Source of the DNA: Pyrinomonadaceae bacterium | GTDB taxonomy: Bacteria; Acidobacteriota; Blastocatellia; Pyrinomonadales; Pyrinomonadaceae | Assembly: GCA_035273425.1 (NCBI GenBank) | Contig: DATEPB010000058.1 | Span: forward strand, 44,590-108,589 | DNA: 64,000 nucleotides | Direction of reading: 5' to 3' | Shown here: positions 1 through 64,000 of the stretch, piece after piece | How the letters are laid out: each line of letters opens with the position of its first letter | Numbering within the stretch: position 1 is the stretch's first letter | Translations under genes and position numbers: made by a program | The notes under the pieces: generated by a model | The model's database searches: none | Told to the model about the DNA's origin: nothing | What the model saw: the letters and a program-made list of their open reading frames with translations, nothing else

Positions 1-933
1 AAGTTTCTGATCACGAAGTCGACGTGCCTCGTCCATCAGCATCCAGAGGTTTTCAATGCCGTGACCTGTGTACACAAGTTGAGCGTACTCATTTTGCGGG
101 CGCGACAGGTCGTGATGGAGTAGCTCGTTGATGAGCTGGAACTCAGGGTTGTAGTGATGGTTCGTAATGGCATCAACCGCGCGGTGGGCCAGGCGCTCGA
201 GCTCAGCATCGGGCCGCATCTGCAGCATTTGAGTGAGAACTCGAATCAGGACCATCCACACACCCTGGATTCGCGCCCCTGGAAAACGAGGTGCGTTGGG
301 GCCGAGGTAGGTTTGCCCAATGGTGGGCCGGTAATCCTCACGGTCGTACAGACGGACACACTTCAGGACCAGGTCGCGCGCCGTATTCCAATGCGCTCGC
401 TCGTTGACCGCCTTTGAATACTCAGCCAGCCCTTCAGCAATAAACAGATCGCCATAGATTTCGCCGTCGGCTGAAGTGACCGGCTTACCTTCTCGCGTTA
501 GTTCTTTGGGCCATAACTCATCGCCGGCGGGGCGAATGCTCATTATGAATTCCAACGAGCGGCGGGCGACGTCCAGGTACTTTTTCTCTGGGGCAAGATT
601 GTTGTAGAGAAAGGAATAAACCCAGATGCCTCGACCCTCATACCAACTCGACTTGTTTTGATTAACTTGCTTGCCAAAGTGATCGGCGTTGCACATGAAA
701 CCGCCAAGCTCCCTGTCGATCACGTACTTTTCCATGAACGGAAGGAAGTCGATAAACAGATCGCTCCTATACTCGTCGCGAAGGTGGACCAGGGTCTTGT
801 TTGCTAGTTTTTCGGGTTGCCGGCTGCGCCAAATCTGTTGAGCGCGACTTCTTTGCGCAGCTCTGCTCGATGGCAGTTCAGCGATTGTCGCCGCCACTCC
901 CAGAGATGAGCCCAGAAATTTTCGCCGGTTCAT
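1..933 (-). CDS. AGE-family (N-acylglucosamine 2-epimerase-like) alpha/alpha-barrel protein with twin-arginine signal; C-terminus lies outside the window
   Basis: My hand translation of the minus strand from ATG 931-933 found no stop down to position 1. It is absent from the ORF track because it runs off the edge. Sequence: MNRRKFLGSSLGVAATIAELPSS... (RRKFL Tat motif), later YTGHGIENLWMLMDEA resembling the GHxIE..W motif of AGE/cellobiose-epimerase proteins. GAGG lies about 9 nt upstream. Confidence 0.6.
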   Translation of the reverse strand, partial: MNRRKFLGSSLGVAATIAELPSSRAAQRSRAQQIWRSRQPEKLANKTLVHLRDEYRSDLFIDFLPFMEKYVIDRELGGFMCNADHFGKQVNQNKSSWYEGRGIWVYSFLYNNLAPEKKYLDVARRSLEFIMSIRPAGDELWPKELTREGKPVTSADGEIYGDLFIAEGLAEYSKAVNERAHWNTARDLVLKCVRLYDREDYRPTIGQTYLGPNAPRFPGARIQGVWMVLIRVLTQMLQMRPDAELERLAHRAVDAITNHHYNPEFQLINELLHHDLSRPQNEYAQLVYTGHGIENLWMLMDEARRLRDQKL

Positions 934-1048
934 CGTCGACTACCTCAAGAAACAAAATTTCGAAGCCGGTTCAATCTCGGCCTTCGCTATGACCGTTGGA
1001 CCATTGAACCGTTCGCTATCGAGGGCGAATGAAAACTCAAAGGCGACA

Positions 1049-1276
1049 ATAACGCTGAAAGCGTTCGCGAATTCCAGCCCAGGGTTGCGCTTTGGCAACC
1101 CTGGGGAGATAGGCCTTTTTAGAAGGGGCAATCCCGATTTATCGGGATTGCATCGCCGTTCGCAAACCCCAAAGGAGCGCAACTCCTTCAGAGTTGCGAA
1201 GATTTCTTGGAGCGTCTTGCACCCAGGGTTTCAAAGCAAACCCTGGGCTGGAATTCGCGAACGCTTTCAGCGTTAT
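1049..1276. repeat. Nested palindromic intergenic repeat (CCAGGGTTGCGCTTTGGCAACCCTGG module family)
   Basis: Left arm ATAACGCTGAAAGCGTTCGCGAATTCCAGCCCAGGGTTGCGCTTTGGCAACCCTGG is mirrored at 1223-1276. Inner hairpins are GCAATCCCGATTTATCGGGATTGC and GCAACTCCTTCAGAGTTGC. The same modules occur at 7090-7310. Confidence 0.8.
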
Positions 1277-1284
1277 CTTCGCCC

Positions 1285-2511
1285 TTACCTTTCAGAAACC
1301 AGCTCGTGTGTGTTTTCCCGCACTTTCCGAAACGCCCGGAGCACATCGTCGATCCACTGTTCGTCAGCTAACAGCGCATTGTGTGGCAACCATATCGACG
1401 TATTGCAATAGGCTTCGGCTTCAGGGCAATCGTGAACGAGGTGAGAAAACTTTCTGAAAAGCTCGTTGCGATAGATCGGTTGCGGATAACCCGCCGTTAC
1501 CGGCACACCCTCGGCCTGCAAAGCTTCGATCACCCGCGACCGCGGCACTCCGTCAAACGCCTTCTCGTCAAACTTCATCGAGAATATGTGGAAGGCGTGA
1601 GCGGTGACGCGTTCATCAATCATCTCCGGGGTGGGCTTAAGACCTGGAATCGTCAGTAAGCCTTCTCGCAGACGTTTGGCGCGTTCCATTCGTGTCGCGA
1701 CTTGTTGCGGTAATCGTTGAAGTTGGTTGCGTAGGATGGTGGCTTGAAAACCGGTAAGACGCGCGTTGGTTCCTAAGTTCGCATGCTCGTACCACTCGCC
1801 GCCTGTGCGTCGACCCTGATTGCTGATCGAACGAGCGCGTTCCGCCAACTCTGCATCGTTGGTAACCAACATGCCGCCTTCACCTGCAGTCATGTTTTTG
1901 GAAGCCTGAAAACTGAAAGAGCCGAAACCACCGAAACTTCCCACCCGCCGTTCATGCCATTCGGCGCCGTGAGCGTGGGCGCAGTCTTCAATCAAGACCA
2001 ACCCATGCTGGTCGCATAAGTCTGTCAGTAGATCCAGATCAACCGGATGCCCGGCGAAGTGCACAGCTACGATTGCGCGCGTCCGCTCATTGATGTGCTC
2101 GGCAACTCGCTCGGGGTTCAGATTGATTGTCTGTGGATCGATGTCGACGAATACGGGCACCGCTCCGACTCGCAACACGGATGAAGCGGAAGCGACGAAA
2201 GTGATCGGCGGAACTATTACCTCGTCTCCAGGTTTGATGCCTGCGGCGCTCAAGGCAATCTCTAATGAGACAGTGCCATTGGTCAGAGCGAGGCCATGGG
2301 CGGCTCCATGATATGCGGCAAACTCACGCTCCAGTGCTGCGACCGATTCGTGATAGCCGCCCCAAATCCTGCTCTCCATTACGTCGTTCAGGGCCTGGCG
2401 ATCTGTGTCATCAAAGAAGGGCCAATCGGGCGGTTGTCTGCTAACGGCAGGAATGCCGCCGTGCAACGCCAAAGGGCCACTTACTCTTTCTCGTGGAATA
2501 TTTTTCGCCAT
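1285..2511 (-). CDS. DegT/DnrJ/EryC1/StrS-family PLP-dependent sugar aminotransferase
   Basis: ORF 1285..2559. SFSFQASKNMTAGEGG matches the PLP-lysine block of this family. The start was moved to the internal ATG (MAKNIPRE...) at 2511; the start is uncertain. Confidence 0.85.
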   Translation of the reverse strand: MAKNIPRERVSGPLALHGGIPAVSRQPPDWPFFDDTDRQALNDVMESRIWGGYHESVAALEREFAAYHGAAHGLALTNGTVSLEIALSAAGIKPGDEVIVPPITFVASASSVLRVGAVPVFVDIDPQTINLNPERVAEHINERTRAIVAVHFAGHPVDLDLLTDLCDQHGLVLIEDCAHAHGAEWHERRVGSFGGFGSFSFQASKNMTAGEGGMLVTNDAELAERARSISNQGRRTGGEWYEHANLGTNARLTGFQATILRNQLQRLPQQVATRMERAKRLREGLLTIPGLKPTPEMIDERVTAHAFHIFSMKFDEKAFDGVPRSRVIEALQAEGVPVTAGYPQPIYRNELFRKFSHLVHDCPEAEAYCNTSIWLPHNALLADEQWIDDVLRAFRKVRENTHELVSER

Positions 2512-2607
2512 ATTATTTCTATTAAGCTCGGGCTGTGCACCAAGGCCGGTACAGAACACCGACGTGTCGGTAGCGCTGTACCTGAGTCACTGCGGTAAAA
2601 AAGAAAT

Positions 2608-2674
2608 GATCCGCGAAATCACACGAAACATCACTAACAGAGTTTTCGTGATGATTCGTGTGGTTTCGTGGATC
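2608..2674. repeat. CACGAAA-type hairpin repeat
   Basis: GATCCGCGAAATCACACGAAACATCAC (2608-2634) pairs with GTGATGATTCGTGTGGTTTCGTGGATC (2648-2674). The 15-nt string TTTCGTGGATCGTTC recurs at 51712-51726. Confidence 0.7.
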
Positions 2675-2780
2675 GTTCGTTTGCAGCAAACATTTAATGA
2701 ATTCCAAGTAAGTCAAATACGTTGATACCGCCCAGCTTCTGTAGTGATGGTTAAAGTAGTCAGCCACTATTGGCAAAGCC

Positions 2781-4004
2781 TCAAGAGTATTTCTTCAACA
2801 GACTCAGCGCCGAAGCCGCAAGGACCATTGCCCCGATTGGCAACGCACCTTCATCCAGATCGAAGGTGGCACTGTGCCAGATGGGATTCGGCACGCGTTT
2901 GCTGGTTACTCCTAACCAGAACATTGACCCAGGCACGCGCGCGGTCATGTAGCCAAAATCCTCCGCCCAAGGGTCAAACGGCATGTCGATCACTTGTGCT
3001 GGTCCCAACAACTCCGTCGCCGCTGCACGAATTGTCTCGGTAACTCCGTCGTCATTTATCGTCGCGGCGTAACCTTCAATTACGGTTAATTCACAAGTAG
3101 CTCCAAGTGCACGTCCAACATTCATTGCGCGTTCGAGCTCATCAATGATGTGCAACCGCGCCACACCACCGGTTGAGCGAATGGTGCCACCAAGCTCGAC
3201 TCGTTCCGCAATCACATTCTCTTTCACTCCACCATGAATGGTCGTGATGCTGACAACCCCCGGTGAGATAGCCGGCATTCGGCGAGAGACGATTAATTGA
3301 ATTGCGCCAATCACCTGGGCTGCGATCGCGATTGCGTCAACACCTTCCTCTGGGTGCGCACCGTGCGCTGCCCGTCCCTGAATGGTGATCCTGATCGTGT
3401 CATTCGCTGCGAGCGCCGGCCCGCTTGTTACTCCAATACTGCCAACTGGCAGTGGCTTCGTATGCAGCGCTATCACAGCGTCAACGCTGTCGAGTGCGCC
3501 CTCATCGATCATGCGAACTGCACCGCTGTGTCCGTCTTCGTCTCTTTGCTCTTCGGAAGGTTGAAACAGGAATCGAACTGTGCCCGCGAACCCACTTGTT
3601 ACGCTCTCTTCGCTTAAAAGCATCGCAGCGCCGAGCGCACAGGCGACATGTGCATCATGACCGCACGCATGCATCATGTTTGGAACTTGTGAAGCGAACG
3701 AAAGCCCGGTAGCTTCCGCGAACGGCAACGCATCCATGTCAGCCCTGATCGCAACGATCGGCGCACCATTTCCGAGTTCAGCCACGACGCCGGTTTTTGC
3801 CACACCTGTGCGGACGCGTGCGCCAAGATTCGACATCGTTTCCGCAATCAAACGGGCCGTCTCATGCTCCTGAAAGCCATACTCAGGGTGCGCATGGATC
3901 GTCCTCCGAATTGCGACCAAGTCGTCGCGCAATTCTTCGGCACGAATCTTCATGCCGGTTTCATTTGGTTGACTAAGTGATTTTATCTGACTCATTGGTT
4001 CCAT
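2781..4004 (-). CDS. M20D-family amidohydrolase (aminoacylase / hippurate hydrolase-like)
   Basis: 407-aa ORF with the HACGHDAH metal-binding motif and the overall M20D layout. Confidence 0.85.
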   Translation of the reverse strand: MEPMSQIKSLSQPNETGMKIRAEELRDDLVAIRRTIHAHPEYGFQEHETARLIAETMSNLGARVRTGVAKTGVVAELGNGAPIVAIRADMDALPFAEATGLSFASQVPNMMHACGHDAHVACALGAAMLLSEESVTSGFAGTVRFLFQPSEEQRDEDGHSGAVRMIDEGALDSVDAVIALHTKPLPVGSIGVTSGPALAANDTIRITIQGRAAHGAHPEEGVDAIAIAAQVIGAIQLIVSRRMPAISPGVVSITTIHGGVKENVIAERVELGGTIRSTGGVARLHIIDELERAMNVGRALGATCELTVIEGYAATINDDGVTETIRAAATELLGPAQVIDMPFDPWAEDFGYMTARVPGSMFWLGVTSKRVPNPIWHSATFDLDEGALPIGAMVLAASALSLLKKYS

Positions 4005-4020
4005 CTGCTAATACAACTTG

Positions 4021-4758
4021 TCACTGCATTAGGTCGAAGCATTCAAGACTTGTGGCCACTTCAACCAACGCTCGCACGCGGTCAGACTGCACTACACCTG
4101 TCGCCGTCGCTAGCTCACGAGCGGCCCGACCAACGTGAAACTCACGGATGTCAGTAGCCTCACACAGCATTCGAATTGACTGTTGGTCTATGCCACCACC
4201 AGCGAGGATTTTTATCTCCGGCCCTGCCGCTTCCTGGTATTGCGCGAGCCGTTCAATTTTTTCCGGCCACTCCCCTGCGCCTCCACTCGCCAGAATGCGG
4301 TCGACTTGATTTAACCGCTTCAGCACCTTGATGGCTTCAAGTCGATCTTCGGCTTCTTCAAAAGCGTGATGAAACGTGGCCCTCAGGTTCGGCGCGCAGG
4401 ACAGAACCAATTCGGTCAGCGACACGTCAATCTCACCGTTGTTTAAAAATCCCAACACGATTCCATCAACATTCAGACCCGCCAACTGTCGCGCGGCGGC
4501 GCAGAGTTTTTCTTTCTCTGCGCTGCTATCGATTTCGTAATCTTCGCCCTCTCGGACCATCACACGCACTGAAATTGTGACTGCGTCGAGAATTTCAGCA
4601 ACCAACTCGATCGGCGGAGTCAAACCACCACGCTGAAAATCGCGTATCACTTCTAACCTGCCCGCGCCTCCTCGTTGCGCCTCAATCGCATCGGCGACTG
4701 AGCAAGCGATTACTTCAAGCAATGGCGGCTGCTGGATCGTCGATTCAACTCTTTGCAT
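4021..4758 (-). CDS. cutC: CutC-family TIM-barrel protein
   Basis: LEVIACSVADAIEAQRGGAGRLEV... is typical of the CutC N-terminus. The start was set at the internal ATG (MQRVES...), because the ORF-track start at 4896 would overlap the upstream gene by 150 nt. Confidence 0.7.
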   Translation of the reverse strand: MQRVESTIQQPPLLEVIACSVADAIEAQRGGAGRLEVIRDFQRGGLTPPIELVAEILDAVTISVRVMVREGEDYEIDSSAEKEKLCAAARQLAGLNVDGIVLGFLNNGEIDVSLTELVLSCAPNLRATFHHAFEEAEDRLEAIKVLKRLNQVDRILASGGAGEWPEKIERLAQYQEAAGPEIKILAGGGIDQQSIRMLCEATDIREFHVGRAARELATATGVVQSDRVRALVEVATSLECFDLMQ

Positions 4759-5521
4759 GATTTGCTTCGTCCACCTTGTCCAGATCCAGGTACCTGATGC
4801 GCTTTGTGTACGGCGCCAGAATGTCTCGCAGCTCTTTTTCACCGACGCCTTCGACATTGGCGCTGGGCAACACGGGCACGTCCTTACCTCGCTCAATTAG
4901 ACCCGCCACAGCCTCGATAATTATTGAATTAATGATGGCGGCGCCGGCAACGGTAGAGGCTGGGCCGATCTTCGATTTAGTTCGCGGCAGTGAGAGCAAT
5001 GCATCGCCCGCAGGAACGCAGTTATCAATCGCTACATCTGCCAGTTCATAGAGTCGCTTACCGGAAACATGAAGTGCCGAAGATGAACGCGATTGCTCAA
5101 GATTCGTAATGGCAATTACCTTGATCCCTCGCGCTTTCATCTCCAATGCCATCTCAACCGGAACCACATTACGACCGGAATTCGAAATGATGATGGCGGC
5201 GTCCTCAGGTTGGACATCCTCGAGCGCGAGTAGCGCACCGGCTAGTCCGTGTTCACGTTCGGCGCGCGTGCTTTCCAAAGCACCCTTAAGAAAAATTAGC
5301 CGTTCGTCGAGAATTGGATTAATAGCCGCGATGCCGCCGGCACGATAGAACGCCTCGTCGGCGATCAGATGTGCATGGCCGGTTCCGAATGTATGGACCA
5401 CGCCGCCTGCCTCGAGTGCGGCACCTACAAGTTGGCCGGCCTCTTTTATTTTGCCGGACTGCTCCCGCCGGATTCTTTCCAAAACCGATTGCAAGCCATC
5501 AATGTAACCTTCAAATGTCAT
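4745..5521 (-). CDS. SIS (sugar isomerase) domain protein
   Basis: 258-aa ORF with HTFGTGHAH and IISNSGRN blocks typical of single-SIS proteins. It overlaps the cutC start by 14 nt. Confidence 0.7.
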   Translation of the reverse strand: MTFEGYIDGLQSVLERIRREQSGKIKEAGQLVGAALEAGGVVHTFGTGHAHLIADEAFYRAGGIAAINPILDERLIFLKGALESTRAEREHGLAGALLALEDVQPEDAAIIISNSGRNVVPVEMALEMKARGIKVIAITNLEQSRSSSALHVSGKRLYELADVAIDNCVPAGDALLSLPRTKSKIGPASTVAGAAIINSIIIEAVAGLIERGKDVPVLPSANVEGVGEKELRDILAPYTKRIRYLDLDKVDEANHAKS

Positions 5522-5611
5522 GTGTAGTGTCTGCGTGTCTAGTTCGTTAGTCTGGTCATTTCATGAACTTCACTTTGAAGTGTATAGCGTCAACAGTTGA
5601 ATGCGTCTCCA

Positions 5612-5855
5612 GCGCCAAAGGCGCGAAATGTAATAGCCAGGGGCAAGTGTTGAGCGAAGCGAAACACCACGCCCCTGGTAATCGAGTCAGGAAGAATGGG
5701 AAGAAGTGCTGAAGGCGCGAAATGGACTTTCATTTGAACTTTTGTTTACCGCTCCTTCAGAGCTCGGCGAAATCTGCGGTTACTTCCTCCAGGGGCGACG
5801 TGCCTCGCTCCGCACGGCACATGCCCCTGGCTATTACATCTCGCGCCTTTGGCGC
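5612..5855. repeat. Nested palindromic intergenic repeat (AAGGCGCGAAATG / CCAGGGGC modules)
   Basis: The 34-nt arm GCGCCAAAGGCGCGAAATGTAATAGCCAGGGGCA (5612-5645) is mirrored at 5822-5855 with one mismatch. Each arm carries its own CCAGGGGC...GCCCCTGG hairpin. Confidence 0.7.
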
Positions 5856-5914
5856 TTCCATCCCTGTTGCAATTCCGCCTCACATCAGGCGGCGAAGCCA
5901 GTCCACGTATGCTC

Positions 5915-6898
5915 TTACCTATAAGGCACGGCCATCTTTCCTTGTTCAAGAGTCCCTAGCGCGCGTTGATCTAGATTCCAACCTATAGATTCGAACGCAA
6001 TCAATACTGCGCCAACGACTGGCTCAAATTTTGGTGGTGCGATTACTACGCCTGAAAGAGTCTGTTGCAGAACTTCCTTGAAACGATCGCGCACCAGCCC
6101 ACAGGCTTCAAAGACCGAGCCTTGATAGGAAACTAACAACTCACTTTCCAATAGATTGAGACTTCGGGCGGCGGCTGTTACTGCCTCCGCCAAATCCTCA
6201 CCGGCTTGAATAAAGATTTCACGCGCTGCCTCATCTCCTGCCTCTGCGACTCCATAAGTCACGCGGCTGAGGGCCGCTATTTCTCGTGGCTCCATTCTCT
6301 CTACGTAGACGCGCTCAAGCGTCGCCCTGAAATCGGAGAGGTCCAGTGTGTCCTGCAGCGCACTAACCAGCATGGTGCGAGGGCCACGTCCATCGTAAGC
6401 CCTCGCAGCTACTCGCAGCGCGGTCTGTCCGATTCGATAGGCACTGCCTTCATCGCCGTACACCGGCCCCCAGCCGCCCACTTTGACGCGTTCGCCTCCT
6501 GGTCCAATGCCAAGAATGCAAGACCCGGTGCCAGCCAGGGCTAGAATCCCGGAACGACCAGCCAGCGCCCCCGCATGTGCGATCACCATATCGCCCGTGA
6601 TTAGCGAACGAGCAAAACCGATCTTGCGAAACGCCTCTTCCATTTCACCTGCACCGGTCCCGTCGTAATCAACACCAGCCATGCCGGCCGAAACGCAGAC
6701 TACCTGCTCCGGCAGCAGGTCGCTCTGGGCCATCGCTTTGCTGGTGGCATCCGCAAGAGAATTGAGCACGACATCGGGAGACACTAAGAGGTGATTCGAT
6801 GGGCCACTCTCGCCGGAACCCAAAATCTCTCCTTCATGGTTAACCGCCAGACACCTTGTCCGGCTGCCGCCACCATCAATAGCTAAAATGATTTCCAT
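5915..6898 (-). CDS. BadF/BadG/BcrA/BcrD-type ATPase (N-acetylglucosamine kinase-like)
   Basis: LAIDGGGSRTRC N-terminal phosphate-1 motif and GTGSC block; 327 aa. Confidence 0.75.
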   Translation of the reverse strand: MEIILAIDGGGSRTRCLAVNHEGEILGSGESGPSNHLLVSPDVVLNSLADATSKAMAQSDLLPEQVVCVSAGMAGVDYDGTGAGEMEEAFRKIGFARSLITGDMVIAHAGALAGRSGILALAGTGSCILGIGPGGERVKVGGWGPVYGDEGSAYRIGQTALRVAARAYDGRGPRTMLVSALQDTLDLSDFRATLERVYVERMEPREIAALSRVTYGVAEAGDEAAREIFIQAGEDLAEAVTAAARSLNLLESELLVSYQGSVFEACGLVRDRFKEVLQQTLSGVVIAPPKFEPVVGAVLIAFESIGWNLDQRALGTLEQGKMAVPYR

Positions 6899-6958
6899 AT
6901 GAATTGAACAACTGACTTTTTACTGCGTGAACCAAATGAAGCTTCGTGTTCCTTCGTT

Positions 6959-7401
6959 CTCATTAACACCGCGGCTTTAGCCCGGTGGTTAAGGCTGCTA
7001 CAAGTTTTTCTTAACCGTTTTAACGGTTTACAGTCGACGCCGGGAACCGTTGAAACGGCACTAACATACTTGACGCATCAACACTAACACCGAAGGTATT
7101 CGCGAATTTCAGCCCAGGGTTGCGCTTTGGCAACCCTGGGAGATTAGATGTCGATCATTTGGTAGCAACTCTGAAGGAGTTGCAATAATTCTTGTTTGGT
7201 TAGCGCGTCTCGGCAACTCCTTCAGAGTTGCAAAATAGAAACATCTGGTCTCTTGTTCCCAGGGTTGCCAAAGCGCAACCCTGGGCTGAAATTCGCGAAC
7301 ACCTTCGGTGTTGATGAGTCAAGTATGTCAATACCGTTAAAACGGTTAAGGAATGCAAGCTGCACCTTGTTTCACCGGGCTAAAGCCGCGGTGTGAATGA
7401 G
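6959..7401. repeat. 443-bp modular nested palindrome
   Basis: Outer arms are CTCATTAACACCGCGGCTTTAGCCCGGTG (6959-6987) and CACCGGGCTAAAGCCGCGGTGTGAATGAG (7373-7401). Successive inner module pairs are AACCGTTTTAACGGTT, CATACTTGACGCATCAACAC, CGCGAATTTCAGCCCAGGGTTGCGCTTTGGCAACCCTGG and GCAACTCTGAAGGAGTTGC. Confidence 0.85.
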
Positions 7402-7430
7402 ATCGCTCCGCGTGGCTCTTACCCAAGGTC

Positions 7431-8543
7431 TTAACTTCCCTGACCAAGCGCCTGCACTAATCTCTCGATATCATCGTCGTTGTTAAAGAACTGTGTTGCT
7501 ACTCGAATCCCCTGTGGCTTCTCAGTGACAATTATTTTCTGCTTCGAGAGCTTCGCTACGACACTTCCAGGCTCTTCAACCGAAACCAGCGTCTCCCCCG
7601 ATCGCATAGTGTCGTCATCTAAAGGTGAGATGATGGTCCACCCGGCTGCGCTTAATTTGTTGGTCAGGCTTCGATTCAATTGAAGCACACGTTCCTCAAT
7701 CGATTTCATTCCGAGCTCCATCATCAAATCGATCGAAGCACCGAGGGCGAACATTCCCGCAAAGTGTGGGCAGCCAAGTTCAGTACGGGCTGCAGCGTCG
7801 TGACGCAAATGCAATTCGTTGTTCTTCATCGCATAGGGATCATTAACGCTCAGCCACCCGATGGCACGCGGTCGGGATCGCTCTTGTAGTTCCCGGCTGA
7901 GATAAACAAAGCCGGATCCGTAGCCTGAAAGCATCCATTTGTGCCCAGTTGAGCAAAGCGCGTCTATTTTCATTCGCTTGACGTCAATCTCGAAGGCGCC
8001 GGCTGACTGACTGGCGTTTACTACCAAAGCGTGATTTTGTTTGGCGTTTCCTAACGCTTCGAGATCGGTGCGTAGACCATTCGAGAATTGAACATGACTA
8101 ATGGAGACGATCCCGGTTTGAGGAGACATCGCTTGGCACAAATCATCGATCTCTACGCGGCCATTCACTGATGCAACCAGGTGCACAGGAATTCGCCGGT
8201 TCATCCAGGGCAAGGTAGAAACGGGAAACTCAAGATCGCAAGAGATCACCTCGACGTCAGCCTCCAGAGCATCGACAATAACGCTCATGCCGGAAGAAGT
8301 ATTGGTGGTTAAGGCAATCTCATCCGGCTCCGCGTTTATCAGCCCGGCAACCTTGCTGCGCACTTCCTCTCGCTGCGCTAACCACTCGTCCCAGTGAGCA
8401 TCTCCCTCCGCGGTCATCAAGTCGTAGTAACTTGCGGCCGCCGCCCTCGTTGCCCTCGACAATGGACCAGCCGCGGCAGTGTTTAGGTAGGTGTAGTTCT
8501 CCGTTACTGGAAACTGTTCGCGGATGTCATCCCAATTGATCAT
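7431..8543 (-). CDS. Class-V aminotransferase-fold PLP enzyme (cysteine desulfurase / epimerase-like)
   Basis: Contains YLNTAAAGP and STGHKWMLSGYGSGF (PLP lysine). The start was set at ATG 8543 (MINWDDIREQF...), because the 40-aa N-terminal extension in the track lies inside a palindromic repeat. Confidence 0.75.
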   Translation of the reverse strand: MINWDDIREQFPVTENYTYLNTAAAGPLSRATRAAAASYYDLMTAEGDAHWDEWLAQREEVRSKVAGLINAEPDEIALTTNTSSGMSVIVDALEADVEVISCDLEFPVSTLPWMNRRIPVHLVASVNGRVEIDDLCQAMSPQTGIVSISHVQFSNGLRTDLEALGNAKQNHALVVNASQSAGAFEIDVKRMKIDALCSTGHKWMLSGYGSGFVYLSRELQERSRPRAIGWLSVNDPYAMKNNELHLRHDAAARTELGCPHFAGMFALGASIDLMMELGMKSIEERVLQLNRSLTNKLSAAGWTIISPLDDDTMRSGETLVSVEEPGSVVAKLSKQKIIVTEKPQGIRVATQFFNNDDDIERLVQALGQGS

Positions 8544-8562
8544 ATGTGTCGATGACAGACTT

Positions 8563-8694
8563 CTCCTTGGAGTGCGCCGCCTTGTCGGCGCTTTGGCCAC
8601 GGCGGCTCGGCGCCGCTTCTTGACTAATGCGTACCAGGTCGCGGAAACGCCGCGACCTAACAAAGCGCCGACAAGGCGGCGAACCCCAAGGAGG
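8563..8694. repeat. Palindromic repeat, CTCCTTGGAGTGCGCCGCCTTGTCGGCGCTTTGG family
   Basis: The arm at 8563-8595 is mirrored at 8661-8694. The same arms occur at 36677-36828 and 55194-55325. Confidence 0.8.
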
Positions 8695-8705
8695 GGCTTA
8701 CCTCT

Positions 8706-10781
8706 TCATCGGCTTTTTACTGCCGGGGCTTCAAACCACATCGTCGCCAGCGGCGGCAGGGTAACAACCGCTGAATACTCAAACCCATTCGCCGGAACTT
8801 TTTCAGCCGTAACCGTCTTCACAACCCCAAACCCGCCGCCACAGTATTTTTCATCATCCGTATTTACAATCTGTTGGTACTTCCCTGCTCTCGGTAGTCC
8901 CAGGCGATGATCTTCACGAACGATCGGGGAAAAGTTTCCAACGCAGATCAACTCACGGCCGGACGATTGACCACGACGAATAAATGAAACCACGTTGGCC
9001 GCGGCATTGTCGGCGTCGATCCATTGAAAGCCCGAAGCTTCGCCGTCGTTTTCCCACAACGCAGGCCGCTTTAGATAAAGCTTATTGAGATCTCTGACCA
9101 GTGTTTGAATTCCCTCGTGAATCGGCTTCTCCAGCAAGTGCCAATCGAGACTCTCTTCTTCATTCCATTCGCGCCATTGTCCAAACTCGCCACCCATGAA
9201 GAGCATCTTCTTGCCCGGGTGTGCCCACATGTATGCGTACAGCGCGCGGAGGTTCGCCAACTTTTGCCACTCTTCGCCGGGCATCTTGTTTAGTAACGAG
9301 CCCTTCATGTGAACGACTTCATCGTGCGACAACGGGAGAATAAAGTTTTCACTCCATGCGTAGATCAAACCAAACGTGAGCGCGTTGTGGTTGCCCTTCC
9401 GAAACAAAGGATCCGTTTGAAAATACTTGAGAGTGTCGTGCATCCAGCCCATGTTCCACTTGAAATCGAATCCCAGGCCGCCCGCATACACCGGGTGACT
9501 CACCATGGGCCAGGCTGTCGACTCCTCGGCGATCATCATCGTGCCCGGACACTCGCGATGAGTGGTTTGATTTAGCTCCTGGAGAAACGAGAGCGCCTCA
9601 AGATTCTCGCGGCCGCCCTGCTGATTTGGTTCCCACTCGCCTTCCTTCCGGCTGTAGTCGAGATAAAGCATCGAAGCCACCGCGTCCACGCGCAGCCCGT
9701 CAATGTGGAATTCCTTGAACCAATAAAGAGCGTTGGCCATGAGGAAGTTCCGCACCTGGTTACGGCCGTAGTTAAAGATGTAGGTACCCCAGTCGGGATG
9801 TTCACCCTTGCGTGGATCCAGGTGCTCGTAGAGCGCGGTCCCGTCAAACCGCGCAAGCGCAAACGCATCTTTGGGAAAATGCGCCGGCACCCAATCCATG
9901 ATTACGCCAATACCGCGTTGATGAAGGTGATCAACCAAATACCGCAGATCGTCTGGGGTGCCATAGCGTGCAGAAGGCGCGTAATAGTTGCTGACCTGGT
10001 AACCCCATGATGGTCCATATGGATGTTCCTTCAAGGGAAGAAACTCAACGTGTGTGTAGCCCGCTTCTTCAACATAGTCGGCGAGCACAAGCGCCATTTC
10101 TCGATAGGTAAAAGGTCGATTGTTCTCTTCGAGGTGACGCCGCCATGAGCCAAAATGGATCTCATAGATTGAGAGTGGTTGCCGGAAGTGTTCGCGACCT
10201 GCACGCTTCTTCATCCATCTCGAATCTCGAAACTTGTAGTTTGACTCGTAAACTATCGATGAAGTATTTGGCGGGGCCTCGGCAAAGCTGGCGTACGGAT
10301 CGGCCTTAAGAAATACAGGCAAACCCGGCGTTTTGATCTCGTACTTATAGAGTTCACCGGACTTCAGTTGCGGAACAAAAACTTCCCACACCCCAGAATC
10401 ACTAAGACGGTGCATTGGATTCTTTGCGCCATCCCACGCGTTGAAGCTCCCTACGACACTCACCCTCTCCGCGCTGGGCGCCCAAACTGCAAACGACACT
10501 CCCAAAACACCATCGTGATTAATTACATGCGCACCGAGTTTTTCGTAGATCCGTTCGTGCCGGCCTTCGCCAAACAGATGCAGATCGATTTCTCCAAGGA
10601 CTGGTGAGAACGAGGGTGGCAAATCTGAACCCTTAACTGGCGCGGGTGCTTTCGCTGTGCGACCACTAGCTGCTTTGACAGCCTTCGATGCATTCTTCTT
10701 TGGCTTTGATGGAGCTACAGTCTTCGCAGCAGTTTTAGAACGCTTCACTTTCTTCTCTTCGGTTTTTGCAAGCTTTGCCAT
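8706..10781 (-). CDS. glgB: 1,4-alpha-glucan branching enzyme (GH13) with Lys/Ala-rich N-terminal tail
   Basis: HIDGLRVDAVASMLY and MIAEESTAWP GH13 conserved regions; 691 aa. Confidence 0.9.
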   Translation of the reverse strand: MAKLAKTEEKKVKRSKTAAKTVAPSKPKKNASKAVKAASGRTAKAPAPVKGSDLPPSFSPVLGEIDLHLFGEGRHERIYEKLGAHVINHDGVLGVSFAVWAPSAERVSVVGSFNAWDGAKNPMHRLSDSGVWEVFVPQLKSGELYKYEIKTPGLPVFLKADPYASFAEAPPNTSSIVYESNYKFRDSRWMKKRAGREHFRQPLSIYEIHFGSWRRHLEENNRPFTYREMALVLADYVEEAGYTHVEFLPLKEHPYGPSWGYQVSNYYAPSARYGTPDDLRYLVDHLHQRGIGVIMDWVPAHFPKDAFALARFDGTALYEHLDPRKGEHPDWGTYIFNYGRNQVRNFLMANALYWFKEFHIDGLRVDAVASMLYLDYSRKEGEWEPNQQGGRENLEALSFLQELNQTTHRECPGTMMIAEESTAWPMVSHPVYAGGLGFDFKWNMGWMHDTLKYFQTDPLFRKGNHNALTFGLIYAWSENFILPLSHDEVVHMKGSLLNKMPGEEWQKLANLRALYAYMWAHPGKKMLFMGGEFGQWREWNEEESLDWHLLEKPIHEGIQTLVRDLNKLYLKRPALWENDGEASGFQWIDADNAAANVVSFIRRGQSSGRELICVGNFSPIVREDHRLGLPRAGKYQQIVNTDDEKYCGGGFGVVKTVTAEKVPANGFEYSAVVTLPPLATMWFEAPAVKSR

Positions 10782-10804
10782 TCGATTATCGTTTCCGAAA
10801 CGAT

Positions 10805-12358
10805 CTATCTGGTCACAAGTACCCGACCTGAATGGTCGAGCAACGGTTCGACCAGCTGCCTGTAAATGTCTGCCCCGTTTCCCATCTCCGTTCGATTGCT
10901 TTTGGCCTCGGCAAGCAGTTCAAGAAAGTCATTTCGCCGCGAAGGAAGGCCAAGCTGGGACATTAGATCGATCACTCGAGCCGCATACTTCAAGATCTGA
11001 ACCGGCTCGATACCAGAAATATCGTTGAAGAACCATCCACAACTGGCATACATCAACAAGGTGTTGCGCTGCATCTCCAGAAATGCGAGGGCTCTGGTTT
11101 CTTGTTCGCCTGTTAACTGAGCAGGAGCATGTTGATGAACAAAAGCTTCGCGCGCCGTCTCGTGGTTGAGCACTAATTCGATTGAACTGTCTCGGGCTGC
11201 CCATGGATCGATAAACAGTTCACCACGAACGGCTTCAAACTCGGCAGCAGCTTCATCCCGCAGAAAGTCCAGTGCCGTTCTCAATGGTCCACGCCACTTC
11301 TGGTTCCAGTGCGCTTCCGCGCCCGTGCTGCATCCGCAGTCACTGTTCCATCGCCCCACTCCGTGAACACAACTCCACGAACTGCCCTGCTCTTGAGTTC
11401 CATTGTTTAGTTCAACTTCGAATTGCGGCGCATGCTGCTCGAGGTACTCGCCGTAGTTCGTAACCCTATACCCCTGTAGAGGCGCTTCTACTTCGAGTGC
11501 ATAGGCGAGGCACATATCTCCAAATTTATGATGATGACCGTAGCTCTCCCCGTCTGTCGCCACATTTACCAGCGCGCCTGCGCCAGGTCGCGCAGCTCCA
11601 ATTCGGTCAACGAGCGCACCGCTTGAAGTCAACGCGTTGTCAAAAGCAATCGCTCCAGCCAGGGCTTGATCGTAGAAAAAAATGGCAATCGATCTGTTTG
11701 AACCATCGCGATGAAAATAGCGATACACAACCGTCACATCTAAAATTCCATTCTCGACGAGCTTCCATTCAGCAAGATCGCTCGTGACGCCGGATGATGA
11801 TTCACCCTTCAGCGGTCGCACGCGCCCAGCTTGATGTGGCGCGAGGATCACAAATTGAAGACCATGTTCAATCAGCACCCCCAGCACATCATCATTGCAA
11901 GCAGTTTCGGGCAGCCACATCGATTCAGCATCACGCTGAAACCGATGCCGAAAATCCTCTAGCCCCCAACGGACTTGCGTGATCAGGTCGCGACGATTGC
12001 ACAAAGGAAGGATCGGATGGCTGTAGGCTTGCGCTATGGCGTTGCCGTGTCCCCCGTGACGACCGACACTCTCAGCGTCGGCAGCCAGAATCCCCGCATA
12101 AGTTTCTGAGGCTTCTCGTTCAAGCCAGGACAGCAACGTCGGACCGAAGTCGAAACTGATGCGCGAGTAGTTATTGACCACTTTTTTCTGATCACCGTTC
12201 AGAACTTCTACGGCAGCGTTAGGTTGGTAACACTCGGCGGTGACTCGCTCGTTCCAATCATGAAACGGTGCTGCCGTCGGTTCGACATCAACAACGCCGG
12301 TCCATGGATTTTCGCGCGGTGGTTGGTAAAAGTGTCCGTGGATAATAAGCGACTTCAT
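10805..12358 (-). CDS. Glycoside hydrolase family 57 protein
   Basis: N-terminus MKSLIIHGHFYQPPRENPW is characteristic of GH57; 517 aa; adjacent to glgB. Confidence 0.8.
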   Translation of the reverse strand: MKSLIIHGHFYQPPRENPWTGVVDVEPTAAPFHDWNERVTAECYQPNAAVEVLNGDQKKVVNNYSRISFDFGPTLLSWLEREASETYAGILAADAESVGRHGGHGNAIAQAYSHPILPLCNRRDLITQVRWGLEDFRHRFQRDAESMWLPETACNDDVLGVLIEHGLQFVILAPHQAGRVRPLKGESSSGVTSDLAEWKLVENGILDVTVVYRYFHRDGSNRSIAIFFYDQALAGAIAFDNALTSSGALVDRIGAARPGAGALVNVATDGESYGHHHKFGDMCLAYALEVEAPLQGYRVTNYGEYLEQHAPQFEVELNNGTQEQGSSWSCVHGVGRWNSDCGCSTGAEAHWNQKWRGPLRTALDFLRDEAAAEFEAVRGELFIDPWAARDSSIELVLNHETAREAFVHQHAPAQLTGEQETRALAFLEMQRNTLLMYASCGWFFNDISGIEPVQILKYAARVIDLMSQLGLPSRRNDFLELLAEAKSNRTEMGNGADIYRQLVEPLLDHSGRVLVTR

Positions 12359-12497
12359 GTAGTTGCTTGCGTTGGCCCGCTGCCCGTTGCTCGTAAACTG
12401 TGCAAATTATTAATTCAACGATACCATCAGTTTCGCACTAATAGTAATTCAACTTGTCAGGTTAGCACTGACCCGTTTCCACTCGTCACAGCCACGG

Positions 12498-14198
12498 TTG
12501 CTTATGATTGGATTTGGTTCTGACGCTTTCATTGCGTCACTCGCCATCATCGGTATCGTCATCGTCGTGTCGGCGTTGCTCTCCGGCTTTATCGAACGAA
12601 GCGGCCTGCCGCAAGTCGCTGTATTCCTCGCGATCGGAGCTGCGCTTGGCCCAGCGGGCGTTGGCGTCGTCGATATTGGTCTGCAATCGCCATCGCTGCA
12701 CGTGGTAGCCACGCTTAGTCTTACCCTAGTGCTCTTCACCGATGCGGTGGCGCTTAATGTGTCAGAGGTGCGAAAGCATTGGACACTAGCGGTGAGATTA
12801 CTTGGGCCAGGAACGCTCTTATCAGCCGCCTTGGTCGCCTTTGCTGGCTGGTGGTTGCTTCGATTACCCGTGCCGGCTGCGGCGATCCTCGGCGCTGCCC
12901 TGGCGTCTACCGATCCGGTCCTGTTACGCGGTCTGCTGCGTCGAAAAGATATCGCGTCGAACACACGTCAGGCGTTACAACTCGAAAGCGGCCTTAACGA
13001 TGTGGTCTTGCTGCCGGTGGTAATCGTTGCGATGGCGTTCATGGGTGAGCGTGCACCGGGTGACGGGGCCGCATGGGCCAAGTTAGGTCTCAATCTATTC
13101 ATTCTTGGCCCAGGTGCAGGAGTCGCAGTTGGATTGGTCGCGGTGGCGGCCCTCGATCTGATCCGAAAGAAGATTGGCGTTCGACGTGACTATGAATCGC
13201 TTTACTCTCTTGGTATTGCGTTTTCTGCCTACGCAGCGGCCGAGGCCGTTCACGGCAGCGGCTTCCTCGCTGCCTTTGCGGCCGGCTTGACCATTGCCGC
13301 GCTCGACGTCGAACTCTGTGATTGCTTCCTTGAGTATGGAGCAGTCACAGCAGAGATGATGCTCCTATTTACTTTCGTCCTGTTTGGCAGTTCGCTGATC
13401 TGGACGGGATTTAGTGTCATCAGTGTGGCCACCCTAATCTTCGCAGCCTTCGTCATTCTCATTCGTCCTCCTGTGTACCTGCTCTCGCTATTGGGATCCA
13501 CAGTCGACCGGCGCGGACGTTTTCTAATCGCCTGGTTTGGGCCTCGAGGGCTTAGTTCGTTACTGCTTATTCTTTTGCCGATTTTTGCAGGCCTTCCCGG
13601 AGCCGAACAACTGTTCCCGATCTGTTCCCTCGTGGTCCTTCTGTCGGTCGTACTCCACGGCGGTTCGCCACTTGTGCTGGCACAAGTTGACCGGCGGCGA
13701 GCGCGGCATGAAACCGCAGCCGCAAATTTGTCCGACAACTCTGGACCAGCGCAACCGGCTTCATGTGTTGAGGGCAGCGCTCCAGATTGCGTCACGGGAA
13801 TTGAGAGTGCGCAAACTCCGACCGCTGAGGTGGAAAGTTTCACAGTTGGCCGGCACAGCCTTACGCTCGAAGAAGTTAAACGCCTGCAGCAGAGCGAGCA
13901 GCAGGTTTTTATTCTTGACGTTCGCACTGAACGGAGTCTCGACGACCGTCAGGCGCAAAGCGCGATTCGCGTTCCTCCAGATGAGGCGGTCAGTGTGGTC
14001 CGTCGACTGGGTTTGCTGAAGGAGGCGTGGCTCATCGCCTACTGCGCTTGACCAAACGAGGCTACCAGCGCCCGGGTGGCGCAGGAACTTCGACAGGCAG
14101 GATGGACCAAAGCACGCGCCCTCATCGGTGGATGGGCCGAGTGGCAGAAGTCTGGTGAACCGACTGAGTTAAGAATTGCCGACCCCGCGGCCGGTTAG
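12498..14198 (+). CDS. CPA1 cation/proton antiporter fused to a C-terminal rhodanese domain, with in-frame TGA (14049-14051) at the catalytic position; candidate selenoprotein or recent pseudogene
   Basis: ORF 12498..14051 has a multi-TM Na+/H+ exchanger-like region followed by a rhodanese start (VFILDVR...WLIAYCA). The same frame continues for 48 codons (PNEATSARVAQELRQAGWTKARALIGGWAEWQKSGEPTE...) to TAG 14196-14198. Confidence 0.6.
14065..14085 (+). promoter_or_regulatory. Candidate SECIS-like hairpin downstream of the in-frame UGA
   Basis: CCAGCGCC / CGGGU loop / GGCGCAGG: 7 bp with one A.A mismatch, starting 13 nt after the TGA. Confidence 0.35.
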
Positions 14199-14308
14199 CG
14201 TCGTTGTGCTGCATCGCGTTCATAGTTGCCAGTCGGGCGCTACGTGTTGTACATCTTTCTCTCACTTATTACTTCCGCTTAGCTTAGATTAGCTACCCGA
14301 CTGGAACG

Positions 14309-14434
14309 ATGGCGAAGGCGTCAAATTTGAAGAATTGGATCAAGAGGCTCGGAGTGTGGGGATTTCTCTTCTTCCTCGTGAAGGGACTTCTCTGGCTTAC
14401 CATTCCTGCGCTCATCGCTTTCTTCGCCAACTAA
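14309..14434 (+). CDS. Possible 41-aa single-TM small protein
   Basis: Hand-translated, below the ORF-track cutoff: MAKASNLKNWIKRLGVWGFLFFLVKGLLWLTIPALIAFFAN. It ends 4 nt before the DmpA-like start. Confidence 0.3.
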   Translation: MAKASNLKNWIKRLGVWGFLFFLVKGLLWLTIPALIAFFAN

Positions 14435-14438
14435 CCCC

Positions 14439-15650
14439 ATGCACCGATTCCCCGGCCATTCGAACGGACTACACCTCATTTTAGTAATCGTTCTCCTCGC
14501 AGTGATTATCACTCCGGCGCAACGAAGAGAAGATCGCCCACGCGTGCGTGAGGCGGGAATAACCGTGGGGATTCTGCCGGTTGGCCCAGCAAACGCGATA
14601 ACTGACGTTCCCAATGTGACGGTAGGTCAAACGACCATTATTCGTGGGGACAACATTCGAACTGGAGTTACCGTCATCCTGCCGCACAATGGAAATCTTT
14701 TCCGTGAGAAGGTGCCGGCTGCGATATTCGTCGGTAATGGTTTTGGGAAGCTCATGGGTTCAACCCAGGTGAAAGAGCTTGGCGAAATTGAAACTCCGAT
14801 ACTTCTAACCTCAACTCTGAGCGTTCCGCGCGCTGCCGATGCACTGCTTGATTACATGCTGGGCTTGCCTGGAAATGAAGATGTACGGTCGGTGAATCCT
14901 GTGGTAGCCGAGACGAATGACGGTTTCCTAAATGACATCCGCGGACGCCACATCACCAGCGCGGACGTCCTTTCAGCGATAAAGAATGCGAAAAGCGGGT
15001 ACGTTGATGAAGGCTCAGTGGGCGCGGGCACCGGAACGGTCGCCTATGGTTTCAAAGGCGGAATAGGGACTTCGTCACGGCAGCTCCCCTCGGCACTAGG
15101 TGGATTCACGGTTGGAGTCCTGGTGCAAACCAACTTCGGCGGCATTCTGACAATAAACGGGGCGCCGGTTGGGCGAGAACTTGGGCAGTACTATCTGAAA
15201 CGAGAAACAGGCCGGTCGTCATATTGGCCCTGCGAACCAGGCAACCCGAATACGAGCCGCTGCAGCGCTGACGGGTCGGTCATAGTGGTAATCGCAACGG
15301 ATGCGCCGGTAGATGCGAGAAACCTCGAGCGAATGGCGGCCCGGGCGATGTGGGGGATAGCCCGCACGGGATCGGCAGGCACTAATGGCAGCGGTGACTA
15401 CGCTATTGCCTTTTCAACCGCAACAGAGAATCGCGTCAAGCCTGACGGCAACTCTCCACGCAGTTTGAAGTCGCTGCCAAACGATGCGATGTCACCCGTC
15501 TTCCTGGCGGTGATCGAAGCCACTGAAGAAGCTGTCTACAATTCTCTCTTCAGGGCCACCACCGTGAAGAGCCGTGGTCAAACCGTCGAAGCTCTCCCGA
15601 TCGACAAGACCATGGAGATCCTGCGCCGACATGCTGCGCTCGGTAAGTAA
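14439..15650 (+). CDS. DmpA/S58 (P1) family aminopeptidase
   Basis: GAGTGTVAYGFKGGIGTSS block (self-processing site region) plus an N-terminal signal/anchor. Confidence 0.8.
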   Translation: MHRFPGHSNGLHLILVIVLLAVIITPAQRREDRPRVREAGITVGILPVGPANAITDVPNVTVGQTTIIRGDNIRTGVTVILPHNGNLFREKVPAAIFVGNGFGKLMGSTQVKELGEIETPILLTSTLSVPRAADALLDYMLGLPGNEDVRSVNPVVAETNDGFLNDIRGRHITSADVLSAIKNAKSGYVDEGSVGAGTGTVAYGFKGGIGTSSRQLPSALGGFTVGVLVQTNFGGILTINGAPVGRELGQYYLKRETGRSSYWPCEPGNPNTSRCSADGSVIVVIATDAPVDARNLERMAARAMWGIARTGSAGTNGSGDYAIAFSTATENRVKPDGNSPRSLKSLPNDAMSPVFLAVIEATEEAVYNSLFRATTVKSRGQTVEALPIDKTMEILRRHAALGK

Positions 15651-15740
15651 GCACGGTCCTATTCGGCCCACACCTCACGATTGACACCTTAACGCAACCA
15701 ATTCGATCACCAAGCGTCACAATTTGGACCATCGAGTGTA

Positions 15741-15769
15741 TTGACACTTGATGAGTCGCCGCATAGAAT
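15741..15769 (+). promoter_or_regulatory. Sigma70-like promoter (TTGACA-17 nt-TAGAAT)
   Basis: TTGACA at 15741-15746, a 17-nt spacer, then TAGAAT at 15764-15769, upstream of the GAGGAGGG RBS and GTG 15807. Confidence 0.45.
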
Positions 15770-15806
15770 TCTGCCACAGCAAATAATCTCCGAGGAGGGT
15801 GTCAGA

Positions 15807-16121
15807 GTGAAAACAACTATTCGTGTCAATCGCAAACGTCCAGAGTCGATGACCAAACAGATTACGGATCAACTTACGGGCTTAATCGAATCAGGTGCTA
15901 TGACTGTTGGAAGTTATCTGCCCAGCGAACGTGAACTCGCCAATTCCCTGAAAGTTGCTCGCAACGTTGTTCGTGGAAGTTACGAGAACCTGATGAAGGC
16001 AGGAAGAGTTCAGAGTGAAGGTCGCAAAGGCCGGACCGTGAGATCGTCAGGTGGAAAGAAGCGAGCTGGCGCCGCCAAGACTTCGAAGAGTGCTGCTGGA
16101 TCGAAAGCGCGAAAGAAATAA
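15807..16121 (+). CDS. GntR-type winged-helix DNA-binding protein without effector domain, with basic C-terminal tail
   Basis: LPSERELANSLKVARNVVRGSYENL is a GntR HTH signature. The GTG start lies 7 nt after GAGGAGGG. The track start at 15741 coincides with the promoter -35 element. Confidence 0.65.
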   Translation: MKTTIRVNRKRPESMTKQITDQLTGLIESGAMTVGSYLPSERELANSLKVARNVVRGSYENLMKAGRVQSEGRKGRTVRSSGGKKRAGAAKTSKSAAGSKARKK

Positions 16122-16178
16122 TTTACGGTCGCGCCGGCGTTTCCCAGTTTCCCCCATCCTCGCAATATCACAAGGAAA

Positions 16179-17597
16179 TCACTGGCTTAAAATCGCGGTC
16201 TCCTCTCCCAGCGCCAGGATTTCGTTGCGTATTGCCCTGCGCTCAGCCAGCAAACGGACAAAGAACTTGCGCCTCATAAGAAAGAACACGAGTGCCCGGA
16301 ATCCCCCCAGAAAAGTATCGATTGCTTCAAAGAATCTGATAGCCAGAAATCCGCTGATGGGAATAATGAGCGCTGACGCCAGCGCCCATTTCCATCCCAG
16401 AAACCGCCAACAAACGACCATGGCCACGAGCCAGGTCAGTGGAAATAAGAGCATCGCTGAGATGATTTTCACCGTAGAAATCACGTCTTCGTAGTGCTTT
16501 GAGATTCTTGTTGCCAGGTAGCCCCCCAACCGGTATGCCGGATAATGGACCACCACGCCAACAATCGCAGGACCAAGCAGCAACAGGAACGTCACAATCA
16601 TCCTTATCAAATGCTTGAAAACCGACAGCGTAGACTTGGGTGCTGAAAAATCGTCAGGATCAACCCCAGCCAAAGACAGCTCCTCTTCAAAGCGACTCAT
16701 CCGAACCTCAAGCTTGCGCAGACGTTCAGGCGCGTGTTGCCGTAACACCGTATAGGCTCGGATAAAGCGCTGTTGAATTTTTAGTTCATCAGCAAGACTT
16801 TCGGTGGCTCCATCAGCTTCTGACGAAAATATTCGCTCCGCCCGAGTTATGGTTTGCAGGGCCTCCTCATGTTCGGCATCGAGGATTACCGAACGCAGCG
16901 CCGTCTCGACCTTGTTACTCAACTCGCGCACAGCGTCTCGCGGAGGATTACCATCAGCTTCCAGCGTTACTGCGGTCACATTGATCGGTAGACCGAAATA
17001 CAACAGCGCGGAACTGCGAAACTTAGTTTTGGAAGTGTAGTAAAGGCCAGCAGGAACAATCTTGAGGTCGACCACTTCACCGGTTGAGACAGCACCAAGC
17101 GCAATTCGAGCCGCGCCTGTCTTGATGGGACGCAACCGCGGCTCATCATGGGAAACGCCTTCCGGACAGATCCCGATCGTAACTCCGCGCGCAAGCAGAC
17201 GGCGCGCGGCAATAAATGTCTCCTGGTTTTTCGACACGTCTTCACCCTGGTCTTGATGTCGATAAACCGGAAGCGAGTCCATCGCGCGAACGAAATAGCC
17301 CAGCACCGGCATTCTAAAGAGCGGCGCCTTCGCTAGAAACGCTACGGTCCGGGGCGCGCGACAAAGCAGCACCGCCGGATCGACCAATGCGTTTGGGTGA
17401 TTCAAGACGAAAATGAGCGGACTGTTAAGGGGAACGTGTTCTACGCCGACGACCTCAACGCGTCTGAAGTAAATGCGCATTGCCAGTCTTAGGAGTGAGA
17501 CGATGATTCTGCGAATCAAATAGTCACCTTTTCCCGATGGGAAGACGTCTGAGCCGTACTTCGCGCCAATAATATTGGACGGCAAATTTCCGAACAA
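16179..17597 (-). CDS. PlsC-like lysophospholipid/glycerol-phosphate acyltransferase with C-terminal membrane domain
   Basis: LNHPNALVD and ICPEGVSHDE acyltransferase blocks, with hydrophobic C-terminal helices. Confidence 0.7.
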   Translation of the reverse strand: MFGNLPSNIIGAKYGSDVFPSGKGDYLIRRIIVSLLRLAMRIYFRRVEVVGVEHVPLNSPLIFVLNHPNALVDPAVLLCRAPRTVAFLAKAPLFRMPVLGYFVRAMDSLPVYRHQDQGEDVSKNQETFIAARRLLARGVTIGICPEGVSHDEPRLRPIKTGAARIALGAVSTGEVVDLKIVPAGLYYTSKTKFRSSALLYFGLPINVTAVTLEADGNPPRDAVRELSNKVETALRSVILDAEHEEALQTITRAERIFSSEADGATESLADELKIQQRFIRAYTVLRQHAPERLRKLEVRMSRFEEELSLAGVDPDDFSAPKSTLSVFKHLIRMIVTFLLLLGPAIVGVVVHYPAYRLGGYLATRISKHYEDVISTVKIISAMLLFPLTWLVAMVVCWRFLGWKWALASALIIPISGFLAIRFFEAIDTFLGGFRALVFFLMRRKFFVRLLAERRAIRNEILALGEETAILSQ

Positions 17598-17717
17598 TCA
17601 TTTTCGCGGCTGGTCGAAATAGCATCACTGTCGCCTGCCGCCGTGCGCAGAATCACAGGTAATGCAATAATAGCGGCGCTTTCCCACAAAATATCAAAAT
17701 ATCCTCGAGGGGGCGTC

Positions 17718-19754
17718 ATGAAAAGTTTCGTCATTGCTCTGACTATTACTCTGCTGTCTCTTAGTTCTGCTGCGATGGGCCAGGAGTATCGCCCATTCAA
17801 TATCGAAGAATTGCTTAAGGTTCGACGCGTCGGTGATCCACAGGTCTCTCCAGACGGAAAGAAGGTGGCTTTCACTATTGGCGATGTCAACTTTGACGCA
17901 AATAGAGTGGTTACTCATATCTGGGTAATGCCATTGACGCCGGGCGCCGAGATTAAGCGACTAACCAGCGGCGATAGCTCTGCCACTTCACCGCGATGGT
18001 CCCCTGATGGAAAGAAGATCGCCTACGTCACCGGGAGCCAGATTTGGGTGATGGACGACGACGGCGATGACAAGGAACAAGTAACAAAAATCTCCACCGG
18101 CGCTTCCGGTCCTGTGTGGTCCCCAGATCGCCGATGGATAGCTTTTACTTCCGAGGTCTATCCAGAATGCACTAATGACGAATGCAATAAGCGAAAAGAT
18201 GAAGCCAACGAAAACGGCAAGGTAAAAGCGATCGCAACAGAGCGTTTACTGTTCCGGCACTGGAATGAGGTTCGCGACAAGAAGCGAACGCATGTATTCG
18301 TCGTTCAGAGCAACGGCGGCGATGCGAGGGATGTGACACCGGGAGATTATGATGCGCCGCCATATGCAGTTGCGGGCGACGTCGATTATTCGTTCTCGCC
18401 AGACTCAAAGGAACTCGCTTACCTACGCAATCCTGACAAGGTGGAAGCTCTATCTACAAACAGCGATGTGTTCATTGTTCCACTCGCTGGCGGCACGGCA
18501 AGAAACATCACCGCTCGAAACCGGGGCTACGACGACACTCCGATTTACACGACAGACGGCAAATTCATTCTCTATCGTTCGCAGCTGCTTGCAGGTTTCG
18601 AAGCCGATCGCTGGCGACTCATGAGTTACAACCGAGCCAGCGGGACCAGTACCGAATTGGTTCGCAGTCTGGATCTCAACGTCGAAGAGATGACCGTTTC
18701 TCCTGACGGCAACACTGTTTACTTTGCTGCCGGTGAACGTGGCCGAGCGCCGATCTACCAGGTCCCGATCACAGGTGGAGTTGCGAAGAAGATCGTTGAC
18801 GGCGTTTTTGCATCGGGCCTGCAGATTACCTCCGACGGTAGAACGTTTGTATTCGCTAACAGCACTTTCGCCTCACCACCTGAAGTCTACCGAGCGAATG
18901 TTGATGGCAGCGGCGTCGCTCAAGTCACTACGATTAACAATCAAGCGATTCAACGCACGGGGATTAAGCCGGCCGAAGAGCTCGAATGGACCGGGGCGAT
19001 GGGCGCGAAGGTTCATGGTTTCCTGCTAAAGCCGGTGAACTTTAATGAGAATCAGAAGTACCCGCTGGTGGTGCTCATTCATGGTGGTCCACAGAGCGCG
19101 TGGAACAACAGCTGGAGTTATCGTTGGAATCCGCAAGTCTACACCAACGCCGGTTACGTTGTTTTCATGCCGAACCCTCGCGGATCGTTAGGTTATGGGC
19201 AGCGATTTGTTAACGAGATTAGCGCTGATTGGGGCGGCAAGGCGTTTATCGATTTGAAGAATGGCATTGCGGAAGTTCTTCGTCGCCACCGTTATGTCGA
19301 CAAGGCCAACATCGCAGGTGCGGGCGCGAGTTACGGCGGATATATGGTTGATTGGATCCTCGGCCATAACAACGACCCGCGCTTCCGTTTCAAAACGCTC
19401 GTCTCGCATGCAGGCGTCTACAATTTGACCAGCATGTATGGCGCGACCGAGGAACTCTGGTTTCCTGAATGGGAGTTCAAGGGAACGCCGTGGAGCAATC
19501 CGGCAATGTATCAACGCTGGTCACCGCACATGTTTGTCAACAACTTCAACACGCCTACACTCGTGACTGCCGGCGAGCTCGATTACCGTGTGCCTTACAC
19601 AGAAAGCTTGCAGCTCTACACGGCGCTACAAAGGAAGGGTGTTCCCTCCAAACTGGTTCTCTTCCCGGACGAAGGGCACTGGATTCTCAAACCGCAGAAT
19701 TCAAAATTCTGGCATGAGAATGTGCTTGACTGGTTCGGCCGGTATTTGAAGTAG
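17718..19754 (+). CDS. S9-family serine peptidase with N-terminal beta-propeller
   Basis: GASYGGYM nucleophile elbow and repeated SPDGK/WSPDG propeller motifs. The signal peptide MKSFVIALTITLLSLSSAAMGQ was chosen as the start. Confidence 0.85.
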   Translation: MKSFVIALTITLLSLSSAAMGQEYRPFNIEELLKVRRVGDPQVSPDGKKVAFTIGDVNFDANRVVTHIWVMPLTPGAEIKRLTSGDSSATSPRWSPDGKKIAYVTGSQIWVMDDDGDDKEQVTKISTGASGPVWSPDRRWIAFTSEVYPECTNDECNKRKDEANENGKVKAIATERLLFRHWNEVRDKKRTHVFVVQSNGGDARDVTPGDYDAPPYAVAGDVDYSFSPDSKELAYLRNPDKVEALSTNSDVFIVPLAGGTARNITARNRGYDDTPIYTTDGKFILYRSQLLAGFEADRWRLMSYNRASGTSTELVRSLDLNVEEMTVSPDGNTVYFAAGERGRAPIYQVPITGGVAKKIVDGVFASGLQITSDGRTFVFANSTFASPPEVYRANVDGSGVAQVTTINNQAIQRTGIKPAEELEWTGAMGAKVHGFLLKPVNFNENQKYPLVVLIHGGPQSAWNNSWSYRWNPQVYTNAGYVVFMPNPRGSLGYGQRFVNEISADWGGKAFIDLKNGIAEVLRRHRYVDKANIAGAGASYGGYMVDWILGHNNDPRFRFKTLVSHAGVYNLTSMYGATEELWFPEWEFKGTPWSNPAMYQRWSPHMFVNNFNTPTLVTAGELDYRVPYTESLQLYTALQRKGVPSKLVLFPDEGHWILKPQNSKFWHENVLDWFGRYLK

Positions 19755-19780
19755 GGAGGGGCCGCACGCTTGGAACGGGG

Positions 19781-19816
19781 AACCGCATTTTAACGAAGGT
19801 TAAGGTGCGGTTTTTT
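19781..19816 (+). terminator. Possible intrinsic terminator
   Basis: AACCGCA ... TGCGGTT stem followed by TTTT. The loop is long (18 nt), so the call is weak. Confidence 0.35.
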
Positions 19817-19841
19817 CTATCGGTATGTTAGGTTATGGGCC

Positions 19842-20423
19842 ATGGCATTCGCTGCATTAATAATCGCCATTATTAGCTTAATATCTACTGTTGTTCTCGG
19901 CACCAAGAACTACAGCAAATCTAAAAGGCATGAATTCTTCCAAAGGCGCGACCACTGTTTTCAAGCAATATCAAACTTTAATGCTAAGAATTCCGAGACT
20001 CGTCTAAGTGGAGCCAGGTTTACAACCATTGCTACTGAGAAAGCGTCAACAGCCGTCCCTCAGAAGTATGAGGAACTAAATAAGACCCTCATAGTTAACA
20101 TCAGAACTCTGGCGACAAATATTCAGTCGCAAGCGGAAGAATGGGATAACCAAATTGAGCGACTTCATAAGCTTTGCGCTGGTTATACCTCAGTAAAAGA
20201 CGCGGAAAATATTGAAGAGGTTATCGCAATCGCCCAGCTTTCATCAGACCAGATAAAAAGGATTAATGAGATTTACCTCTCGACATTACACATACTCGAA
20301 ACTACCAATCCAAAAATGGAAACAGACTTAGCCGAAATGCGTAAAATGGAATTGCAATTAGCTGCGGTAAAGCTGGAATCTAAGGAGTTAAATGAAAAAG
20401 CCCCGGCGAAGGGGCTTTACTAG
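19842..20423 (+). CDS. Hypothetical protein with N-terminal TM helix and coiled coil (AT-rich orphan)
   Basis: 193-aa ORF: MAFAALIIAIISLISTVVLG..., then long heptad-like Q/E/K-rich helices. Visibly lower GC than its neighbours. Confidence 0.5.
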   Translation: MAFAALIIAIISLISTVVLGTKNYSKSKRHEFFQRRDHCFQAISNFNAKNSETRLSGARFTTIATEKASTAVPQKYEELNKTLIVNIRTLATNIQSQAEEWDNQIERLHKLCAGYTSVKDAENIEEVIAIAQLSSDQIKRINEIYLSTLHILETTNPKMETDLAEMRKMELQLAAVKLESKELNEKAPAKGLY

Positions 20424-20610
20424 CTTATTCGACATCTGGCTCCGGCTCTGGTACATCTGCAGGAATGGGAGCGTCTACTACCTCATTCTCTGGTAATTCT
20501 GTCTCCATGTTTTCTTCACTCATGTTGGTTGTGATTAATGATTAAGTTAGATGGTCTTTAGGACCATTTCCGAGGACCGGTGAAAAAGATTGGCTGGAGT
20601 AGCTTTGGTT

Positions 20611-20703
20611 TTCTCTGTGCAATCTCAGTGTTCTCTGTGTCTCTGTGGTTTAGTAAGCATGCGACTCGACAATCCACCACAGAGGCACAGAGAACACAGA
20701 GAT
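20611..20703. repeat. Inverted array hairpin, CTCTGTG / CACAGAG unit
   Basis: GTTCTCTGTGTCTCTGTGG (20630-20648) pairs with CCACAGAGGCACAGAGAAC (20677-20695). Extra unit copies lie on both sides. Confidence 0.65.
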
Positions 20704-20754
20704 CTTCAAACTAGGCCAGTACCAAAAACAGCACCTGGCCCCTGACACGGCCCA

Positions 20755-21483
20755 ATGGAAATAGACAGACTCTCAATTCGCGAACGCCCCGAAGGCTTCC
20801 CTCTGATGCATCAGAGTTGGGGAAAGCTGCTCTTCATGCATTGGCCCATCGACGCTAGTATTCTGCGCAGCCAAATTCCAAAACAATTAGAGATTGATAC
20901 CTTTGATGGTTCGGCCTGGATCGGCGTGATTCCGTTTACGATGTGGGGTATTCGGGCGTCGTTTCTTCCGGCCATTCCGGGCACCGATGCCTTTCATGAA
21001 TTGAACGTCCGCACCTATGTTCATTTGAATGGCGTTCCCGGTGTCTGGTTCTTTTCCCTGGATGCGGCGAATAGCATGGCGGTTTGGGCAGCGCGGCAGT
21101 TTTACCACCTGCCGTATTTCAACGCCGAGATGTCTCTTGAACAGAACGCCGAGACGATAAGTTATTCATCAGTTCGTCAGGATGATAATGGTCCAACGGC
21201 GGATTTCGCGGCCACGTGGTCCATTGGAAACCATTTGCCGACCGCGGACCCCGAGTCTCTCGAGTTCTTTCTGACTGAGCGGTATTGCTTGTACAGTGAA
21301 AATGAAGGGCAGCTATATCGCGCGCTCATTCATCACCAACCGTGGCCCTTGCAGGAAGCGTCAGTGTCACAGTTTGCTTCGACGATGACTGAATCACTTG
21401 GCGTGAAGACGCCGCAGGAGAAAGCTCGCCTTCTATACGCGGAAGCTATCGACGTGGAGATCTGGCCCTTGAAAAAAGTGTAA
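20755..21483 (+). CDS. DUF2071 (YqjF-like) family protein
   Basis: LLFMHWPI...AWIGVIPF...ELNVRTYV pattern recalled from the DUF2071 family. Confidence 0.65.
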   Translation: MEIDRLSIRERPEGFPLMHQSWGKLLFMHWPIDASILRSQIPKQLEIDTFDGSAWIGVIPFTMWGIRASFLPAIPGTDAFHELNVRTYVHLNGVPGVWFFSLDAANSMAVWAARQFYHLPYFNAEMSLEQNAETISYSSVRQDDNGPTADFAATWSIGNHLPTADPESLEFFLTERYCLYSENEGQLYRALIHHQPWPLQEASVSQFASTMTESLGVKTPQEKARLLYAEAIDVEIWPLKKV

Positions 21484-21490
21484 ACCGATA

Positions 21491-21609
21491 ATCCGCAGAT
21501 TTCGCAGATTACGCCGATTCAGTAAACAAACTTAGGGTTGGGGAGTTTTTCGACTGCACCTTCTGCGAGAACGTTTTCAGTGCATCCGGAAATCTGCGCA
21601 TCTGCGGAT
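21491..21609. repeat. Inverted array hairpin, CGCAGAT / ATCTGCG unit
   Basis: ATCCGCAGATTTCGCAGATT (21491-21510) pairs with AATCTGCGCATCTGCGGAT (21591-21609). It fills the gap between two convergent stop codons. Confidence 0.65.
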
Positions 21610-21614
21610 GCCTC

Positions 21615-22835
21615 TTACTCGGCTTTCTCCAGCGGCGGCACCACAGCCACGAAATCCTCGACAAAACGCTGACTGTAATTCGTGAGTAGTTCTTCCACCC
21701 GCTCCAATTTATTTGACTTCACAATCAAGCCCGCGTGATGGCGCTTCTGTGAGCGAAAGACAATCTCTGGATCGTCATACGCTGAAGTGTCTGGGTGTTC
21801 CTGTTTGGCTAGCGAAAGAATGATGCCGCCGTAATCCTTGCGCGGTTTGGCTGAAAGCGTTGCTCCATCGGACACTTCAATTCGAGCCCACTCTCGCCAT
21901 AGGTTCAAACCCGATGCCGCTTCCAACACCTCGGCGATGTACGCGCCACCAACTCGCGCCGCAATCTCTAAAAAGTAAAACCGTCCGTTAGCATCACTCT
22001 TAATAAACTCGGCGTGCGTGGCCCCTTGCTCAATTCCCTGCGCCTTAATCAGCTTGCGGTTAATGGCGAGCAAAGTCTTCTCATCTGCCGATCCATGGGC
22101 CACACTTCTCGATATATAAGCGCCGCCCTCATGGGCCACTTGCAAGGGCGGACTTCCATACCTGTTTACACCGGCAAATGAAACGCGATCATTGTGGACA
22201 ATCGAATCAACGTGAAACACTTCGCCGTGGACAAACTGGGCCAGCAGGTAGTAAGACGACCGTTGACGAAGGTCCTCGCGTACATTCATCTCTTCGATTA
22301 GGTTTAAAACTTCATCCGCGCTTTCGACCTTACGAATACCGATCGCCGAAACGTCTGATCGAGGCTTGACGATCCACGGAGCCGGAACGCGTTCCATGAA
22401 CGCGCGCACCTCCTCCGGATTCATCAATGGCACAAAGTCGGGGACATCCAACTTCGCAGCCTTTGCGTTTTGGGCCATGCGATACTTGTCGCGAAACGCT
22501 TTCGCGGTAGAGCTGTTCATTCCCGGCAGACAAAAATGCTCACGGATTAGCGCGGCGGTCATTACATCAAACTCTTCAAGCGCAACAATGCGATCCGGTT
22601 TTTGTTTGCGACCCAGGTATGCAACCAGATCAATGAAGAGCGCGGGCCCCGCATCGTTAGGCACCGCAATCAACTCATCGAGACTGTCGTGCGGCCAGTC
22701 CTCCTGAAGCATCTTTTCTTTTGTGATAAGGGTGACCCGACAACCTTGTCGCTTACATTCACGGATGAAATCGCCACCTTTGAAGTAGGTGGCCAGGCAG
22801 AAAATGTTGAGTGAGCGATTTTCTGGTTCCGACAT
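21615..22835 (-). CDS. ATP-grasp domain protein, substrate unknown
   Basis: WIVKPRSDVSAIGIRKV, LLAQFVHGEVFHVDS and FYFLEIAARVGGAYI blocks fit the ATP-grasp fold. Confidence 0.65.
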   Translation of the reverse strand: MSEPENRSLNIFCLATYFKGGDFIRECKRQGCRVTLITKEKMLQEDWPHDSLDELIAVPNDAGPALFIDLVAYLGRKQKPDRIVALEEFDVMTAALIREHFCLPGMNSSTAKAFRDKYRMAQNAKAAKLDVPDFVPLMNPEEVRAFMERVPAPWIVKPRSDVSAIGIRKVESADEVLNLIEEMNVREDLRQRSSYYLLAQFVHGEVFHVDSIVHNDRVSFAGVNRYGSPPLQVAHEGGAYISRSVAHGSADEKTLLAINRKLIKAQGIEQGATHAEFIKSDANGRFYFLEIAARVGGAYIAEVLEAASGLNLWREWARIEVSDGATLSAKPRKDYGGIILSLAKQEHPDTSAYDDPEIVFRSQKRHHAGLIVKSNKLERVEELLTNYSQRFVEDFVAVVPPLEKAE

Positions 22836-22969
22836 GAGATTGGGTCACTATAAACCTTTGCAGGACTGCGGTCACCTGTTAATGTATTCGGCCTGACAGT
22901 AGCAACTTTTGAGTCTTTCTTTCCCAGACAAATCCCGATTCACTTAGGAGCCTCAGGCTAGACCACACG

Positions 22970-24556
22970 ATGATCTTTCGCGGCCCATTCCCCCAATTGA
23001 CCATCCCCGAAGTTTCCGTCACGGATTTTGTCTTTCAAAAAGCCGGCGCCCTCGGTGAGAAGCCCGCGCTGATCGAAGGCCCTAGCGGTCGCACTTATTC
23101 CTATTCGAAACTTCGCGACCTGATTTCACGTGTGGCGTCGAGTCTAGCCGCTCGTGGCTTCAAGAAGGGCGATGTGTTCGGGATCTTAAGTCCGAACCTT
23201 CCTGAGTACGGAATTGCTTTCCATGCCGTCGCATTACTCGGCGGCATCAGCACTCTGGTAAATCCGCTTTACACTGAACCGGAAGTTGCTCACCAGTTAA
23301 AAGATGCCGGCGCAAAATTTCTGGTGACGGTGCCGCAGTGTCTTGAGAAAGCCAAAGCAGCAGCACACACAGCCGGAGTTGAAGAATTGTTTGTGTTCGA
23401 CCAGGCGGGCGATTCTTCTGGAGCAATTCCCTTCTCTTCGCTCTTTGATGGCGACGGAGTTGTCCCTCAAGTCACCATTAATCCGCACGAAGATTTGGTG
23501 GCGCTTCCTTATTCGAGCGGCACGACCGGCTTACCAAAAGGCGTCATGCTCACGCACTACAATCTCGTCTCAAATATGTGCCAGATGGACGGCCTCAGTT
23601 ATTTTTGCGAGAAGGACACGCTGATTGGCGTCCTGCCGCTGTTTCATATTTACGGTCTCGTGGTCGTGCTGAACATGGGTCTCCACCAGGGCGCAACAAT
23701 CGTCACTCTGCCACGCTTTGAGCTGGAGCAGTTCCTCCAGACCTTGCAGGATCACAGGGTCACGATGGCCCACTTGGTGCCGCCGATCGTACTTGCGCTT
23801 AGCAAGCATCCGGTCGTGGACAACTACAACCTGCCGAGCTTGCGAACCATTTTCTGTGGCGCCGCCCCTCTTGATGAGAACCTTACCCGAGCGTGTATGC
23901 AGCGGCTTAACTGCGATGTCAGGCAAGGCTATGGCATGACTGAAACCAGTCCCGTTACTCACTCATCTCCGGCAAATCCAGATGAAGTCAAATTTGGCTC
24001 GGTTGGAGTTCCCGCTCCCAACACGGAATGCAAGATTGTCGATCTGGGAACCGGTGAAGAACTAGGACCAAACCAGGAAGGTGAAGTTTGTGTTAGGGGT
24101 CCTCAAATAATGAAGGGTTATCTGAATCGTCCTGATGCCACTGCGGCAACGATCGACTCCGATGCCTGGCTTCACACCGGAGACATTGGATACGCAGATG
24201 CGGATGGCCATTTCTTCATCGTTGATCGAGCGAAGGAACTAATTAAGTTTAAGGGATTTCAGGTTCCACCCGCTGAACTCGAAGCGTTGCTGCTCACCCA
24301 CGAAGATGTGGCTGACGCGGCGGTGATTCCCATTCCTGATGATGAGGCAGGCGAAGTGCCGAAGGCTTACGTCGTACTAAAGGGAGAGGCCACTGCCGAA
24401 GAGTTAATGGAATTTGTAGCAGCGCGGGTGGCTCCATATAAGAAGATTCGGTCCGTAGAATTCATCGACAAGATTCCCAAGTCGCCGTCCGGCAAGATCC
24501 TGCGCCGTACTTTGGTCCAGGGAGAACGTGAGAGGAGAAAAGTAAATGTCGCCTGA
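22970..24556 (+). CDS. AMP-dependent acyl-CoA ligase (4-coumarate-CoA ligase-like)
   Basis: LPYSSGTTGLPKGVMLTH, GYGMTE and TGDIGYADADGHFFIVDRAKELIKFKG adenylation motifs. Confidence 0.85.
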   Translation: MIFRGPFPQLTIPEVSVTDFVFQKAGALGEKPALIEGPSGRTYSYSKLRDLISRVASSLAARGFKKGDVFGILSPNLPEYGIAFHAVALLGGISTLVNPLYTEPEVAHQLKDAGAKFLVTVPQCLEKAKAAAHTAGVEELFVFDQAGDSSGAIPFSSLFDGDGVVPQVTINPHEDLVALPYSSGTTGLPKGVMLTHYNLVSNMCQMDGLSYFCEKDTLIGVLPLFHIYGLVVVLNMGLHQGATIVTLPRFELEQFLQTLQDHRVTMAHLVPPIVLALSKHPVVDNYNLPSLRTIFCGAAPLDENLTRACMQRLNCDVRQGYGMTETSPVTHSSPANPDEVKFGSVGVPAPNTECKIVDLGTGEELGPNQEGEVCVRGPQIMKGYLNRPDATAATIDSDAWLHTGDIGYADADGHFFIVDRAKELIKFKGFQVPPAELEALLLTHEDVADAAVIPIPDDEAGEVPKAYVVLKGEATAEELMEFVAARVAPYKKIRSVEFIDKIPKSPSGKILRRTLVQGERERRKVNVA

Positions 24557-24926
24557 GATTGTCTCACAAGCGGTCAAAGCATATTTTGCCGCGTTGAGCA
24601 CGATGAACATACCTGCAATTCTTAGAACGTTTGCTGAAGACGCAGTTACATATGATCCAGTTGGAACACCCGCCAACAATGGTCACAAGAAGATAGAAGA
24701 GTTTTTTGAAACCGTTACGGCGGCCTTTAAAGAAGTAGGTCTGACCGAGAACGAGATTTTTATCGCCGGAAATGGTGCGGCAGTTAAATGGACGGGCCGC
24801 GGGGTGAGTAAGCAGGGCCGATCCGTGAAATTTGAAGGCATCGACACGTTTGAAATAAACGAATCGGGCAAGATTCAAACGTTACGTGCCTACTGGAATC
24901 CTGCCGAGATGGTGGCTCAGCTTTAG
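24546..24926 (+). CDS. NTF2/SnoaL-like small protein
   Basis: 126 aa, size and pattern of SnoaL-like proteins. It overlaps the ligase stop by 11 nt, which suggests an operon. Confidence 0.55.
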   Translation: MSPEIVSQAVKAYFAALSTMNIPAILRTFAEDAVTYDPVGTPANNGHKKIEEFFETVTAAFKEVGLTENEIFIAGNGAAVKWTGRGVSKQGRSVKFEGIDTFEINESGKIQTLRAYWNPAEMVAQL

Positions 24927-24983
24927 CTGCATCTTTAACTGCGATATATTGACGATCATCAAGGTATTGAAAGGGGCGACTAC

Positions 24984-25997
24984 ATGAAAACTCAGCGTAT
25001 TAACTTTCGAGCGTCTCTGGCTTTATTAATGCTTTGCGGTCTTTGTTCGGTCGTTGCTGCGCAGTCACCTGAGTGGGAGACGTTGCGACCAGAGAAAGAG
25101 GTCTTCTCGGTGTCGATGCCCAAAGGCTCGACGGTCGAAACCGGCAAAGAGCTCTACCACAAAATGGAGCTGAATACCCGGTATTACATTTCCACTGCGC
25201 CCGGTAGCCCAGTTTTCGCAATCGCGTCATTTAGCGGTATCCCGCCAAATTCCCCCCAGTACACCGAAATGCAGCGGCTTAATTCCTACGTTGACGCCTT
25301 CAAGACCCTCTTTCCGCCGAAACTTAAAGGAAAAGTTACGCCGGTAAAGCTGACCCTGGTAGGCGCCAAGAACCTGCAAGGAAACGCCGGGCGCGAGTAT
25401 CGAATGACGATCGGCGACATGACGGGAATAGTTCACACCTTTGCCACCCGGCGGCGCTTCTACGCCGTTGCGTATCTCAGTGACAAAAAGAATGACGAAA
25501 TTCAGGAGCAGTTCTTAAGCTCATTTGTCTTACCCGAAGCGGCCGCCCCGGCCCCTACGGTTGCTACAACTCAGCCTCCTGCCCCTCGATCAGGTGTACG
25601 TGAGGTTCCTGACGGCTCTGCCACGCCTAACGGCTCCGACGGGACCGTGCCAACCGCCGCCGCCAAGACTCCGGATGGCAAACCAGGCGAGCCGAACGCA
25701 GCAGCTAACAAGCCGAAGTCAATCTCCGGTGGTGTGCTCAACGGGAAAGCCACAAGTTTGCCGAAACCTGACTATCCGATTGAGGCTCAGAACGCCGGTA
25801 TAACTGGCACTGTAGCGGTTCAGGTGACGGTGGACGAAGCAGGAAACGTAATAGAGGCTCGGGCCGTTTCGGGCCATCCACTCTTGCAGCAACCTTCTGT
25901 CATCGCCGCACAACTTGCCAAGTTTGCACCCACCTCCCTAATGGGCGACCCGGTGAAAGTTACCGGCGTGATCATGTACAACTTCGCCAAGCAGTAA
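24984..25997 (+). CDS. Secreted protein with TonB C-terminal domain
   Basis: Signal peptide, Pro/Ala-rich linker, and a C-terminal PDYPIEAQNAGITGTVAVQVTVDEAGNV TonB_C pattern. Confidence 0.7.
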   Translation: MKTQRINFRASLALLMLCGLCSVVAAQSPEWETLRPEKEVFSVSMPKGSTVETGKELYHKMELNTRYYISTAPGSPVFAIASFSGIPPNSPQYTEMQRLNSYVDAFKTLFPPKLKGKVTPVKLTLVGAKNLQGNAGREYRMTIGDMTGIVHTFATRRRFYAVAYLSDKKNDEIQEQFLSSFVLPEAAAPAPTVATTQPPAPRSGVREVPDGSATPNGSDGTVPTAAAKTPDGKPGEPNAAANKPKSISGGVLNGKATSLPKPDYPIEAQNAGITGTVAVQVTVDEAGNVIEARAVSGHPLLQQPSVIAAQLAKFAPTSLMGDPVKVTGVIMYNFAKQ

Positions 25998-26051
25998 CTG
26001 GTTGGAGTGCGGCCGCCCGTCGCACTCCACAAAGTTGAAATCCAACCCACG

Positions 26052-26555
26052 ATGAAAAGAGTTCTAAAACGACTCGACTCGGTCCATGAAAAACTGCTTC
26101 GCACCGTCACTCCCCTCGACAGCAAAACCTTCACCCAACGACCATCGGAAAATGAATGGAGCGTGGGAGATATTGTCCAGCACCTTTCTTTGGTTGAGGA
26201 ACGCGTACTCCATGATTTGGAAAAAGCAGTACGCAGGGATCCTCAACGCGTTGGCGTTCTGAAACGACTCCTGCCTACGTCGATCGTCTCGTCGAGAATG
26301 CTGAAAGTTAAGTCTCCAAAGGCTGTGACACCAACGGCAGTTACTGAGAAGGAGACCACGATTGAAGCTCTCGAGTCTGCTCGCCGCAAGCTAAAAGCGT
26401 TCTGCGATCTCCATGACGTGAAACGGTTCAGACGGTTGACCTTCAACCATCCATTCCTTGGCAAGATTGATGGCGTCGCGACGATCTCCTTCGTCAGCTA
26501 CCACGAACAACGACATTACAAACAAATTCGCGAGGTGCTCAAGAAGATTGGTTAG
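26052..26555 (+). CDS. DinB-family four-helix protein
   Basis: WSVGDIVQHLSLVEE ... YHEQRHYKQI is typical of DinB_2. The start was set at ATG 26052. Confidence 0.6.
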   Translation: MKRVLKRLDSVHEKLLRTVTPLDSKTFTQRPSENEWSVGDIVQHLSLVEERVLHDLEKAVRRDPQRVGVLKRLLPTSIVSSRMLKVKSPKAVTPTAVTEKETTIEALESARRKLKAFCDLHDVKRFRRLTFNHPFLGKIDGVATISFVSYHEQRHYKQIREVLKKIG

Positions 26556-26607
26556 TCGATTTGATTGTTCTAGTAAAGCAAACTAACAGTTCGCTTTACC
26601 TAACCCC

Positions 26608-26636
26608 TTGACCGAAGCGCATCCCCAGTCTATCTT
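26608..26636 (+). promoter_or_regulatory. Possible sigma70-like promoter (TTGACC-17 nt-TATCTT)
   Basis: Motif spacing seen upstream of the decarboxylase gene. No other support. Confidence 0.3.
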
Positions 26637-26683
26637 CGCTCGAATTCATTTCTTCAAATTTGTTCAATCGAGAAATTCCAAGA

Positions 26684-28123
26684 ATGTCGACTACGCTAGC
26701 TACCAAGAGTCCTGCCTGGACCATCTCTGATTACCTCGAAGTTCATGAGGGACAACTGAATATTAACGGCGCGAACGCGTCCGAACTCGTGCAAAAGTAC
26801 GACTCGCCGCTGTTCGTATTCTCCGAACCACGCATCAAGTCAAACATCCGGCGCCTGACCAGCGCTGCCCGATCCGTCGATCACCCCATTCGTTTTTTTT
26901 ACGCGTCAAAAGCTAATTCAAACATGGCTGTCCTTAAGACGGTCCTCGAATGTGGCATCGATGTTGAAGTTAATAGCGGCGGTGAACTCTTCAAAGCTCT
27001 GCGCATCGGGTTCCGACCCGATCAGATCATCTTCAATGGAACCAGCAAGAGCGCTGGTGAGCTTGACGATGCAGTGAGAGCAGGCATCTATGCAATCAAC
27101 GTTGATTCCATCTACGAAATCGGCCTCGTCGAGGAAGCAGTTAAGCGGGTAGCCGCGGCAGACGGCACTAGCATGAAGCCTGCGCGCATCGTGCTGCGTC
27201 TCGTCCCTGAAATTGGAACCAGATCGCATTTGGGATTACAAACAGCTCTGCTCACTTCGAAGTTTGGAATTTCGTCTTCGGAGGTGCTCGACGCCTTTCG
27301 CCGAGGCTTACAAAACAGAGATCTGATCCACGTCTGCGGCATTCATATTCACGTGGGCTCGCAGACACCTGATGTAGAGCCCTTCGCCGAAGCCTTTCGC
27401 AGCATGTGGGAACACCTGGTCACGATTCACCGCGAAACTGGTCACACGCTCGAACACATCAACCTCGGCGGCGGAATTCCCGTCAACTACCTGCGCGATC
27501 GATCACAGGCTGATCAGCTTCCCGAACATGAACGCGATATGTTGGGAGCCGATCTTGAACCCCAGGTCGTCCTGACCGAGGCCCTGCGAGTGGCGCGTGA
27601 GTCGGCCCGCGAAGCTCAGGCTGAGCATCTCCTGGATCAGACAACTCTCTTGCTGGAACCCGGTCGCAGCGTTATCGCTGACGCCGGGTTGGTGTTGACG
27701 ACTGTGCTCAATATCAAAACTCGTCCAGAGACGGGAGACGTGTGGCTGTTAACGGATGCGGGCTACAACATCATGTTGTCGATGAACAATTATAAGTGGT
27801 ACTACCACCTCGTCTCAGCGAGTCGCGCGGGAGATCCACACGCCAGCGATTACAAAGTGGCTGGACCATTATGTGATTCAGGTGACGTCTATTTTGATAT
27901 CGAGCGCCAGGGGCGTTTGCCTGACTACCGGAAACTGCCTGCGAACGTTCAGCCTGGCGAAGTGCTGGCATTACTGAATTCGGGCGCATACTCGCTGGCG
28001 CAAATGTTTCACTACAACGGTCGACCGTTACCGGCAGCGGTCATGGTTAAAGACGGCGGCACAGTTGATCTGATCCGTCGACGAGATACTTACGACGACT
28101 TGCTAACCAACGACGTCTGGTAA
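26684..28123 (+). CDS. Orn/DAP/Arg-type (fold III) PLP decarboxylase
   Basis: FYASKANSN (PLP lysine), GGGIPV and AGPLCDSGD motifs. The start was set at ATG 26684. Confidence 0.8.
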   Translation: MSTTLATKSPAWTISDYLEVHEGQLNINGANASELVQKYDSPLFVFSEPRIKSNIRRLTSAARSVDHPIRFFYASKANSNMAVLKTVLECGIDVEVNSGGELFKALRIGFRPDQIIFNGTSKSAGELDDAVRAGIYAINVDSIYEIGLVEEAVKRVAAADGTSMKPARIVLRLVPEIGTRSHLGLQTALLTSKFGISSSEVLDAFRRGLQNRDLIHVCGIHIHVGSQTPDVEPFAEAFRSMWEHLVTIHRETGHTLEHINLGGGIPVNYLRDRSQADQLPEHERDMLGADLEPQVVLTEALRVARESAREAQAEHLLDQTTLLLEPGRSVIADAGLVLTTVLNIKTRPETGDVWLLTDAGYNIMLSMNNYKWYYHLVSASRAGDPHASDYKVAGPLCDSGDVYFDIERQGRLPDYRKLPANVQPGEVLALLNSGAYSLAQMFHYNGRPLPAAVMVKDGGTVDLIRRRDTYDDLLTNDVW

Positions 28124-28129
28124 CTGTTA

Positions 28130-28659
28130 GTCCACTGTCCAAAGTCCAAGGTCCAAGGTCGCTAAGATAACCACCCTTTGGAGTGGCCGCGTGACCGCTA
28201 ATATTCACCCTCATTAGTCCTTGGAGGTGAATCATGAGAATTGAACGATTTGAGGATTTGGAATCGTGGAAGAAAGCAAGAGAATTAACCAACAGGATTT
28301 ACGATACAACCCGCGGTGACTATTTCAGCAGGGACTTTGTTCTGAAAAACCAAATTCGGCGAGCTTCGATCTCAATCGTCTCCAACATTGCCGAAGGGTT
28401 TGAACGATGTGGAGACAAGGAATTCCTTCAATTTCTCGCAGTAGCGAAAGGGTCATGCGGCGAAGTTCGGGCGCAACTCTACATAGCGGTGGATCAAGGG
28501 TATCTCTCTCAAGACGTGTTCGAGAATTTGTCTTTGATTGCAAATGAGATTGGCCGACTGATCTCTGGGCTAATGAAATATCTTCGTAATTCGGAGTTCA
28601 GAGGAAATAAATATCGTTAGTCAGGCCAAACTTTGGACATTGGACTTTGGACATTGGAC
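28130..28659. repeat. Heptamer-array inverted-repeat cassette (GTCCAAG unit) enclosing a four-helix-bundle ORF
   Basis: Left arm GTCCACT GTCCAAA GTCCAAG GTCCAAG (28130-28157). Right arm TTTGGAC ATTGGAC TTTGGAC ATTGGAC (28632-28659). Confidence 0.75.
28234..28620 (+). CDS. Four-helix-bundle protein (23S rRNA intervening-sequence protein / Avd-like family)
   Basis: FEDLESWKKARELTNRIY...NQIRRASISIVSNIAEG...FLQFLAVAKGSCGEVRAQL is the hallmark pattern of this family. Confidence 0.85.
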   Translation: MRIERFEDLESWKKARELTNRIYDTTRGDYFSRDFVLKNQIRRASISIVSNIAEGFERCGDKEFLQFLAVAKGSCGEVRAQLYIAVDQGYLSQDVFENLSLIANEIGRLISGLMKYLRNSEFRGNKYR

Positions 28660-28672
28660 TCTTTAAAAGAAC

Positions 28673-30085
28673 ATGAGCACAAAACATCATGAGCTGGTTC
28701 GCGGTCTTGGCCCAATCGCTGCGATTTCCATTAACGTCGGCAACATCATAGGCACCGGCATCTTTCTCAAAGCGCGGGTGATGACCTGCAATGTCGGTAC
28801 ACCTACGCGCGTGATACTGGCCTGGGTTGCTGCCGGTTTGTTAGCACTAGCCGGCGCCCTCACTTATGCAGAGTTAACTACCATGCGGCCGCACGCTGGT
28901 GCTGAGTATGTGATCACCAAGGACGCCTATGGCCGGGTCTGGGGTTTCTTGAATGGCTGGTCACAGTTTCTGATCTCACGCACCGCTTCCGCTGCAGCTC
29001 TTGCCGTTGGGTTTGCAATCTTCATGAACGATCTGATGGGCGGCAATCTTAAATCTGCCGCGTATGCCAGTTTCACGATGCCTCTGTTCGGTCATACCGT
29101 CGAGTTGAACAGCTTAACCATAATCGCCTTGATCACGATCGCAGTTACCACGCTCATCAATTGTGCCGCAGTAAGTGTCAGCGGACATGTCGCTTCAATT
29201 ATCACAATATTGAAGGTTGTCATTGTCCTTGGCGTCGGCCTCGCTGCGTTCTTCTATCAGGACGGCAGCTGGGGACATTTCAGCATGGCGAGTGAGGCAG
29301 CCTGTAAGGGCGAGGTAACCGGCGGAGGGATGCTTGCCTTCAGCGCCGCGATGGTTGGAGCACTCTGGGCATATGACGGTTGGAACAACATTTCCTATAT
29401 GGCCGGAGAGGTGAAACATCCTGAGCGCAATCTGCCGTTGGCGCTGATTGCCAGCATGCTCATCATCATCGTGCTCTATGTCATCGTGAATGTCAGTTAC
29501 TACTACGTGATGACGCCCACTGAGGTGGCGAGTGTAGACAGTAGCGCCAGCTCGGTTGCGGCTGAGGCAATCAAGAGAGTACTCGGGCCCGCTGCGGTGA
29601 CGATGATGGCAGGTGTCATGATGCTCTCGTCCTGGGGTTCGCTGCAGTCTTCAATTCTGGGCACCGCCCGCATTCCGTATGCGATGGCTCGCGACGGAGT
29701 CTTCTTCCAAAGTCTGGCTCGGGTTTCAAAGAACACAAAAGTGCCGGTGATCTCCCTGGTTGTTCAGGGAGTGTGGGCGGCGGTATTGACACTCTCAGGT
29801 TCATTTGACCAATTGACTGACATGGCGATTTTCGCCTTCTGGCTCTTTTACGGGCTGGTAGCTGCGGCGGTATTTGTTTTTCGGTGGCGAGAACCGAATG
29901 CCGAACGGCCTTACAAAACGTGGGGATATCCGGTAGTGCCCGGTCTGTTTGTGTTGACGACGATCTATCTGATCGTAACTACGATCTACAACTATCCCGT
30001 GAGATCAATCGTTGGCCTCGCAATCATCGCCGCGGGTCTGCCGGTTTACTTTTATTTTGCTTCGAAGAATCCGGAGAGCCAGTAA
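28673..30085 (+). CDS. APC-superfamily amino acid permease
   Basis: 470 aa, about 12 hydrophobic segments, N-terminal IGTGIFL motif. Confidence 0.85.
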   Translation: MSTKHHELVRGLGPIAAISINVGNIIGTGIFLKARVMTCNVGTPTRVILAWVAAGLLALAGALTYAELTTMRPHAGAEYVITKDAYGRVWGFLNGWSQFLISRTASAAALAVGFAIFMNDLMGGNLKSAAYASFTMPLFGHTVELNSLTIIALITIAVTTLINCAAVSVSGHVASIITILKVVIVLGVGLAAFFYQDGSWGHFSMASEAACKGEVTGGGMLAFSAAMVGALWAYDGWNNISYMAGEVKHPERNLPLALIASMLIIIVLYVIVNVSYYYVMTPTEVASVDSSASSVAAEAIKRVLGPAAVTMMAGVMMLSSWGSLQSSILGTARIPYAMARDGVFFQSLARVSKNTKVPVISLVVQGVWAAVLTLSGSFDQLTDMAIFAFWLFYGLVAAAVFVFRWREPNAERPYKTWGYPVVPGLFVLTTIYLIVTTIYNYPVRSIVGLAIIAAGLPVYFYFASKNPESQ

Positions 30086-30228
30086 GCAGTGAGCAGTGAG
30101 CAGTGAGTCTACGAAGGTCCAAGTTGAAGAGTTCTGTACTTGCGGAGCGTGATAGCTGAGAGCGATTTCGTCATGCCGAGCGTTATTACCTACCAACCGC
30201 TCACCGCTCACCGCTCACTGCTCACTGC
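30086..30228. repeat. Heptamer-array inverted repeat (GCAGTGA unit)
   Basis: GCAGTGA x3 (30086-30106) faces TCACCGC TCACCGC TCACTGC TCACTGC (30201-30228). It lies between convergent stops. Confidence 0.75.
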
Positions 30229-30237
30229 TTACCGGCG

Positions 30238-31215
30238 CTAGCGCCGTAGAATCTGCAGCAGGGGTGCCGGTGATCCTTCGCTGGTTGCGAGTATGGCGAG
30301 GCCATCCAACCGGTAGGTAATCGCTTCTCCCTGTTTCCTACTACCCAGATCGATCGTTGCAATAGGCTGTTTCCAAATCGTGCTGAAGGCTGCACTCGAA
30401 CTCTTCAGAACCAATTCATATCCTCTCAAATAATCGCAAAGAACAATCCTGGTTCCGTCAGGGGAAATCGCTCCGTCAGTAATGATCCCGCCAAACATGC
30501 TGGGGATTTCAAGCTCGCCGATGTGACGAAGACTTAGCGTGTCACCGGTCACCGCTGACGGGACCGCTGCCTCATATACATGAGGGTTCCCGAATACCTG
30601 CTTGGTTACAAGATAAACGGTGCCGGTCTTGGGATGGACCAGCAAAGCTTCCGCGTCATGTGATCCGTCGGGATAACGAAGCCGAATCGTGTCGAAGGCT
30701 TCCGTAAACAGCGGTTTCCGTCGTGTGCTTTGCTCGTCGCCTGCTTGCGGGATTGGTTCGGGGACTCGATAAATAATGATGGCTGAACGGCGCTCGCCGT
30801 TATCGCCAATGTCGCCGATGTAGAGATAGGTCCGTTTAGCGTCAGGACCTGGGCCAGCTGCGATCGCTTCCCAATCGCGCGCTTTCACCCCATTAAGTCT
30901 CCAAACCCCACGACTCTTGCCACGTTCATTAAAAGCGTAGAGGAACGGACCATCTCCAGAATCGTTATGCGTCCAATACATGCCAGGAGTTTGACGGGAA
31001 GCGACTAATCCACTGCTCTCCTTAACTGCCAGCTCTTTCAGGCTGGCAATCTTCCTGGGCGAGCCATATGACGCGGAAGCCGAGATGTTTGCCGTGGAGG
31101 GTCTGAACGGCAGAGCTTCTGCGCGACGGCGCAAAATAAACAGCACGGATGCCGAAACCGCCAATGCACAAAGCACCAGCACCAGAATTCTCGTTTTTGG
31201 GCTAATCCTATCCAT
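30238..31215 (-). CDS. Membrane-anchored hypothetical protein, probably beta-propeller-like
   Basis: N-terminal TM helix. WTHNDSGDG and YIGDIGDN motifs resemble SdiA-regulated/phytase-like propeller proteins. Function unknown. Confidence 0.5.
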   Translation of the reverse strand: MDRISPKTRILVLVLCALAVSASVLFILRRRAEALPFRPSTANISASASYGSPRKIASLKELAVKESSGLVASRQTPGMYWTHNDSGDGPFLYAFNERGKSRGVWRLNGVKARDWEAIAAGPGPDAKRTYLYIGDIGDNGERRSAIIIYRVPEPIPQAGDEQSTRRKPLFTEAFDTIRLRYPDGSHDAEALLVHPKTGTVYLVTKQVFGNPHVYEAAVPSAVTGDTLSLRHIGELEIPSMFGGIITDGAISPDGTRIVLCDYLRGYELVLKSSSAAFSTIWKQPIATIDLGSRKQGEAITYRLDGLAILATSEGSPAPLLQILRR

Positions 31216-31300
31216 TACCCGGTTTTGATGATTCTCAACTCCCTGGAGTGCGCCACCTGTGTTAGGTCTAATCCCAGCTCGGCGGCGTCATCATTATCCC

Positions 31301-32854
31301 CTAACTTGCGGCTTGTCCCAACGCTTCTCTCGCCACTTCCTTGTCGTCGAAGTGAAACACTTCGCGACCCAGGATTTGATAGTCTTCGTGGCCTTTCCCG
31401 GCGATCAATACGAGGTCGCTGCTCTTTGCCTGGCCGATCGCCTCATGAATCGCCTCCCGCCGGTCAGCGATTTTACGATATGGCTTACCGGTTTTCTTAA
31501 TCCCGAGCTCAGCATCCGCCAATATTTGCTCCGGATCTTCCGTGCGCGGATTATCCGATGTCAGTATGACCACGTCGCTCAAACTGCCCGCCGCCTCTCC
31601 CATGGGCGCGCGTTTGGAACGGTCGCGGTCACCACCGCATCCGAACACCGTAATGATCTTTCCTTTGGTAACGTCACGTGCGGTACGCAGCACATTCAGC
31701 AAGGCATCGTCGCTGTGCGCGTAATCAACAACGACGGCAAATTCACCGTTGTGCGGAACGCGTTCAAACCTACCTGGTGCGCCCGTGCATTTTTCCAAAG
31801 CCCTCGTGATCACGTCGAGGTCGTATCCAAGCGAGAGGCCGCTCGCTACCGCCGCCAGGGTGTTGTAGATATGCGGTGGTCCAACCAGGGGAGAATGAAA
31901 CTCTCGCGAGCCGGCAGGCGTGACTAGATTAAAGCGCATGCCTTCCAACGAAAACTCAGGATTCTTTGCCATTACCTGAGCTTCCGACTTGACTCCGTAT
32001 CGGACGACTTCCATGCGATCCTTTTCCAACGCTTCCGCCAACTCGAGTCCATATGGATCATCTACATTGATTACTGAAACCCGCGGTTTGGTCCCTAACC
32101 TGCCATCGAACAAACGCTGCTTTGCGTACCAGTAATTCTCCATCGTCTTGTGATAGTCGAGATGGTCGCGCGTCAAGTTCGAAAAAACGGCAACTGAAAA
32201 CTCCAGCATGTCGCAACGATGAAAATCCATTGCCTGTGACGAGCATTCCATAACGCCAGTCTTGCAACCGGCATCATCAACGGCGCGACGTAGCATCCGC
32301 TGCATATCCGTTGCCTCGGGAGTAGTGCGGTCTGCTTTGAAACGTTCCGAGCCAAGTCGATATTCTACGGTGCCGGTCATTACCACAGGTTCGCCGGCAG
32401 CTTCTGGAATCGAAGCGACCAGATAAGCAGTGGTCGTTTTCCCGTTGGTGCCAGTGATGCCCACGAGTTGGAGCTCGCGCGATGGGTGTCGGTGTACTTC
32501 GGCGGCGGCGACGGCCATTGCCCGTCGAATGTTGTCTACTCGGATCCAAGCTGCACTGGCCAGAAACTCAGGCGGTCGATCCTGAACGGAGATAACTCCA
32601 ACGGCACCTCGGTCCACAACCTCATGGATGAACTTATGCGCATCAAACAATTCGCCGCGGACTGCGACGAACAGGGTTCCGGATCTCACCCTACGGGAAT
32701 CATGACTCACATCGGAAACGACTACACTACCGTCGCCAGTAAGCTGTCCGTTTGTTAGTTCGGCAATTTGTTTGAGTGTTACGTCTTTGCTGGTCACGGG
32801 GTTGAATTCTACGGACGTAAACGACGAAAGTACATTGCAGGTTCCGCAACACAT
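31301..32854 (-). CDS. murE: UDP-N-acetylmuramoyl-L-alanyl-D-glutamate--2,6-diaminopimelate ligase
   Basis: GITGTNGKTTT P-loop and TSDNPRTEDP (DNPR, meso-DAP type). The true start is probably downstream of 32854. Confidence 0.85.
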   Translation of the reverse strand: MCCGTCNVLSSFTSVEFNPVTSKDVTLKQIAELTNGQLTGDGSVVVSDVSHDSRRVRSGTLFVAVRGELFDAHKFIHEVVDRGAVGVISVQDRPPEFLASAAWIRVDNIRRAMAVAAAEVHRHPSRELQLVGITGTNGKTTTAYLVASIPEAAGEPVVMTGTVEYRLGSERFKADRTTPEATDMQRMLRRAVDDAGCKTGVMECSSQAMDFHRCDMLEFSVAVFSNLTRDHLDYHKTMENYWYAKQRLFDGRLGTKPRVSVINVDDPYGLELAEALEKDRMEVVRYGVKSEAQVMAKNPEFSLEGMRFNLVTPAGSREFHSPLVGPPHIYNTLAAVASGLSLGYDLDVITRALEKCTGAPGRFERVPHNGEFAVVVDYAHSDDALLNVLRTARDVTKGKIITVFGCGGDRDRSKRAPMGEAAGSLSDVVILTSDNPRTEDPEQILADAELGIKKTGKPYRKIADRREAIHEAIGQAKSSDLVLIAGKGHEDYQILGREVFHFDDKEVAREALGQAAS

Positions 32855-32918
32855 AGCTTACGAGCGGTCTGTAATCTCCAAGCCTGCTTTCCCTGTATGC
32901 CCTCTCGTTTCTCACAAG

Positions 32919-33042
32919 TCGGGAAGGAGCACTTGTGCCCGCTCTTCCTTCAGTTTCTATGACCGGCGGGAAACTGCAGGGGCTTGGTGTGGTCGATAGG
33001 TTGGAGATGGGTGGACGAGCGGGCACAAGTGCTCCTTCCCGA
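32919..33042. repeat. Palindromic repeat (GGAAGGAG..CCCGCTC arm)
   Basis: TCGGGAAGGAGCACTTGTGCCCGCTC (32919-32944) is mirrored at 33017-33042. Confidence 0.75.
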
Positions 33043-33161
33043 CTGAGATAACCCTGACAGGTCTCACAGCTCGAAGGTCATGAGGCAGCTTCTTCACCTT
33101 GCGCTCGACGATCCCAATGATTACGATGCGGCGCTCCGCCAATCCAATCAATGGTGAAAAG

Positions 33162-34859
33162 ATGTTCAGAAGAGTTTCGCTCGCATTGATCTTCGCAACG
33201 ATGCTTCCCTTCTCTCTCGTACCGAATAGCGCAGGCCAAGCCAAGCCCCAATTCGATCTGATCATTAAGAACGGAACCATCATCGATGGCTCGGGCCGCC
33301 CAGGCTATCGGGCCGATCTCGCCATCAAGACCGATCGAATCGTTCGCATTGGTTCAATGAAGAGCGCTCAGGCGACGCGCCTGATCGACGCAACCGGAAT
33401 GATAGTGTCGCCAGGATTCATTGACCTGTTGGGCCAGTCGGAGACGTTTGTGCTGATCGACCCCCGCGCTATGAGCAAAGTGATGATGGGCGTCACGACC
33501 GAAATCACCGGCGAAGGAGAGTCAATTGCGCCAGCTAATGATCGAACCATTAAGGAACAGGAAGACTTCAACCGCCGGTACAACTTAACAGTCGACTGGA
33601 CCACGCTCGATGACTATTTTCTCCGGCTTGAACGACAAGGGAGCGGAGTCAATCTCGGAACATTTGTCGGCGCTACCCAGGTACGCGGCTACGTTATCGG
33701 TTTTGAAAATCGACCGCCGACTGCCGCCGAGTTACAACAGATGAAGGATCTGGTCGCCGCCGCAATGAAGGATGGGGCACTCGGTCTATCGACTTCACTG
33801 CAATACGTTCCAGCTCGTTTCGCGAAGACAGACGAAATCGTCGAGCTCGCTAAGGTCGCACGTCAGCACGGTGGCATCTATGCGACGCATCAGCGCAGCG
33901 AAGCTAACTCGTTGGACTCCTCGCTCGAAGAAGTATTCCAGATCGCACGACAAGCACGAATCCCTGTCGAGATCTGGCATTTGAAAACTGCGTATAAAAA
34001 GAACTGGGGACGAATGCCTGAAGTCCTCGCGAAGATTCAGCGCGCCCGTGCCAGCGGGTTGGACATCACCGCTGACGTTTATCCCTATATCGCGGGAAGT
34101 ACGTCGCTCACGGCTTCTCTTCCGCCATGGGCGCTCGAAGGTGGTATTGAAAAAATGCTTTCCCGCCTGCGTGATCCGAACATTCGGCAGCAATTGAAAA
34201 AAGAGATTCCGGCCGACTCGAAAGAATGGGAGAACATTTATCTCGGCAGCGGCGAAGCTGAAGGTGTGTTGATTAGTTCAGTTGTAAATCGTGAGCTGGA
34301 ACCATTACTGGGAAAACGGCTGTCTCAAATTGCGACCGAACAGAGCAAGGACCCGCTCGATGCGATGTTTGACTTGATCCTGGCTGACAACGGTCAGACT
34401 GGCGCGATCTATTTCATGATGAGTGAGGCAGACCTGCGGGCGGCAATGCGTTCCCCCTTCGTCAATTTTTGTACCGACTCCGGAGCACGTGCGACCGATG
34501 GACCTTTATCGCGAGCCAAGTCTCATCCGCGTGGTTGGGGTAGCTATCCCAGGATTCTAGGGCGCTATGTGCGTGACGAGAAACTGCTGACCTTACCTCA
34601 AGCAATTCACAAGATGACTGGTGGTCCGGCAAAGCGAGTTGGTTTAAAGGAGCGCGGGTTGTTGCGTGAAGGTTTTTTCGCCGACATTGCGATTTTCGAT
34701 CCGAAGAGTGTCATAGACCGCGCCACGTTTGAAATTCCAAACCAATACCCCGACGGTATTAAATTCGTGATTACGAATGGGCAGATCAGTGTGGACGATG
34801 GTAAACGTACTTCGGCTCTCGCTGGTCGACCCCTCCGTGGCCCGGGCTACACCCGATAG
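33162..34859 (+). CDS. N-acyl-D-amino-acid deacylase (D-aminoacylase)-family amidohydrolase, secreted
   Basis: PGFIDLLGQSE, GGIYATHQRSE, VEIWHLK and FCTDSG blocks match the family layout. Signal peptide MFRRVSLALIFATMLPFSLVPNSAGQ. The usual H-x-H is replaced (L-x-Q). Confidence 0.7.
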   Translation: MFRRVSLALIFATMLPFSLVPNSAGQAKPQFDLIIKNGTIIDGSGRPGYRADLAIKTDRIVRIGSMKSAQATRLIDATGMIVSPGFIDLLGQSETFVLIDPRAMSKVMMGVTTEITGEGESIAPANDRTIKEQEDFNRRYNLTVDWTTLDDYFLRLERQGSGVNLGTFVGATQVRGYVIGFENRPPTAAELQQMKDLVAAAMKDGALGLSTSLQYVPARFAKTDEIVELAKVARQHGGIYATHQRSEANSLDSSLEEVFQIARQARIPVEIWHLKTAYKKNWGRMPEVLAKIQRARASGLDITADVYPYIAGSTSLTASLPPWALEGGIEKMLSRLRDPNIRQQLKKEIPADSKEWENIYLGSGEAEGVLISSVVNRELEPLLGKRLSQIATEQSKDPLDAMFDLILADNGQTGAIYFMMSEADLRAAMRSPFVNFCTDSGARATDGPLSRAKSHPRGWGSYPRILGRYVRDEKLLTLPQAIHKMTGGPAKRVGLKERGLLREGFFADIAIFDPKSVIDRATFEIPNQYPDGIKFVITNGQISVDDGKRTSALAGRPLRGPGYTR

Positions 34860-34890
34860 TCAAAAGTCTCGAGTCTAGAATCCAAGATCC

Positions 34891-35039
34891 GCTCCTCACA
34901 GGTCAGGAAGGAGGATTTATCCCCGCTCTGTCCGCGATACAGAACCCGCTGAATAAGTTAAGCCTGCTTAAATGCTCTTGGAGGTTCGGACAGGCGAGGA
35001 AGAGCGGGGATAAATCCTCCTTCCTGACCTGTGAGGAGC
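34891..35039. repeat. Palindromic repeat related to 32919-33042
   Basis: The 39-nt arm GCTCCTCACAGGTCAGGAAGGAGGATTTATCCCCGCTCT is mirrored at 35001-35039. Confidence 0.8.
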
Positions 35040-35100
35040 CTAGGCTTGAACCTGTGGACCTGCCCCTTAGATTTGCTTCAGTTTTGACTTTGGCCACTAC

Positions 35101-35391
35101 TTAAACTGAAGCAGCGATCTTCCGGAAATCTTCTTCGTTCCACGCCTTCATGGTTTCAGTTTGGACGTTGCCCTGCGACCCCAACGTTAAGAGACACTTG
35201 GCAACCGTCTCATCATCAGGTCCCTCAATAACGCAGAGCAGATCGTATCGGCCCATCAGCAGATACGTATCCTTGATTTCAACGCCAAATTCCTTGAATG
35301 CCTTGCGCCCAGAATCTAGACGATTAGGACTATCTTTGACGTTTGATGCGCCCTGCTGTGTGTAACGAAGCAGTGTTATGTAGGTTGGCAT
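35101..35391 (-). CDS. GYD-domain protein
   Basis: 96 aa; MPTYITLLRYTQQG...GRYDLLCVIEGPDDE pattern of the GYD family. Confidence 0.75.
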   Translation of the reverse strand: MPTYITLLRYTQQGASNVKDSPNRLDSGRKAFKEFGVEIKDTYLLMGRYDLLCVIEGPDDETVAKCLLTLGSQGNVQTETMKAWNEEDFRKIAASV

Positions 35392-35411
35392 TTCGCTCTC
35401 CTTTCAAATTA

Positions 35412-35509
35412 GTCCAAGGTCCAAGGTCCAATGTCCTTCCTATGGGAGCGGTCCCGTAAACCCAGGCTCCCAAAATTCAATCTAAGTAAGAGGACTTTGG
35501 ACTTTGGAC
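35412..35509. repeat. Heptamer-array inverted repeat (GTCCAAG unit), no enclosed ORF
   Basis: GTCCAAG GTCCAAG GTCCAAT (35412-35432) faces GGAC TTTGGAC TTTGGAC (35492-35509). Confidence 0.75.
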
Positions 35510-35514
35510 CAAGC

Positions 35515-36648
35515 TTAGACTTTGATAAATATCTTCCGCCGGTAGAGTATCCACATTAGTCCCAACCAGACCAAAATAAAACAGATCGCAAATGCGAGCG
35601 ACGCCCGGTGCGGCGGCAACCACGATGAAAAGCCGTTCCGGAAGATCCAACTGTGCAAGGAGATTTTATTTCCATCAGCGCCGTTCACTTTTATCAGCCC
35701 CAGCGATCTGGCCATCACCCCGGATCCTACAAAAAGGACAATCGCGTTAACTCCAAACACCACAAACGGCTTGGTCCACCATTGATACTTCTTGATGTCG
35801 ATCAGCCAGTAACACAAGGCCAGAAATTCCAGAGCCATGCCGCCGGTAAAGAATACGTAGGAACTGGTCCATAACGACTTATTGATCGGAAAGAACGGGT
35901 TCCAGGTCCAGCCGATTACAATACAAACCGCACCAGCCACAAACAATCCAGCGACTTTTTCATAAGCGGATTTTTCAGTTCGTAGCCATTGCCCGGTCAG
36001 CACTCCGAACAGCGTTGTGGCAATGGCTGGAATGGTGCTGAGCAAGCCTTCAGGGTCAAAGACCTTTCCCTGCTTCCAAATATGTGGGCCAAGCATGACT
36101 CGATCGATGTACGAAGCCAGACTTCCCTCTTTACTTAAATCGCCAACCGGGAACCCAGGCGCGTGTAAACGAGTCATCAACAACCAGTAAAGAAGCAGCA
36201 GCGCGAGGGTAATGATGATCTGGGTTCGGACCTTGGTGTTAAGAAATATTAGCGAGGCGAATAAGTAACAGACTGCAATCCGCTGAAGCACTCCAGGAAT
36301 ACGAATTGTTGAAAAATTGAAATAAGGGAAACCGGCGAGAAAGATCCCGAGGGCGAAGATGATGAGAGTGCGTCTGACGATCTTCAGATAGAGATCGCGT
36401 TTGCTGCCGCCAACTTCCATTCGGCGTCCAAACGCCAGCGGTATCGCCACACCGACGATGAACAGAAAGAACGGGAAGATCAGATCAGTGGGCGTCCAAC
36501 CATGCCATTCGGCGTGGCCCAGCGGCCAGTAGATGCTCGCCCAGGAACCAGGATTATTAACCAGCACCATTCCGGCGATGGTGATCCCGCGAAACACATC
36601 GAGTGAGATAAGGCGTTCGTTAGGGTTGGTAGCGGCAGCTTTAGGCAT
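35515..36648 (-). CDS. HGSNAT-like (DUF5009/DUF1624) transmembrane acyltransferase
   Basis: [23 protein letters not shown]-terminal motif and a multi-TM layout. Confidence 0.7.
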
Positions 36649-36676
36649 TTCATAAAAGCCTGGTGGCGTAGATCAA

Positions 36677-36828
36677 CTCCTTGGAGTGCGCCGCCTTGTC
36701 GGCGCTTTGGCCGGTCGCGGCTTTGCGCGACCTGATGAGCTTAAGATTAGCTCCGAGTTGTTTGGATGCTGCACAGCGGCGGCACAACCGCCGCTACCAA
36801 AGCGCCGACAAGGCGGCGCACTCCAAGG
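36677..36828. repeat. Palindromic repeat, CTCCTTGGAGTGCGCCGCCTTGTCGGCGCTTTGG family
   Basis: Arm 36677-36710 is mirrored at 36797-36828. There is an inner GGTCGCG...CGCGACC hairpin. Confidence 0.8.
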
Positions 36829-36874
36829 CGTTGACTCTAACGCGCATCTACGAAGCGGACCTGTTGCGATTAAC

Positions 36875-38980
36875 TCATCGCGCGGGGCTTGGCGCCGGCA
36901 TCGGCCTTGGGCCAAGTCCAAACTCTTCAGGGCTCGGTAGAACAGATGTCGTGTTGTACAACCGCACCGCTTCCTCGAGACTCTTGCTCTTGTTGAGCCA
37001 CATATTGATTGCGCGGTCGTAGCGCGCAAGAACGCTCTCCAGCCAATAGGGCCGATTCTCTGCCATCCACTGCTTTCGATACTCCTCTTTCAATATCGTC
37101 AACTCCTCGGCCATTTCGCGCAGCCAGTTGTAAATATTGCCCCAGTAGTTTCGCAGCCTGCCAACCTTGCGCCGGTCGCCGAGATTCAGATAGGCGTCCC
37201 AGTACTCCTGACTGAATTTCTCCATCACCTGCATGCGACGGCCCAAGTGATCGAATCGCTGCGCCGCAAAACGCATCGAGGAAATCATCGACCGGTTCCG
37301 ACGCGCACGGTCCCCATTTCTCAGAAGAGTTTCGTCGGCTTTCTCAACCTCAAGTCTCATTTCCTTGAGTTGGTTCTTTAGAGTTCGCGATTGAAGCTGA
37401 AAACTTGATGTAAACGGGTCGCGCCAGAATAACTCGTCGGTTTGGCCAGCGGCCAAGAGACTATTGACACCTCCGAGATCAGTCAGGGCCTCCGTGAACT
37501 GGTGATCGTCGTTTCGAAAGAAAGCCCAGTCGAAGTCGCGATTGAAGGCAGCAACATCGACCGGCTTGTTTTCCCATGAAGCAGCGGCCCCAAGGACCAT
37601 TCCGTGCCAGGTCATTTCAAAGAGCGTTTCCCCGTCGTCGTCCCAGGTTGTATTCATCATTCCCATGGCGCCTGCCGCTTGGCCGTCACGCACGAAGTTG
37701 ACGATGTTTTTGGTGGCTGAATCAACATTGGGAAAGATTTGATTCCAGTTGCCTGCGCCGGGGCAGACAAACTGATCGAGACCGGCATCCTTGAACGGCT
37801 TGATTCGATCAACAAAGCTGTCTCGTGCACCATACTGCCAATTCATGACAATCAAGTCCTTCGGAATCTTTCCAATCAACTCCGGATGGCTTAAGGCAAT
37901 GTCACCCCAAAACATCAGACGTCGGTTGTAGGGCCGCAATACATCCCGCACTCTGTTTAAGTGCTCGAAATAGATCGCACCTACTCCCCGCTGTCGGGCT
38001 GCTTCGCGACTCTGTCCCTCACCCAACTCAAACGTTTCATCAGCTCCAATGTGGAAAAACTTTCCCGGGAAGAGCTGGTCCAGCTCGCGATACCAATCGG
38101 CTACTAACTTGTAAGAACCTTCCTGTTGCGGTGAAAGCACGTCGCCATGTGGCACCTCTGCCAGCTCGTTATACTTTTCCAGCTTCAAAGCTTTGTGCAG
38201 ATGACCAAACGTCTGCTGCTCTGGTACCAGCTCGATGTGATACGAACGCGCGTAAGCTACGAGCTCGCGGATTTCGTCCGGGGTCAACGAGCCGCCCGCT
38301 GGTCCAATAAGTGGATGCGAGCTGCTGCTAAACGTGTGTTCCATATAAAAGGAATGCATGTTCAACTTGAACGCGGCGAAGGTGCGCAACTGCCGTTTTA
38401 TGTAATCCACCGTAGGCACAGGGCCGCGACTAATGTCATCCGAAACCGCCCTCCAACGCATCGCGGGCCAATCAACAATTTGCACCCCAGGGATAAAGGC
38501 GTTTGCACCGTCGCCGCGCACTAGCTGCTTCAGAGTTTGCAGGCCATAGAATGTTCCCGCTTCAGTTTGACCACCCACGACAACCTGATCGCGATCCACT
38601 ATCAGGACATAACCCTCGCCGTCGAACGGGGTCGGGATTGCTAAGTTAGACCCTTTCAACGCTCGAACGATCTGCGGGTGGTCCAACTCACCGACAAGGA
38701 TTCGACGTCGTCCTCCGCCGACGCGCAGGTTAAGCTTGGCTGCGTCGCGCATATCGGCGATGAAGTCATTAGCGGCAAACTGATTGTCTCGTGAACGCGG
38801 GTTGGCCAGGGCGATCCGCGTGTCACCGCCGAGCTTGAATCGCTCGCCGGTTGCTGTCATCGATCGCGGTCGCGGTATGACCTGTAACGACGGCTGGGAC
38901 TCCTGGGCCGTACCTAGTGTGGAGAGAAAACATAACAACAGAGTCAGGATTGCGCTTCGTGATAGAGTGGTCTGCATCAA
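36875..38980 (-). CDS. GH20 beta-N-acetylhexosaminidase, secreted
   Basis: FFHIGADETFELG catalytic-region motif and a signal peptide; 701 aa. Confidence 0.8.
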   Translation of the reverse strand: MMQTTLSRSAILTLLLCFLSTLGTAQESQPSLQVIPRPRSMTATGERFKLGGDTRIALANPRSRDNQFAANDFIADMRDAAKLNLRVGGGRRRILVGELDHPQIVRALKGSNLAIPTPFDGEGYVLIVDRDQVVVGGQTEAGTFYGLQTLKQLVRGDGANAFIPGVQIVDWPAMRWRAVSDDISRGPVPTVDYIKRQLRTFAAFKLNMHSFYMEHTFSSSSHPLIGPAGGSLTPDEIRELVAYARSYHIELVPEQQTFGHLHKALKLEKYNELAEVPHGDVLSPQQEGSYKLVADWYRELDQLFPGKFFHIGADETFELGEGQSREAARQRGVGAIYFEHLNRVRDVLRPYNRRLMFWGDIALSHPELIGKIPKDLIVMNWQYGARDSFVDRIKPFKDAGLDQFVCPGAGNWNQIFPNVDSATKNIVNFVRDGQAAGAMGMMNTTWDDDGETLFEMTWHGMVLGAAASWENKPVDVAAFNRDFDWAFFRNDDHQFTEALTDLGGVNSLLAAGQTDELFWRDPFTSSFQLQSRTLKNQLKEMRLEVEKADETLLRNGDRARRNRSMISSMRFAAQRFDHLGRRMQVMEKFSQEYWDAYLNLGDRRKVGRLRNYWGNIYNWLREMAEELTILKEEYRKQWMAENRPYWLESVLARYDRAINMWLNKSKSLEEAVRLYNTTSVLPSPEEFGLGPRPMPAPSPAR

Positions 38981-39079
38981 AATAGTTGGAGATTCGTCTG
39001 ATTTTGTATTTCTGCGAACTGGCTGGAAAAACGCAGCAGTATTTAACCCATATCGCGTGTGATTACAATGTCGTGCATG

Positions 39080-39342
39080 CTTTAGCTTGTCGTTACTCGT
39101 TTTTAATAAGTACTTTCGACGCGTAGCGTCGCTCCGAATTTAGCCCAGCCTTTCAAGGCCGGGAAACAACCCAAACGAAGTCTTCGCGTCGCGTAGCGAC
39201 GCAGGAAAACAATGTGGACTCCATCGTCGCCACGCGACGAAAACCCGACGACACGAGGTCCCGGCGTTGAAACGCCGGGCTAAACTCGTAACGACGCTAC
39301 GCGTCGAAGACACTTGATCAGGCCTTCCTTTAGCTTGTCGTT
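39080..39342. repeat. Palindromic element flanked by a 15-nt direct repeat
   Basis: CTTTAGCTTGTCGTT occurs at 39080-39094 and 39328-39342. TCGACGCGTAGCGTCG (39116-39131) is mirrored at 39292-39307. TTTAGCCCAGCCTTTCAAGGCCGGG is mirrored imperfectly at 39261-39285. Confidence 0.6.
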
Positions 39343-39491
39343 GACGTTGGGAAAACGCAATATGCGCCGTCACTTCGCTGACAATGCCTGCGTCGGTATC
39401 ATTATTCACTGCGTCCGTGTAATTCGTTTCAAACGACAAGCTGAAGCATGTCGGACATTGGGCGTACTCTATGCACTTGTAAACGGAGGTA

Positions 39492-40532
39492 TTGAACTTG
39501 TCCCTGATGCTTCAGGAGATAGCCGAACAGCCGGAAGCTTTGTCTCGCACGATCGAGGCTGAGCGCGAGAAGATTTCTCGACTCGGAACGTTTCTCAAAT
39601 CAAGAGACGTTGATCTCATCGTCCTGGTGGCCCGCGGAAGTTCCGACAACGCAGCCCTCTTTGGACGATACCTGTTGGAAATCACAACCGGGATCCCAGT
39701 CTCACTCTCAGCACCATCCGTTCACACAATCTATCGAGCTCGCCTCAATCTGAAACGTGCGCTCGTAGTAGGTGTCTCCCAATCTGGTGAAGGCGAAGAT
39801 ATTAATCAGGTACTGGAGAACGCGCGTGAAGGCGGAGCTTACACAGTCGGGATTACGAATGAAGAATCGTCATCAATGGTGAACCTGGTTGACGAAACAC
39901 TTCTAATGCATGGTGGGCGTGAGCAATCCGTAGCTGCGACCAAAACTTTCACCGGGCAAATGATGCTCTTTTATCTGCTCGCGCTGGCTCTTGCTGAACG
40001 CAAACCTTCATGGTCGTGTGATGCGATTCCCGAATTCGCGGCCCGTGCTCTTGAACAGCAGCCAGCGATACGCGAACTGGTCCAACGTTATGTGTTCATG
40101 GAAAACTGTGTCGTAGTTGGGCGAGGTCTTGCCTACGCCAACGCGTATGAACTCGCATTGAAGTTGATGGAGACCTGCTACGTGGTGGCCGAGCGCTTCT
40201 CATCGGCAGACTTTCTGCATGGACCACTGGCGATGGTTGAGCGACACTTCCCTGTCATCTTGTTTGCTCCGCCGGGCGTGATGCTTGCAGGCGTCAGAGA
40301 CCTGATCAAGCGATTACGTGAGCTGCACGCGGACACCCTTGTGCTCACCAGCGATCTGGATACGGCGAGTGACAGCACCCGCTCGGTAATCATGCCGAAA
40401 GAAATTGATGAGTTTTGTGCGCCAATTCCTTATATAATCCCCGGCCAATTGTTTGCGGCACTTCTAGCGGAAGCCAAGGGGCTGGATCCGGATCAGCCTC
40501 GATCGCTTTCGAAGGTGACACGAACGTTGTGA
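39492..40532 (+). CDS. Double-SIS protein (GlmS C-terminal-like; amino-sugar phosphate deaminase/isomerase-like)
   Basis: VGVSQSGEGEDI SIS motif and a second SIS half; 346 aa. The start codon is uncertain (TTG 39492/39498 or ATG 39507). Confidence 0.75.
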   Translation: MNLSLMLQEIAEQPEALSRTIEAEREKISRLGTFLKSRDVDLIVLVARGSSDNAALFGRYLLEITTGIPVSLSAPSVHTIYRARLNLKRALVVGVSQSGEGEDINQVLENAREGGAYTVGITNEESSSMVNLVDETLLMHGGREQSVAATKTFTGQMMLFYLLALALAERKPSWSCDAIPEFAARALEQQPAIRELVQRYVFMENCVVVGRGLAYANAYELALKLMETCYVVAERFSSADFLHGPLAMVERHFPVILFAPPGVMLAGVRDLIKRLRELHADTLVLTSDLDTASDSTRSVIMPKEIDEFCAPIPYIIPGQLFAALLAEAKGLDPDQPRSLSKVTRTL

Positions 40533-40569
40533 TTTTTGAGTTTAACCTTGCTCCCACAAATACCCGACC

Positions 40570-40830
40570 ATGAACATTGAACTTAAAGATCTATCGACCG
40601 CCGGCCCGGTCTACGCGCAAGTGCGCGAACAGATAGAAGGACATATCAGCAGTCAAACCGTCGCGCCGGGAGAATCTCTTCCTTCACCCGGCGTCCTCGC
40701 GCAAAAACTCTCGGTTGATAAAGGCGAGATCCAGCGAGCTTATTTCGAGCTCGAACAGTCAGGACTGTTGAAGAAAGAAACCACCAAAGATTTTCTGGGT
40801 CATCAGAAAATAACCTACCGCGTGGCCTGA
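40570..40830 (+). CDS. Small GntR-like winged-helix protein (DNA-binding domain only)
   Basis: 86 aa; LPSPGVLAQKLSVDKGEIQRAYFELEQSGLL resembles the GntR HTH. Confidence 0.5.
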   Translation: MNIELKDLSTAGPVYAQVREQIEGHISSQTVAPGESLPSPGVLAQKLSVDKGEIQRAYFELEQSGLLKKETTKDFLGHQKITYRVA

Positions 40831-40977
40831 GCCTCATCTGTGAAACCTCAAATGATGGGAGTTCACTGCGCGGCAGTACGCATTCCACTATTGTGCGCCA
40901 AAGCTCCCGCGCGTTCGAGCCCCGCCTTATGACTAAACCAATGCTCACGTGATATTCTTTTTTTCGTATTGAAAATC

Positions 40978-41062
<85 letters not shown>

Positions 41063-41205
41063 GTAAATCTTCACCCTACCGACTGACTAATACTCTGTGG
41101 ATAGTGCAGGTTCGTCACCGGCCTACCATGTAGCCGAGGTCAACTGGCTTTAAAACTGCCGTCGTCCTTCTCCTCTATTTGCCGACAACGTATCATTAAA
41201 CCAAA

Positions 41206-41240
41206 GAAAAACCCGCCCTAACCGGAATCAAGAGCGGGTT
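41206..41240 (-). terminator. Intrinsic terminator (minus strand)
   Basis: AACCCGC/GCGGGTT stem followed by a T-run on the minus strand, 26 nt past the stop at 41266. Confidence 0.55.
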
Positions 41241-41265
41241 CTCCAAAGGTGCCTTCAGGACTATA

Positions 41266-41892
41266 TCAGTTTGGGCAGCACACTGTGCCGCAAGTACTAT
41301 TAAGACACTTGCCCCTAGCCGGACACAGCATTAAGTCGTTGCAATACGCGCAACCGCACGGTTCTAGACCACCCTCTCCGTTGTTAAACGGGTCTTGCGC
41401 GGCGAAGGCTTTTACGAACCGCGTATTCTTCGAGATACTTGGAGCAGGTCGCAAATCAACCGCCTTAATTTTTACCGACCACGGTGCATTACTGACTTCA
41501 TCTCTGACTACCAGTGTTTCCTCTTTCGCGGCGACACGAGTCGAAACATGGACAGCGGTTAGTCGCTTCAATGCTTCAGTTGAAATACGTTCAGAGTAGT
41601 TACCGGACACCAGGAAGACATCGAATTTAACCTTACCCATTTCCATCACTGGCTCAATGCGAACGGCAGACACCAACCCGCCATCTTTTACCGGCACGGT
41701 GACAACGAGCCCCTTTTCTTTTGTCATTGCCACGGGTACGTATAAGGTGCCATGACAACTGTTCGTTGTGATTTCAACGCCTAGATTTTGATTTGATTGG
41801 AGAGAGACAGGCCAATGTTGAGGAGAAGGATGGCTAAAACCTAAACCTATCCCTACCAGAACTAACAGGAGTGTGAACGTGATTCTTTTCAT
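41266..41892 (-). CDS. Secreted hypothetical protein with Cys-rich C-terminal tail
   Basis: Signal peptide MKRITFTLLLVLVGIGLGFS. The last 32 residues, CGCAYCNDLMLCPARGKCLNSTCGTVCCPN, hold 8 Cys. The gene has its own terminator. Confidence 0.55.
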   Translation of the reverse strand: MKRITFTLLLVLVGIGLGFSHPSPQHWPVSLQSNQNLGVEITTNSCHGTLYVPVAMTKEKGLVVTVPVKDGGLVSAVRIEPVMEMGKVKFDVFLVSGNYSERISTEALKRLTAVHVSTRVAAKEETLVVRDEVSNAPWSVKIKAVDLRPAPSISKNTRFVKAFAAQDPFNNGEGGLEPCGCAYCNDLMLCPARGKCLNSTCGTVCCPN

Positions 41893-42431
41893 GAGGACCT
41901 TCCTGTGAGAGAACGTCTGGAACAAAGGGGCAGTGGGAATATAGACCCGTAACTCTAAGTAGGTCAAGAGATTCCAGCAATCGTAAGTTAATTAAAAACC
42001 GCCTATGACTTTCGTAAATAAGCGGTGCTCCGGTTCCAACTCTTTGTCTTGGTCCCGGATTATTGTTTGACTGTTATGCATTGCTCTTGCGGAAGTTGGT
42101 CGATTCGTAAAACGAACTTCGCAGTAAGTAGATTCCCTCATGGAGGTGGGTTACATAGTTATTCAGGTGCAATGATATAGTTTTCCGCACGGGCTGTTTA
42201 ACGACACTAGGCTGTCGAAAGTAAGTTACCAGATTAATAACTTGTGAGTTACTGATTTGCGACAGAAGCAAACAGCGGTCATTCAGTAGTCAGTCAAGAC
42301 CAGAAGAGCTACTCAGGAGATTTCTTTCTGGGCTAGTGTTTGAAATGACTCGCTGTTTGCCTCAAGCAAATAGATTGCTGATCGCTGAGCTGATTGATGA
42401 TTGCTATTTCGTCGCTCTCTTAGAAAGGAAG

Positions 42432-42456
42432 GCCCGTTGCACTGCTTGCAACGGGC
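42432..42456 (+). promoter_or_regulatory. 10-bp perfect hairpin between an SD-like purine tract and the tig start
   Basis: GCCCGTTGCA CTGCT TGCAACGGGC. AAAGGAAGG lies just 5' of it and ATG 42466 lies 9 nt 3' of it. Confidence 0.4.
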
Positions 42457-42465
42457 GCACGTTTA

Positions 42466-43800
42466 ATGAAGACAGAATCTGTTGATGTTTCTCCGACACG
42501 AAAAGAAATCACGATCGAGATCGATCCCAAGGCTGTGCGTGAGGTTTACGATCGAATTAGCGATGACTACGCGAAGCAGGCGAAGGTGCCGGGCTTTCGA
42601 CCCGGTCATGCACCACGCTCCGTGGTGCGCTCTCGTTTCAAAAGCGAGATTCGTGCAGCTGCACTTCAAGAACTGGTTCCCGCCGCTGTTAATGATGCCA
42701 TCAGCGAATTAGCGCCCAGTGCTATCGGCGAACCGGACGTTCAATTGGATAACTCTGAAGCGCTCCAGAACTTTGGCGATGAGCCGATTTCTGTCCGCGT
42801 AAACGTTGAAGTGCTTCCCGAGTTCGAGTTGCAAAACTACAAGGGCCTCGAGGTTACTCGTCAAACTCGTCCAATCGTCGACGCGAATGTAGATGAGATG
42901 CTTGAGGCGCTTCGCGAGTCATCGGGCGCGATGCAGCCAGTCGAGGATCGCGGCGCGACTCTGGGTGACACAGTCACGATAAATGTCGACGGCGTATTTG
43001 TAGGTGAACCCGATGCTGAGCACATCAAGGCAGAAGACGTTGAGGTCACACTCGGCGCCAAGGGCGTGCAGGCTGAGTTTACTGAGAACCTTAATGGCGT
43101 GCGGCCCGACGACGAAAAGACGTTTTTGGTTGAGTATCCTGAGGATTTCAGCTCAAAAGGCCTGGCCGGTAAGAAGGTGGAATACACTGCAACGGTCTCA
43201 GCATTGCGCGTGAAAGAACTTCCCGAAGCCGACGATGAATGGGCGAAAAGTTTAGGGGAGGAATTCGATTCCATCGGCACCCTGCGCTCGAAGATCCGGG
43301 AGGATCTTGAGAATCGCGCGGCGCAGGAGTCGTCCCATCGCGTCCGTGCCGATGTAATGCGCAAGCTCATCGAAGCAAATCAGATCGATGTACCGCAAAC
43401 TCTGGTCGACCATCAGACCAACGTGCGTCTTGAGAGCGTGGTGCGCGACATGATGGGACGAGGCTTGGATCCACGAAGTCAACAGATCAACTGGGAGGGT
43501 GCGAGAGACGAACTGAAGGGCCAGGCTGAAGAGGATGTACGCGGCTCGTTGCTGCTTGAACGCATTGCGGAACAGGAGCAGATCGAGGTAACAAATGATG
43601 AGATCGAAGAAGAGATCCAGACCATCGCGCGAGGCTCTCAACAGTCGATAGAACAGGTGCGAGGCGTCTTGACAAAGGATGGGGGCGAACGTAGCATCGC
43701 GAACAGGTTGCGCAACCGTAAAGCGCTTGACCTGCTGGTTGAAAACGCACGAGTAACTGACGAAGAGTGGCGCGAAAAAAAGGATGAAGATGAAGGCTGA
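42466..43800 (+). CDS. tig: Trigger factor
   Basis: 444 aa; N-terminal ribosome-binding region with GFRPGHAP motif; canonical position upstream of clpP-clpX. Confidence 0.9.
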   Translation: MKTESVDVSPTRKEITIEIDPKAVREVYDRISDDYAKQAKVPGFRPGHAPRSVVRSRFKSEIRAAALQELVPAAVNDAISELAPSAIGEPDVQLDNSEALQNFGDEPISVRVNVEVLPEFELQNYKGLEVTRQTRPIVDANVDEMLEALRESSGAMQPVEDRGATLGDTVTINVDGVFVGEPDAEHIKAEDVEVTLGAKGVQAEFTENLNGVRPDDEKTFLVEYPEDFSSKGLAGKKVEYTATVSALRVKELPEADDEWAKSLGEEFDSIGTLRSKIREDLENRAAQESSHRVRADVMRKLIEANQIDVPQTLVDHQTNVRLESVVRDMMGRGLDPRSQQINWEGARDELKGQAEEDVRGSLLLERIAEQEQIEVTNDEIEEEIQTIARGSQQSIEQVRGVLTKDGGERSIANRLRNRKALDLLVENARVTDEEWREKKDEDEG

Positions 43801-43900
43801 GGGATGAACACGAGAAGAGTTTTTCTGACTTCCAATGGTTCATCATTCAACCTTTCTTTCTCATCCTTTTTTACTGCCCGCTAAGGAAGGCTAATAACAC

Positions 43901-44485
43901 ATGGCTCTGGTTCCAATGGTCGTTGAGCAAACGTCGCGCGGTGAACGTGCGTTCGATATCTTCTCGCGACTGCTCAAAGACAATATCATTTTTCTCGGCA
44001 CGCCAATCGACGATCAAATCGCTAACCTGATCGTGGCCCAGCTGCTCTTCCTTGAAGCTGAAGATCCTGAAAAGGACATCAATCTTTACATCAATTCCCC
44101 GGGCGGCTCGATTACCGCCGGCATGGCCGTTTACGACACGATGCAATTTATCCGTCCAGACGTCACCACCATCTGCGTGGGCCAGTGCGCGTCGATGGGT
44201 GCGCTGCTCCTGGCAGCCGGCGCGAAGGGTAAACGTTTTGCCCTGCCTAACTCGCGCATACTGATCCATCAACCGTCCGGCGGATCGCAGGGACAGGCGA
44301 CCGACATTCGCATCCAGGCCGAAGAAATCCTGCGCATGCGTGAACTTACATCGCAAATTCTTGCCAAACACACTGGACAATCGTATGAAACGGTTGAGCG
44401 TGACGTAGAACGCGATAAAATAATGTCTGCCGTGCAAGCCAAGGATTATGGTTTAATAGACGAAGTCATCGCGCACCGCGAATAG
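43901..44485 (+). CDS. clpP: ATP-dependent Clp protease proteolytic subunit
   Basis: [29 protein letters not shown] (Ser) and ILIHQPSGG (His). Confidence 0.95.
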
Positions 44486-44508
44486 GGCCGGAACCCTGGA
44501 GACCTCCA

Positions 44509-44730
44509 ATGATTGCAAAAATGAAAGCACGCGGATTTAGCTGCTCATTTTGTGGCCGCTCCAGAGGAGAGGTCGCAAACATTGTGTCAGGCACCCCCCA
44601 GCGCGCTCCCGGAGTTCCCAAACAGATGATTGGCAAGACGGCTTTTATTTGTAACGAGTGTGTGCAGCGCTATCGCGAGATGGCAAGTACCCCAGACATG
44701 CCCGGCAATTCTCCCGTGCTCAGCAAATAA
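44509..44730 (+). CDS. Stand-alone ClpX-type C4 zinc-binding-domain protein
   Basis: [17 protein letters not shown]...FICNECV parallels [27 protein letters not shown] of the adjacent clpX. GGAG lies 7 nt upstream of the ATG. Confidence 0.6.
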
Positions 44731-44768
44731 GCGGGTTCGATCGAAGCTTAAGGAGATCCCCTAAACAC

Positions 44769-46013
44769 ATGGTTAGACGAACCGACGACACGCTCCGCTG
44801 CTCATTCTGTGGTAAGTCGCAGAATGAAGTGAAGAAACTAATAGCCGGCCCAACCGTCTATATCTGCAATGAGTGCATCGATATCTGTAATGAGATCATT
44901 ACAGATGATCAGCAGGCGGAGTCGGTAGCAACTCGACCGCCGCTCCCAAAGCCGGGTGAGATCAAAACCTTTCTCGATGAATATGTAATCGGCCAGGATG
45001 AAACCAAAAAGCGACTGGCTGTGGCCGTCTATCAACACTACAAACGCATCGAACTCGGCAGACGACGCTCGGAAGTTGAGATCCAGAAGGCGAATATTCT
45101 TCTCATTGGACCAACCGGAACCGGCAAGACTCTCCTGGCACAGACACTCGCGCGCATGCTTAGCGTGCCCTTCACCATCGTTGACGCCACTACGTTGACC
45201 GAAGCTGGGTATGTTGGTGAAGACGTTGAAAACATAATCCTTAAACTTCTGCAGGCTGCAAATGGCGACGTCGAGCGCGCCCAGCAGGGCATCATCTACA
45301 TCGATGAGGTTGACAAGATTTGTCGTAAGGATGAAAACCCGTCGATCACACGTGACGTTTCCGGTGAAGGCGTGCAGCAGGCGTTGCTGAAGATCCTGGA
45401 AGGTACGGTTGCGAATGTTCCACCGCAAGGCGGACGAAAACATCCGCATCAGGAATTCTTCCCGATCGACACTTCAAACATTCTGTTTATTTGCGGCGGA
45501 GCGTTCGTCGGTCTTGAGAAGGTTATCGGCAGACGACTGCGGAACAAATCCTTAGGCTTCCAGGCTGAAGTTAAGAGCGGCAGCCACCGGCACGCGGAGG
45601 CGCTGGCGCAGGTTCAGCCTGAAGATCTGATTCGCTTCGGATTGATTCCGGAGTTTGTTGGCCGGCTACCCGTTTGCGGCGTTCTGCACGAACTCGACGA
45701 AGCTGCGCTGATCAAGATTCTTACCGAACCGAAGAATGCTTTGGTCAAGCAGTATCAAAAGAAGTTCGATTTCGATAACGTAAAATTGAAGTTTACGGAC
45801 GATTCGTTGAAGTCGGTGGCGCGCCAGGCGGTTGAACGTAAAGTCGGCGCCCGCGGATTGATGATGATTCTCGAAGAACTGCTTTTGGACGCGATGTACA
45901 CGCTTCCTTCGCAAAAAAGAGTCAAGGAATTCGTCATTACCAGTGAAATGGTGGAGCGCCGAAGGGCCATTCCGGGCGAAGGCCTGGCGGGAATCGATGG
46001 GGCAGCAGCGTAG
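44769..46013 (+). CDS. clpX: ATP-dependent Clp protease ATP-binding subunit ClpX
   Basis: Zinc finger CSFCGK...ICNEC, Walker [17 protein letters not shown]. The start was set at ATG 44769. Confidence 0.95.
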
Positions 46014-46164
46014 TTTGGAGGCATCAGTAGCGCTGTGGTGAAAAAACCCACGTAGCATGTAGTTCGGAAATGATCTACAATTGGGTGTCTTTAAGGGCGA
46101 GACGGCAATTTGAGCGGCTCGCCCTTCTTGCAAACAGCCCGAAAAAAATTAAGCACTAATAATT

Positions 46165-48591
46165 ATGGAAGAATATTCAGACCGCGCTCCTGCCGACGTT
46201 GCATGGTACCCCATGGTGCCTATCCGCGACGTCGTCATATTCCCTTTCACTAAAGTAGCTTTCAAGATTGGACGACAAGGGTCGGTGCGTGCGTTGGAGC
46301 AGGCGCTAGCGGCTGATCGCACCATCTTCCTGGCTACCCAACACGACGCAACTGTTGACGAGCCGGCGCCCGATCAAATCTACGGTGTCGGAACTCTGGG
46401 ACGAATACTCCAGTCTCAGAAACAGGACAACGGTCAAATCAAAGTCGTCGTCGAGGGTCGCGAGCGCGCGACAACGGTCCGGGTGGAAAATACCGACGGT
46501 GCTTTCATGGCCCTGGTTAAACGGGCGCCGGTTGTTAACGAGGAAGGTACTCGACTCGACGCCCTCGTCCAGAAAATTGGACAACTCGTCGAACAACATC
46601 TTCGTCTCGCACCGGAAAGCCAGACCGATGCGTTACAGACAGCGCTTCGTAATCAGAATCCTTCTCATCTCGCCGATGCCCTCGCTTCCCAGTTGCGAAT
46701 CTCGGTGGAAGACAAGCAAGGCCTGTTGGAACTCTTTTCCTCACAGGCGCGTCTCCAGCGGTTGATCGAATTGCTCGAACTTGAAATCGAGAAGCGTCAA
46801 CTTGATCGCTCAATTCAGACTCGAGTTAAGCGTCAAATGGAAAAGGCGCAGAAGGAGTATTACCTCAACGAGCAGATCAAGGCGATCCACAAGGAGCTTG
46901 GCCGCAAAGACGAAAAAGCAGAGCTCGAAGACTTAAAGAAAAAGATCGAAGAAGTTGGCATGACTGAAGAGGCCAAGCAGAAAGCCATGCAGGAGCTTCA
47001 TCGACTCGAAGCCATGCCGCCAATGTCTGCCGAAGGAACTGTCTCGCGTACCTACATTGATTGGTTGGTCAATGTTCCCTGGAAACAAAAGAGCAAAGAG
47101 ATTAAAGACCTTAGCAAAGCAGAAGAGGTTCTTAACGAAGATCACTTTGGTCTGGAGAAGATCAAAGAACGCATTCTTGAGTACCTCGCCGTCAGACAAC
47201 TAGTCAAGAATCCGAAGGGCTCGATTCTGTGTTTCGTTGGCCCTCCGGGAGTCGGGAAGACGAGTCTTGGCAAATCGATAGCCCGAGCTACCGGTCGCAA
47301 GTTTGTTCGGCTGTCGCTAGGCGGAGTCCGTGACGAAGCGGAGATTCGCGGCCATCGGAGAACTTACATTGGCGCGTTGCCCGGTCAAATCATTCAGATG
47401 ATGAAGAAAGCGGGAACCATTAATCCGGTTGTCTTGCTCGACGAAGTAGACAAGCTGGGTGCTGATTTTCGTGGAGACCCGAGTTCGGCACTACTAGAAG
47501 TCCTCGACCCGGAACAGAACCACACATTTCAGGATCACTACCTCGACGTTGAGTACGATTTGTCGAAAGTCTTCTTCATCGCGACTTCAAACGTTTTGCA
47601 CACGATTCCCCCGGCGCTTCAGGATCGCCTCGAGATCCTGCGACTTTCCGGTTACACCGAACGCGAGAAGTTGGAGATTGCTAAGCGACATCTGGTACCA
47701 AAACAGGCTGAAGGCAATGGTCTGAAACCTGAACAACTGAGTTTCACGGATGAAGGCTTGCTCGAGATCATTCGTCACTTCACTCGCGAAGCTGGTGTGC
47801 GTAACCTGGAACGCGAAATCGGATCGTGCTGCCGAAAGATTGCGCGCCGTTTTGTATCCGAGAGCGTCGCATCTGATTTTGCAGACGTGGTCGACGCCGA
47901 TCGTGTTCGTGAAATGCTTGGGCCAATAAAGTTCCGGCAACACGCCGTAGCAGCCGAGAGCGAAATCGGTTTAGCCACCGGTCTCGCCTGGACCGAAATA
48001 GGTGGCGAGGTATTGCAGATCGAAGCAACACTTACTAAAGGCCGCGGTGGTGTAATGTTGACTGGAAAGCTCGGTGACGTGATGCAGGAGTCTGCGCAGG
48101 CCGCGCTGACTTGCATCAAGGCTCGATCAGAACGGCTGGCGATGAGTGTGGACTTTATCCGCAAACGCGATCTCCACATTCACGTGCCTGAAGGCGCGAT
48201 TCCCAAAGACGGGCCATCAGCCGGTATCACCATGGCGACGGCTATGGCGTCCGCCCTAACCCGGTGCGCTGTTCGAAAGAACGTGGCCATGACGGGTGAG
48301 ATCACCCTGCGCGGTCGCGTCCTCCCAATCGGTGGAGTTAAGGAAAAGCTGCTCGCTGCTCACCGTTTCGGGATCGATACTATTATTTTGCCAAAAGAGA
48401 ACGAGAAGGACCTGCCGGAAGTCCCGGAGGAAGTTCGCAACGCGCTCTGCATCAATCTGGTTGAAACGATTGATGAAGTGTTGGCGCTTGCGCTCGAGGA
48501 CGCTTGTCCAACCGATGCCGGCACCGACGAAACGAAGGCGCCGCCGATCTGGACAACCGAGCAACCTTCCCAAGGCATTCAAACCAGCTAA
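46165..48591 (+). CDS. lon: Lon protease (LonA)
   Basis: GPPGVGKTS Walker A and [14 protein letters not shown] catalytic Ser; 808 aa. Confidence 0.95.
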
Positions 48592-48727
48592 TCTGGATCG
48601 ATCATTACCTGCGTTGGCATAGAGTTAACCTGCCATGAGGCCTGGGGCCCATGGTGGGTCGACCCCTATGCCGCTCGACTTACGCACCACAAACTGACCT
48701 TCATTCACCCCCCGAAAAGGAGAAACG

Positions 48728-49186
48728 ATGAGTAACTATCACGACGCCGATTTGATATTAAAGCTCTACGAGCTCAGACGCGAAGCAACCATGCGCGAAG
48801 CGCGCAACTGGTTTTGGACGTTTAATCCGACCAGTGTTCAGGACATCATTCAGGTCCTGCTAAGCGAACACAGCGGTCACTACCGAATGGTAGTCAGCTA
48901 CTGGGAAATGGCCGCGGCCATGGTTATCGAAGGCTCCCTCGACGAAAAGCTGTTCAACGAAACTAACGGCGAACACCTGTTTGTCTACTCGAAGATTGCC
49001 CATTTGATCGATGACATCAGAAATCTCTTCGGAAATCCCGACTTCCTTGGCAACCTCGAACAGTTAATCAAGCGCACGCCAAACTATGAAGAGCGGATTG
49101 CAGCACTCAGGGAGCGGATGAAAAAATTCGCCGAGATGCGAACGCAGCAAGCGGCCGCCGAAGTTCAAGCGGCAGCAGCCAGCTAG
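48728..49186 (+). CDS. Hypothetical helical protein
   Basis: 152-aa ORF with AAAGGAGA RBS. No family recognised. Confidence 0.5.
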   Translation: MSNYHDADLILKLYELRREATMREARNWFWTFNPTSVQDIIQVLLSEHSGHYRMVVSYWEMAAAMVIEGSLDEKLFNETNGEHLFVYSKIAHLIDDIRNLFGNPDFLGNLEQLIKRTPNYEERIAALRERMKKFAEMRTQQAAAEVQAAAAS

Positions 49187-49261
49187 TTTGCGTTCAGTAT
49201 TCAGGCCGTGAGCGGTTTGACCAAAAACCTCGGCCGAACCCGCTCGCGGCGCTTGGATAAA

Positions 49262-49831
49262 ATGAAAATTACGAAAGCGGAATTTCTAAAGAGTGCCTTT
49301 CAGGAAAGTGACTGGCCTACCGACTCGAAACCAGAGATTGCCTTCATGGGTCGCTCCAATGTTGGGAAGTCGAGTTTGATAAATTCCCTGCTCGGCGTTA
49401 GAGGTTTAGCGCGAACGTCGTCGACTCCAGGAAGAACTCAATCGCTGAATTTTTTTACTATTAATGATCGATTTCGCTTTGTCGATCTTCCTGGTTTCGG
49501 GTATGCTCGCGTCCCGAAATCAGTTAGAGCAGGTTGGGGTGACATGGTTACAAGCTACCTTGCCAAGCGGCAACAGCTTGTGCTATCAATTCACATCGTA
49601 GATTCGCGCCACGAACCCACAACATTGGATTTGCAGCTTCACGAGTGGCTTGAGCATAGTCTCAAACCATGGTTAATAGTTGCCACGAAATCCGATAAGC
49701 TATCTAACAACGAATTGAAAGAGAGTCTGGGACGCGTCAAGCGCGTGTTTAGCACAGATCGGGTGGTGGCCTATTCTGCTAAAACCGGGCGCGGAGGTAC
49801 CGAAATCTGGCGGGCCCTGGAAGCAGCCTGA
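49262..49831 (+). CDS. engB: Ribosome-biogenesis GTPase YihA/EngB
   Basis: GRSNVGKSSLIN G1 motif and DLPGFGYA G3 motif. Classical lon-engB neighbourhood. Confidence 0.85.
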   Translation: MKITKAEFLKSAFQESDWPTDSKPEIAFMGRSNVGKSSLINSLLGVRGLARTSSTPGRTQSLNFFTINDRFRFVDLPGFGYARVPKSVRAGWGDMVTSYLAKRQQLVLSIHIVDSRHEPTTLDLQLHEWLEHSLKPWLIVATKSDKLSNNELKESLGRVKRVFSTDRVVAYSAKTGRGGTEIWRALEAA

Positions 49832-50181
49832 TTTTCAGTTTACCTGTGGCGGCTTTACTAATGCCCGCCGATGCGTAGAATGTTGTTGAATCCTGATCCC
49901 CGCGTCGACAAAAATTCTCAAGCCCCTTTTGAAAAACCTGATCTTTCCAGACCACAATGAGGCGGTACATCGCATCTTAGTAATGACCCACTCGACATAG
50001 GCGTTAACAGGCAAGGTTGATAACCATGCGAATGATGCCTGAGCTTAGCGGACCGGCTCGGGACTAATTGCCAGTTCCGCACTTACTCATTTTTAACTCC
50101 AGGAATAACAACCCAACTCGGCCGCATAGAGTTTTTCGAGTGCGCCCAGTTTTATGAAGGATTACTTAGGAACGAATTGAT

Positions 50182-51576
50182 ATGGCACAGAGATCACGTT
50201 CACGCGCCTCAGGCGCTGCAGGCGCGAACAACGACGACGGTAACGGAGACAACGGGGCTAGCGTAGCCACCGCTGAAGCTCCGGAGCGAGAAGGCAGAGA
50301 AGGTCGCGATGGCAGGGAGGAAGGTTTCTTAAACCTGGCCGACCTCAAAGAGATGTCTATCTCCAAGCTGACCAGCATTGCCAAAGGCATGGATGTGCCC
50401 GGCGCCACGGGTATGCGCAAGCAGGAGTTGATCTTCAAAGTGCTTGCGGCCCAAACAGAAAAGAGCGGACTCATTTTCTCTGAGGGTGTTCTCGAAACGT
50501 TGCCAGACGGCTTCGGATTCTTACGTGCCCCGGAATACAACTACCTCCCAGGCCCCGACGACATTTATGTTTCGCCATCGCAAATCCGCAAGTTTGATCT
50601 GCGCACTGGCGACACCGTTAGTGGACAGATTCGCCCACCGAAAGAGGGCGAACGTTATTTCGCGCTCATTAAGGTTGAAGCAATCAACTTCGAGTCGCCC
50701 GATCAGGCGCGCGAGAAAGTCTTCTTCGACAATCTCACGCCACTGTATCCGGACGAACAGTTGAAGATGGAGTTAACTCAGGACAATCTTTCCGCTCGCG
50801 TGATTGATTTGGTTACGCCGCTCGGAAAAGGTCAGCGCGGATTGATCGTTGCGCCTCCTCGTACCGGTAAGACGATGTTGCTGCAAACGATCGCCAACTC
50901 GGTGACCCAGAACCATCCTGAAGTAACCTTGATCGTGCTGCTAATCGACGAGCGACCTGAAGAAGTTACCGACATGCAGCGTTCAGTCAACGGCGAAGTG
51001 ATCTCTTCGACTTTTGACGAACCACCAACCCGCCACGTGCAAGTCGCCGACATGGTGATTGAGAAAGCCAAGCGTCTGGTAGAACACAAACGCGATGTCG
51101 TAATTCTCCTGGACTCGATCACACGTCTCGCGCGAGCTCATAACGCAGTTGTGCCTCCCAGCGGCAAGATCCTTTCCGGCGGTATTGATTCGAATGCGTT
51201 GCAGCGACCAAAGCGTTTCTTTGGCGCCGCCCGTAACATTGAAGAAGGCGGATCACTGACGATCATTGCCACGGCGTTGATTGATACAGGCTCTCGCATG
51301 GACGACGTGATCTTCGAAGAATTTAAGGGTACTGGTAACTCGGAAATTCACCTCGATCGCAGGCTCAGCGACAAGCGACTTTTCCCCGCTATCGATTTGC
51401 AGCGTTCAGGGACGCGAAAAGAAGAGCTGTTGCTTAGCAAGGAAGATCTCAACCGCATCTGGGTCATGCGCCGCGTCTTGAATCCGCTTTCACCCGTTGA
51501 GCAGATGGAAGTTGTGCTCGAACGACTCGAGAAAGCGAAATCGAACGCGGAATTCCTGGCTTCAATGCAAAGCTAA
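50182..51576 (+). CDS. rho: Transcription termination factor Rho with acidic/Gly-rich N-terminal extension
   Basis: [15 protein letters not shown] Walker A and an RNA-binding OB region; 464 aa. Confidence 0.95.
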
Positions 51577-51583
51577 GGCCCGC

Positions 51584-51779
51584 AAGGATGAAGGCGGAAG
51601 GATGAAGGATGAAAGCCTTTATGCTTCCGCTTTTTTGTGTCGCCCGATAAGCGGAATGGTCCACGAAATCACTCGAATACGCACTAATCTCTTTCTTGCT
51701 ACTTCCTCTAATTTCGTGGATCGTTCTTTCGCAGCTTGATCTCTTTAGCTTCATCCTTCATCCTTCAGCCTTCATCCTT
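51584..51779. repeat. Heptamer-array inverted repeat (AAGGATG unit) with nested CACGAAA-type hairpin
   Basis: AAGGATG AAGGCGG AAGGATG AAGGATG (51584-51611) faces CATCCTT CATCCTT CAGCCTT CATCCTT (51752-51779). Inner pair CCACGAAAT / ATTTCGTGG. Confidence 0.8.
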
Positions 51780-51785
51780 AACATC

Positions 51786-53219
51786 ATGCGTGTAGCCATA
51801 CTTGCATCTGAAGTTGTGCCTTTCGCCAAGACGGGCGGCCTTGCCGACGTGGCCGGTGCTTTGCCCAAAGCCCTCGCGAAGCAGGACGTTGATGCTCGCG
51901 TCATCCTGCCCTTGCATCAGCAAATCGATGAGAATCTCCTTAGCGACACGGTCATCGAAGACTTACCTGTTCCCTGGCGAGGCGGAACCAGACCCACCCG
52001 CGTTTTCCAGTCAGACGTAGCAGGGGCGCCGGCCTATCTAATTCATTCGCCCGAGTACTTCGACAAACCTTCAATCTACGGTTACTCCAATGACCATGAG
52101 CGCTACGCATTTTTCTCGCGTGCCGCGTTAACGCTGATGAAGCACTTGGATTGGCAACCGAACATAGTTCACGGCAACGACTGGCCGTGTGGCTTTGCAG
52201 CTGCTGAGTTTCGCGCTCGACGTCGTCACGATGAGTTCTTCCGTCAAAGCAAATCACTCTTCTCGATACACAACCTCGCCTACCAGGGTGCGTTTGATCC
52301 AAACGATCTCTGGTGGCTGGGTTTCGGTGAGTCGCCCGAGAAAGATGACTTCATGCTTAAGAGTATGGCATCGGCATTGAAGGCAGGACTCATCACCGCC
52401 GACGCCTTATCGACAGTTAGTCACCGTTACTCGCAGGAGATTCAAACGCCCGAGCAGGGTGCGGGACTCGACTGGTTGCTGCGGGCGCGTAAGGATCGGT
52501 TGGCCGGAATCACGAATGGTGTGGATTATGAATTGTGGAATCCGGAAACAGATCCACATATCGCCGCGAATTTTTCCTCCGCCGACCTTTCCGGAAAACT
52601 CGAGTGCAAACGCGACTTGCTCCGAAGGTTTGATTTGCATCAGGATACGCGAAGACCAATCATTGCGATCATTTCGCGGCTGGTTTCGCAGAAGGGATAC
52701 GACCTAATCCGGCAGCTCGCCGAACCCATTCTTGGTACTGGCGCGTTCTTCATTGCCCTCGGCGCAGGTGCCGCGGAGTATGAAGAGTTTTTGCAGGACT
52801 GGCATGATCGCGCTCCTCGCCAAGTGGGGATCTATAAAGGTTATGCCGGTGAACCTTTGGCGCATCAGATTGAGGCCGGCGCCGACATGTTTCTTATGCC
52901 GTCGCAGTATGAGCCGTGCGGTTTGAATCAGATGTACAGCATGCGATATGGGACCGTACCTATCGTTCGCGCGACCGGCGGACTCGACGACACGGTCCAG
53001 CAATTTATGCCTCAGCACGGTACTGGCAATGGCTTCAAGTTCTATCAGTACCATGCATCCGCTTTGCTTGAAAAAATTCGCGAAGCCCTTTACTTTTATG
53101 GCAAGCCCGAGGCATGGCAACGCATTCAGTTGAACGGCATGGCAGTCGACAATTCCTGGGAAGCCGCAGCGCAGAAATATGTCCAGCTCTACCAGGAAAT
53201 AATCGATCTGCCGAATTAA
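51786..53219 (+). CDS. glgA: Glycogen synthase
   Basis: MRVAILASEVVPFAKTGGLADV N-terminus (KTGGL motif). The start was set at ATG 51786. Confidence 0.9.
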   Translation: MRVAILASEVVPFAKTGGLADVAGALPKALAKQDVDARVILPLHQQIDENLLSDTVIEDLPVPWRGGTRPTRVFQSDVAGAPAYLIHSPEYFDKPSIYGYSNDHERYAFFSRAALTLMKHLDWQPNIVHGNDWPCGFAAAEFRARRRHDEFFRQSKSLFSIHNLAYQGAFDPNDLWWLGFGESPEKDDFMLKSMASALKAGLITADALSTVSHRYSQEIQTPEQGAGLDWLLRARKDRLAGITNGVDYELWNPETDPHIAANFSSADLSGKLECKRDLLRRFDLHQDTRRPIIAIISRLVSQKGYDLIRQLAEPILGTGAFFIALGAGAAEYEEFLQDWHDRAPRQVGIYKGYAGEPLAHQIEAGADMFLMPSQYEPCGLNQMYSMRYGTVPIVRATGGLDDTVQQFMPQHGTGNGFKFYQYHASALLEKIREALYFYGKPEAWQRIQLNGMAVDNSWEAAAQKYVQLYQEIIDLPN

Positions 53220-53346
53220 GCGTCGAGGCTAGAGGCGCACAGAGTACAAGCTTTAGCTTGCGTCTTTTGAATGGCAGGATCGAGAGTGGCGAGGAAGCCG
53301 CCGAAAGGATGTACTCTGAACACCTGTTGACTATGGGAGGAACCAG

Positions 53347-53691
53347 ATGAGTGAGTTTGTGACTGAAGTTAGCGATAGCAGTTTTGAAGCGGACGTGTTG
53401 AAGTCTGACAAACCGGTGTTGGTCGACTTTTGGGCCGAATGGTGTGCGCCGTGTCGCATGCTGGCGCCGACAATCGACGCCGTTGCTGAAAAGTATGCTG
53501 CGAACGCGCGCGTGGTAAAGCTAAACGTGGATGATAACCCTTCGATTTCACAACGTTACGGCATCAAGGGAATACCCACCCTGATTCTCTTTAAGGGCGG
53601 CAGAGAGGAAGAGCGCATCGTCGGAGCAACTTCTAAAGACGCAATCTCGCGCTTGATTGACAAGCACGTCGCGAGCGCTGCCACTGCCTAG
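53347..53691 (+). CDS. trxA: Thioredoxin
   Basis: VLVDFWAEWCAPCR active site (CAPC variant); 114 aa. Confidence 0.9.
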   Translation: MSEFVTEVSDSSFEADVLKSDKPVLVDFWAEWCAPCRMLAPTIDAVAEKYAANARVVKLNVDDNPSISQRYGIKGIPTLILFKGGREEERIVGATSKDAISRLIDKHVASAATA

Positions 53692-53710
53692 AAACTGTGG
53701 TTCAACTTCA

Positions 53711-53750
53711 GGCGCGGATTCCTGTTGTGGTCCGCGCCGGATTTGTGTTT
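53711..53750 (+). terminator. Possible terminator hairpin
   Basis: GGCGCGGA ... TCCGCGCC stem followed by a weakly T-rich tail. Confidence 0.4.
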
Positions 53751-53760
53751 ATCGGGGAAT

Positions 53761-53867
53761 GTCAGTAGTCAGTGGTCAGTTGTTAGTTGCCCTGTACACC
53801 AACTAAGGAATGTCCACAGCTCCGAGAACAAGGAATAGCAACTGACCACTGACAACGGACAACTGAC
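53761..53867. repeat. Heptamer-array inverted repeat (GTCAGTN unit)
   Basis: GTCAGTA GTCAGTG GTCAGTT GTTAGTT (53761-53788) faces AACTGAC CACTGAC AACGGAC AACTGAC (53840-53867). It ends 1 nt before the purA ATG. Confidence 0.8.
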
Positions 53868-53868
53868 C

Positions 53869-55188
53869 ATGAAAAAAATCATCGTTGTAATCGGCGCCCA
53901 GTGGGGTGATGAAGGCAAAGGCAAGATTGTCGATCTGCTCGCCGAGCATTTCGATATCGTCGCCCGGTACCAGGGTGGCCACAATGCCGGCCATTCAGTC
54001 CAAGTAGGCGAGCAGTCGTTTGTACTGCACCTCCTGCCATCAGGAATCGTTCACCGCGGTAAGACCTGCGTACTTGGCAACGGGATGGTGATCGATCCGA
54101 AAGCGTTTTTTCAGGAAGCCGATCGGTTGATGGAGCAAGGTATTGAAGTCTCGCCCGAGCGCGTGAAGATTAGTTCGCGCGCGCATCTGATATTGCCTTA
54201 TCACCGCGCCCTGGACCACACGAGTGAGGAACGGTTGGGCAACGAAAAGGTTGGCACCACCTTGCGTGGGATTGGTCCAGCTTACGAAGACAAGGCCGGC
54301 CGCCGTGGCATACGGACCGCCGATGCGCTCGTTCCGGAAGTGCTGCGCTCTCGCATCGAACGTAATCTCGAAGACGCTAATCGGATCATCGAGGCTTACG
54401 GTGGAAAGCCACTTGATGCTGATGAAATGTTTCAAGAAATGTCGCAGCTTACTGAACGGTTGGGGGCATTCATCGGAGACACGACTCACTTCTTAAACGT
54501 CGCAGCCTCAGAAGGCCGTTCGATACTGCTGGAGGGCGCCCAGGCAACATTGCTCGACGTCGATCACGGCACGTATCCGTTTGTTACTTCTTCATCGACT
54601 ACTGCGGGCGGAGCTATTGTCGGTTCCGGCCTCGCGCCGCAACGTCTAACAGGCGTGCTTGGCATTGTGCGCACCTACACCACGCGCGTTGGCGAGGGAC
54701 CATTTCCCACAGAGATGGTGGAAGGTGAAGCGGAGATGGGCCAACTCATCCGTGAACGCGGGCGTGAATACGGCGCCTCAACTGGACGCCCACGCCGCTG
54801 CGGCTGGTTTGACGCTTTCGCCACCCGTTACGCCGCCGAGATCAACGGTTTCACGTCGGTCGCTCTGACGAAACTCGACGTTCTCGACGCGTTAGAAGAA
54901 ATCAAAGTCTGCACCGGGTACGAACTCGACGGACGCATCTGTGAATCACTTCCGGCTGTGGCCCAGGATCTTCGACGCGTCGAACCGATTTACGAGACTC
55001 TACCCGGCTGGCAGACTTCGACAGTAGGAACTACCAAGATGAGTTCCCTTCCCGATAAGGCACGCAAGTATGTCGAATTTCTTTCCGAGAAGATTGGTGT
55101 AGAGATCGGTCTCGTCTCAACCGGTCCGGAACGCTCGCAAACAATCGTCGTTCGAGACTCCGCGGTCGGGAGCTGGCTTAACGACTAG
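53869..55188 (+). CDS. purA: Adenylosuccinate synthetase
   Basis: [12 protein letters not shown]-loop; 439 aa. Confidence 0.95.
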
Positions 55189-55193
55189 TTCAC

Positions 55194-55325
55194 CTCCTTG
55201 GAGTGCGCCGCCTTGTCGGCGCTTTGGCCGGTCGCGGCCTTGCGCGACCTGGTACGGACTATTCAACCAGCGGCGCAGAGGCCGCCGCATAACAAAGCGC
55301 CGCCGGGCCGGCGCACTCCAAGGAG
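55194..55325. repeat. Palindromic repeat, CTCCTTGGAGTGCGCCGCCTTGTCGGCGCTTTGG family
   Basis: Arm 55194-55227 is mirrored (degenerate) at 55293-55325. Confidence 0.8.
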
Positions 55326-55344
55326 TTGGATTTTAGCCAACAAA

Positions 55345-55372
55345 TTTTTTTTACTTTGGACATTGGACATTG
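55345..55372. repeat. Solo heptamer array (TTTGGAC ATTGGAC ATTGGAC AATAGAC)
   Basis: Same unit as the right arms at 28632-28659 and 35496-35509. No facing arm was found nearby. Confidence 0.5.
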
Positions 55373-55413
55373 GACAATAGACTTCCTTATTATGCCTTCA
55401 CCGTGTTTCATGT

Positions 55414-55489
<76 letters not shown>

Positions 55490-55502
55490 CTTTCGAAATA
55501 GA

Positions 55503-55536
55503 GGGCTTAACAGACTAAGTTCTGTTAAGCCCTTTT
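55503..55536 (+). terminator. Intrinsic terminator after tRNA-Lys
   Basis: GGGCTTAACAG / CTGTTAAGCCC 11-bp stem followed by TTTT. Confidence 0.7.
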
Positions 55537-55853
55537 GAATTCTCCTGCCGGTCATATCCTACGCAAAGTACTGAGATTTTCGTTCGCGTCCTTTTGTGGG
55601 CTTCAGTGGATCGTTCCTCAGTGTACGAGCGGAATCTTTATCAAATTTGAGTTTCAGCGCGTTGTAGAACCAGAGGCTGCGCTTGCGGGCACGTTCTGGC
55701 CCTGGTGAAATTTCAAAACGGCGACGGCGATACGATCACCCCGGAACGGACACCTGTTCTTGTCCCGGCATGGCAGCCGGCGGTTCCTATGAGCTGGAGC
55801 CTGTCCAGACACAGAACCGGCGCGACTAAACCTAATTAAGAGTTTAGAGCTAT

Positions 55854-56261
55854 TTACGATTCACGACTTGTTCTCACATTTCTCCGGCACTTTGCATTCA
55901 GCTGTGCGCCTTCCTCAACGGTCAACCCGGGTGAGTTGAGGACTCCACTGACATTCGCCGTTGGCCCTAGCACAAGTTCTTCGCTGGCGTGAATGTCTCC
56001 CTCAACGGTCCCGTTTATTTTCGCGACCGCAACCTCGACCACGGCCCCGGTAAGTTGTGCGCCGTTACTTACGATCAGCGTGCCGGCGGGAGAACTGACG
56101 CGCCCCGAAAAGTGTCCATCGATTCGCAACATCGATTTGAAGTGCACTTCACCGGTAAAGCTTGTGACATCACCTATGAAGCCAAGCCAATTGTCTTTGG
56201 GGATGTTAATTCGCCGGGCACGTTCTTCGGTTTTCGCAACTGCCTGACCACTCATTGGCAT
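55854..56261 (-). CDS. Bactofilin-family cytoskeletal protein
   Basis: Repetitive beta-helix pattern (VHFKSMLRIDGHFSGRV...GTVEGDIHA...). The start was set at ATG 56261. Confidence 0.7.
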   Translation of the reverse strand: MPMSGQAVAKTEERARRINIPKDNWLGFIGDVTSFTGEVHFKSMLRIDGHFSGRVSSPAGTLIVSNGAQLTGAVVEVAVAKINGTVEGDIHASEELVLGPTANVSGVLNSPGLTVEEGAQLNAKCRRNVRTSRES

Positions 56262-56767
56262 AGTTGTTACCTTTTCGATTTGAACTGTTAGGAGAATTGG
56301 AGACTCGCGACGTCTGCCGCTGCGCATCGGGGAAGGAAAATTCCTTGTACGCGCACTATAACACCAGTGTTGGGACTAACGTTGTTACGATTGCATTGCC
56401 GTTCTAAGACACGATCGATCGCTAAGGTGTGCGAGTTACATGAAGTTAGTATCTTTAATCGAGGCGACTCTTGGCAGGCAGGCAGAATGCTGCTGAGTCC
56501 TGCTATGTTCGCGATTAATTGGTTCTTACATTCTGCTGTTTAGACTTGGTGCAATCCATCGAGGAAAATACCCGAGCGCTGTGACCCTTTCCCCTTCCAA
56601 AATACGCGTGATCAGGTAGCGGCGTTGCTATAGAATACGTTCCCGAACAGCCAGATTGGGCCCGACTCTTGTAACTCGCCAGGAATGCCATTCAGTCATT
56701 GCAAACCGCAGTTTGCTTCATGAAGAGGCTGCCGAAAACCGGAGGCCTCCCCAGAAAGGATAAGTCG

Positions 56768-58474
56768 ATGAAATTTCCACGACTCATTTTTGCGGCCCTC
56801 GTTGCTTGTCTCTTTTCAGTATCAAGTCAACAAACCATATCCGCGCAGGACAAGAAATCACCGCAAGGCCACGTTCACTACAAAGAACCAGCTACACCGG
56901 GGGTTTCGCCGACGGGCGCCCTCGCACCACGACTGCAAAAGCTTGGAGCCCACACTTTCCCTGTTTCAACCAAAAACCGGCAGGCGCAGCTCTTCATGAA
57001 CCAGGGGCTAAATCTCTCATACGCGTTCAATCACGCTGAAGCGGGGCGCGCTTATCGCGAAGCAGCGCGACTCGATCCGAAGCTGGCGATGGCGTACTGG
57101 GGCGAAGCACTCGCGCTCGGACCGAACATCAACGCTCCGATGGATCCTGCAAACGAGCCGAAGGCGGTCGAAGTTATTCAAAAAGCCGTTGCCCTAAAAG
57201 CAAAAGCTACACCGCGCGAACGAGCCCTAATCGATGCGTTGGTTCACCGATATTCGGGCAAGGCGGAAGATCGCAAAGCGCGCGACGCCGCTTATGCCGA
57301 CGCTATGCGCAAAGTGCATCTCCAATTCCCGGATGACCAGGACATCGCAATGCTCTACGTTGAATCCGTGATGGACTTGCGGCCCTGGGGTTACTGGACG
57401 CGTGATGGCACGCCTTATGATCGCACTACAGAAATCGTCGGACTCACTGAAAAAGTGATGGCCCGTAATCCTAAACACCCAGGTGCGCTGCATCTTTACA
57501 TCCACCTGATGGAAGCTTATGAGCCGTTCAAGGCTGAACCCGCAGCTGATCGCCTTCTCACGCTCATGCCGGCCGCCGGTCACATGGTCCACATGCCGGC
57601 GCATATCTATCAACGCGTGGGCCGATATGCAGACGCCGCCCGCAGCAATGAGCTGGCGATCGCCGCCGATGAAGACTACATATCGCAGTGCAACGCGCAG
57701 GGCCTCTATCCAATGGCCTACTACCCGCATAACCTGCACTTCCTCTGGTTCGCCGCCACCGCTGATGGCCGCAGCAAGCTGGCAATCGAAAACGCACGGA
57801 AGACGGCGTCTCGAGTGGATGATGAAACTTTGAAAGCGGCTCCTTTGCTCGCAGGCTTTCGCGTAATTCCCTACCTGGCCTTAACGCGTTTCGCCAAGTG
57901 GGACGAGATGTTGAAAGAGCCTGAGCCGCCTGCAACCAGCGCGTACATGCGCGGCACGTGGCATTACGCGCGCGGCACAGCCTTCCTCGGCAAAGGTCAA
58001 ACGAGCGAAGCGGAGGGGGAGTTGGGAAAGTTGAACGAGATCATGAAAGACGCCTCGCTCGACCAGCCGTTGTTCTCCCCAAACACCGGTCGCGCGATCC
58101 TTTCAATCGCGCAGGAAGTTCTGGGCGGCGAGATTGCCGCCGCAAAAAAGGATTTCAACCAAGCCGTGTTGAGTCTTGAACGCGCGGTTCGGTTGGAAGA
58201 CGCTTTGGTTTACACCGAGCCTTCGGAGTTTCACTATCCACCGCGTCACGCACTGGGTGCAGTGCTCCTGGCTGCGAACCGCGCGCCTGAAGCGGAAACT
58301 GTTTACTGGGAAGACCTGCGCCGCAATCGTGAAAACGGCTGGGCCCTGTATGGCTTGATGCAGGCTTTGAAAGCACAAGGCAAGACCGAGGATGCGGGAT
58401 TAGTCGAAGCCCGGTTTAAGAAGGCCTGGGCACGCGCAGATGTGCAACTTACTGCGTCGCGGTTTGGAAGGTAA
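56768..58474 (+). CDS. Secreted TPR-like repeat protein
   Basis: Signal peptide MKFPRLIFAALVACLFSVSSQQTISAQ and helical repeats (MAYWGEALALGPN...). Confidence 0.6.
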   Translation: MKFPRLIFAALVACLFSVSSQQTISAQDKKSPQGHVHYKEPATPGVSPTGALAPRLQKLGAHTFPVSTKNRQAQLFMNQGLNLSYAFNHAEAGRAYREAARLDPKLAMAYWGEALALGPNINAPMDPANEPKAVEVIQKAVALKAKATPRERALIDALVHRYSGKAEDRKARDAAYADAMRKVHLQFPDDQDIAMLYVESVMDLRPWGYWTRDGTPYDRTTEIVGLTEKVMARNPKHPGALHLYIHLMEAYEPFKAEPAADRLLTLMPAAGHMVHMPAHIYQRVGRYADAARSNELAIAADEDYISQCNAQGLYPMAYYPHNLHFLWFAATADGRSKLAIENARKTASRVDDETLKAAPLLAGFRVIPYLALTRFAKWDEMLKEPEPPATSAYMRGTWHYARGTAFLGKGQTSEAEGELGKLNEIMKDASLDQPLFSPNTGRAILSIAQEVLGGEIAAAKKDFNQAVLSLERAVRLEDALVYTEPSEFHYPPRHALGAVLLAANRAPEAETVYWEDLRRNRENGWALYGLMQALKAQGKTEDAGLVEARFKKAWARADVQLTASRFGR

Positions 58475-58643
58475 GTGATCCATTGCGGCAGCGTTGAAGA
58501 GCTCTCGACATTTCCTATGCCGAAGGTTCTTAGCGTCGTTCGGCAAAATGGAGGGTCAGCAAAATCCTGAGAAGGGACGCATGGGTTTTTCCCCTGCGCT
58601 GCTGTGCAGAAAAAGTCCGATCCGTCTGACGCGAAGCGATTTC

Positions 58644-58785
58644 ATTAACACCGCGGCTTTAGCCCGGTGACCCGACAAGCAATACGACGATCTCAACCGT
58701 TTCAACGGTATTGACATACTTAACGCATCAACACCGAAGGTGTTAGTGTTGATGCGTTAAGTATGTTAGTGCCGTTTCAACGGTT
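58644..58785. repeat. Rearranged copy of the modular palindrome family
   Basis: CATTAACACCGCGGCTTTAGCCCGGTG (as at 6961) plus the palindrome AACCGTTTCAACGGTATTGACATACTTAACGCATCAACACCGAAGGTGTTAGTGTTGATGCGTTAAGTATGTTAGTGCCGTTTCAACGGTT. The mirror of the outer module is missing. Confidence 0.75.
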
Positions 58786-58862
58786 TCTCTTTAGCAACCC
58801 GTAAACCGTTCTATCATGAAAGAATCTCCCCGCGAGCCTTAATTCTAACGCTCCCGAAAAAA

Positions 58863-58891
58863 TTGACACCCTGTGGGTGTGGGTATATTGT
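58863..58891 (+). promoter_or_regulatory. Possible sigma70-like promoter (TTGACA-17 nt-TATTGT, or 15 nt-TATATT)
   Basis: Motif upstream of the 58965 operon. Sequence only. Confidence 0.3.
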
Positions 58892-58964
58892 TGCCGCGCT
58901 CAATTCTTCTCAAGGCTGACAAGATAACCTCATACCCTCTGTATTGAACTAAAAGGAGAGTCTC

Positions 58965-59975
58965 ATGGCACTTCTCGCGCGCTACGATACACCGGCGTCG
59001 TTAAGGGACATGCCTGCCGGATCGCCCTTCTTCGACAACTGGCATAACCATATTGCAATGCGACTGAATGCCAGCACCGTGGGCACCAACGGCGGAGAGT
59101 TTTACGATGCAACTCAAACCGATGTAAATATCCTCGGCGAACATGCGTTGGTCTGGATGGCGTTTCCGCGCCGGGTGCTGATGCCCAGACGCGACGACCC
59201 CACCGCGGCTTTCATCGAGGCGGATAGAACACCGGGCGGCGACTTTGGAAACCGGATGGTGCAAGACGAGTACTGCGAATGGCGTGTTGAGCGCAACCCA
59301 GCCGGAAAAATCACGAAGGTCACTTTTACCACTGAGCCGCCTGAATACTGGGAACATCTCTGGGCGGTTGATCGCGCTCGCGTTGTCGCCCTCTATCAGA
59401 CGTTTGTTAATCCAGCCGTCGTTGAAGCCGATCTACATCTCGGTGGCGTGTACCAGCGTCGCAACCGTTGGAACAATGCCGACGGCATCATGCACTTGAT
59501 GCAAACCATCAACACTCTCGATGCGGCACTAGGGCTTTCGCAGGGCAGTGCCACCACGCCGCAAGCGCAGTTTACCGGCATACCGGCGCCACCACCGCCG
59601 ATCCCGCCCGCGAGTGACAACTACCAAATGCCGAGCGTTGCTAATACTTCTGTCGACCCGCGCGTTACCTACGACGTCGCCGCACTCGTACGCAAACCCC
59701 TGTCGGTTACGTTGCGCGATCCTGTCGGCTTGTACATGACGGATTACGACGATATGGGTTGGACCAAGCCAGACGGTACGCCAGTGGATAACTACTGGAC
59801 CATCCTTCGCGGCAATCCAGGGCAGATCTTGCGGCTCCAATACGAGGTGCCACCGGGCGCTGGATTTGTCGTGGGCGACATTAGCATCGGTGGTCGAGCC
59901 ATCGAGTGGGGCGGGCAAATTGCTGAACACGTCACGGTATCGGTCGTCGGCGTTGCCGGAGTGAGGGCATCATGA
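58965..59975 (+). CDS. Hypothetical protein (no family recognised), translationally coupled to the DyP gene
   Basis: 336-aa ORF with AAGGAGAG RBS. It ends in ATGA, overlapping the next start. Confidence 0.6.
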   Translation: MALLARYDTPASLRDMPAGSPFFDNWHNHIAMRLNASTVGTNGGEFYDATQTDVNILGEHALVWMAFPRRVLMPRRDDPTAAFIEADRTPGGDFGNRMVQDEYCEWRVERNPAGKITKVTFTTEPPEYWEHLWAVDRARVVALYQTFVNPAVVEADLHLGGVYQRRNRWNNADGIMHLMQTINTLDAALGLSQGSATTPQAQFTGIPAPPPPIPPASDNYQMPSVANTSVDPRVTYDVAALVRKPLSVTLRDPVGLYMTDYDDMGWTKPDGTPVDNYWTILRGNPGQILRLQYEVPPGAGFVVGDISIGGRAIEWGGQIAEHVTVSVVGVAGVRAS

Positions 59976-61804
59976 AATCGAAAACGAAAACACCGGGCAA
60001 ACGGGTCACCCGCAAGCGGGTCGCGAAAAAGTCGGTCATAATCAAGCGGGACAATCTTGTACCGCTTGAACTTGCGATTAATTCGCGAGCCGTGACCTCC
60101 AAGTTCAACCTCGCACTCCAGGAGCTGGGAAAGTTTGAACCAAAGTTTCAGAGCGGCATACTTTTGCCCGCGCTCACCGGAGATCCCGGAGCCGAGATCC
60201 CCGGCGCTGAAGCGGAACCCGTGTACGGCCCCAAACAGCGAGCCACGATTCAGGGCAACACCATTCCAGGCTTCAACAAAGATCACCAGCACTTCCTCTT
60301 TTTCCGAATCCAAGACATCCCGCGAACGAAAAAGTGGCTTCGGTGGATCGCGCCGTGGATCTCGTCGATGGAAGACGTGCTGAGCTGGGTGCGCACATTT
60401 CGCGCGATGCGCCACCGGCTCGGAGCCGAGCCGCCGATGTGCGCCACGTGGGTGAACATTGCGTTTTCTTTTCGCGCGATTGAAGTGCTGGCCGGCAAAG
60501 CCGACGCCGCAGCCTTAAACGAACAGAGTTTTCGTCAGGGACTCGCCGCGCGATCCACATATCTTGGCGACCCGACGAGCCCTTCCCATCCCGGTCACAG
60601 AAAGAGGTGGGTGGTTGGTGGTCCAAAAAACGAAGCGGACGTTCTGGTGATTGTGGCCGCCGACGACTCGGACGATCTGGTGACCATGGTTGACGTCATC
60701 AAACGCCAGGCGGTCGCGGCTCGACTTCGTTTGATTTTTGAACAGCGTGGGGACACGTTGCCGGGCCCACTGCGAGGACATGAACACTTCGGCTTCAAAG
60801 ACGGTGTTTCGCAACCGGGCGTACGCGGCAAGGTTTCACCTGCGCCCGGCGATTTCATTACTCCGCGCTACATCGACCACACGGATGCGCGTGCGCGAAT
60901 CTTCGCCAAGCCGGGCCAGTTGCTCATTTGGCCGGGACAATTCCTGCTGGGCGAGCCGCGACAGGATCCGGAGCATCCATTCGCCTCCACGGCCGCTGCC
61001 CTGCCCGCGCCACCTCCGCCTGCTCCGCAGAATTTTCCGGCGTGGGCTGCACTCGGCTCTTACGTCGTATGCCGGCGCCTGCGTCAGGACGTGCCCGCTT
61101 TCTGGAAGTTTGCGGTTGCTGCGGCCGGAGTCCTGGGCATTGATCACGTAAAGTTTGCGTCGATGTTGGTTGGACGCTGGCCCAGCGGTGCGCCGGTCAT
61201 GCGCACACCCGCGGCGGACAACGCGGCTCTCGCCGGCGACGAGTGGGCCAACAACCATTTCATTTTCAACGACGGTACTCAGCCGATTCCTTTGCGTCCG
61301 ATTCCGGGTTATGGTGGCGACGCGTTTCCGCAAGCTGTCCAGGACATGCTCGCAACCGTTTGCCCGCACTTCGCGCACATTCGCAAAGCGAACCCGCGCG
61401 ACATCGCCACCGACCTTGGCAAACCACACGACAGCATGTTGCGCATGGTTCTGCGTCGCGGGATTCCGTTCGGTCCGCCCATCGCCGGCTTGAAGAAGCC
61501 GTCTCCGCAACTTCTCAAGAAAGAACGCGGGCTGATGTTCATTTGTTACGCCAGCACCATTGAAGATCAGTTTGAACTGCTGACGCGCCGGTGGGCGAAT
61601 TCCCCAGTGCAACCAAACTTTGGCGGTCACGATCCGATCATCGGGCAACGCGACGAACGTGGCGCGCGCACTCGTTTCATCGACTTTCCAACCGCAACTG
61701 GACTGCGCCGCATCAAGCTCAGCGATGAATGGGTGATTCCGACTGGCGGTGGCTATTTCTTTTCACCACCGATTGAGGCAATCGCGGGAGTGTTGGGAGC
61801 GTAA
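59972..61804 (+). CDS. Large Dyp-type peroxidase with basic N-terminal extension
   Basis: HEHFGFKDGVSQP (GxxDG block), FAHIRKANPRD (proximal His region) and GLMFICYASTIEDQFE. Confidence 0.8.
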   Translation: MKSKTKTPGKRVTRKRVAKKSVIIKRDNLVPLELAINSRAVTSKFNLALQELGKFEPKFQSGILLPALTGDPGAEIPGAEAEPVYGPKQRATIQGNTIPGFNKDHQHFLFFRIQDIPRTKKWLRWIAPWISSMEDVLSWVRTFRAMRHRLGAEPPMCATWVNIAFSFRAIEVLAGKADAAALNEQSFRQGLAARSTYLGDPTSPSHPGHRKRWVVGGPKNEADVLVIVAADDSDDLVTMVDVIKRQAVAARLRLIFEQRGDTLPGPLRGHEHFGFKDGVSQPGVRGKVSPAPGDFITPRYIDHTDARARIFAKPGQLLIWPGQFLLGEPRQDPEHPFASTAAALPAPPPPAPQNFPAWAALGSYVVCRRLRQDVPAFWKFAVAAAGVLGIDHVKFASMLVGRWPSGAPVMRTPAADNAALAGDEWANNHFIFNDGTQPIPLRPIPGYGGDAFPQAVQDMLATVCPHFAHIRKANPRDIATDLGKPHDSMLRMVLRRGIPFGPPIAGLKKPSPQLLKKERGLMFICYASTIEDQFELLTRRWANSPVQPNFGGHDPIIGQRDERGARTRFIDFPTATGLRRIKLSDEWVIPTGGGYFFSPPIEAIAGVLGA

Positions 61805-61903
61805 GGTTTCGCGGTTGAGAGCGTTGCAATCGTGAAAACGGACCGACCCATATGGCTTGGTTGCAGGCCTTGAAAGCGCAAGGTCGAAGACATTCGTTCC
61901 TAA

Positions 61904-62710
61904 TCACTCAAGTTTGATTGGTTTGACAAAACGAGTGCGTGCTAAGAAGTCATCTTCGGTGAGACCTTCTTCATTCATCTCACTAATGTTATCTAAGTCG
62001 GCACCGGTGAGTTCGTTGTAATACTCGACCCAATTGTTATAGATATCTTTCAAAAAAGCTAACGGCACATTTTCAAAGTGCTTCTTATCGCGGTAGAGAT
62101 TTACCCATAGACGGGATAGTGATTGGTCGTCCGGTCTTGTTGTGACGACGTTAACCGTTAGATAGACGGCCGTACTAATCGATTTGTAAATGGTTTCGTT
62201 ATCCAGAATGCTCGCGATAAACCGACTGGCATGACGCGGCTCAATAAAGTAATTACCGTCGCTTGCAATGAAAACCAATCCTTTGTAGTCAGGTAAATCC
62301 ATACTTAACTTGGTGGCTTTGATTTGCTTGTTCGCTTGTTCGAGATGGTACTTTACTGGACGCATATATAACTTAACTATATCTCTGTAGCATGTGTCGG
62401 GAAGCTGGTTAATCTTCGTCACTTGACTAAGTTGCTGCTCCGTAATGTAGCCTTTGTGCAGCCACTCATTCGTTTTTCTAGTTCGAGACTTAATGAAGTC
62501 CTTGTTCGTGAGTGGGTCTTCCTTTAATAACTTAAGTTCTGCTATTACTTTTGCATCGTGAAAAATGTAGTCAGCGTTTTTCGGTTTATCCGGTGCTTCA
62601 CCTAAGCGGTCCGAGACAATTCCGCCGTACTCTTCGACGAAGTCGGCAAAGGCAATTTCAACGTCAACAATCGGTATGAGCATACGATCTTGGTGATACT
62701 CTCCGGCCAC
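61904..62710 (-). CDS. AT-rich orphan protein, possible PD-(D/E)xK nuclease fold
   Basis: 268-aa ORF. FADFVEE ... NADYIF ... VIAELKLLK fits an E / D / ExK arrangement (weak inference). The start is uncertain (GTG 62710 or ATG 62683). Confidence 0.5.
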   Translation of the reverse strand: MAGEYHQDRMLIPIVDVEIAFADFVEEYGGIVSDRLGEAPDKPKNADYIFHDAKVIAELKLLKEDPLTNKDFIKSRTRKTNEWLHKGYITEQQLSQVTKINQLPDTCYRDIVKLYMRPVKYHLEQANKQIKATKLSMDLPDYKGLVFIASDGNYFIEPRHASRFIASILDNETIYKSISTAVYLTVNVVTTRPDDQSLSRLWVNLYRDKKHFENVPLAFLKDIYNNWVEYYNELTGADLDNISEMNEEGLTEDDFLARTRFVKPIKLE

Positions 62711-62809
62711 CCGCGATGATAACCACTGCCGAATCGATTACCGTTAGGAGAATTCCTCCGAAATTAGTCGCCCAATTATTGTAGTGCACCCCTGAAATGA
62801 CACAGAAAG

Positions 62810-63691
62810 TTAAGAAAGTATTAGTGGTGAAAGCGAGGCTTCAAACTCAGCCGGCGGCAGGTAGCCGATGGCCGAGTGAAGTCGCTTCCGATTATAGACC
62901 GCTTCAATGAAATGCTGGATCGAGGCCAACACTTCGGCGAGCGTTTCGTAGTCGTTCATGTAAACCTCTTCGTACTTGAGGGTGCGCATGAACCTTTCGG
63001 CCTTGGCGTTGTCATAAGGGTTGCCGGTGCGGCTCATGCTGATCTGGATCTGGTGTTCGAGCAAAAGGGCGACGTAATCGGCGGCCGCGTACTGCACCCC
63101 GCGATCGGAATGATGCATCAGCCCCGGTTCAATGGTGCGTGTTTGCAAAGCCATGCGTAAGGCCGCCAGCGTCAGTTGCGTGTCGATGTGACGAGAAAGC
63201 GCCCAGCCGATGCAGCGGCGACTATAAGCATCCAGGATCACGGCGAGATAGACGAACTCACGCCGCAGTCGGATGTAGGTAATGTCAGACACCCAGAGTT
63301 GATTGATGTTTGAAAGTTCCAACCCGCGCGCCAGGTTGGGATAGACCGTCAGCCGGTGATTAGAGTCGGTCGTAGGCACGAAGGCCTTCCGCCGCAAACA
63401 AAGCAGATTGTCTTCGCGCAGCAGCCGCAAAACGCGCTTATGATTGACTATCACCCCACGCCGGTGCAGTTCTGCGGTGATCGGCCGATAACCGTAAGAG
63501 CGCATCTCCAAAGCTACGTTCTGGATCTGTGCCCGTATTTCGACGTCGTCGTTGGACCAGGATGAATCAGGCGAATGCAAATGGCGAAAGATGGTCGACC
63601 GCGAGAGCCCGACCGCCTCGCCGAGCGATCTAATGGCTCGCTCGGCGGTCGGTCTCTCTGCTAGTTCCTTTTGCAGTAGTTCCATGATCAA
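62810..63691 (-). CDS. IS3 transposase OrfB (DDE integrase core)
   Basis: HSDRGVQYAA and GNPYDNAKAERF motifs. The frame is open upstream to the slippery site. Confidence 0.9.
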   Translation of the reverse strand: MIMELLQKELAERPTAERAIRSLGEAVGLSRSTIFRHLHSPDSSWSNDDVEIRAQIQNVALEMRSYGYRPITAELHRRGVIVNHKRVLRLLREDNLLCLRRKAFVPTTDSNHRLTVYPNLARGLELSNINQLWVSDITYIRLRREFVYLAVILDAYSRRCIGWALSRHIDTQLTLAALRMALQTRTIEPGLMHHSDRGVQYAAADYVALLLEHQIQISMSRTGNPYDNAKAERFMRTLKYEEVYMNDYETLAEVLASIQHFIEAVYNRKRLHSAIGYLPPAEFEASLSPLILS

Positions 63692-63714
63692 TTGCTGTGC
63701 TTGCCGCGGGCTGC

Positions 63715-64000
63715 TTAGCTCTCGGTTTCCAGCCTCTGCAAAAGCTTTTTTAAAAAGTCGTTCTCCATGGTGAGCCGGCCCACCATGCGCTCCAGCTCGT
63801 TGGTGCGGGCTTCGTCAGTGTAAGCGTGGCCACGACCGGCGAACGCGCGATCTTTATATTGTCGCAGTTCGCGGCGCCACTTTGAGATCGTGTTGTCGCT
63901 GATTTGATATTCGCGAGCTACTTGCGCCTGGCTCTTGCCGGCCTCGACCTCGCGTATGACCTGGAGCTTGAACTCGCGGGTGAATGTGCGGCGTTTGAGC
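63715..64000 (-). CDS. IS3 transposase OrfA (HTH), N-terminal few residues outside the window
   Basis: Hand translation: LKRRTFTREFKLQVIREVEAGKSQAQVAREYQISDNTISKWRREL...MENDFLKKLLQRLETES, with stop TAA at 63715-63717. Confidence 0.85.
   Translation of the reverse strand, partial: LKRRTFTREFKLQVIREVEAGKSQAQVAREYQISDNTISKWRRELRQYKDRAFAGRGHAYTDEARTNELERMVGRLTMENDFLKKLLQRLETES
63745..63751 (-). promoter_or_regulatory. Programmed -1 frameshift heptamer A AAA AAG
   Basis: In the orfA frame the sequence reads TT-A AAA AAG. A -1 slip reads KKAFAEAGNRELSSPRQAQQLIMELLQKE, joining the orfB frame. Confidence 0.7.

Follow-up and report, generated by a model that had tools for sequence, protein, structure and literature searches.

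The locus raises the question of whether an in-frame TGA at positions 14049-14051 terminates a cation/proton antiporter gene or encodes an amino acid within a longer protein. The window, meaning the entire 64-kb stretch of DNA analyzed here, carries on its forward strand an open reading frame starting with TTG at 12498 and reaching this TGA after ...WLIAYCA. The public gene call runs from ATG at 12504 to 14051 and yields a product of 515 aa labelled 'cation:proton antiporter'. Past the TGA, the same frame remains open for 48 codons (PNEATSARVAQELRQAGWTKARALIGGWAEWQKSGEPTELRIADPAAG) until a TAG at 14196-14198, as the initial annotation had described. Taken alone, an open frame of 48 codons is not rare. 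A public protein (P0001) from a Pyrinomonadaceae MAG contig of 213,551 bp has the same 515 aa at 100% identity, and among the 120 best database proteins, 111 have ...YCA as their last residues, with the TGA taken as the stop. The database proteins that stop there are annotated with PF00999 alone. We suggest that 12504-14198 on the forward strand very likely forms a single gene of 564 codons (Met1-Gly564) followed by the TAG, encoding a selenoprotein with an NhaP-type (CPA1) membrane domain, a flexible linker and a rhodanese-like tail carrying Cys514-Ala515-Sec516. Two features of the window do not by themselves exceed chance expectations, the open frame and the fold of the 62-nt stretch (z-score -0.72, no better than shuffled), and the case rests on the comparison with 83 related genes.

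The comparison of homologues at the UGA column (14049-14051) argues for a recoded codon. Of 80 GTDB species-representative genomes, 79 have TGA here, as do 5 more divergent metagenomic genes, while TAA or TAG never occur. Cysteine, encoded by TGC or TGT, takes its place in 9 of the 120 best proteins and at one additional locus (L066), and six distinct Cys-codon genes were compared. The Cys orthologues are continuous proteins and have a neighborhood in common with the TGA forms, including acyltransferase, GntR and S9 peptidase genes. Natural pairs of Sec and Cys forms reach up to ~87% identity. In 82 of 84 homologous TGA-form genes, at least 42 codons follow the TGA without a stop, with the other two genes being cut or broken at a contig end. 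The homologues end 42-70 codons past the UGA with variable tails, and the TAG at 14196-14198 would be the true stop of the selenoprotein. Downstream of the TGA, entropy by codon position follows the pattern of coding sequence in the unchanged frame. At a pS of 0.70, tail codons +13 to +40 show a pN/pS of 0.26, similar to the 0.36 of codons upstream. Judged from these substitution patterns, the 48-codon tail is translated and under purifying selection. The initial proposal that the UGA encodes selenocysteine is thus strengthened by the recurrence of TGA, the existence of Cys orthologues and the constraint on the tail. A recent nonsense mutation, a pseudogene or a sequencing or assembly error would be the default reading of a single sequence, public annotation indeed takes the TGA as a stop and some related contigs (L087, L054) are visibly error-ridden, but this reading, listed initially as an alternative, has a practically negligible probability given that the same TGA recurs across species genomes and divergent genes from many studies and assemblers, that the tail is under purifying selection, and that decay would also produce stops other than TGA and would not bring a conserved hairpin.

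The protein domain encoded around the TGA is only complete across it. With the stop replaced by Cys, the Pfam Rhodanese profile (PF00581) matches residues 454-549 (13863-14150, forward strand) over profile positions 1-101 of 102. The scores of 32.8 and 37.3 bits exceed the gathering threshold of 22.2 solely when the UGA is read through. The sequence after the TGA had initially been recognized as the second half of a rhodanese fold, and the profile match bears this out. The domain is preceded by a linker of ~60 residues with low confidence, and the equivalent rhodanese domain of a Cys orthologue is predicted by AF2 with a pLDDT of ~90. The best NCBIfam match to the domain is NF041203 (rhodanese_LYCAU; E 1e-24, positions 21-124 of 126). 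This family combines a rhodanese fold with alternation between Sec and Cys, as observed here, and has a common ...YCA-U/C motif with a Cys two residues before the Sec, matching I-A-Y-C-A-U in the window. Against NF041203, the full protein scores 82.7 bits and the isolated domain 86.8 bits, both below the curated equivalog cut-off of 115. NF041203 describes a stand-alone protein of ~126 aa, whereas in the window the domain sits at the C-terminus of a membrane transporter of 564 aa.

Downstream of the UGA, a hairpin of 8 bp (CCAGCGCC/CGGGU/GGCGCAGG) is present at 14065-14085 and had been proposed to be a bacterial SECIS element. The hairpin stands, with conservation restricted to its inner 5 bp. 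This core at 14068-14082 on the forward strand consists of the 5' arm GCGCC (14068-14072), the apical loop CGGGU (14073-14077) and the 3' arm GGCGC (14078-14082). It is supported by the RNAalifold consensus, pairing, synonymous constraint and the published bSECIS model. The consensus formulated by Zhang and Gladyshev in 2005, as summarized in PMC13188914, expects an apical loop of 3-9 nt with a G in the first two loop positions, an upper stem of 4-16 bp, a distance from UGA to loop of 16-37 nt and an MFE of at most -7.5 kcal/mol. The hairpin has a 5-nt loop with G, a stem of at least 5 bp, a spacing of 21 nt from the UGA to the loop start, and MFE values of -16.2 and -18.4 kcal/mol, so that loop, stem, spacing and MFE all fall within the published ranges (PMC13188914). 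As in the E. coli fdhF-type SECIS, the element lies in coding sequence just 3' of the UGA and has a small apical loop with G followed by G or U. It differs in having a conserved stem of just 5 bp and in showing no sequence similarity to curated Rfam models. Rfam searches over the window at the gathering threshold found no SECIS or other family at the hairpin, and a search of 13950-14250 at E up to 10 returned nothing but one chance match to sucC.

The conservation of the core is specific to genes with the UGA. Pairing in the core stem holds for 400 of 400 cells, none of 500 shuffles reach the observed values, and slid registers pair at 20-67%. Compensatory changes are found at pair 27-39 (C-G to U-A) and at pair 30-36 (C-G to A-U, via two synonymous changes), representing few independent events in perhaps 3-4 lineages among the 83 sequences. 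The loop consensus is CGKGU, with a G at position 2 followed by only G or U in all 83 sequences. Synonymous variation is likewise reduced, with pS dropping to 0.31 across the hairpin codons. The stem codons are essentially fixed as AGC (76/78), GCC (78/78), GTG (78/78) and GCG (74/76), while Ala and Val codons elsewhere have 1.5-1.9 bits of synonymous entropy. The six distinct Cys-codon genes serve as a negative control, and in all six the stem is broken and synonymous variation is free. The alignment of homologues proposed initially thus gives a column of either TGA or Cys, with the hairpin kept in the former and lost in the latter. By this comparison, the hairpin is under RNA-level selection only in UGA forms. 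The full 8-bp hairpin with a lower helix was rejected as the conserved element. In the window fold, the stem extends over 14057-14092 on the forward strand, with outer pairs at 14065-66/14084-85 and a lower helix at 14057-61/14088-92. These pairs are not consistently conserved. Of 80 sequences, 28 lack pairing at 24-42, position 25-41 nearly always reads A·A, and pairs of the lower helix are open in 33-37 of 75 sequences (~45%).

Conservation downstream of the TGA could also arise if translation ended there and a separate small ORF or a regulatory RNA (an attenuator or terminator, for example) followed. A GTG at 14076 does open an ORF of 40 codons in the same frame, and the hairpin is G+C-rich. 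However, no T-run follows the hairpin, and the coding-like entropy of the codon positions continues in the frame of the antiporter. Neither half of the rhodanese would be a folding unit, since the Pfam profile is covered over its 1-101 positions solely across the TGA, and the Cys orthologues are continuous proteins. Termination at the TGA is therefore very improbable.

Read-through without selenocysteine deserves more weight. The UGA could be decoded by a tRNA-Sec-like tRNA(Cys) opal suppressor, by an acidobacterial 'allo-tRNA' or by near-cognate read-through stimulated by the hairpin. Both SelC*-type tRNA(Cys) suppressors and allo-tRNA suppressors are on record, with the allo-tRNAs reported from Acidobacteria (PMC5389517), and cysteine would be tolerable at the position as Cys orthologues exist. 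The machinery for selenocysteine was not found at the loci searched. Pfam searches of all 49 long ORFs in the 64-kb window recovered no SelA, SelB or SelD, and ARAGORN detected no tRNA-Sec in the ~950 kb made up by the window and 86 loci, to which the search was confined. The only tRNAs in the window are tRNA-Leu and tRNA-Lys (ARAGORN, Rfam). A general suppressor is at odds with the use of TGA elsewhere in the window. TGA is the ordinary stop for 14 of the 49 ORFs, indicating that TGA is not reassigned, and no convincing in-frame extension was found past the other 13. Against decoding without selenocysteine, the hairpin fits a SelB-type bSECIS in loop size, G[G|U] motif and spacing, and the closest curated family (NF041203) is a selenoprotein. 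Furthermore, repeated switches from TGA to TGC accompanied by hairpin loss correspond to the usual dynamic between Sec and Cys forms. Taken together, we consider read-through without selenocysteine improbable and retain the selenoprotein reading. Selenocysteine would be inserted following the established bacterial pathway, with SelB and Sec-tRNA(Sec) binding the hairpin on the translating mRNA and RF2 competing at the UGA.

The position of the selenocysteine within the rhodanese active-site loop probably differs from the one proposed initially. The initial annotation placed the TGA in the column of the catalytic cysteine, which in canonical rhodaneses opens the active-site loop of six residues. 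The TGA indeed lies within the rhodanese domain, but the catalytic column probably corresponds to Cys514 two residues upstream (codon TGC, 14043-14045, forward strand). This 'YC' cysteine is invariant in all homologues and is the one retained wherever a member of the subfamily has a single Cys. A HMMER alignment to a solved rhodanese pairs the 'YC' of the template with Cys514, and in the AF2 model of the Cys orthologue the central strand ends at the Tyr, with the loop opening at the equivalent of Cys514. From the family comparison, the HMMER alignment and the predicted strand and loop boundaries, Cys514 is probably the canonical catalytic residue, with Sec516 at loop position 3 (C-x-U). The earlier placement is still favored by an ungapped alignment back from the helix, where U-PNEAT-S aligns with C-GGGFR-S and 17 residues lead to G[WYF] as in canonical rhodaneses. 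The gapped HMMER alignment and the ungapped alignment thus disagree on the catalytic column.

The membrane domain shows the hallmarks of NhaP-type antiporters. With the stop replaced by Cys, Pfam Na_H_Exchanger (PF00999) matches residues 22-388 (12567-13667, forward strand) with 140 bits and an E-value of 1e-40. The nearest solved structures by both sequence and fold are the NhaP-type CPA1 antiporters PaNhaP (4cz8/4cza) and MjNhaP1 (4czb), which are also the top Foldseek matches. The motifs T136-D137, S162...N165-D166 and GPRG are intact and in common with PaNhaP and MjNhaP1. The segments ASTDP, ESGLND and FGPRG match PaNhaP motifs, and their columns are invariant across homologues. The two proteins are archaeal with ~21% identity to the window protein, and they contain neither a C-terminal domain nor Sec. 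NCBIfam models of NhaP2-type K+/H+ antiporters (499-595 positions) match solely over their first 387-388 positions. Among K+/H+ equivalog models, the best matches are NF003716 with 151 bits and NF003715 with 149 bits, far below their respective cut-offs of 355 and 309. In the AF2 model, the interface of tail and transporter is unreadable, with a pLDDT of 50-85 for the membrane domain, i.e., modest to low confidence, and below 50 for the linker.

A soluble domain appended to a CPA core has precedents. Structural neighbors found by Foldseek include SLC9C1, SOS1 and KefC, which carry regulatory C-terminal domains. Gating of KefC involves glutathione and electrophile adducts, a precedent in concept for gating through thiols or selenols. 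KefC (KTN/RCK), SLC9C1 (cyclic-nucleotide domain), SOS1 and NhaP2/CvrA (TrkA_C) likewise combine a CPA core with a C-terminal soluble domain, though the domain appended here is a rhodanese rather than an RCK or CNBD and the resemblance is one of architecture alone. Based on the position of the domain, which matches the regulatory tails of related antiporters, we suggest that a cytoplasmic rhodanese tail may replace the C-terminal regulatory domains. The C-x-U pair might form a reversible selenenylsulfide or act as a carrier of sulfane sulfur. Cation/proton exchange could thereby be coupled to redox, persulfide or electrophile status. The cytoplasmic regulatory tail, the C-x-U chemistry and the coupling of exchange jointly make a plausible proposal by analogy, with a probability just short of even.

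Accepting selenocysteine, the tail could instead be a membrane-tethered sulfur- or selenium-transferase or reductase, acting on persulfide, thiosulfate or selenium species, rather than a regulator of the antiporter. Sulfur transfer is the classical activity of rhodanese domains, and relatives of the domain include rhodaneses of the MoeB/MoeZ and GlpE types. The C-x-C rhodanese subtype often occurs by itself, in proteins of ~100-170 aa, and can thus work without a transporter. Fusions of this subtype to other Na_H_Exchanger proteins and to DedA/VTT membrane proteins also exist. They provide a precedent for a regulatory tail, and those to DedA/VTT proteins likewise favor an enzymatic role. Within the clade, P0122 (78 aa, 151-kb contig) was considered as a Sec form lacking a transporter, but it proved to be a fragment from an assembly full of indels, in the same syntenic context. 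A word-indexed search with the rhodanese domain alone recovered nothing but fusion fragments. No genes for sulfur or selenium metabolism were found in the neighborhood, which gives no hint at a function and argues against an enzymatic tail, as do the substrates of CPA transporters, which are monovalent cations and not sulfur or selenium species. The placement of the domain where related antiporters have regulatory tails further weakens the enzymatic reading, making it an unlikely alternative of appreciable weight. The regulatory reading in its most specific form is tentative as well. The protein might be the first selenium-dependent secondary ion transporter, with a selenenylsulfide or perselenide switch at Cys514-x-Sec516 gating the antiporter and tying K+/Na+/pH homeostasis to redox, sulfane-sulfur and electrophile stress.

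The architecture appears to be new among selenoproteins. Selenocysteine-containing rhodaneses are known (NF041203 is described as a (seleno)protein) and, as the initial annotation had noted, a fusion to a transporter is not known to have been reported. The literature agrees, as a search of selenoprotein reviews and further literature found no antiporter-fused selenoprotein. Other Sec-containing transport proteins that have been listed include the mercuric transport protein, the E1-E2 cation ATPase, YeeE/YedE, SaoP/SaoB/SaoX and the SO_0444 Cu/Zn efflux protein (PMC13188914). Like the gene in the window, these are membrane-transport selenoproteins predicted by comparative genomics, but none is a CPA-family secondary antiporter. 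Binding of metals or substrate is the presumed role of their Sec, while the Sec of the window gene lies in an appended rhodanese domain. A literature search on Sec use in Pyrinomonadaceae or Blastocatellia found nothing relevant. The fusion gene is near-universal in Pyrinomonadaceae and Blastocatellia, which are abundant soil Acidobacteriota.

The recoding affects how antiporter genes are annotated. More than 100 public gene models stop at the UGA and are labelled plainly as 'cation:proton antiporter', including the NCBI model of the window gene. Annotation could be corrected by a rule requiring a CPA1 domain, then ...YCA-TGA, then an AGCGCC-CGKGU-GGCGC hairpin. For SECIS models, the hairpin provides a compact constrained element (5 bp, 5 nt) with compensatory variants and decayed counterparts in the Cys forms. 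The inventory of prokaryotic selenoproteins gains a membrane antiporter architecture. As a C-x-U rhodanese joined to an ion exchanger, the protein offers a testable case of possible gating of ion transport by redox state or sulfane sulfur, with the natural Sec/Cys pairs as ready-made controls. The conserved UGA and hairpin point to routine use of selenocysteine in Pyrinomonadaceae and Blastocatellia, a major soil lineage absent from the selenoprotein reviews and surveys consulted. If the antiporter is gated by a switch at Cys514-x-Sec516, scarce selenium would lead to RF2 termination at the UGA, and the product would lack both the tail and its regulation, so that the supply of selenium would act as an input as well. 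With the gene this widespread, a large unrecognized use of selenocysteine in soils would also be implied.

The antiporter-rhodanese gene at 12504..14198 (forward strand) is a member of a genuine selenoprotein family, widespread and consistently mis-annotated. The open reading frame runs from TTG 12498 on the forward strand, with the public gene call beginning at ATG 12504, to a TGA at 14049-14051. The protein before this codon ends in ...EAWLIAYCA, and beyond it another 48 codons follow in frame before TAG 14196-14198, as the initial annotation had described. With the TGA replaced by Cys, Pfam recognizes Na_H_Exchanger at residues 22-388 (E 1e-40) and Rhodanese at residues 454-549, the latter covering profile positions 1-101 of 102 across the TGA. 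Only read-through of the TGA thus gives a whole rhodanese domain, and the tail is indeed the second half of the fold, as had been proposed. TGA ends 14 of the 49 long ORFs in the window and is therefore not reassigned in this genome. The hairpin reported at 14065-14085 is present in the sequence. Its stability in the window is unremarkable on its own (z = -0.72 against shuffles), so comparative evidence is needed, even though the observation itself is real.

Relatives retain the TGA almost without exception. A protein search recovered the window's own product, P0001, as a 515-aa 'cation:proton antiporter' on a 213,551-bp Pyrinomonadaceae MAG contig, with 119 further relatives at 60-81% identity among the best 120 matches. 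Most of these 120 proteins (111) share the end point ...[YF]C[AT], and nine run on as ...YCA-C-(S/P)(N/H)(E/D)... into a full rhodanese domain. Scanning GTDB with one genome per species brought up 426 relatives. Among the best 80, the homologue alignment called for by the initial annotation places TGA in the column 79 times, TGC once, and TAA or TAG never. The frame beyond is open for 42-70 codons, reading xNEATSARVAQELRQAGW..ARAL.GGW..W, except at two loci that a contig end truncates or disrupts. Five far more divergent metagenomic genes have both the TGA and the open tail. Most loci lie in Pyrinomonadaceae or Blastocatellia MAGs, with a few in bins labelled Binatia, Syntrophobacteraceae, Chloroflexia and Nitrospinota. 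Eight TGA-form genes with the hairpin (L052, L053, L059, L062, L063, L075, L079 and L030; 58-63% identity) come from MAGs labelled Syntrophobacteraceae, 'delta proteobacterium', Chloroflexia, Binatia or Nitrospinota. Their presence there points to a cross-phylum distribution or transfer of this gene, or else to contaminated bins.

A crude UPGMA tree restricted to the transporter domain scatters the nine Cys forms over at least four places, three of these nested within Sec clades. Cys-form loci and the window have acyltransferase, GntR and S9-family peptidase genes as common neighbors, which identifies the forms as orthologous Sec/Cys replacements. Such replacement between orthologues is the usual dynamic of selenoprotein families. 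Genes on the 151-kb ENA contig L087 are shattered into small ORFs, suggesting indel errors, and L054 diverges about 18 nt past the TGA near the contig end, suggesting a chimeric end. Both artefacts could mislead automated selenoprotein screens.

Sequence comparison indicates that the hairpin is conserved as RNA and goes together with the TGA. A sharp drop in synonymous entropy is confined to the stem codons (Ser AGC 76/78, Ala GCC 78/78, Val GTG 78/78, Ala GCG 74/76), while Ala and Val codons outside the stem show 1.5-1.9 bits. Variation is free only at the third base of the Arg codon in mid-loop, which is G or T in every case. The RNAalifold consensus is a 5-bp stem pairing 14068-14072 with 14078-14082 around the loop CGKGU. 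This core, the inner part of the longer hairpin proposed earlier, is paired in 400/400 cells across 83 sequences. Two stem pairs show compensatory double changes, C-G to U-A in L037, L041 and L088, and C-G to A-U through two synonymous substitutions in L090; G-C becomes G-U in 3 of the 83. None of 500 shuffles reached the observed pairing or covariation score, and slid registers gave 20-67% pairing. The outer pairs of the proposed hairpin and a lower helix in the window fold are inconsistently retained among homologues; the window's A·A mismatch becomes A-U in L089 and L090, and the next pair changes from C-G to G-C in L090. The stem is broken in 6/6 distinct Cys-codon genes fetched (5' arm GCGGC, GCGGT or GCATC), and these six vary freely where TGA forms are frozen. 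Ala(+7), encoded by GCC at 14070-14072 in the inner 5' arm, is invariant in 78/78 TGA forms and replaced by Gly (GGC/GGT) or Ile (ATC) in all six Cys-form genes (L066, L081-L086), an amino acid difference that tracks SECIS loss.

The published bSECIS model specifies a loop of 3-9 nt, a stem of 4-16 bp, one G at loop position 1 or 2 with G or U as the usual next base, a UGA-to-loop distance of 16-37 nt and an MFE of at most -7.5 kcal/mol (PMC13188914, Fig. 2 legend). The element here has a 5-nt loop, C-G-(G/U)-G-U, on a stem of at least 5 bp, with a spacing of 21 nt and an MFE of -16 to -18 kcal/mol, and agrees with the model on every point, as expected of the bacterial SECIS suspected at this spot. 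An Rfam search of the window and the hairpin region returned no model matching the hairpin. Many putative bacterial SECIS elements do not resemble each other (PMC13188914).

Evidence on the placement of the UGA in the catalytic Cys column is divided. When the domain is aligned without gaps backward from the helix that follows, the UGA does fall there, with U-PNEAT-S opposite C-GGGFR-S of 6mxv, and the G[WYF] motif lies 17 residues from U, as in canonical rhodaneses among representative matches. HMMER, however, pairs the template's catalytic 'YC' with the window 'YC' (Cys514) and leaves a two-residue gap opposite A-U. Most members of the wider subfamily have C-x-C, and single-Cys members always retain the first Cys (YCAW, YCSD, YCSS, YCDD). 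The AF2 model of the Cys orthologue P0027 (rhodanese domain pLDDT ~90, loop block ~80) has the central strand WLIAY, the loop C509-A-C511-S-N-E and a helix from A515, which makes the first Cys loop position 1 and the Sec column position 3. Taken together, Cys514 is probably the canonical catalytic residue, with Sec516 as its partner in a C-x-U motif. The Cys noted two residues upstream of the UGA would then be the main residue, and a selenenylsulfide between the two is plausible.

The membrane domain is closest in sequence to archaeal NhaP (PaNhaP 4cz8/4cza, E 3e-7). PaNhaP and MjNhaP1 are also the top Foldseek matches (TM-score normalized to target length 0.53-0.59, with the membrane part of the model moderately confident only). 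The antiporter core looks functional, since its ion-site motifs (ASTDP, ESGLND and FGPRG) match their PaNhaP counterparts in the alignment and are invariant across homologues. NCBIfam models of NhaP2-type K+/H+ antiporters (499-595 positions) match over their first 387-388 positions only, their C-terminal part being replaced here by linker and rhodanese domain. Further structural neighbors are SLC9C1, SOS1 and KefC, all CPA exchangers under the control of cytoplasmic domains at the C-terminus. Tentatively, the tail might be a cytoplasmic regulatory module, in which Cys514-x-Sec516 would switch between selenol/thiol and selenenylsulfide states or bear sulfane sulfur, thereby modulating cation/proton exchange. 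Less probable, and in our judgment rather unlikely, is a role as a membrane-tethered sulfur- or selenium-transferase. Many small stand-alone proteins consist of the C-x-C rhodanese subtype, which also occurs C-terminally in other Na_H_Exchanger proteins and in DedA/VTT membrane proteins. In P0212, P0217 and P0280, the subtype YCSCPNE[VA][TS]SAR... ends DedA/VTT-domain proteins, a second membrane-protein partner for the rhodanese module.

A glgB-like branching enzyme with GH57/DUF3536 (8706-12358, reverse strand) lies directly upstream on the opposite strand, and these neighbors recur in L087. A glgA-type starch synthase (51696-53219, forward) lies 37 kb downstream of the selenoprotein gene. 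No functional link between these glycogen/glucan neighbors and the antiporter is evident. A '23S rRNA-intervening sequence protein' gene (PF05635; 28234-28620, forward) sits between Orn/Arg decarboxylase and amino-acid permease genes, away from any rRNA. The window ends in an IS3-type transposase pair on the reverse strand (rve integrase-core ORF 62810-63691; HTH_Tnp_1 ORF 63715-63999). The 142-aa ORF at 40646-41074 (reverse) is probably not a gene, because it overlaps tRNA-Leu(TAG) at 40978-41062 (forward) and has no Pfam match.

The UGA at 14049-14051 is very probably read as Sec, with the 14068-14082 hairpin recruiting SelB carrying Sec-tRNA(Sec), which would yield a 564-residue antiporter-rhodanese selenoprotein. 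The part of SelB is taken from the established bacterial pathway, and what is observed is the comparative signature. No Sec machinery was found within the 64-kb window or ~950 kb of related loci. Suppression of the UGA by a non-Sec route, for example by tRNA-Sec-like suppressors as described in PMC5389517, is improbable. The tail itself is translated, as it evolves like upstream coding sequence. Pooled Nei-Gojobori estimates over 78 genes give pS 0.66 and pN/pS 0.36 for the 22 codons 5' of the TGA, 0.31 and 0.11 for the hairpin codons +1 to +12, and 0.70 and 0.26 for tail codons +13 to +40; synonymous change is halved over the hairpin codons only. Real termination at the TGA is accordingly rated very improbable, and a mutation or sequencing error at a codon kept by so many relatives is hardly credible. 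Among TGA-form genes, the base after the UGA (14052) is usually C, and the remainder mostly have A. In E. coli, UGA-C gives a weak context for termination, which would favor recoding.

Sec in place of Cys is documented in rhodaneses, as the initial annotation had stated. PMC13188914 lists five Sec-containing forms, of which form 3 has a CxU motif and corresponds to NCBIfam NF041203, a family also listed in PMC9312934. NF041203 ('rhodanese_LYCAU, rhodanese-related (seleno)protein', 126 positions) is the best NCBIfam match of the window domain, at 83-87 bits (E 1e-24) and below the 115-bit cut-off. The Sec-bearing domain type is thus already known as a stand-alone protein, whereas here it is C-terminal in a CPA1 antiporter fusion. 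The word 'antiporter' is absent from both papers, and 'antiporter' and 'exchanger' are absent from the GOS survey. Sec-containing transport proteins in PMC13188914 comprise the mercuric transport protein, E1-E2 ATPase, YeeE/YedE, Sao ABC components and SO_0444. A full-text literature search found no paper tying a selenoprotein to a cation/proton antiporter or reporting Sec use in Pyrinomonadaceae or Blastocatellia. The initial annotation had likewise known of no transporter-fused Sec-rhodanese. The Sec-rhodanese type is known and the CPA1 antiporter fusion architecture is new, a finding that is solid and useful, moderately surprising and not revolutionary. Gene models ending at the UGA, NCBI's P0001 included, amount to systematic mis-annotation of this family across more than 100 MAGs.

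Follow-up and report, generated by a model that had tools for sequence, protein, structure and literature searches.

Positions 28127-28660 of the 64,000-nucleotide stretch of DNA analyzed here (the window), from a Pyrinomonadaceae (Acidobacteriota) MAG, hold a four-helix-bundle (4HB) gene enclosed by inverted heptamer arrays and lodged between the genes for a decarboxylase and an APC permease. We consider it very probable that this segment is a discrete, copyable, stem-bracketed cassette of operon junctions, and the repeat-plus-gene unit recurs at such junctions in at least four phyla whose taxonomy is reliable: Acidobacteriota, Cyanobacteriota, Bacteroidota and Pseudomonadota. Our overall reading, to which we give a probability of roughly 0.55, is that of an IVS-type cassette, selfish or domesticated, with a stem that acts on the transcript, co-transcription and cleavage both being inferred. 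The features of the locus are:

26660-28123, plus strand: upstream host cistron, a PLP-dependent Orn/DAP/Arg-type decarboxylase (PF02784, E = 2.6e-43; PF00278, E = 3.4e-11)
28127-28160, plus strand: left arm, a TTAG terminus followed by the tandem heptamers GTCCACT GTCCAAA GTCCAAG GTCCAAG GTC
28161-28233, plus strand: cassette leader, with a conserved CCGC(T/G)TGACCGC motif
28234-28620, plus strand: cargo, a 128-aa four-helix-bundle protein (PF05635 / TIGR02436)
28630-28660, plus strand: right arm, the inverse heptamers ACTTTGG ACATTGG ACTTTGG ACATTGG ACT
28673-30085, plus strand: downstream host cistron, an APC-family amino-acid permease (PF13520 match)

The arms, the 128-aa ORF and the flanking genes that an earlier, sequence-only reading of this DNA had placed at 28124-28672 are all there. 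The first arm follows the decarboxylase stop codon by 5 nt and the right arm ends 12 nt before the permease ATG, with no Shine-Dalgarno sequence visible in the spacer inspected between that arm and the ATG. Both arrays have a period of 7, with unit AGTCCAA in 4.6 copies on the left (28129-28160) and TTGGACA in 3.9 copies on the right (28630-28660), and together the arms form a 31-nt inverted repeat that is 90% complementary across a separation of 470 nt; a terminus of the TTAGT.../...ACTAA type is found again in relatives. The pattern GTCCAANGTCCAA, with up to one mismatch allowed, is found 11 times in the window where 0.30 would be expected, a number that none of 100 shuffles reached. When the whole 553-nt spacer is folded the arms pair in the MFE structure (-188 kcal/mol, z = -5.9), and the arms linked through a tetraloop give -49 kcal/mol. 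The predicted MFE structure also pairs TTCACCCTC (28204-28212) in the leader with the Shine-Dalgarno sequence GGAGGTGAA (28223-28231). This anti-SD/SD pairing remains a prediction that rests on a single-sequence fold and on conservation of both motifs in 13-17 relatives, not on covariation, and RNAalifold gave no pairs for a consensus structure of the leader.

The flanks of the cassette are the decarboxylase and the permease, and not helix 25 or 45 of a 23S rRNA gene. An Rfam search found no rRNA in the window, which holds only two tRNAs, and no match to the spacer even at E <= 1. The surrounding genes encode DinB, TonB_C, SnoaL, AMP-binding, decarboxylase and permease proteins, a 325-aa unknown protein and MurE, and PADLOC returned no defense-system match. 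A consensus scan recovered no promoter or terminator belonging to the cassette and no sigma-70-type promoter in the leader, where a conserved TTGACC-like motif has no convincing -10 partner. Because no promoter of its own is recognizable, the cassette is most likely part of the host operon's transcript.

The cargo matches PF05635 with E = 1.5e-34 (118.8 bits, cut-off 33.8), TIGR02436 with E = 3.6e-33 (114 bits, cut-off 24) and PDB entry 2gsc, which is XCC0516, with E = 5.5e-13; its Pfam matches are limited to PF05635 and PF22296 and include no HUH/Y1 transposase. To our knowledge the PF05635 'S23p / four helix bundle' family has thousands of members, two crystal structures and no function, and we know of no nuclease or recombinase activity for the fold. 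To judge from a dN/dS of about 0.07 and from an ORF that is intact in 75 of 80 relatives, the gene is under purifying selection.

Arms of this kind are the rule among related genes. Our census comprised 77 related 4HB genes with full flanks and 385 random positions as controls, and counted a bracketing inverted repeat with a score of at least 15; such arms enclose 72 of the 77 genes and 1 of the 385 controls, and period-7 arrays stand on both sides of 63 and of none, respectively. In the relatives the arms are about 30 nt long, with a median gap of 42 nt to the ATG and a median restart 9 nt past the stop codon, and the cassettes fit tightly between their neighbors (median 2 nt from the upstream stop to the arm and 7 nt from the arm end to the downstream start). 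All 80 relatives lie between protein-coding genes, as does the XCC0516 family, and co-orientation with both neighbors was found for 47 of 51 cassettes. The same junctions recur, among them decarboxylase/permease, HlyD/AcrB, binding protein/ABC ATPase, CN-hydrolase/DHO-dehydrogenase-like, RNase J/SDR and RecG/RsmD.

The heptamer itself varies by locus (GTCCAAR, GTTCAAR, GTTTCAR, GTCCCAA, GTCTCAA, GTCCACA, GGTTCAT), also within single MAGs, but each locus keeps complementary arms despite these differences. At position 3 of the unit there are 170 C:G and 97 T:A pairs, so that 96% are Watson-Crick, against 53% with partners shuffled between loci, and arms from the same locus pair with a median score of 23.5, arms from different loci with one of 12. 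Unit copy number differs between close relatives. Stem mismatches, scored symmetrically, comprise 64 G:T and 46 A:C (p = 0.10), which gives no clear signature of sense RNA, as opposed to DNA or the other strand, as the selected molecule, and gene conversion at the DNA level within a hairpin could be an alternative cause of the complementarity. A distant 4HB subfamily (34-40% identical) at the same junction mostly has no bracketing arms and carries a complete ATTCCAG hairpin just upstream; this subfamily rules out arms as a universal feature of PF05635.

The same anatomy is found in other bacteria. We sampled 18 4HB loci on plasmids of Nostoc, Anabaena, Calothrix, Aulosira, Geminocystis and Pseudanabaena, on a Riemerella plasmid and at accB/accC on Xanthomonadales chromosomes, and 16 of these have heptamer arrays on both sides; array density is 4.6 per kb beside the 4HB gene and 0.35 per kb elsewhere. 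Some cyanobacterial copies are antisense to their neighbors. XCC0516 lies between accB and accC at all six Xanthomonadales loci fetched, a location that rules it out as the resident of a true rRNA IVS. The arms of the Xanthomonadales gene have the unit GGGAATC, a heptamer reported at about 186 sites in X. campestris, 70 inverted pairs included (PMC4692102). We found no paper in a literature search that links the PF05635 family to heptamer repeats. Single MAGs binned to further phyla also carry the architecture, and count only if the metagenome bins are trusted.

Comparison of orthologous decarboxylase-permease junctions reveals presence and absence of the cassette. Among 74 that could be resolved, 35 are empty, 10 hold this cassette, 13 a distant 4HB gene and 16 other inserts. 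The empty junctions measure 3-110 nt and have no arms of the cassette's heptamer type, with other small tandem-armed hairpins at some of them (loci L115, L118, L142 and L152). Because most are only 3-40 nt long and without a hairpin, we conclude that the arms arrive with the ORF and are not there beforehand. Two copies in different contexts of one MAG (L005 and L009) share 89% nucleotide identity over precisely the stretch that the two arms delimit, arms included, and their flanks are unrelated, which shows that the cassette was copied in one piece. It is also established that the cassette lands in, or survives only in, very short spacers of co-transcribed genes, and that insertion is followed by long vertical inheritance with the protein kept by purifying selection; the nearest 4HB relative shares the genomic context at 53 of 66 loci. 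In one relative (L122), the only case in which an ORF-deleted cassette was seen directly, the arms are intact and the ORF is internally deleted. We found no transposase, integrase or target-site duplication for the cassette, and a single comparison, of taaCGG[cassette]CGGAAatg with taaCGGatg, offers a possible 3-bp CGG duplication; the comparison of insertion boundaries is limited by the nearest filled and empty junctions, which are only about 75-80% identical in their flanks. The sequence-only reading had described one element, a stem plus an IVS-type 4HB ORF, inside an operon, a description borne out by the arm-to-arm copy and by the heptamers of the Coxiella IVS (PMC4990558). Two of the checks that it had proposed, a comparison of orthologous loci and a census of arms around 4HB genes, came out in its favor.

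The window holds seven period-7 sites, three with the unit GTCCAAR and four with other units (CAGTGAG, AAGGATG, GTCAGTN, ATCTCGA). CAGTGAG, AAGGATG and GTCAGTN units form hairpins, the ATCTCGA array occurs once, and the hairpins and the solo arm are intergenic. Besides the cassette, the hairpins and solo arm are:

30080-30234, no strand assigned: cargo-less inverted heptamer hairpin, unit CAGTGAG, 88-nt loop, -80 kcal/mol
35412-35509, minus strand: cargo-less hairpin, unit GTCCAAR as in the cassette, 55-nt loop
51584-51781, plus strand: cargo-less hairpin, unit AAGGATG, between rho and glgA, with a nested CCACGAAATCAC hairpin in its loop
53760-53869, plus strand: cargo-less hairpin, unit GTCAGTN, between trxA and purA, its right arm reaching into the purA ATG
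55353-55382, plus strand: solo right-arm-type array, TTGGACA x3, with a tRNA-Lys gene 32 nt downstream

The first heptamer of the hairpin at 30080-30234 contains the permease stop codon, and the gap up to the convergent gene is filled. The hairpin at 35412-35509 lies between two minus-strand genes, for a DUF5009 protein and a GYD protein, and on the transcribed strand its polarity is that of the cassette. This hairpin and the solo arm, which the earlier reading had reported as further copies of the arm type, are both real; the hairpins at 30080-30234, 51584-51781 and 53760-53869, with other units, are additions to its list. We rejected the cargo-less hairpins of the window as deletion derivatives of the window cassette, as local alignment of their loops with the cassette interior was no better than with shuffles; without recognizable similarity, their derivation from cassettes is unproven. 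The suggestion that the element might be mobile, with separable arms and cargo, is supported by presence and absence at orthologous junctions and by the ORF-deleted relative.

Under the IVS-type reading that we prefer, the 4HB gene has its own strong ribosome-binding site within the inverted arrays, and a duplex of about 30 bp would form between the arms in the transcript of the host operon, joining the upstream stop and the downstream start at the base of the stem and leaving the 4HB message as the loop. Such a duplex is long enough as a substrate of RNase III, for which at least about 22 bp are needed; a purified RNase III cuts a stem of this kind in vitro in the Coxiella 23S rRNA IVS. The stem could then cut out the 4HB message or, alternatively, shield the host cistrons from the insert, which would make the insertion tolerable. 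Because the arms are tandem repeats, a stem disturbed by slippage or mutation may be able to re-form in a shifted register. That the stem acts as an RNA or through an RNase III step is at best an even bet, inferred without transcript data. Intercistronic cleavage normally destabilizes the downstream message, which is hard to reconcile with essential junctions such as accB/accC. The distant 4HB subfamily, mostly unbracketed, and the cyanobacterial copies that are antisense to their neighbors also speak against this reading.

It is also possible, although we think it unlikely, that heptamer-repeat hairpins have in the 4HB protein a dedicated partner, acting in trans to bind, protect or propagate them in analogy with RAYTs and REPINs. 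Each 4HB gene would lie within a hairpin built from its own repeat type and would have as targets the cargo-less hairpins with the same repeat elsewhere in the genome, and the function would reside in the protein-repeat interaction and not in RNase III processing; this is compatible with the description as a cassette. Such a partnership fits the pairing of 4HB genes with heptamer arrays of differing unit in several phyla, the GTCCAAR unit common to the window cassette, one cargo-less hairpin and one solo arm, the strong purifying selection acting on a protein whose role is otherwise unknown, and the heptamer hairpin that the distant subfamily retains beside its gene even when not bracketed. 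The DGR reverse transcriptase cannot make cDNA without Avd, the homologous protein of DGRs. Moreover, the GGGAATC arms of the Xanthomonadales genes are the dispersed X. campestris repeat (PMC4692102), and for Nostoc one study has postulated that heptamer repeats are bound by a protein as yet unidentified (10.1101/2022.06.06.494920). Evidence of binding or catalysis is, however, absent, and neither nuclease nor recombinase activity is known for the fold. Of the five other heptamer sites of the window, three carry unrelated units, and cargo-less hairpins have loops that bear no relation to the interior of the cassette; a cassette and a nearby cargo-less hairpin share their unit in only about half of cases, a figure for which there is no chance test, GTCCAAR being common in the clade. 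In its general form, with PF05635 proteins as the missing partners that bind, process or propagate heptanucleotide hairpins in trans (STRR, the Xanthomonas GGGAATC and GTCCAAR), the idea is tentative and without binding data. If true, it would describe a RAYT/REPIN-like system whose protein is a non-enzymatic barrel that binds nucleic acid, with rRNA IVSs as the special case of a cassette that landed in an rRNA helix.

Alternatively, the hairpins could belong to the host, as native intercistronic control elements (mRNA stabilizers, attenuators or devices of translational coupling, like enterobacterial REP/BIME) in whose loops the 4HB gene is lodged as a passenger or as an autoregulated RNA-binding regulator. 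Cargo-less hairpins of various units do fill the rho/glgA, trxA/purA and DUF5009/GYD gaps, right arms abut or overlap downstream start codons, some empty junctions have small tandem-armed hairpins, and recurrent junctions such as binding protein/ABC ATPase and MFP/RND pump are typical of unequal subunit expression. We nevertheless hold this to be improbable, given that most empty junctions have no hairpin, that the unit duplicated in L005 and L009 comprises arms and ORF, and that in 955 kb surveyed the 4HB gene is the only cargo found inside heptamer hairpins, whose loop lengths are bimodal (0-200 and 390-550 nt). Heptanucleotides are the most abundant class of long SSRs in many bacteria and polymerase slippage has been given as the cause (cited in PMC4679880 and PMC4692102), and their copy number here differs among close relatives, as expected if the arrays were functionless microsatellites accumulating by chance in AT-rich spacers around a small, often transferred gene. 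Slippage alone makes no inverse-complement arrays, however, and the 72 of 77 loci against 1 of 385 controls, the covariation of paired positions, the conservation of the architecture across phyla and a pairing score for own arms (23.5 against 12 for foreign arms) that excludes a detection artifact leave this reading strongly disfavored. Least credible of all is a DGR Avd that works with a reverse transcriptase, the repeats being parts of TR/VR. The similarity to bAvd PF22296 (E = 8e-7) and NF033474 (E = 0.0024) is weak, at 29.9 and 18.2 bits where the curated cut-offs are 40 and 80 bits, no reverse transcriptase was found among the genes in about 8 kb upstream or among those that come next downstream, the only repeats at the cassette are its heptamer arms, 7-nt arrays that make no TR/VR pair, and no relatives were found in viral contigs; the 'Avd' label of the sequence-only reading is accordingly not supported.

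A common architecture, the 4HB gene inside a stem of inverted heptamer arrays, now joins three puzzles that have long been separate: heptamer repeats (STRR, GGGAATC), over-represented in many bacterial genomes, the PF05635 family and ORF-bearing 23S rRNA IVSs. A selfish cassette made harmless by an RNA stem would represent a novel mode of existence for a gene within operons. If instead the protein acts on the repeats, the puzzles of heptamer repeats and of the 4HB family have an experimentally easy route, because XCC0516 has already been purified and crystallized. In practice such cassettes inflate 'guilt-by-association' annotations and break metagenome assemblies. They have earlier been read as functional partners of their neighbors, for example as candidate cas genes (PMC3936711). 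As an instance of a broken assembly, we note a Logan contig that stops at the right arm.

Among known systems, Correia/nemis and ERIC-type MITEs resemble the cassette as intergenic inverted-repeat insertions in operons that form long RNA hairpins, and RNase III cleavage of the nemis hairpins of Neisseria alters mRNA stability. MITEs, however, are non-coding, with sequence-conserved terminal repeats and target-site duplications, whereas the cassette codes for a conserved protein and has arms that differ in sequence from copy to copy, and it showed no clear target duplication. DGR Avd shares a homologous four-helix-bundle fold, a pentameric barrel in solved relatives (2gsc; weak PF22296 match), and differs in that the cassette protein is under the family thresholds and in another genomic setting, with no RT or TR/VR nearby. 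The REP/REPIN-RAYT systems have a gene flanked by inverted short repeats that are also dispersed without a gene as intergenic hairpin-forming pairs, and like the cassette they lie between co-transcribed genes; a comparable dispersal of the cassette's repeat is suggested by GTCCAAR in one cargo-less hairpin and one solo arm, within a 64-kb window and not a complete genome, and in Xanthomonas by an arm unit equal to the dispersed GGGAATC. RAYT is an HUH/Y1 transposase that cleaves ssDNA hairpins, whereas the 4HB protein has no known catalytic activity; a REP is a single palindromic unit where the cassette arm is a tandem heptamer array, and there are several 4HB cassettes per genome compared with usually one RAYT per REP family.

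Tandem heptanucleotide arrays are also the substance of the STRR of heterocystous cyanobacteria and of the GGGAATC/GGGGAYT repeats of Xanthomonas and Nostoc, which are mostly intergenic, between co-oriented genes and near ORF ends, often as convergent inverted pairs, with positions conserved across species and lengths variable (PMC4692102). These repeats have been described as simple sequence repeats or G-quadruplex motifs without an associated gene. The 4HB genes of cyanobacterial plasmids and Xanthomonadales are bracketed by arrays of the STRR/GGGAATC type; the window cassette differs in its unit, GTCCAAR, and in its phylum. The Coxiella 23S rRNA IVS has a 28-bp terminal stem and, shortly before its S23p ORF, tandem GACAGAT heptamers whose copy number varies; recombinant RNase III excises the IVS in vitro, the first repeat being where 5' processing takes place (PMC4990558). 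The cassette differs in that both arms are entirely heptamer arrays and processing has not been demonstrated, and in its ORF, which is intact, with a strong Shine-Dalgarno sequence and under purifying selection, in contrast to the decaying and apparently untranslated ORF of the Coxiella IVS. The rRNA IVSs of Coxiella burnetii, Leptospira and Brucella sit in helix 25 or 45 of 23S rRNA and the cassette at an mRNA operon junction, but in both a PF05635-family ORF occupies the loop, enclosed by terminal inverted repeats with a stem of about 28-30 bp.

The gap between a PLP decarboxylase and an APC permease in this Pyrinomonadaceae (Acidobacteriota) metagenome-assembled genome (MAG) holds a cassette of inverted heptamer arms enclosing a four-helix-bundle (4HB) ORF. 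This had been proposed from the sequence alone, and the flanking ORFs, the arms and the enclosed ORF all lie where that reading put them:

28123 (end): decarboxylase ORF, with PF02784 and PF00278 matches
28129-28160: left arm, period 7, 4.6 copies (Tandem Repeats Finder)
28630-28660: right arm, period 7, 3.9 copies (Tandem Repeats Finder)
28673 (start): APC permease ORF, with a PF13520 match

The arms make a 31-nt inverted repeat with 90% complementarity, and the window has 11 occurrences of the two-unit heptamer pattern where 0.3 would be expected. They are paired in the predicted fold of the 553-nt spacer (-188 kcal/mol, z = -5.9), and folded alone give -49 kcal/mol. The ORF encodes 128 aa with a clear PF05635 / TIGR02436 match and is a relative of XCC0516, a crystallised Xanthomonas protein (PDB 2gsc); the Avd label also given to it from sequence has to be dropped, as it scores under the threshold of both Avd models. 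An independent Logan contig with the same 4HB gene breaks off exactly at the right arm. Neither a promoter nor a terminator nor an Rfam family was detectable for the cassette. Its strong Shine-Dalgarno sequence GGAGGTGAA, within 28204-28231, pairs in the predicted fold with TTCACCCTC about 10 nt upstream, and this pairing, together with the retention of both motifs in 13-17 related cassettes, suggests an anti-SD hairpin that may restrain 4HB translation.

The sequence-only reading had asked whether such genes are always bracketed by heptamer arrays, and a census largely bears this out. A scan of species-representative genomes yielded 80 related loci (encoded proteins 57-78% identical); among the 77 with full flanks, 72 are bracketed by an inverted repeat (score at least 15) as against only 1 of 385 random positions of the same loci, and period-7 arrays lie on both sides in 63 of the 77 versus 0 of 385 control positions. 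The geometry of arms and ORF is conserved across these loci, with arms of about 30 nt, a median of 42 nt from the left arm end to the ATG, and a median of 9 nt from the 4HB stop to the right arm. The units vary among loci (GTCCAAR, GTTCAAR, GTTTCAR, GTCCCAA, GTCTCAA, GTCCACA and GGTTCAT), and differing units are found inside one MAG. Judged by sequence comparison the arms covary, the unit differing by locus while a locus's own two arms still match: at unit position 3, left and right arms form 170 C:G pairs, 97 T:A pairs and only 10 others, so that 96% are Watson-Crick versus 53% after shuffling partners between loci. Two loci of one MAG, L005 and L009, show the cassette to be a discrete, copyable unit. 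Their gene contexts differ, their flanks are unrelated and their proteins are 94.5% identical, and their DNA is 89% identical over ~530 bp, exactly from outer arm end to outer arm end. Of the 80 loci, 75 keep an intact ORF, and dN/dS is ~0.07 (16 unsaturated pairs); the 4HB protein is under purifying selection.

Cassette presence is polymorphic, as emerged from the comparison of orthologous junctions that the sequence-only reading had also proposed. Scanning metagenomes for the decarboxylase C-terminus gave 80 loci (decarboxylases 85-90% identical), of which 74 have resolvable junctions. Thirty-five are empty, with spacers of 3-110 nt (taa-CGG-atg in L140) and without arms of the cassette's heptamer type. 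Armed cassettes of the window type sit in 10, a 4HB no more than 34-40% identical in 13, other short inserts in 4, and an extra gene in 12. One locus (L122) retains both arms with the middle of the ORF gone, and arm remnants persist in L090 and L128. The armless empty junctions and these remnant loci argue that arms arrive together with the ORF, and the junction states among the 74 loci show repeated colonisation of this site. Divergence between the closest filled and empty sites, whose flanks are only ~75-80% identical, kept a target duplication from being defined; the sole hint of one is that CGG borders the L082 cassette at each end, and neither a mobility enzyme nor a target duplication was found. 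We note that four loci (L095, L096, L129, L148) carry a third gene between decarboxylase and permease; its product has 460-500 aa and its N-terminus is twin-arginine-like, and in this three-gene operon 4HB cassettes can be found at one or the other junction.

At operon junctions the cassettes run in the direction of their neighbours: of the 51 with two identifiable neighbours, 47 share orientation with both. The upstream stop, often belonging to a TTAGT/TAGT terminus, precedes the left arm by a median of 2 nt, and a median of 7 nt separates the end of the right arm from the downstream start. Thirteen contexts turn up in more than one genome, among them decarboxylase/permease, HlyD/AcrB (21 loci), periplasmic binding protein/ABC ATPase (13 loci), CN-hydrolase/DHO-dehydrogenase-like, RNase J/SDR and RecG/RsmD. 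Since the closest 4HB protein shares genomic context in 53 of 66 cases, inheritance after insertion is mainly vertical. Same-subfamily cassettes (57-63% identity, arms of GTCCAAR/GTTCAAR type) also occur in MAGs labelled Verrucomicrobiota, Pirellulaceae, Binatia, Desulfobacterales, Deltaproteobacteria and Terriglobia (L039, L048, L051, L052, L059, L061, L063, L070-L072, L076, L079, L080), which reflects either inter-phylum horizontal transfer or mis-binned contigs.

The window also contains heptamer repeats without cargo, all intergenic, and its four hairpins of this kind span, or nearly span, their gaps:

after the permease: cargo-less hairpin, unit CAGTGAG
DUF5009-GYD gap, minus strand: cargo-less hairpin, unit GTCCAAR, identical to the cassette's
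rho-glgA gap: cargo-less hairpin, unit AAGGATG
trxA-purA gap: cargo-less hairpin, unit GTCAGTN
upstream of tRNA-Lys: solo arm, unit TTGGACA

The cassette interior has no recognisable similarity to the loops of these hairpins. Across 955 kb of fetched DNA, loop lengths are bimodal (~37 hairpins at 0-200 nt, cargo-less, and ~89 at 390-550 nt), and 4HB is the only cargo found. The distant 4HB subfamily (34-40% identity) usually has a complete ATTCCAG-type hairpin just 5' of the ORF, not bracketing arms; in nine loci (L092, L101, L110, L112, L117, L129, L151, L094, L121) an ATTCCAG/CTGGAAT hairpin stands ~30 nt 5' of the 4HB start, between it and the decarboxylase stop, and L129 and L151 have an additional third heptamer array downstream.

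Other repeats are found at such sites. A few of the longer spacers among the empty junctions (L115, L118, L142 and L152) contain small hairpins, unrelated to the cassette, with arms of ~8-9-nt tandem repeats (CACAGATTA type), and they are resembled by a tandem-armed hairpin at 20617-20702 (unit ~8-9 nt, TCTCTGTG... / ...CACAGAGA) between plus-strand genes 19842-20423 and 20755-21483. Nested inside the loop of the rho-glgA hairpin (51655-51725) is GGTCCACGAAATCAC...AATTTCGTGGATCG, closely similar to CCACGAAATCACACGAA...TTCGTGTGATTTCGTGGATCG in the L128 decarboxylase-permease junction (3790-3860 of that locus); the two represent a second family of small repeats at the same sites. A GC-rich palindrome of ~130 nt, GGAGTGCGCCGCC...GGCGCACTCC (55195-55324, -90.8 kcal/mol), just 5' of the solo arm and tRNA-Lys, seems to belong to another repeat class, one resembling REP.

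The heptamer-4HB association reaches well beyond the window. By tblastn, plasmid 4HB genes lie almost only on cyanobacterial and Riemerella plasmids, and in 10 of the 12 plasmid loci read the gene is surrounded by inverted heptamer arrays, the unit differing from locus to locus (GGGGAAA, GGTTYAA, TAGGGAG, CTAAAAG, GGTGACA, GGGAAAA, AGTCAGG, GGGAACA, GCAGAGG, GGGTGTA). Several lie in the gap from cas6 to cas4 or in that separating the two ribonucleotide reductase genes. Heptamer-armed cassettes from a Pseudanabaena plasmid (L167), an Anabaena plasmid (L176) and Pleurocapsa (PMC3936711) occupy cas6/cas4 or cmr3/cmr2 junctions; such genes were once taken for candidate cas genes (PMC3936711), and are more likely junction insertions than CRISPR-associated. 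In all six Xanthomonadales loci fetched (from Xanthomonas, Stenotrophomonas, Lysobacter and Dyella), homologues of XCC0516 reside at the accB/accC junction and not in rRNA. Their left arm (GGGAATC units) overlaps the 4HB start codon, giving the N-terminus MENRES, and the right arm, made of NATTCCC units, lies directly against the ATG of accC. In L168 and L171-L175 from this junction the repeats encode MENRES or MGNRES, and gene callers differ on the start (109 aa versus 125-129 aa). Over the 18 loci from cultured organisms (plasmid and Xanthomonadales), period-7 arrays flank the gene on both sides in 16, at a density of 4.6 per kb beside it versus 0.35 per kb elsewhere.

We infer that the cassette is transcribed together with its host operon, and that its arms would pair in the RNA as a ~30-bp duplex setting the 4HB message apart. 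By analogy with the Coxiella rRNA intervening sequence (IVS) the duplex is a plausible RNase III substrate, cleavage not having been shown, and the tandem units may make the stem robust to slippage. The stem mismatch spectrum (G:T 64, A:C 46, p = 0.10) does not distinguish RNA from DNA as the selected molecule. One alternative to be taken seriously makes the 4HB protein a general partner of heptamer hairpins, much as RAYT is of REPIN. It is supported by the span of the association across phyla and by Xanthomonas, where the 4HB arm unit GGGAATC is a dispersed genomic repeat, reported in X. campestris at ~186 sites, 70 as inverted pairs (PMC4692102). A hairpin partner and a copyable cassette are not mutually exclusive.

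Full-text literature on heptamer repeats, IVSs and PF05635 yielded neither a link of the protein family to the repeats nor a description of operon-junction 4HB cassettes; subscription journals were mostly outside this search, and an earlier description is possible. Three known classes were rejected for the cassette: Avd/DGR components, MITEs and RAYT systems. In the Coxiella 23S rRNA IVS the terminal stem measures 28 bp, and 3-4 tandem GACAGAT heptamers lie 5' of the S23p ORF; recombinant RNase III excises this IVS in vitro, and its 5' processing site coincides with the first repeat (PMC4990558). The cassette appears to work alike, but is not classed as an rRNA IVS because it fails the defining test of location in rRNA. 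Its arms are STRR-like repeats, and a Nostoc study called the partner of heptamer repeats unidentified (10.1101/2022.06.06.494920); two old puzzles become testable through an already purified protein.

Follow-up and report, generated by a model that had tools for sequence, protein, structure and literature searches.

A maintained gene encoding a predicted free-standing ClpX-type zinc-binding domain is located between clpP and clpX in a subset of Pyrinomonadaceae

A small open reading frame (ORF) situated between clpP and clpX in uncultured soil bacteria of the family Pyrinomonadaceae is a genuine gene that is maintained under purifying selection. Its 73-amino-acid (aa) product is predicted to be a zinc-ribbon protein, i.e. 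a diverged form of the zinc-binding domain (ZBD) found at the N-terminus of ClpX, and probably modulates the ClpXP protease in some way. A more specific role, as an accessory ClpXP factor acting on the ClpX N-domain pathway, is proposed tentatively and given a little less than an even chance. The gene was examined within the window (i.e. the whole 64,000-nucleotide stretch of contig DATEPB010000058.1 that was analysed), where tig, clpP, the small ORF, clpX and lon follow one another on the plus strand with the following features.

42466-43800 (+): tig (trigger factor), from the ORF list; opens the conserved tig-clpP-ORF-clpX block
43901-44485 (+): clpP, 194 aa (Pfam CLP_protease, 288 bits)
44498-44501 (+): GGAG Shine-Dalgarno sequence of the small ORF, from the sequence, with a 7-nt spacer to the ATG
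44509-44730 (+): the small gene, for a predicted free-standing ClpX-type ZBD protein of 73 aa and 7.9 kDa (PF06689, homologues, dN/dS, synteny and PDB matches); TAA stop codon included
44509-44541 (+): conserved basic N-terminal segment, residues 1-11 (conservation among 165 members)
44542-44553 (+): first zinc knuckle, C12-S-F-C15 (invariant columns; 2DS5/2DS7 alignment)
44593-44634 (+): 14-residue insert, T29-G42, in the beta-hairpin turn of the ZBD (gap relative to ClpX; invariant columns; dN/dS)
44650-44661 (+): second zinc knuckle, C48-N-E-C51 (C48, E50 and C51 invariant)
44653-44685 (+): C-terminal helix of the ZBD, residues 49-59 (AF2 model; 2DS7 alignment; residue frequencies)
44686-44727 (+): disordered tail, residues 60-73 (pLDDT <50 at residues 63-73), ending in SPVLSK (44710-44727)
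44750-44755 (+): AAGGAG Shine-Dalgarno sequence of clpX, in the 38-nt spacer; kept in occupied and empty junctions
44769-46013 (+): clpX, 414 aa, with its own canonical ZBD (NF003745, 645 bits; PF06689, 70.4 bits; Pfam match at residues 10-45, i.e. 44796-44903)
46093-46126 (+): GC-rich hairpin 3' of clpX, a possible operon end before lon (RNA fold of -20.6 kcal/mol, z = -1.8)
46165-48591 (+): lon (local gene order)

The relationship of the small ORF to ClpX was examined using profile and pairwise comparisons. The ORF product was matched in two stretches by the Pfam profile PF06689 (zf-C4_ClpX), whose gathering cut-off of 27 bits was exceeded with a score of 41.1 (E 1.6e-10). In a BLASTP alignment to the adjacent ClpX, the finger was 30% identical (E 1e-8), with a single gap of 14 residues. 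A PF06689 scan of the whole genome (98% complete) scored the same frame at 41.3 bits and returned two matches only, ClpX and the small ORF. The original prediction, made from the DNA letters, of a stand-alone paralogue of the ClpX ZBD between clpP and clpX was therefore borne out, and the motifs that it quoted were exact. Its statement that no AAA+ module is present also held, as the ORF product reached only 18.6 bits with the ClpX equivalog model TIGR00382 (cut-off of 370.75) and 16.3 bits with NF003745 (cut-off of 359). The putative ligands C12, C15, C48 and C51 (i.e. C-x2-C ... C-x2-C) did not vary among the 59 members aligned and occurred in every one of the 167 distinct members analysed, and zinc binding by the protein is inferred from this sequence pattern. 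Owing to the 14-residue insert, the two Cys pairs are separated by 32 residues as compared to 18 in the contiguous PF06689 domain (~39 residues), and the domain is accordingly not contiguous in this protein. An insert had been described in the original prediction as 15 aa long; its presence was confirmed but its net length is 14 residues (T29-G42). Similarly, the tail described as Pro-rich contains three Pro in 14 residues and is only mildly so.

Structural comparisons pointed in the same direction. All significant PDB sequence matches (E < 0.01) were to ClpX ZBDs or to full ClpX. An AF2 model generated from a diverse alignment had moderate confidence (pLDDT of 66 overall and 70-78 in the core), with predicted strands at residues 25-28 and 45-48, a helix at residues 49-59, the insert as a loop between the strands and a disordered tail, which agrees with the treble-clef fold (strand-strand-helix) of the solved ZBD. 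The best two Foldseek matches of this model were ClpX (9a5x, probability 1.00) and the ClpX ZBD 2ds6 (probability 0.98, TM of 0.74 normalised to the target), whose weak E-values of 0.018 and 0.21 are due to the tiny size of the domain. An earlier AF2 model built from close homologues only (pLDDT of 57.6) gave no Foldseek match. After ClpX, the nearest structural neighbours were ribosomal zinc-ribbon proteins, with E > 1 and probabilities below 0.25.

Maintenance of the ORF was examined in its homologues. A word-index search of 5.8 billion proteins found 208 homologues, and those among the matches listed all came from Pyrinomonadaceae or Blastocatellia metagenome bins; identities were 70-92% and the length was exactly 73 aa in 101 of the 120 clusters listed. 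Twenty columns were invariant in 59 aligned members, comprising the four Cys and 16 others. For 11 syntenic orthologues, Nei-Gojobori dN/dS was 0.11 overall, 0.049 for residues 1-57, 0.076 for the insert and 0.57 for the tail, at a median dS of 1.6, where synonymous divergence is saturated. Variable columns were distributed over the three codon positions as 39/31/70. Conservation in relatives, a coding-like third-position pattern and invariant Cys ligands were thus all observed, i.e. the opposite of the sequence-based findings that had been set out as counting against a gene. A non-functional origin, either as a decaying remnant of a partial tandem clpX duplication or as a chance ORF, might have been supposed from the location directly upstream of clpX, the similarity to the clpX 5' end and the absence from most relatives. 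This explanation is refuted by the selection analysis, as the dN/dS of 0.05 on the finger at saturated dS, the invariant columns and the constant length are not those of a decaying sequence, and only a vanishingly small likelihood is left to it.

The genomic setting of the gene was strongly conserved. Among 58 species-level genomes of uncultured Pyrinomonadaceae, drawn from GTDB representatives, clpP was directly upstream and clpX directly downstream in 55, the three exceptions being contig ends or partial matches. The median gaps were 28 nt to clpP and 42 nt to clpX, and in most related loci tig was located upstream (tblastn). The range of the gene was narrow: it was detected in 11 of 24 genomes of the same genus, in 19 of 200 Pyrinomonadaceae genomes (7 of 60 genera) and in none of the 16 genomes taken from elsewhere in the class. 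Only four sequences at E <= 1e-10 came out of an exhaustive HMMER scan covering 1.84 billion cluster representatives. In genomes of the same genus with an empty site, clpP and clpX were 36-60 nt apart, and these genomes formed one clade on a tree of clpP plus clpX DNA, on which two changes suffice to explain the distribution. A mobile element or horizontal transfer was ruled out on this basis, and the pattern suggests that the gene was inherited vertically and was gained or lost along the way. The gene is missing from ~90% of the sampled Pyrinomonadaceae and from one clade of its own genus. The ClpX zinc finger (residues 1-43) was the same with or without the small gene, being identical in all same-family genomes compared but one, so that there is no co-variation in ClpX backing a contact. 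Since ClpX does not co-vary and close relatives lack the gene, the gene is dispensable and represents an accessory, rather than a core, part.

The start signals and the surrounding regulatory sequences were also inspected. The ORF starts after a 23-nt gap from the clpP stop codon (TAG, 44483-44485), and its TAA is followed after 38 nt by the clpX ATG (44769). The GGAG with a 7-nt spacer that had been proposed as ribosome-binding site is present in the sequence, and GGAG-like sites were seen at a similar upstream distance in most of the 11 orthologous loci printed. Most of the N-terminal positions 1-10 were conserved in at least 90% of 165 members, supporting M1 as the start codon. Scans of the clpP-clpX junction for promoters and terminators were at chance level; one transcript spanning clpP, the small ORF and clpX is therefore the simplest reading. 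A sigma-70-like site (TTGAGC-16-TAAAAT, 9/12 matches) was noted at 44394-44421 (+), inside the 3' end of clpP and ~88 nt before the small ORF, and was not counted as evidence of an internal promoter, since the regional count of such sites was below the shuffled expectation. The ribosome-binding region of the small ORF contained no significant RNA structure (z = 0.0), and no credible Rfam match was obtained in the junction or the flanking genes. An RNA element or attenuator in the junction was discarded, the sole Rfam match (MIR844, 28 bits against 70) being sub-threshold and lying between tig and clpP (43769-43882). The clpX-lon spacer is 151 nt long and contains a GC-rich hairpin of 10 bp (AAGGGCGAG...CUCGCCCUU) with a weak T-run; it was missed by the terminator scan because of the weak T-run, and it is possibly a terminator or attenuator parting lon from the clp operon.

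In a sister family of Blastocatellia, a different gene was found to occupy the clpP-clpX slot. This gene, which encodes a 136-aa protein with two ZBDs, was present at this position in 60 of 61 genomes, representing 17 of 17 genera, and the tig-clpP-ORF-clpX block containing it was seen in 16 of the 16 loci checked. In this protein a canonical ZBD is followed by a second ZBD that has three Cys in most members (i.e. C-x2-N ... C-x2-C). In one genus of the sister family (g83), clpX is on another contig and the double-ZBD gene is still directly after clpP; all four Cys are present in its second ZBD, suggesting that the ancestral 136-aa form had two intact fingers. One example of each is given below.

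G026:C14:100740-101147 (-): 136-aa ORF (loci L026/L031; also L032-L046)
G254:C402, ORF 1276-1686 (-): double-ZBD gene of genus g83 (locus L132), second ZBD with all four Cys

The 73-aa and 136-aa forms both occupy the tig-clpP-X-clpX slot but differ in that the latter has two ZBDs, lacks the hairpin insert and, with a net charge of -2 in the median, is acidic. A special common descent of the two forms was considered from a shared 'YREM' after the helix. The hhalign score between the 73-aa and 136-aa families was 56.8 as compared to 62.9 between the 73-aa family and the ClpX ZBD (the third pairing figure being 79.3) and gives no support for it. As the two forms are no closer to each other than the 73-aa form is to the ClpX ZBD, separate partial duplications at the clpX 5' end and descent from a common ancestor are equally likely.

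Several features set the 73-aa protein apart from the ClpX ZBD. The insert, which is specific to this family, basic and rich in Pro, contains the invariant residues P30, V36, P37, M40 and G42, and in profile alignments two segments, KQMIGK and ANIVSG, both map onto the same ClpX strand; judged from this alignment, the insert may have arisen by local strand duplication. An alternative identity for the insert, as an IGF-like loop for ClpP binding, was rejected, as MIGK reads I-G-K and not [ILV]-G-[FL] and aligns to a ZBD strand. Hairpin inserts of 8-15 residues were also seen at the same position in several unrelated free or tandem ZBD metagenome proteins (P0134, P0143, P0144, P0146 and P0148), and the ZBD hairpin turn seems to tolerate or favour elaboration. 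The first-knuckle columns C12, S13, F14 and C15 were invariant. By alignment to 2DS5 and 2DS7, F14 is equivalent to F16 of E. coli ClpX, and position 58, which is M, I, L or V in 158 of 167 members, is equivalent to I46. The hydrophobic docking-pocket residues are therefore retained in the 73-aa protein. In E. coli ClpX, trigger factor, SspB and RssB all use a hydrophobic pocket made up of F16 and I46, and binding of E. coli trigger factor to this ZBD pocket has been reported (PMC7804408).

The charge and the termini of the protein were equally distinctive. The 73-aa protein has a net charge of +7 and a pI of 9.8, and +7 is also the family median, whereas the ClpX ZBD is acidic (net charge of -2, pI of 4.8). 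At the C-terminus the family has the motif S-[AP]-[VA]-[IVL]-[TPS]-K-COOH, with SPVLSK in this genome; of the 167 members, 155 have Lys at position -1 and 152 have an aliphatic residue at -3, and the rest of the tail evolves nearly neutrally. The XB peptide of SspB is LRVVK. The tail has a loose likeness to this peptide, with the aliphatic pair shifted by one position. The combination of a basic protein opposite an acidic ClpX ZBD, a retained pocket, a conserved N-terminus and a C-terminal motif is new here.

Substrate choice by ClpXP is governed largely through the N-terminal ZBD of ClpX and, to our knowledge, the known regulators of this step (i.e. SspB, RssB, CpdR, trigger factor and the anti-adaptors) are all unrelated proteins. 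From the sequence features described above, we infer that the 73-aa protein contacts ClpX and has an effect on proteolysis. The basic protein would dock on the acidic, invariant ClpX ZBD dimers through its tail and/or its basic surfaces, in a manner like the SspB-type tethering by a short C-terminal peptide. Its own insert-bearing ZBD could then represent an altered docking platform, which would make the protein a specificity-switching adaptor; as a second option, the ClpX docking pocket could be blocked for other partners, resulting in an anti-adaptor-like activity. For SspB, the tether to the ClpX N domain is a short stretch at the tip of its disordered C-terminal tail (PMC9963277).

The roles proposed in the original prediction (i.e. 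competitor, heterodimerising modulator or adaptor mimic) fared unequally. A competitor or decoy would consist of free ZBD homodimers holding the adaptors or substrates of the ClpX N domain away from the protease. There is a precedent in that the isolated E. coli ZBD, added in trans, inhibits RssB-mediated sigma-S degradation in vitro (PMC7226468). Retention of F14 and of a hydrophobic residue at position 58 would also suit a decoy, as would expression from the same operon, which would fix its ratio to ClpX. A pure decoy, however, should mimic the ligand surface of the ClpX ZBD and be expected to stay like this invariant domain, whereas beyond the knuckles and pocket the surface of the 73-aa protein has diverged strongly (identity of 30%, an insert of 14 residues and a net charge of +7 against -2). 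The reversal of charge and the conserved termini thus speak against a simple same-ligand decoy, which is considered unlikely, and favour a protein that docks on ClpX.

Pairing of the small ZBD with a ClpX ZBD protomer is a further alternative, by which the protein would act as a heterodimerising 'poison' subunit and shift N-domain geometry and substrate gating. According to the Pfam description, the ZBDs of ClpX dimerise constitutively, and dimers are also described in PMC7226468. The strand and helix elements of a ZBD are predicted to be present in the model of the 73-aa protein, and the opposite charges of the two domains could favour a mixed dimer. The interface may nevertheless be incompatible given the insert in the hairpin and a helix that reads QRYREM in place of DICNEI in ClpX, and the lack of co-variation in ClpX also counts against this role. 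The tandem double ZBD of the sister family, in addition, looks more like a self-contained pseudo-dimer. A heterodimerising subunit is accordingly rated as the least probable of the ZBD-based mechanisms and as distinctly improbable.

The protein might also have a role unrelated to ClpX docking, e.g. as a small basic zinc ribbon for nucleic acid or ribosome binding that began as a partial copy of the clpX 5' end and was kept in the operon. The high pI and positive net charge would be compatible with such a role, the weak structural neighbours after ClpX were ribosomal zinc ribbons and free ZBD proteins occur elsewhere in many unrelated contexts. Against this stand the strict conservation of the clpP-clpX position over a dS of ~1.6, the retention of ClpX-type pocket residues and the independent keeping of a ZBD gene in the slot by a second family; the ribosomal matches themselves had E > 1 and probabilities below 0.25. 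A function apart from ClpX is hence regarded as no likelier than the decoy, and docking on the ClpX N domain is retained as the proposed activity.

Comparison with characterised systems indicated both likenesses and differences. The 73-aa protein shares with the ClpX ZBD (PF06689; E. coli structures 1OVX and 2DS5-2DS8) the C-x2-C pairs, the CSFCG and ICNEC knuckles, the strand-strand-helix arrangement and the F16/I46-equivalent pocket but is free-standing, basic and insert-bearing, with another helix sequence and conserved termini of its own. The ClpXP adaptors and anti-adaptors (SspB, RssB; IraD/IraM/IraP, YirB) act at the ClpX N domain. The 73-aa protein has a predicted disordered tail with a conserved terminal motif that is only loosely similar to the SspB peptide; unlike SspB, it has no SspB domain, PF06689 being the only domain found by Pfam, and the SspB domain PF04386 had no match in the whole genome whilst control genomes were positive. 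We know of no described adaptor that uses a ZBD itself as its cargo-binding body. The closest system in concept is the mycobacterial ClpC2, which likewise is a separately encoded copy of the docking N domain of an AAA+ unfoldase. ClpC2, reported to be partly homologous to the ClpC1 N domain but encoded on its own, binds cyclomarin A, a ClpC1 ligand, and protects the cell (PMC10030653). ClpC2 differs in having a Clp_N repeat fold and not a zinc ribbon and in serving another unfoldase, and the likeness is one of analogy only.

If the proposed activity is correct, a docking domain made as a separate protein, at a constant ratio to ClpP and ClpX, would represent a novel means of tuning an AAA+ protease. 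On a wider and more speculative reading, which we regard as possible but doubtful, operon-encoded free ZBDs would be an overlooked class of built-in ClpXP regulators that dock back on ClpX and re-programme N-domain-dependent substrate choice. Such proteins would have originated more than once as partial copies of the clpX 5' end (i.e. the 73-aa form in Pyrinomonadaceae and the 136-aa form in the sister family) and would be to ClpX what ClpC2 is to ClpC1. The analysis turns a single odd ORF into a defined family with a conserved insert, retained pocket, reversed charge and terminal motifs.

Free ZBD proteins were also surveyed outside the clp operon. A length-limited profile search detected at least 7,997 clusters of proteins of up to 137 aa in which PF06689 is the only domain, many of them tandem, with source names such as 'ClpX C4-type zinc finger protein' (NCBI) or 'ATP-dependent protease Clp ATPase subunit'. 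The stand-alone architecture is therefore neither unique nor unrecorded, given these clusters, the names already assigned to some of them by NCBI and the other, double-ZBD gene that fills the slot in the sister family. In line with the original prediction, whose author was not aware of a characterised gene of this kind, no functional study of a free-standing ClpX ZBD protein was found in a full-text literature search that covered few subscription journals. Since free-ZBD proteins are very common in databases, biochemical work on one of them could provide an annotation for thousands. Six free ZBD genes from elsewhere, sampled on long contigs, were all remote from clp genes, indicating that the clpP-clpX position is not generic. 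The 73-aa family shares its domain-only architecture with the generic PF06689-only proteins but differs from them in being single-domain, insert-bearing, operon-embedded and confined to a Pyrinomonadaceae subclade; the architecture is common and the operon-embedded position is special.

Two groups of matches in these searches were set aside. The top match of the exhaustive protein search was a 1,682-aa metagenome protein (P0121), which consists of a 30-fold tandem repeat without Cys knuckles and was dismissed as a repeat artefact; its repeat unit (…GSLVQRYRRYALVREVPGSSPP…) resembles query residues 28-69. ZBD-only proteins of phages were considered as a precedent; tblastn against phages was uninformative, with only 18 partial matches, mostly to unannotated fragments. 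In Escherichia phage P88 (KP063541.1:10372-10449; H9/H10), a gene annotated as 'carboxylate-amine ligase' contains a ClpX-ZBD-like segment with 65% identity over 26 residues to the ClpX finger of this genome.

In other Blastocatellia families, free or fused ZBD genes were located elsewhere in the genome. A second, full-length ClpX-like frame (415-418 aa) that includes a ZBD was also seen in some Blastocatellia genomes, at a site distant from clpP-clpX (L114, G247:C23:184481-184588; L115, G251:C1:237305-237409). The fusions (L113, L116, L117 and L131) included a 184-aa protein with a C-terminal helical domain, proteins of 149 and 187 aa in which the ZBD follows an N-terminal domain, and a two-ZBD protein of 243 aa, suggesting that the ZBD is used as a portable module.
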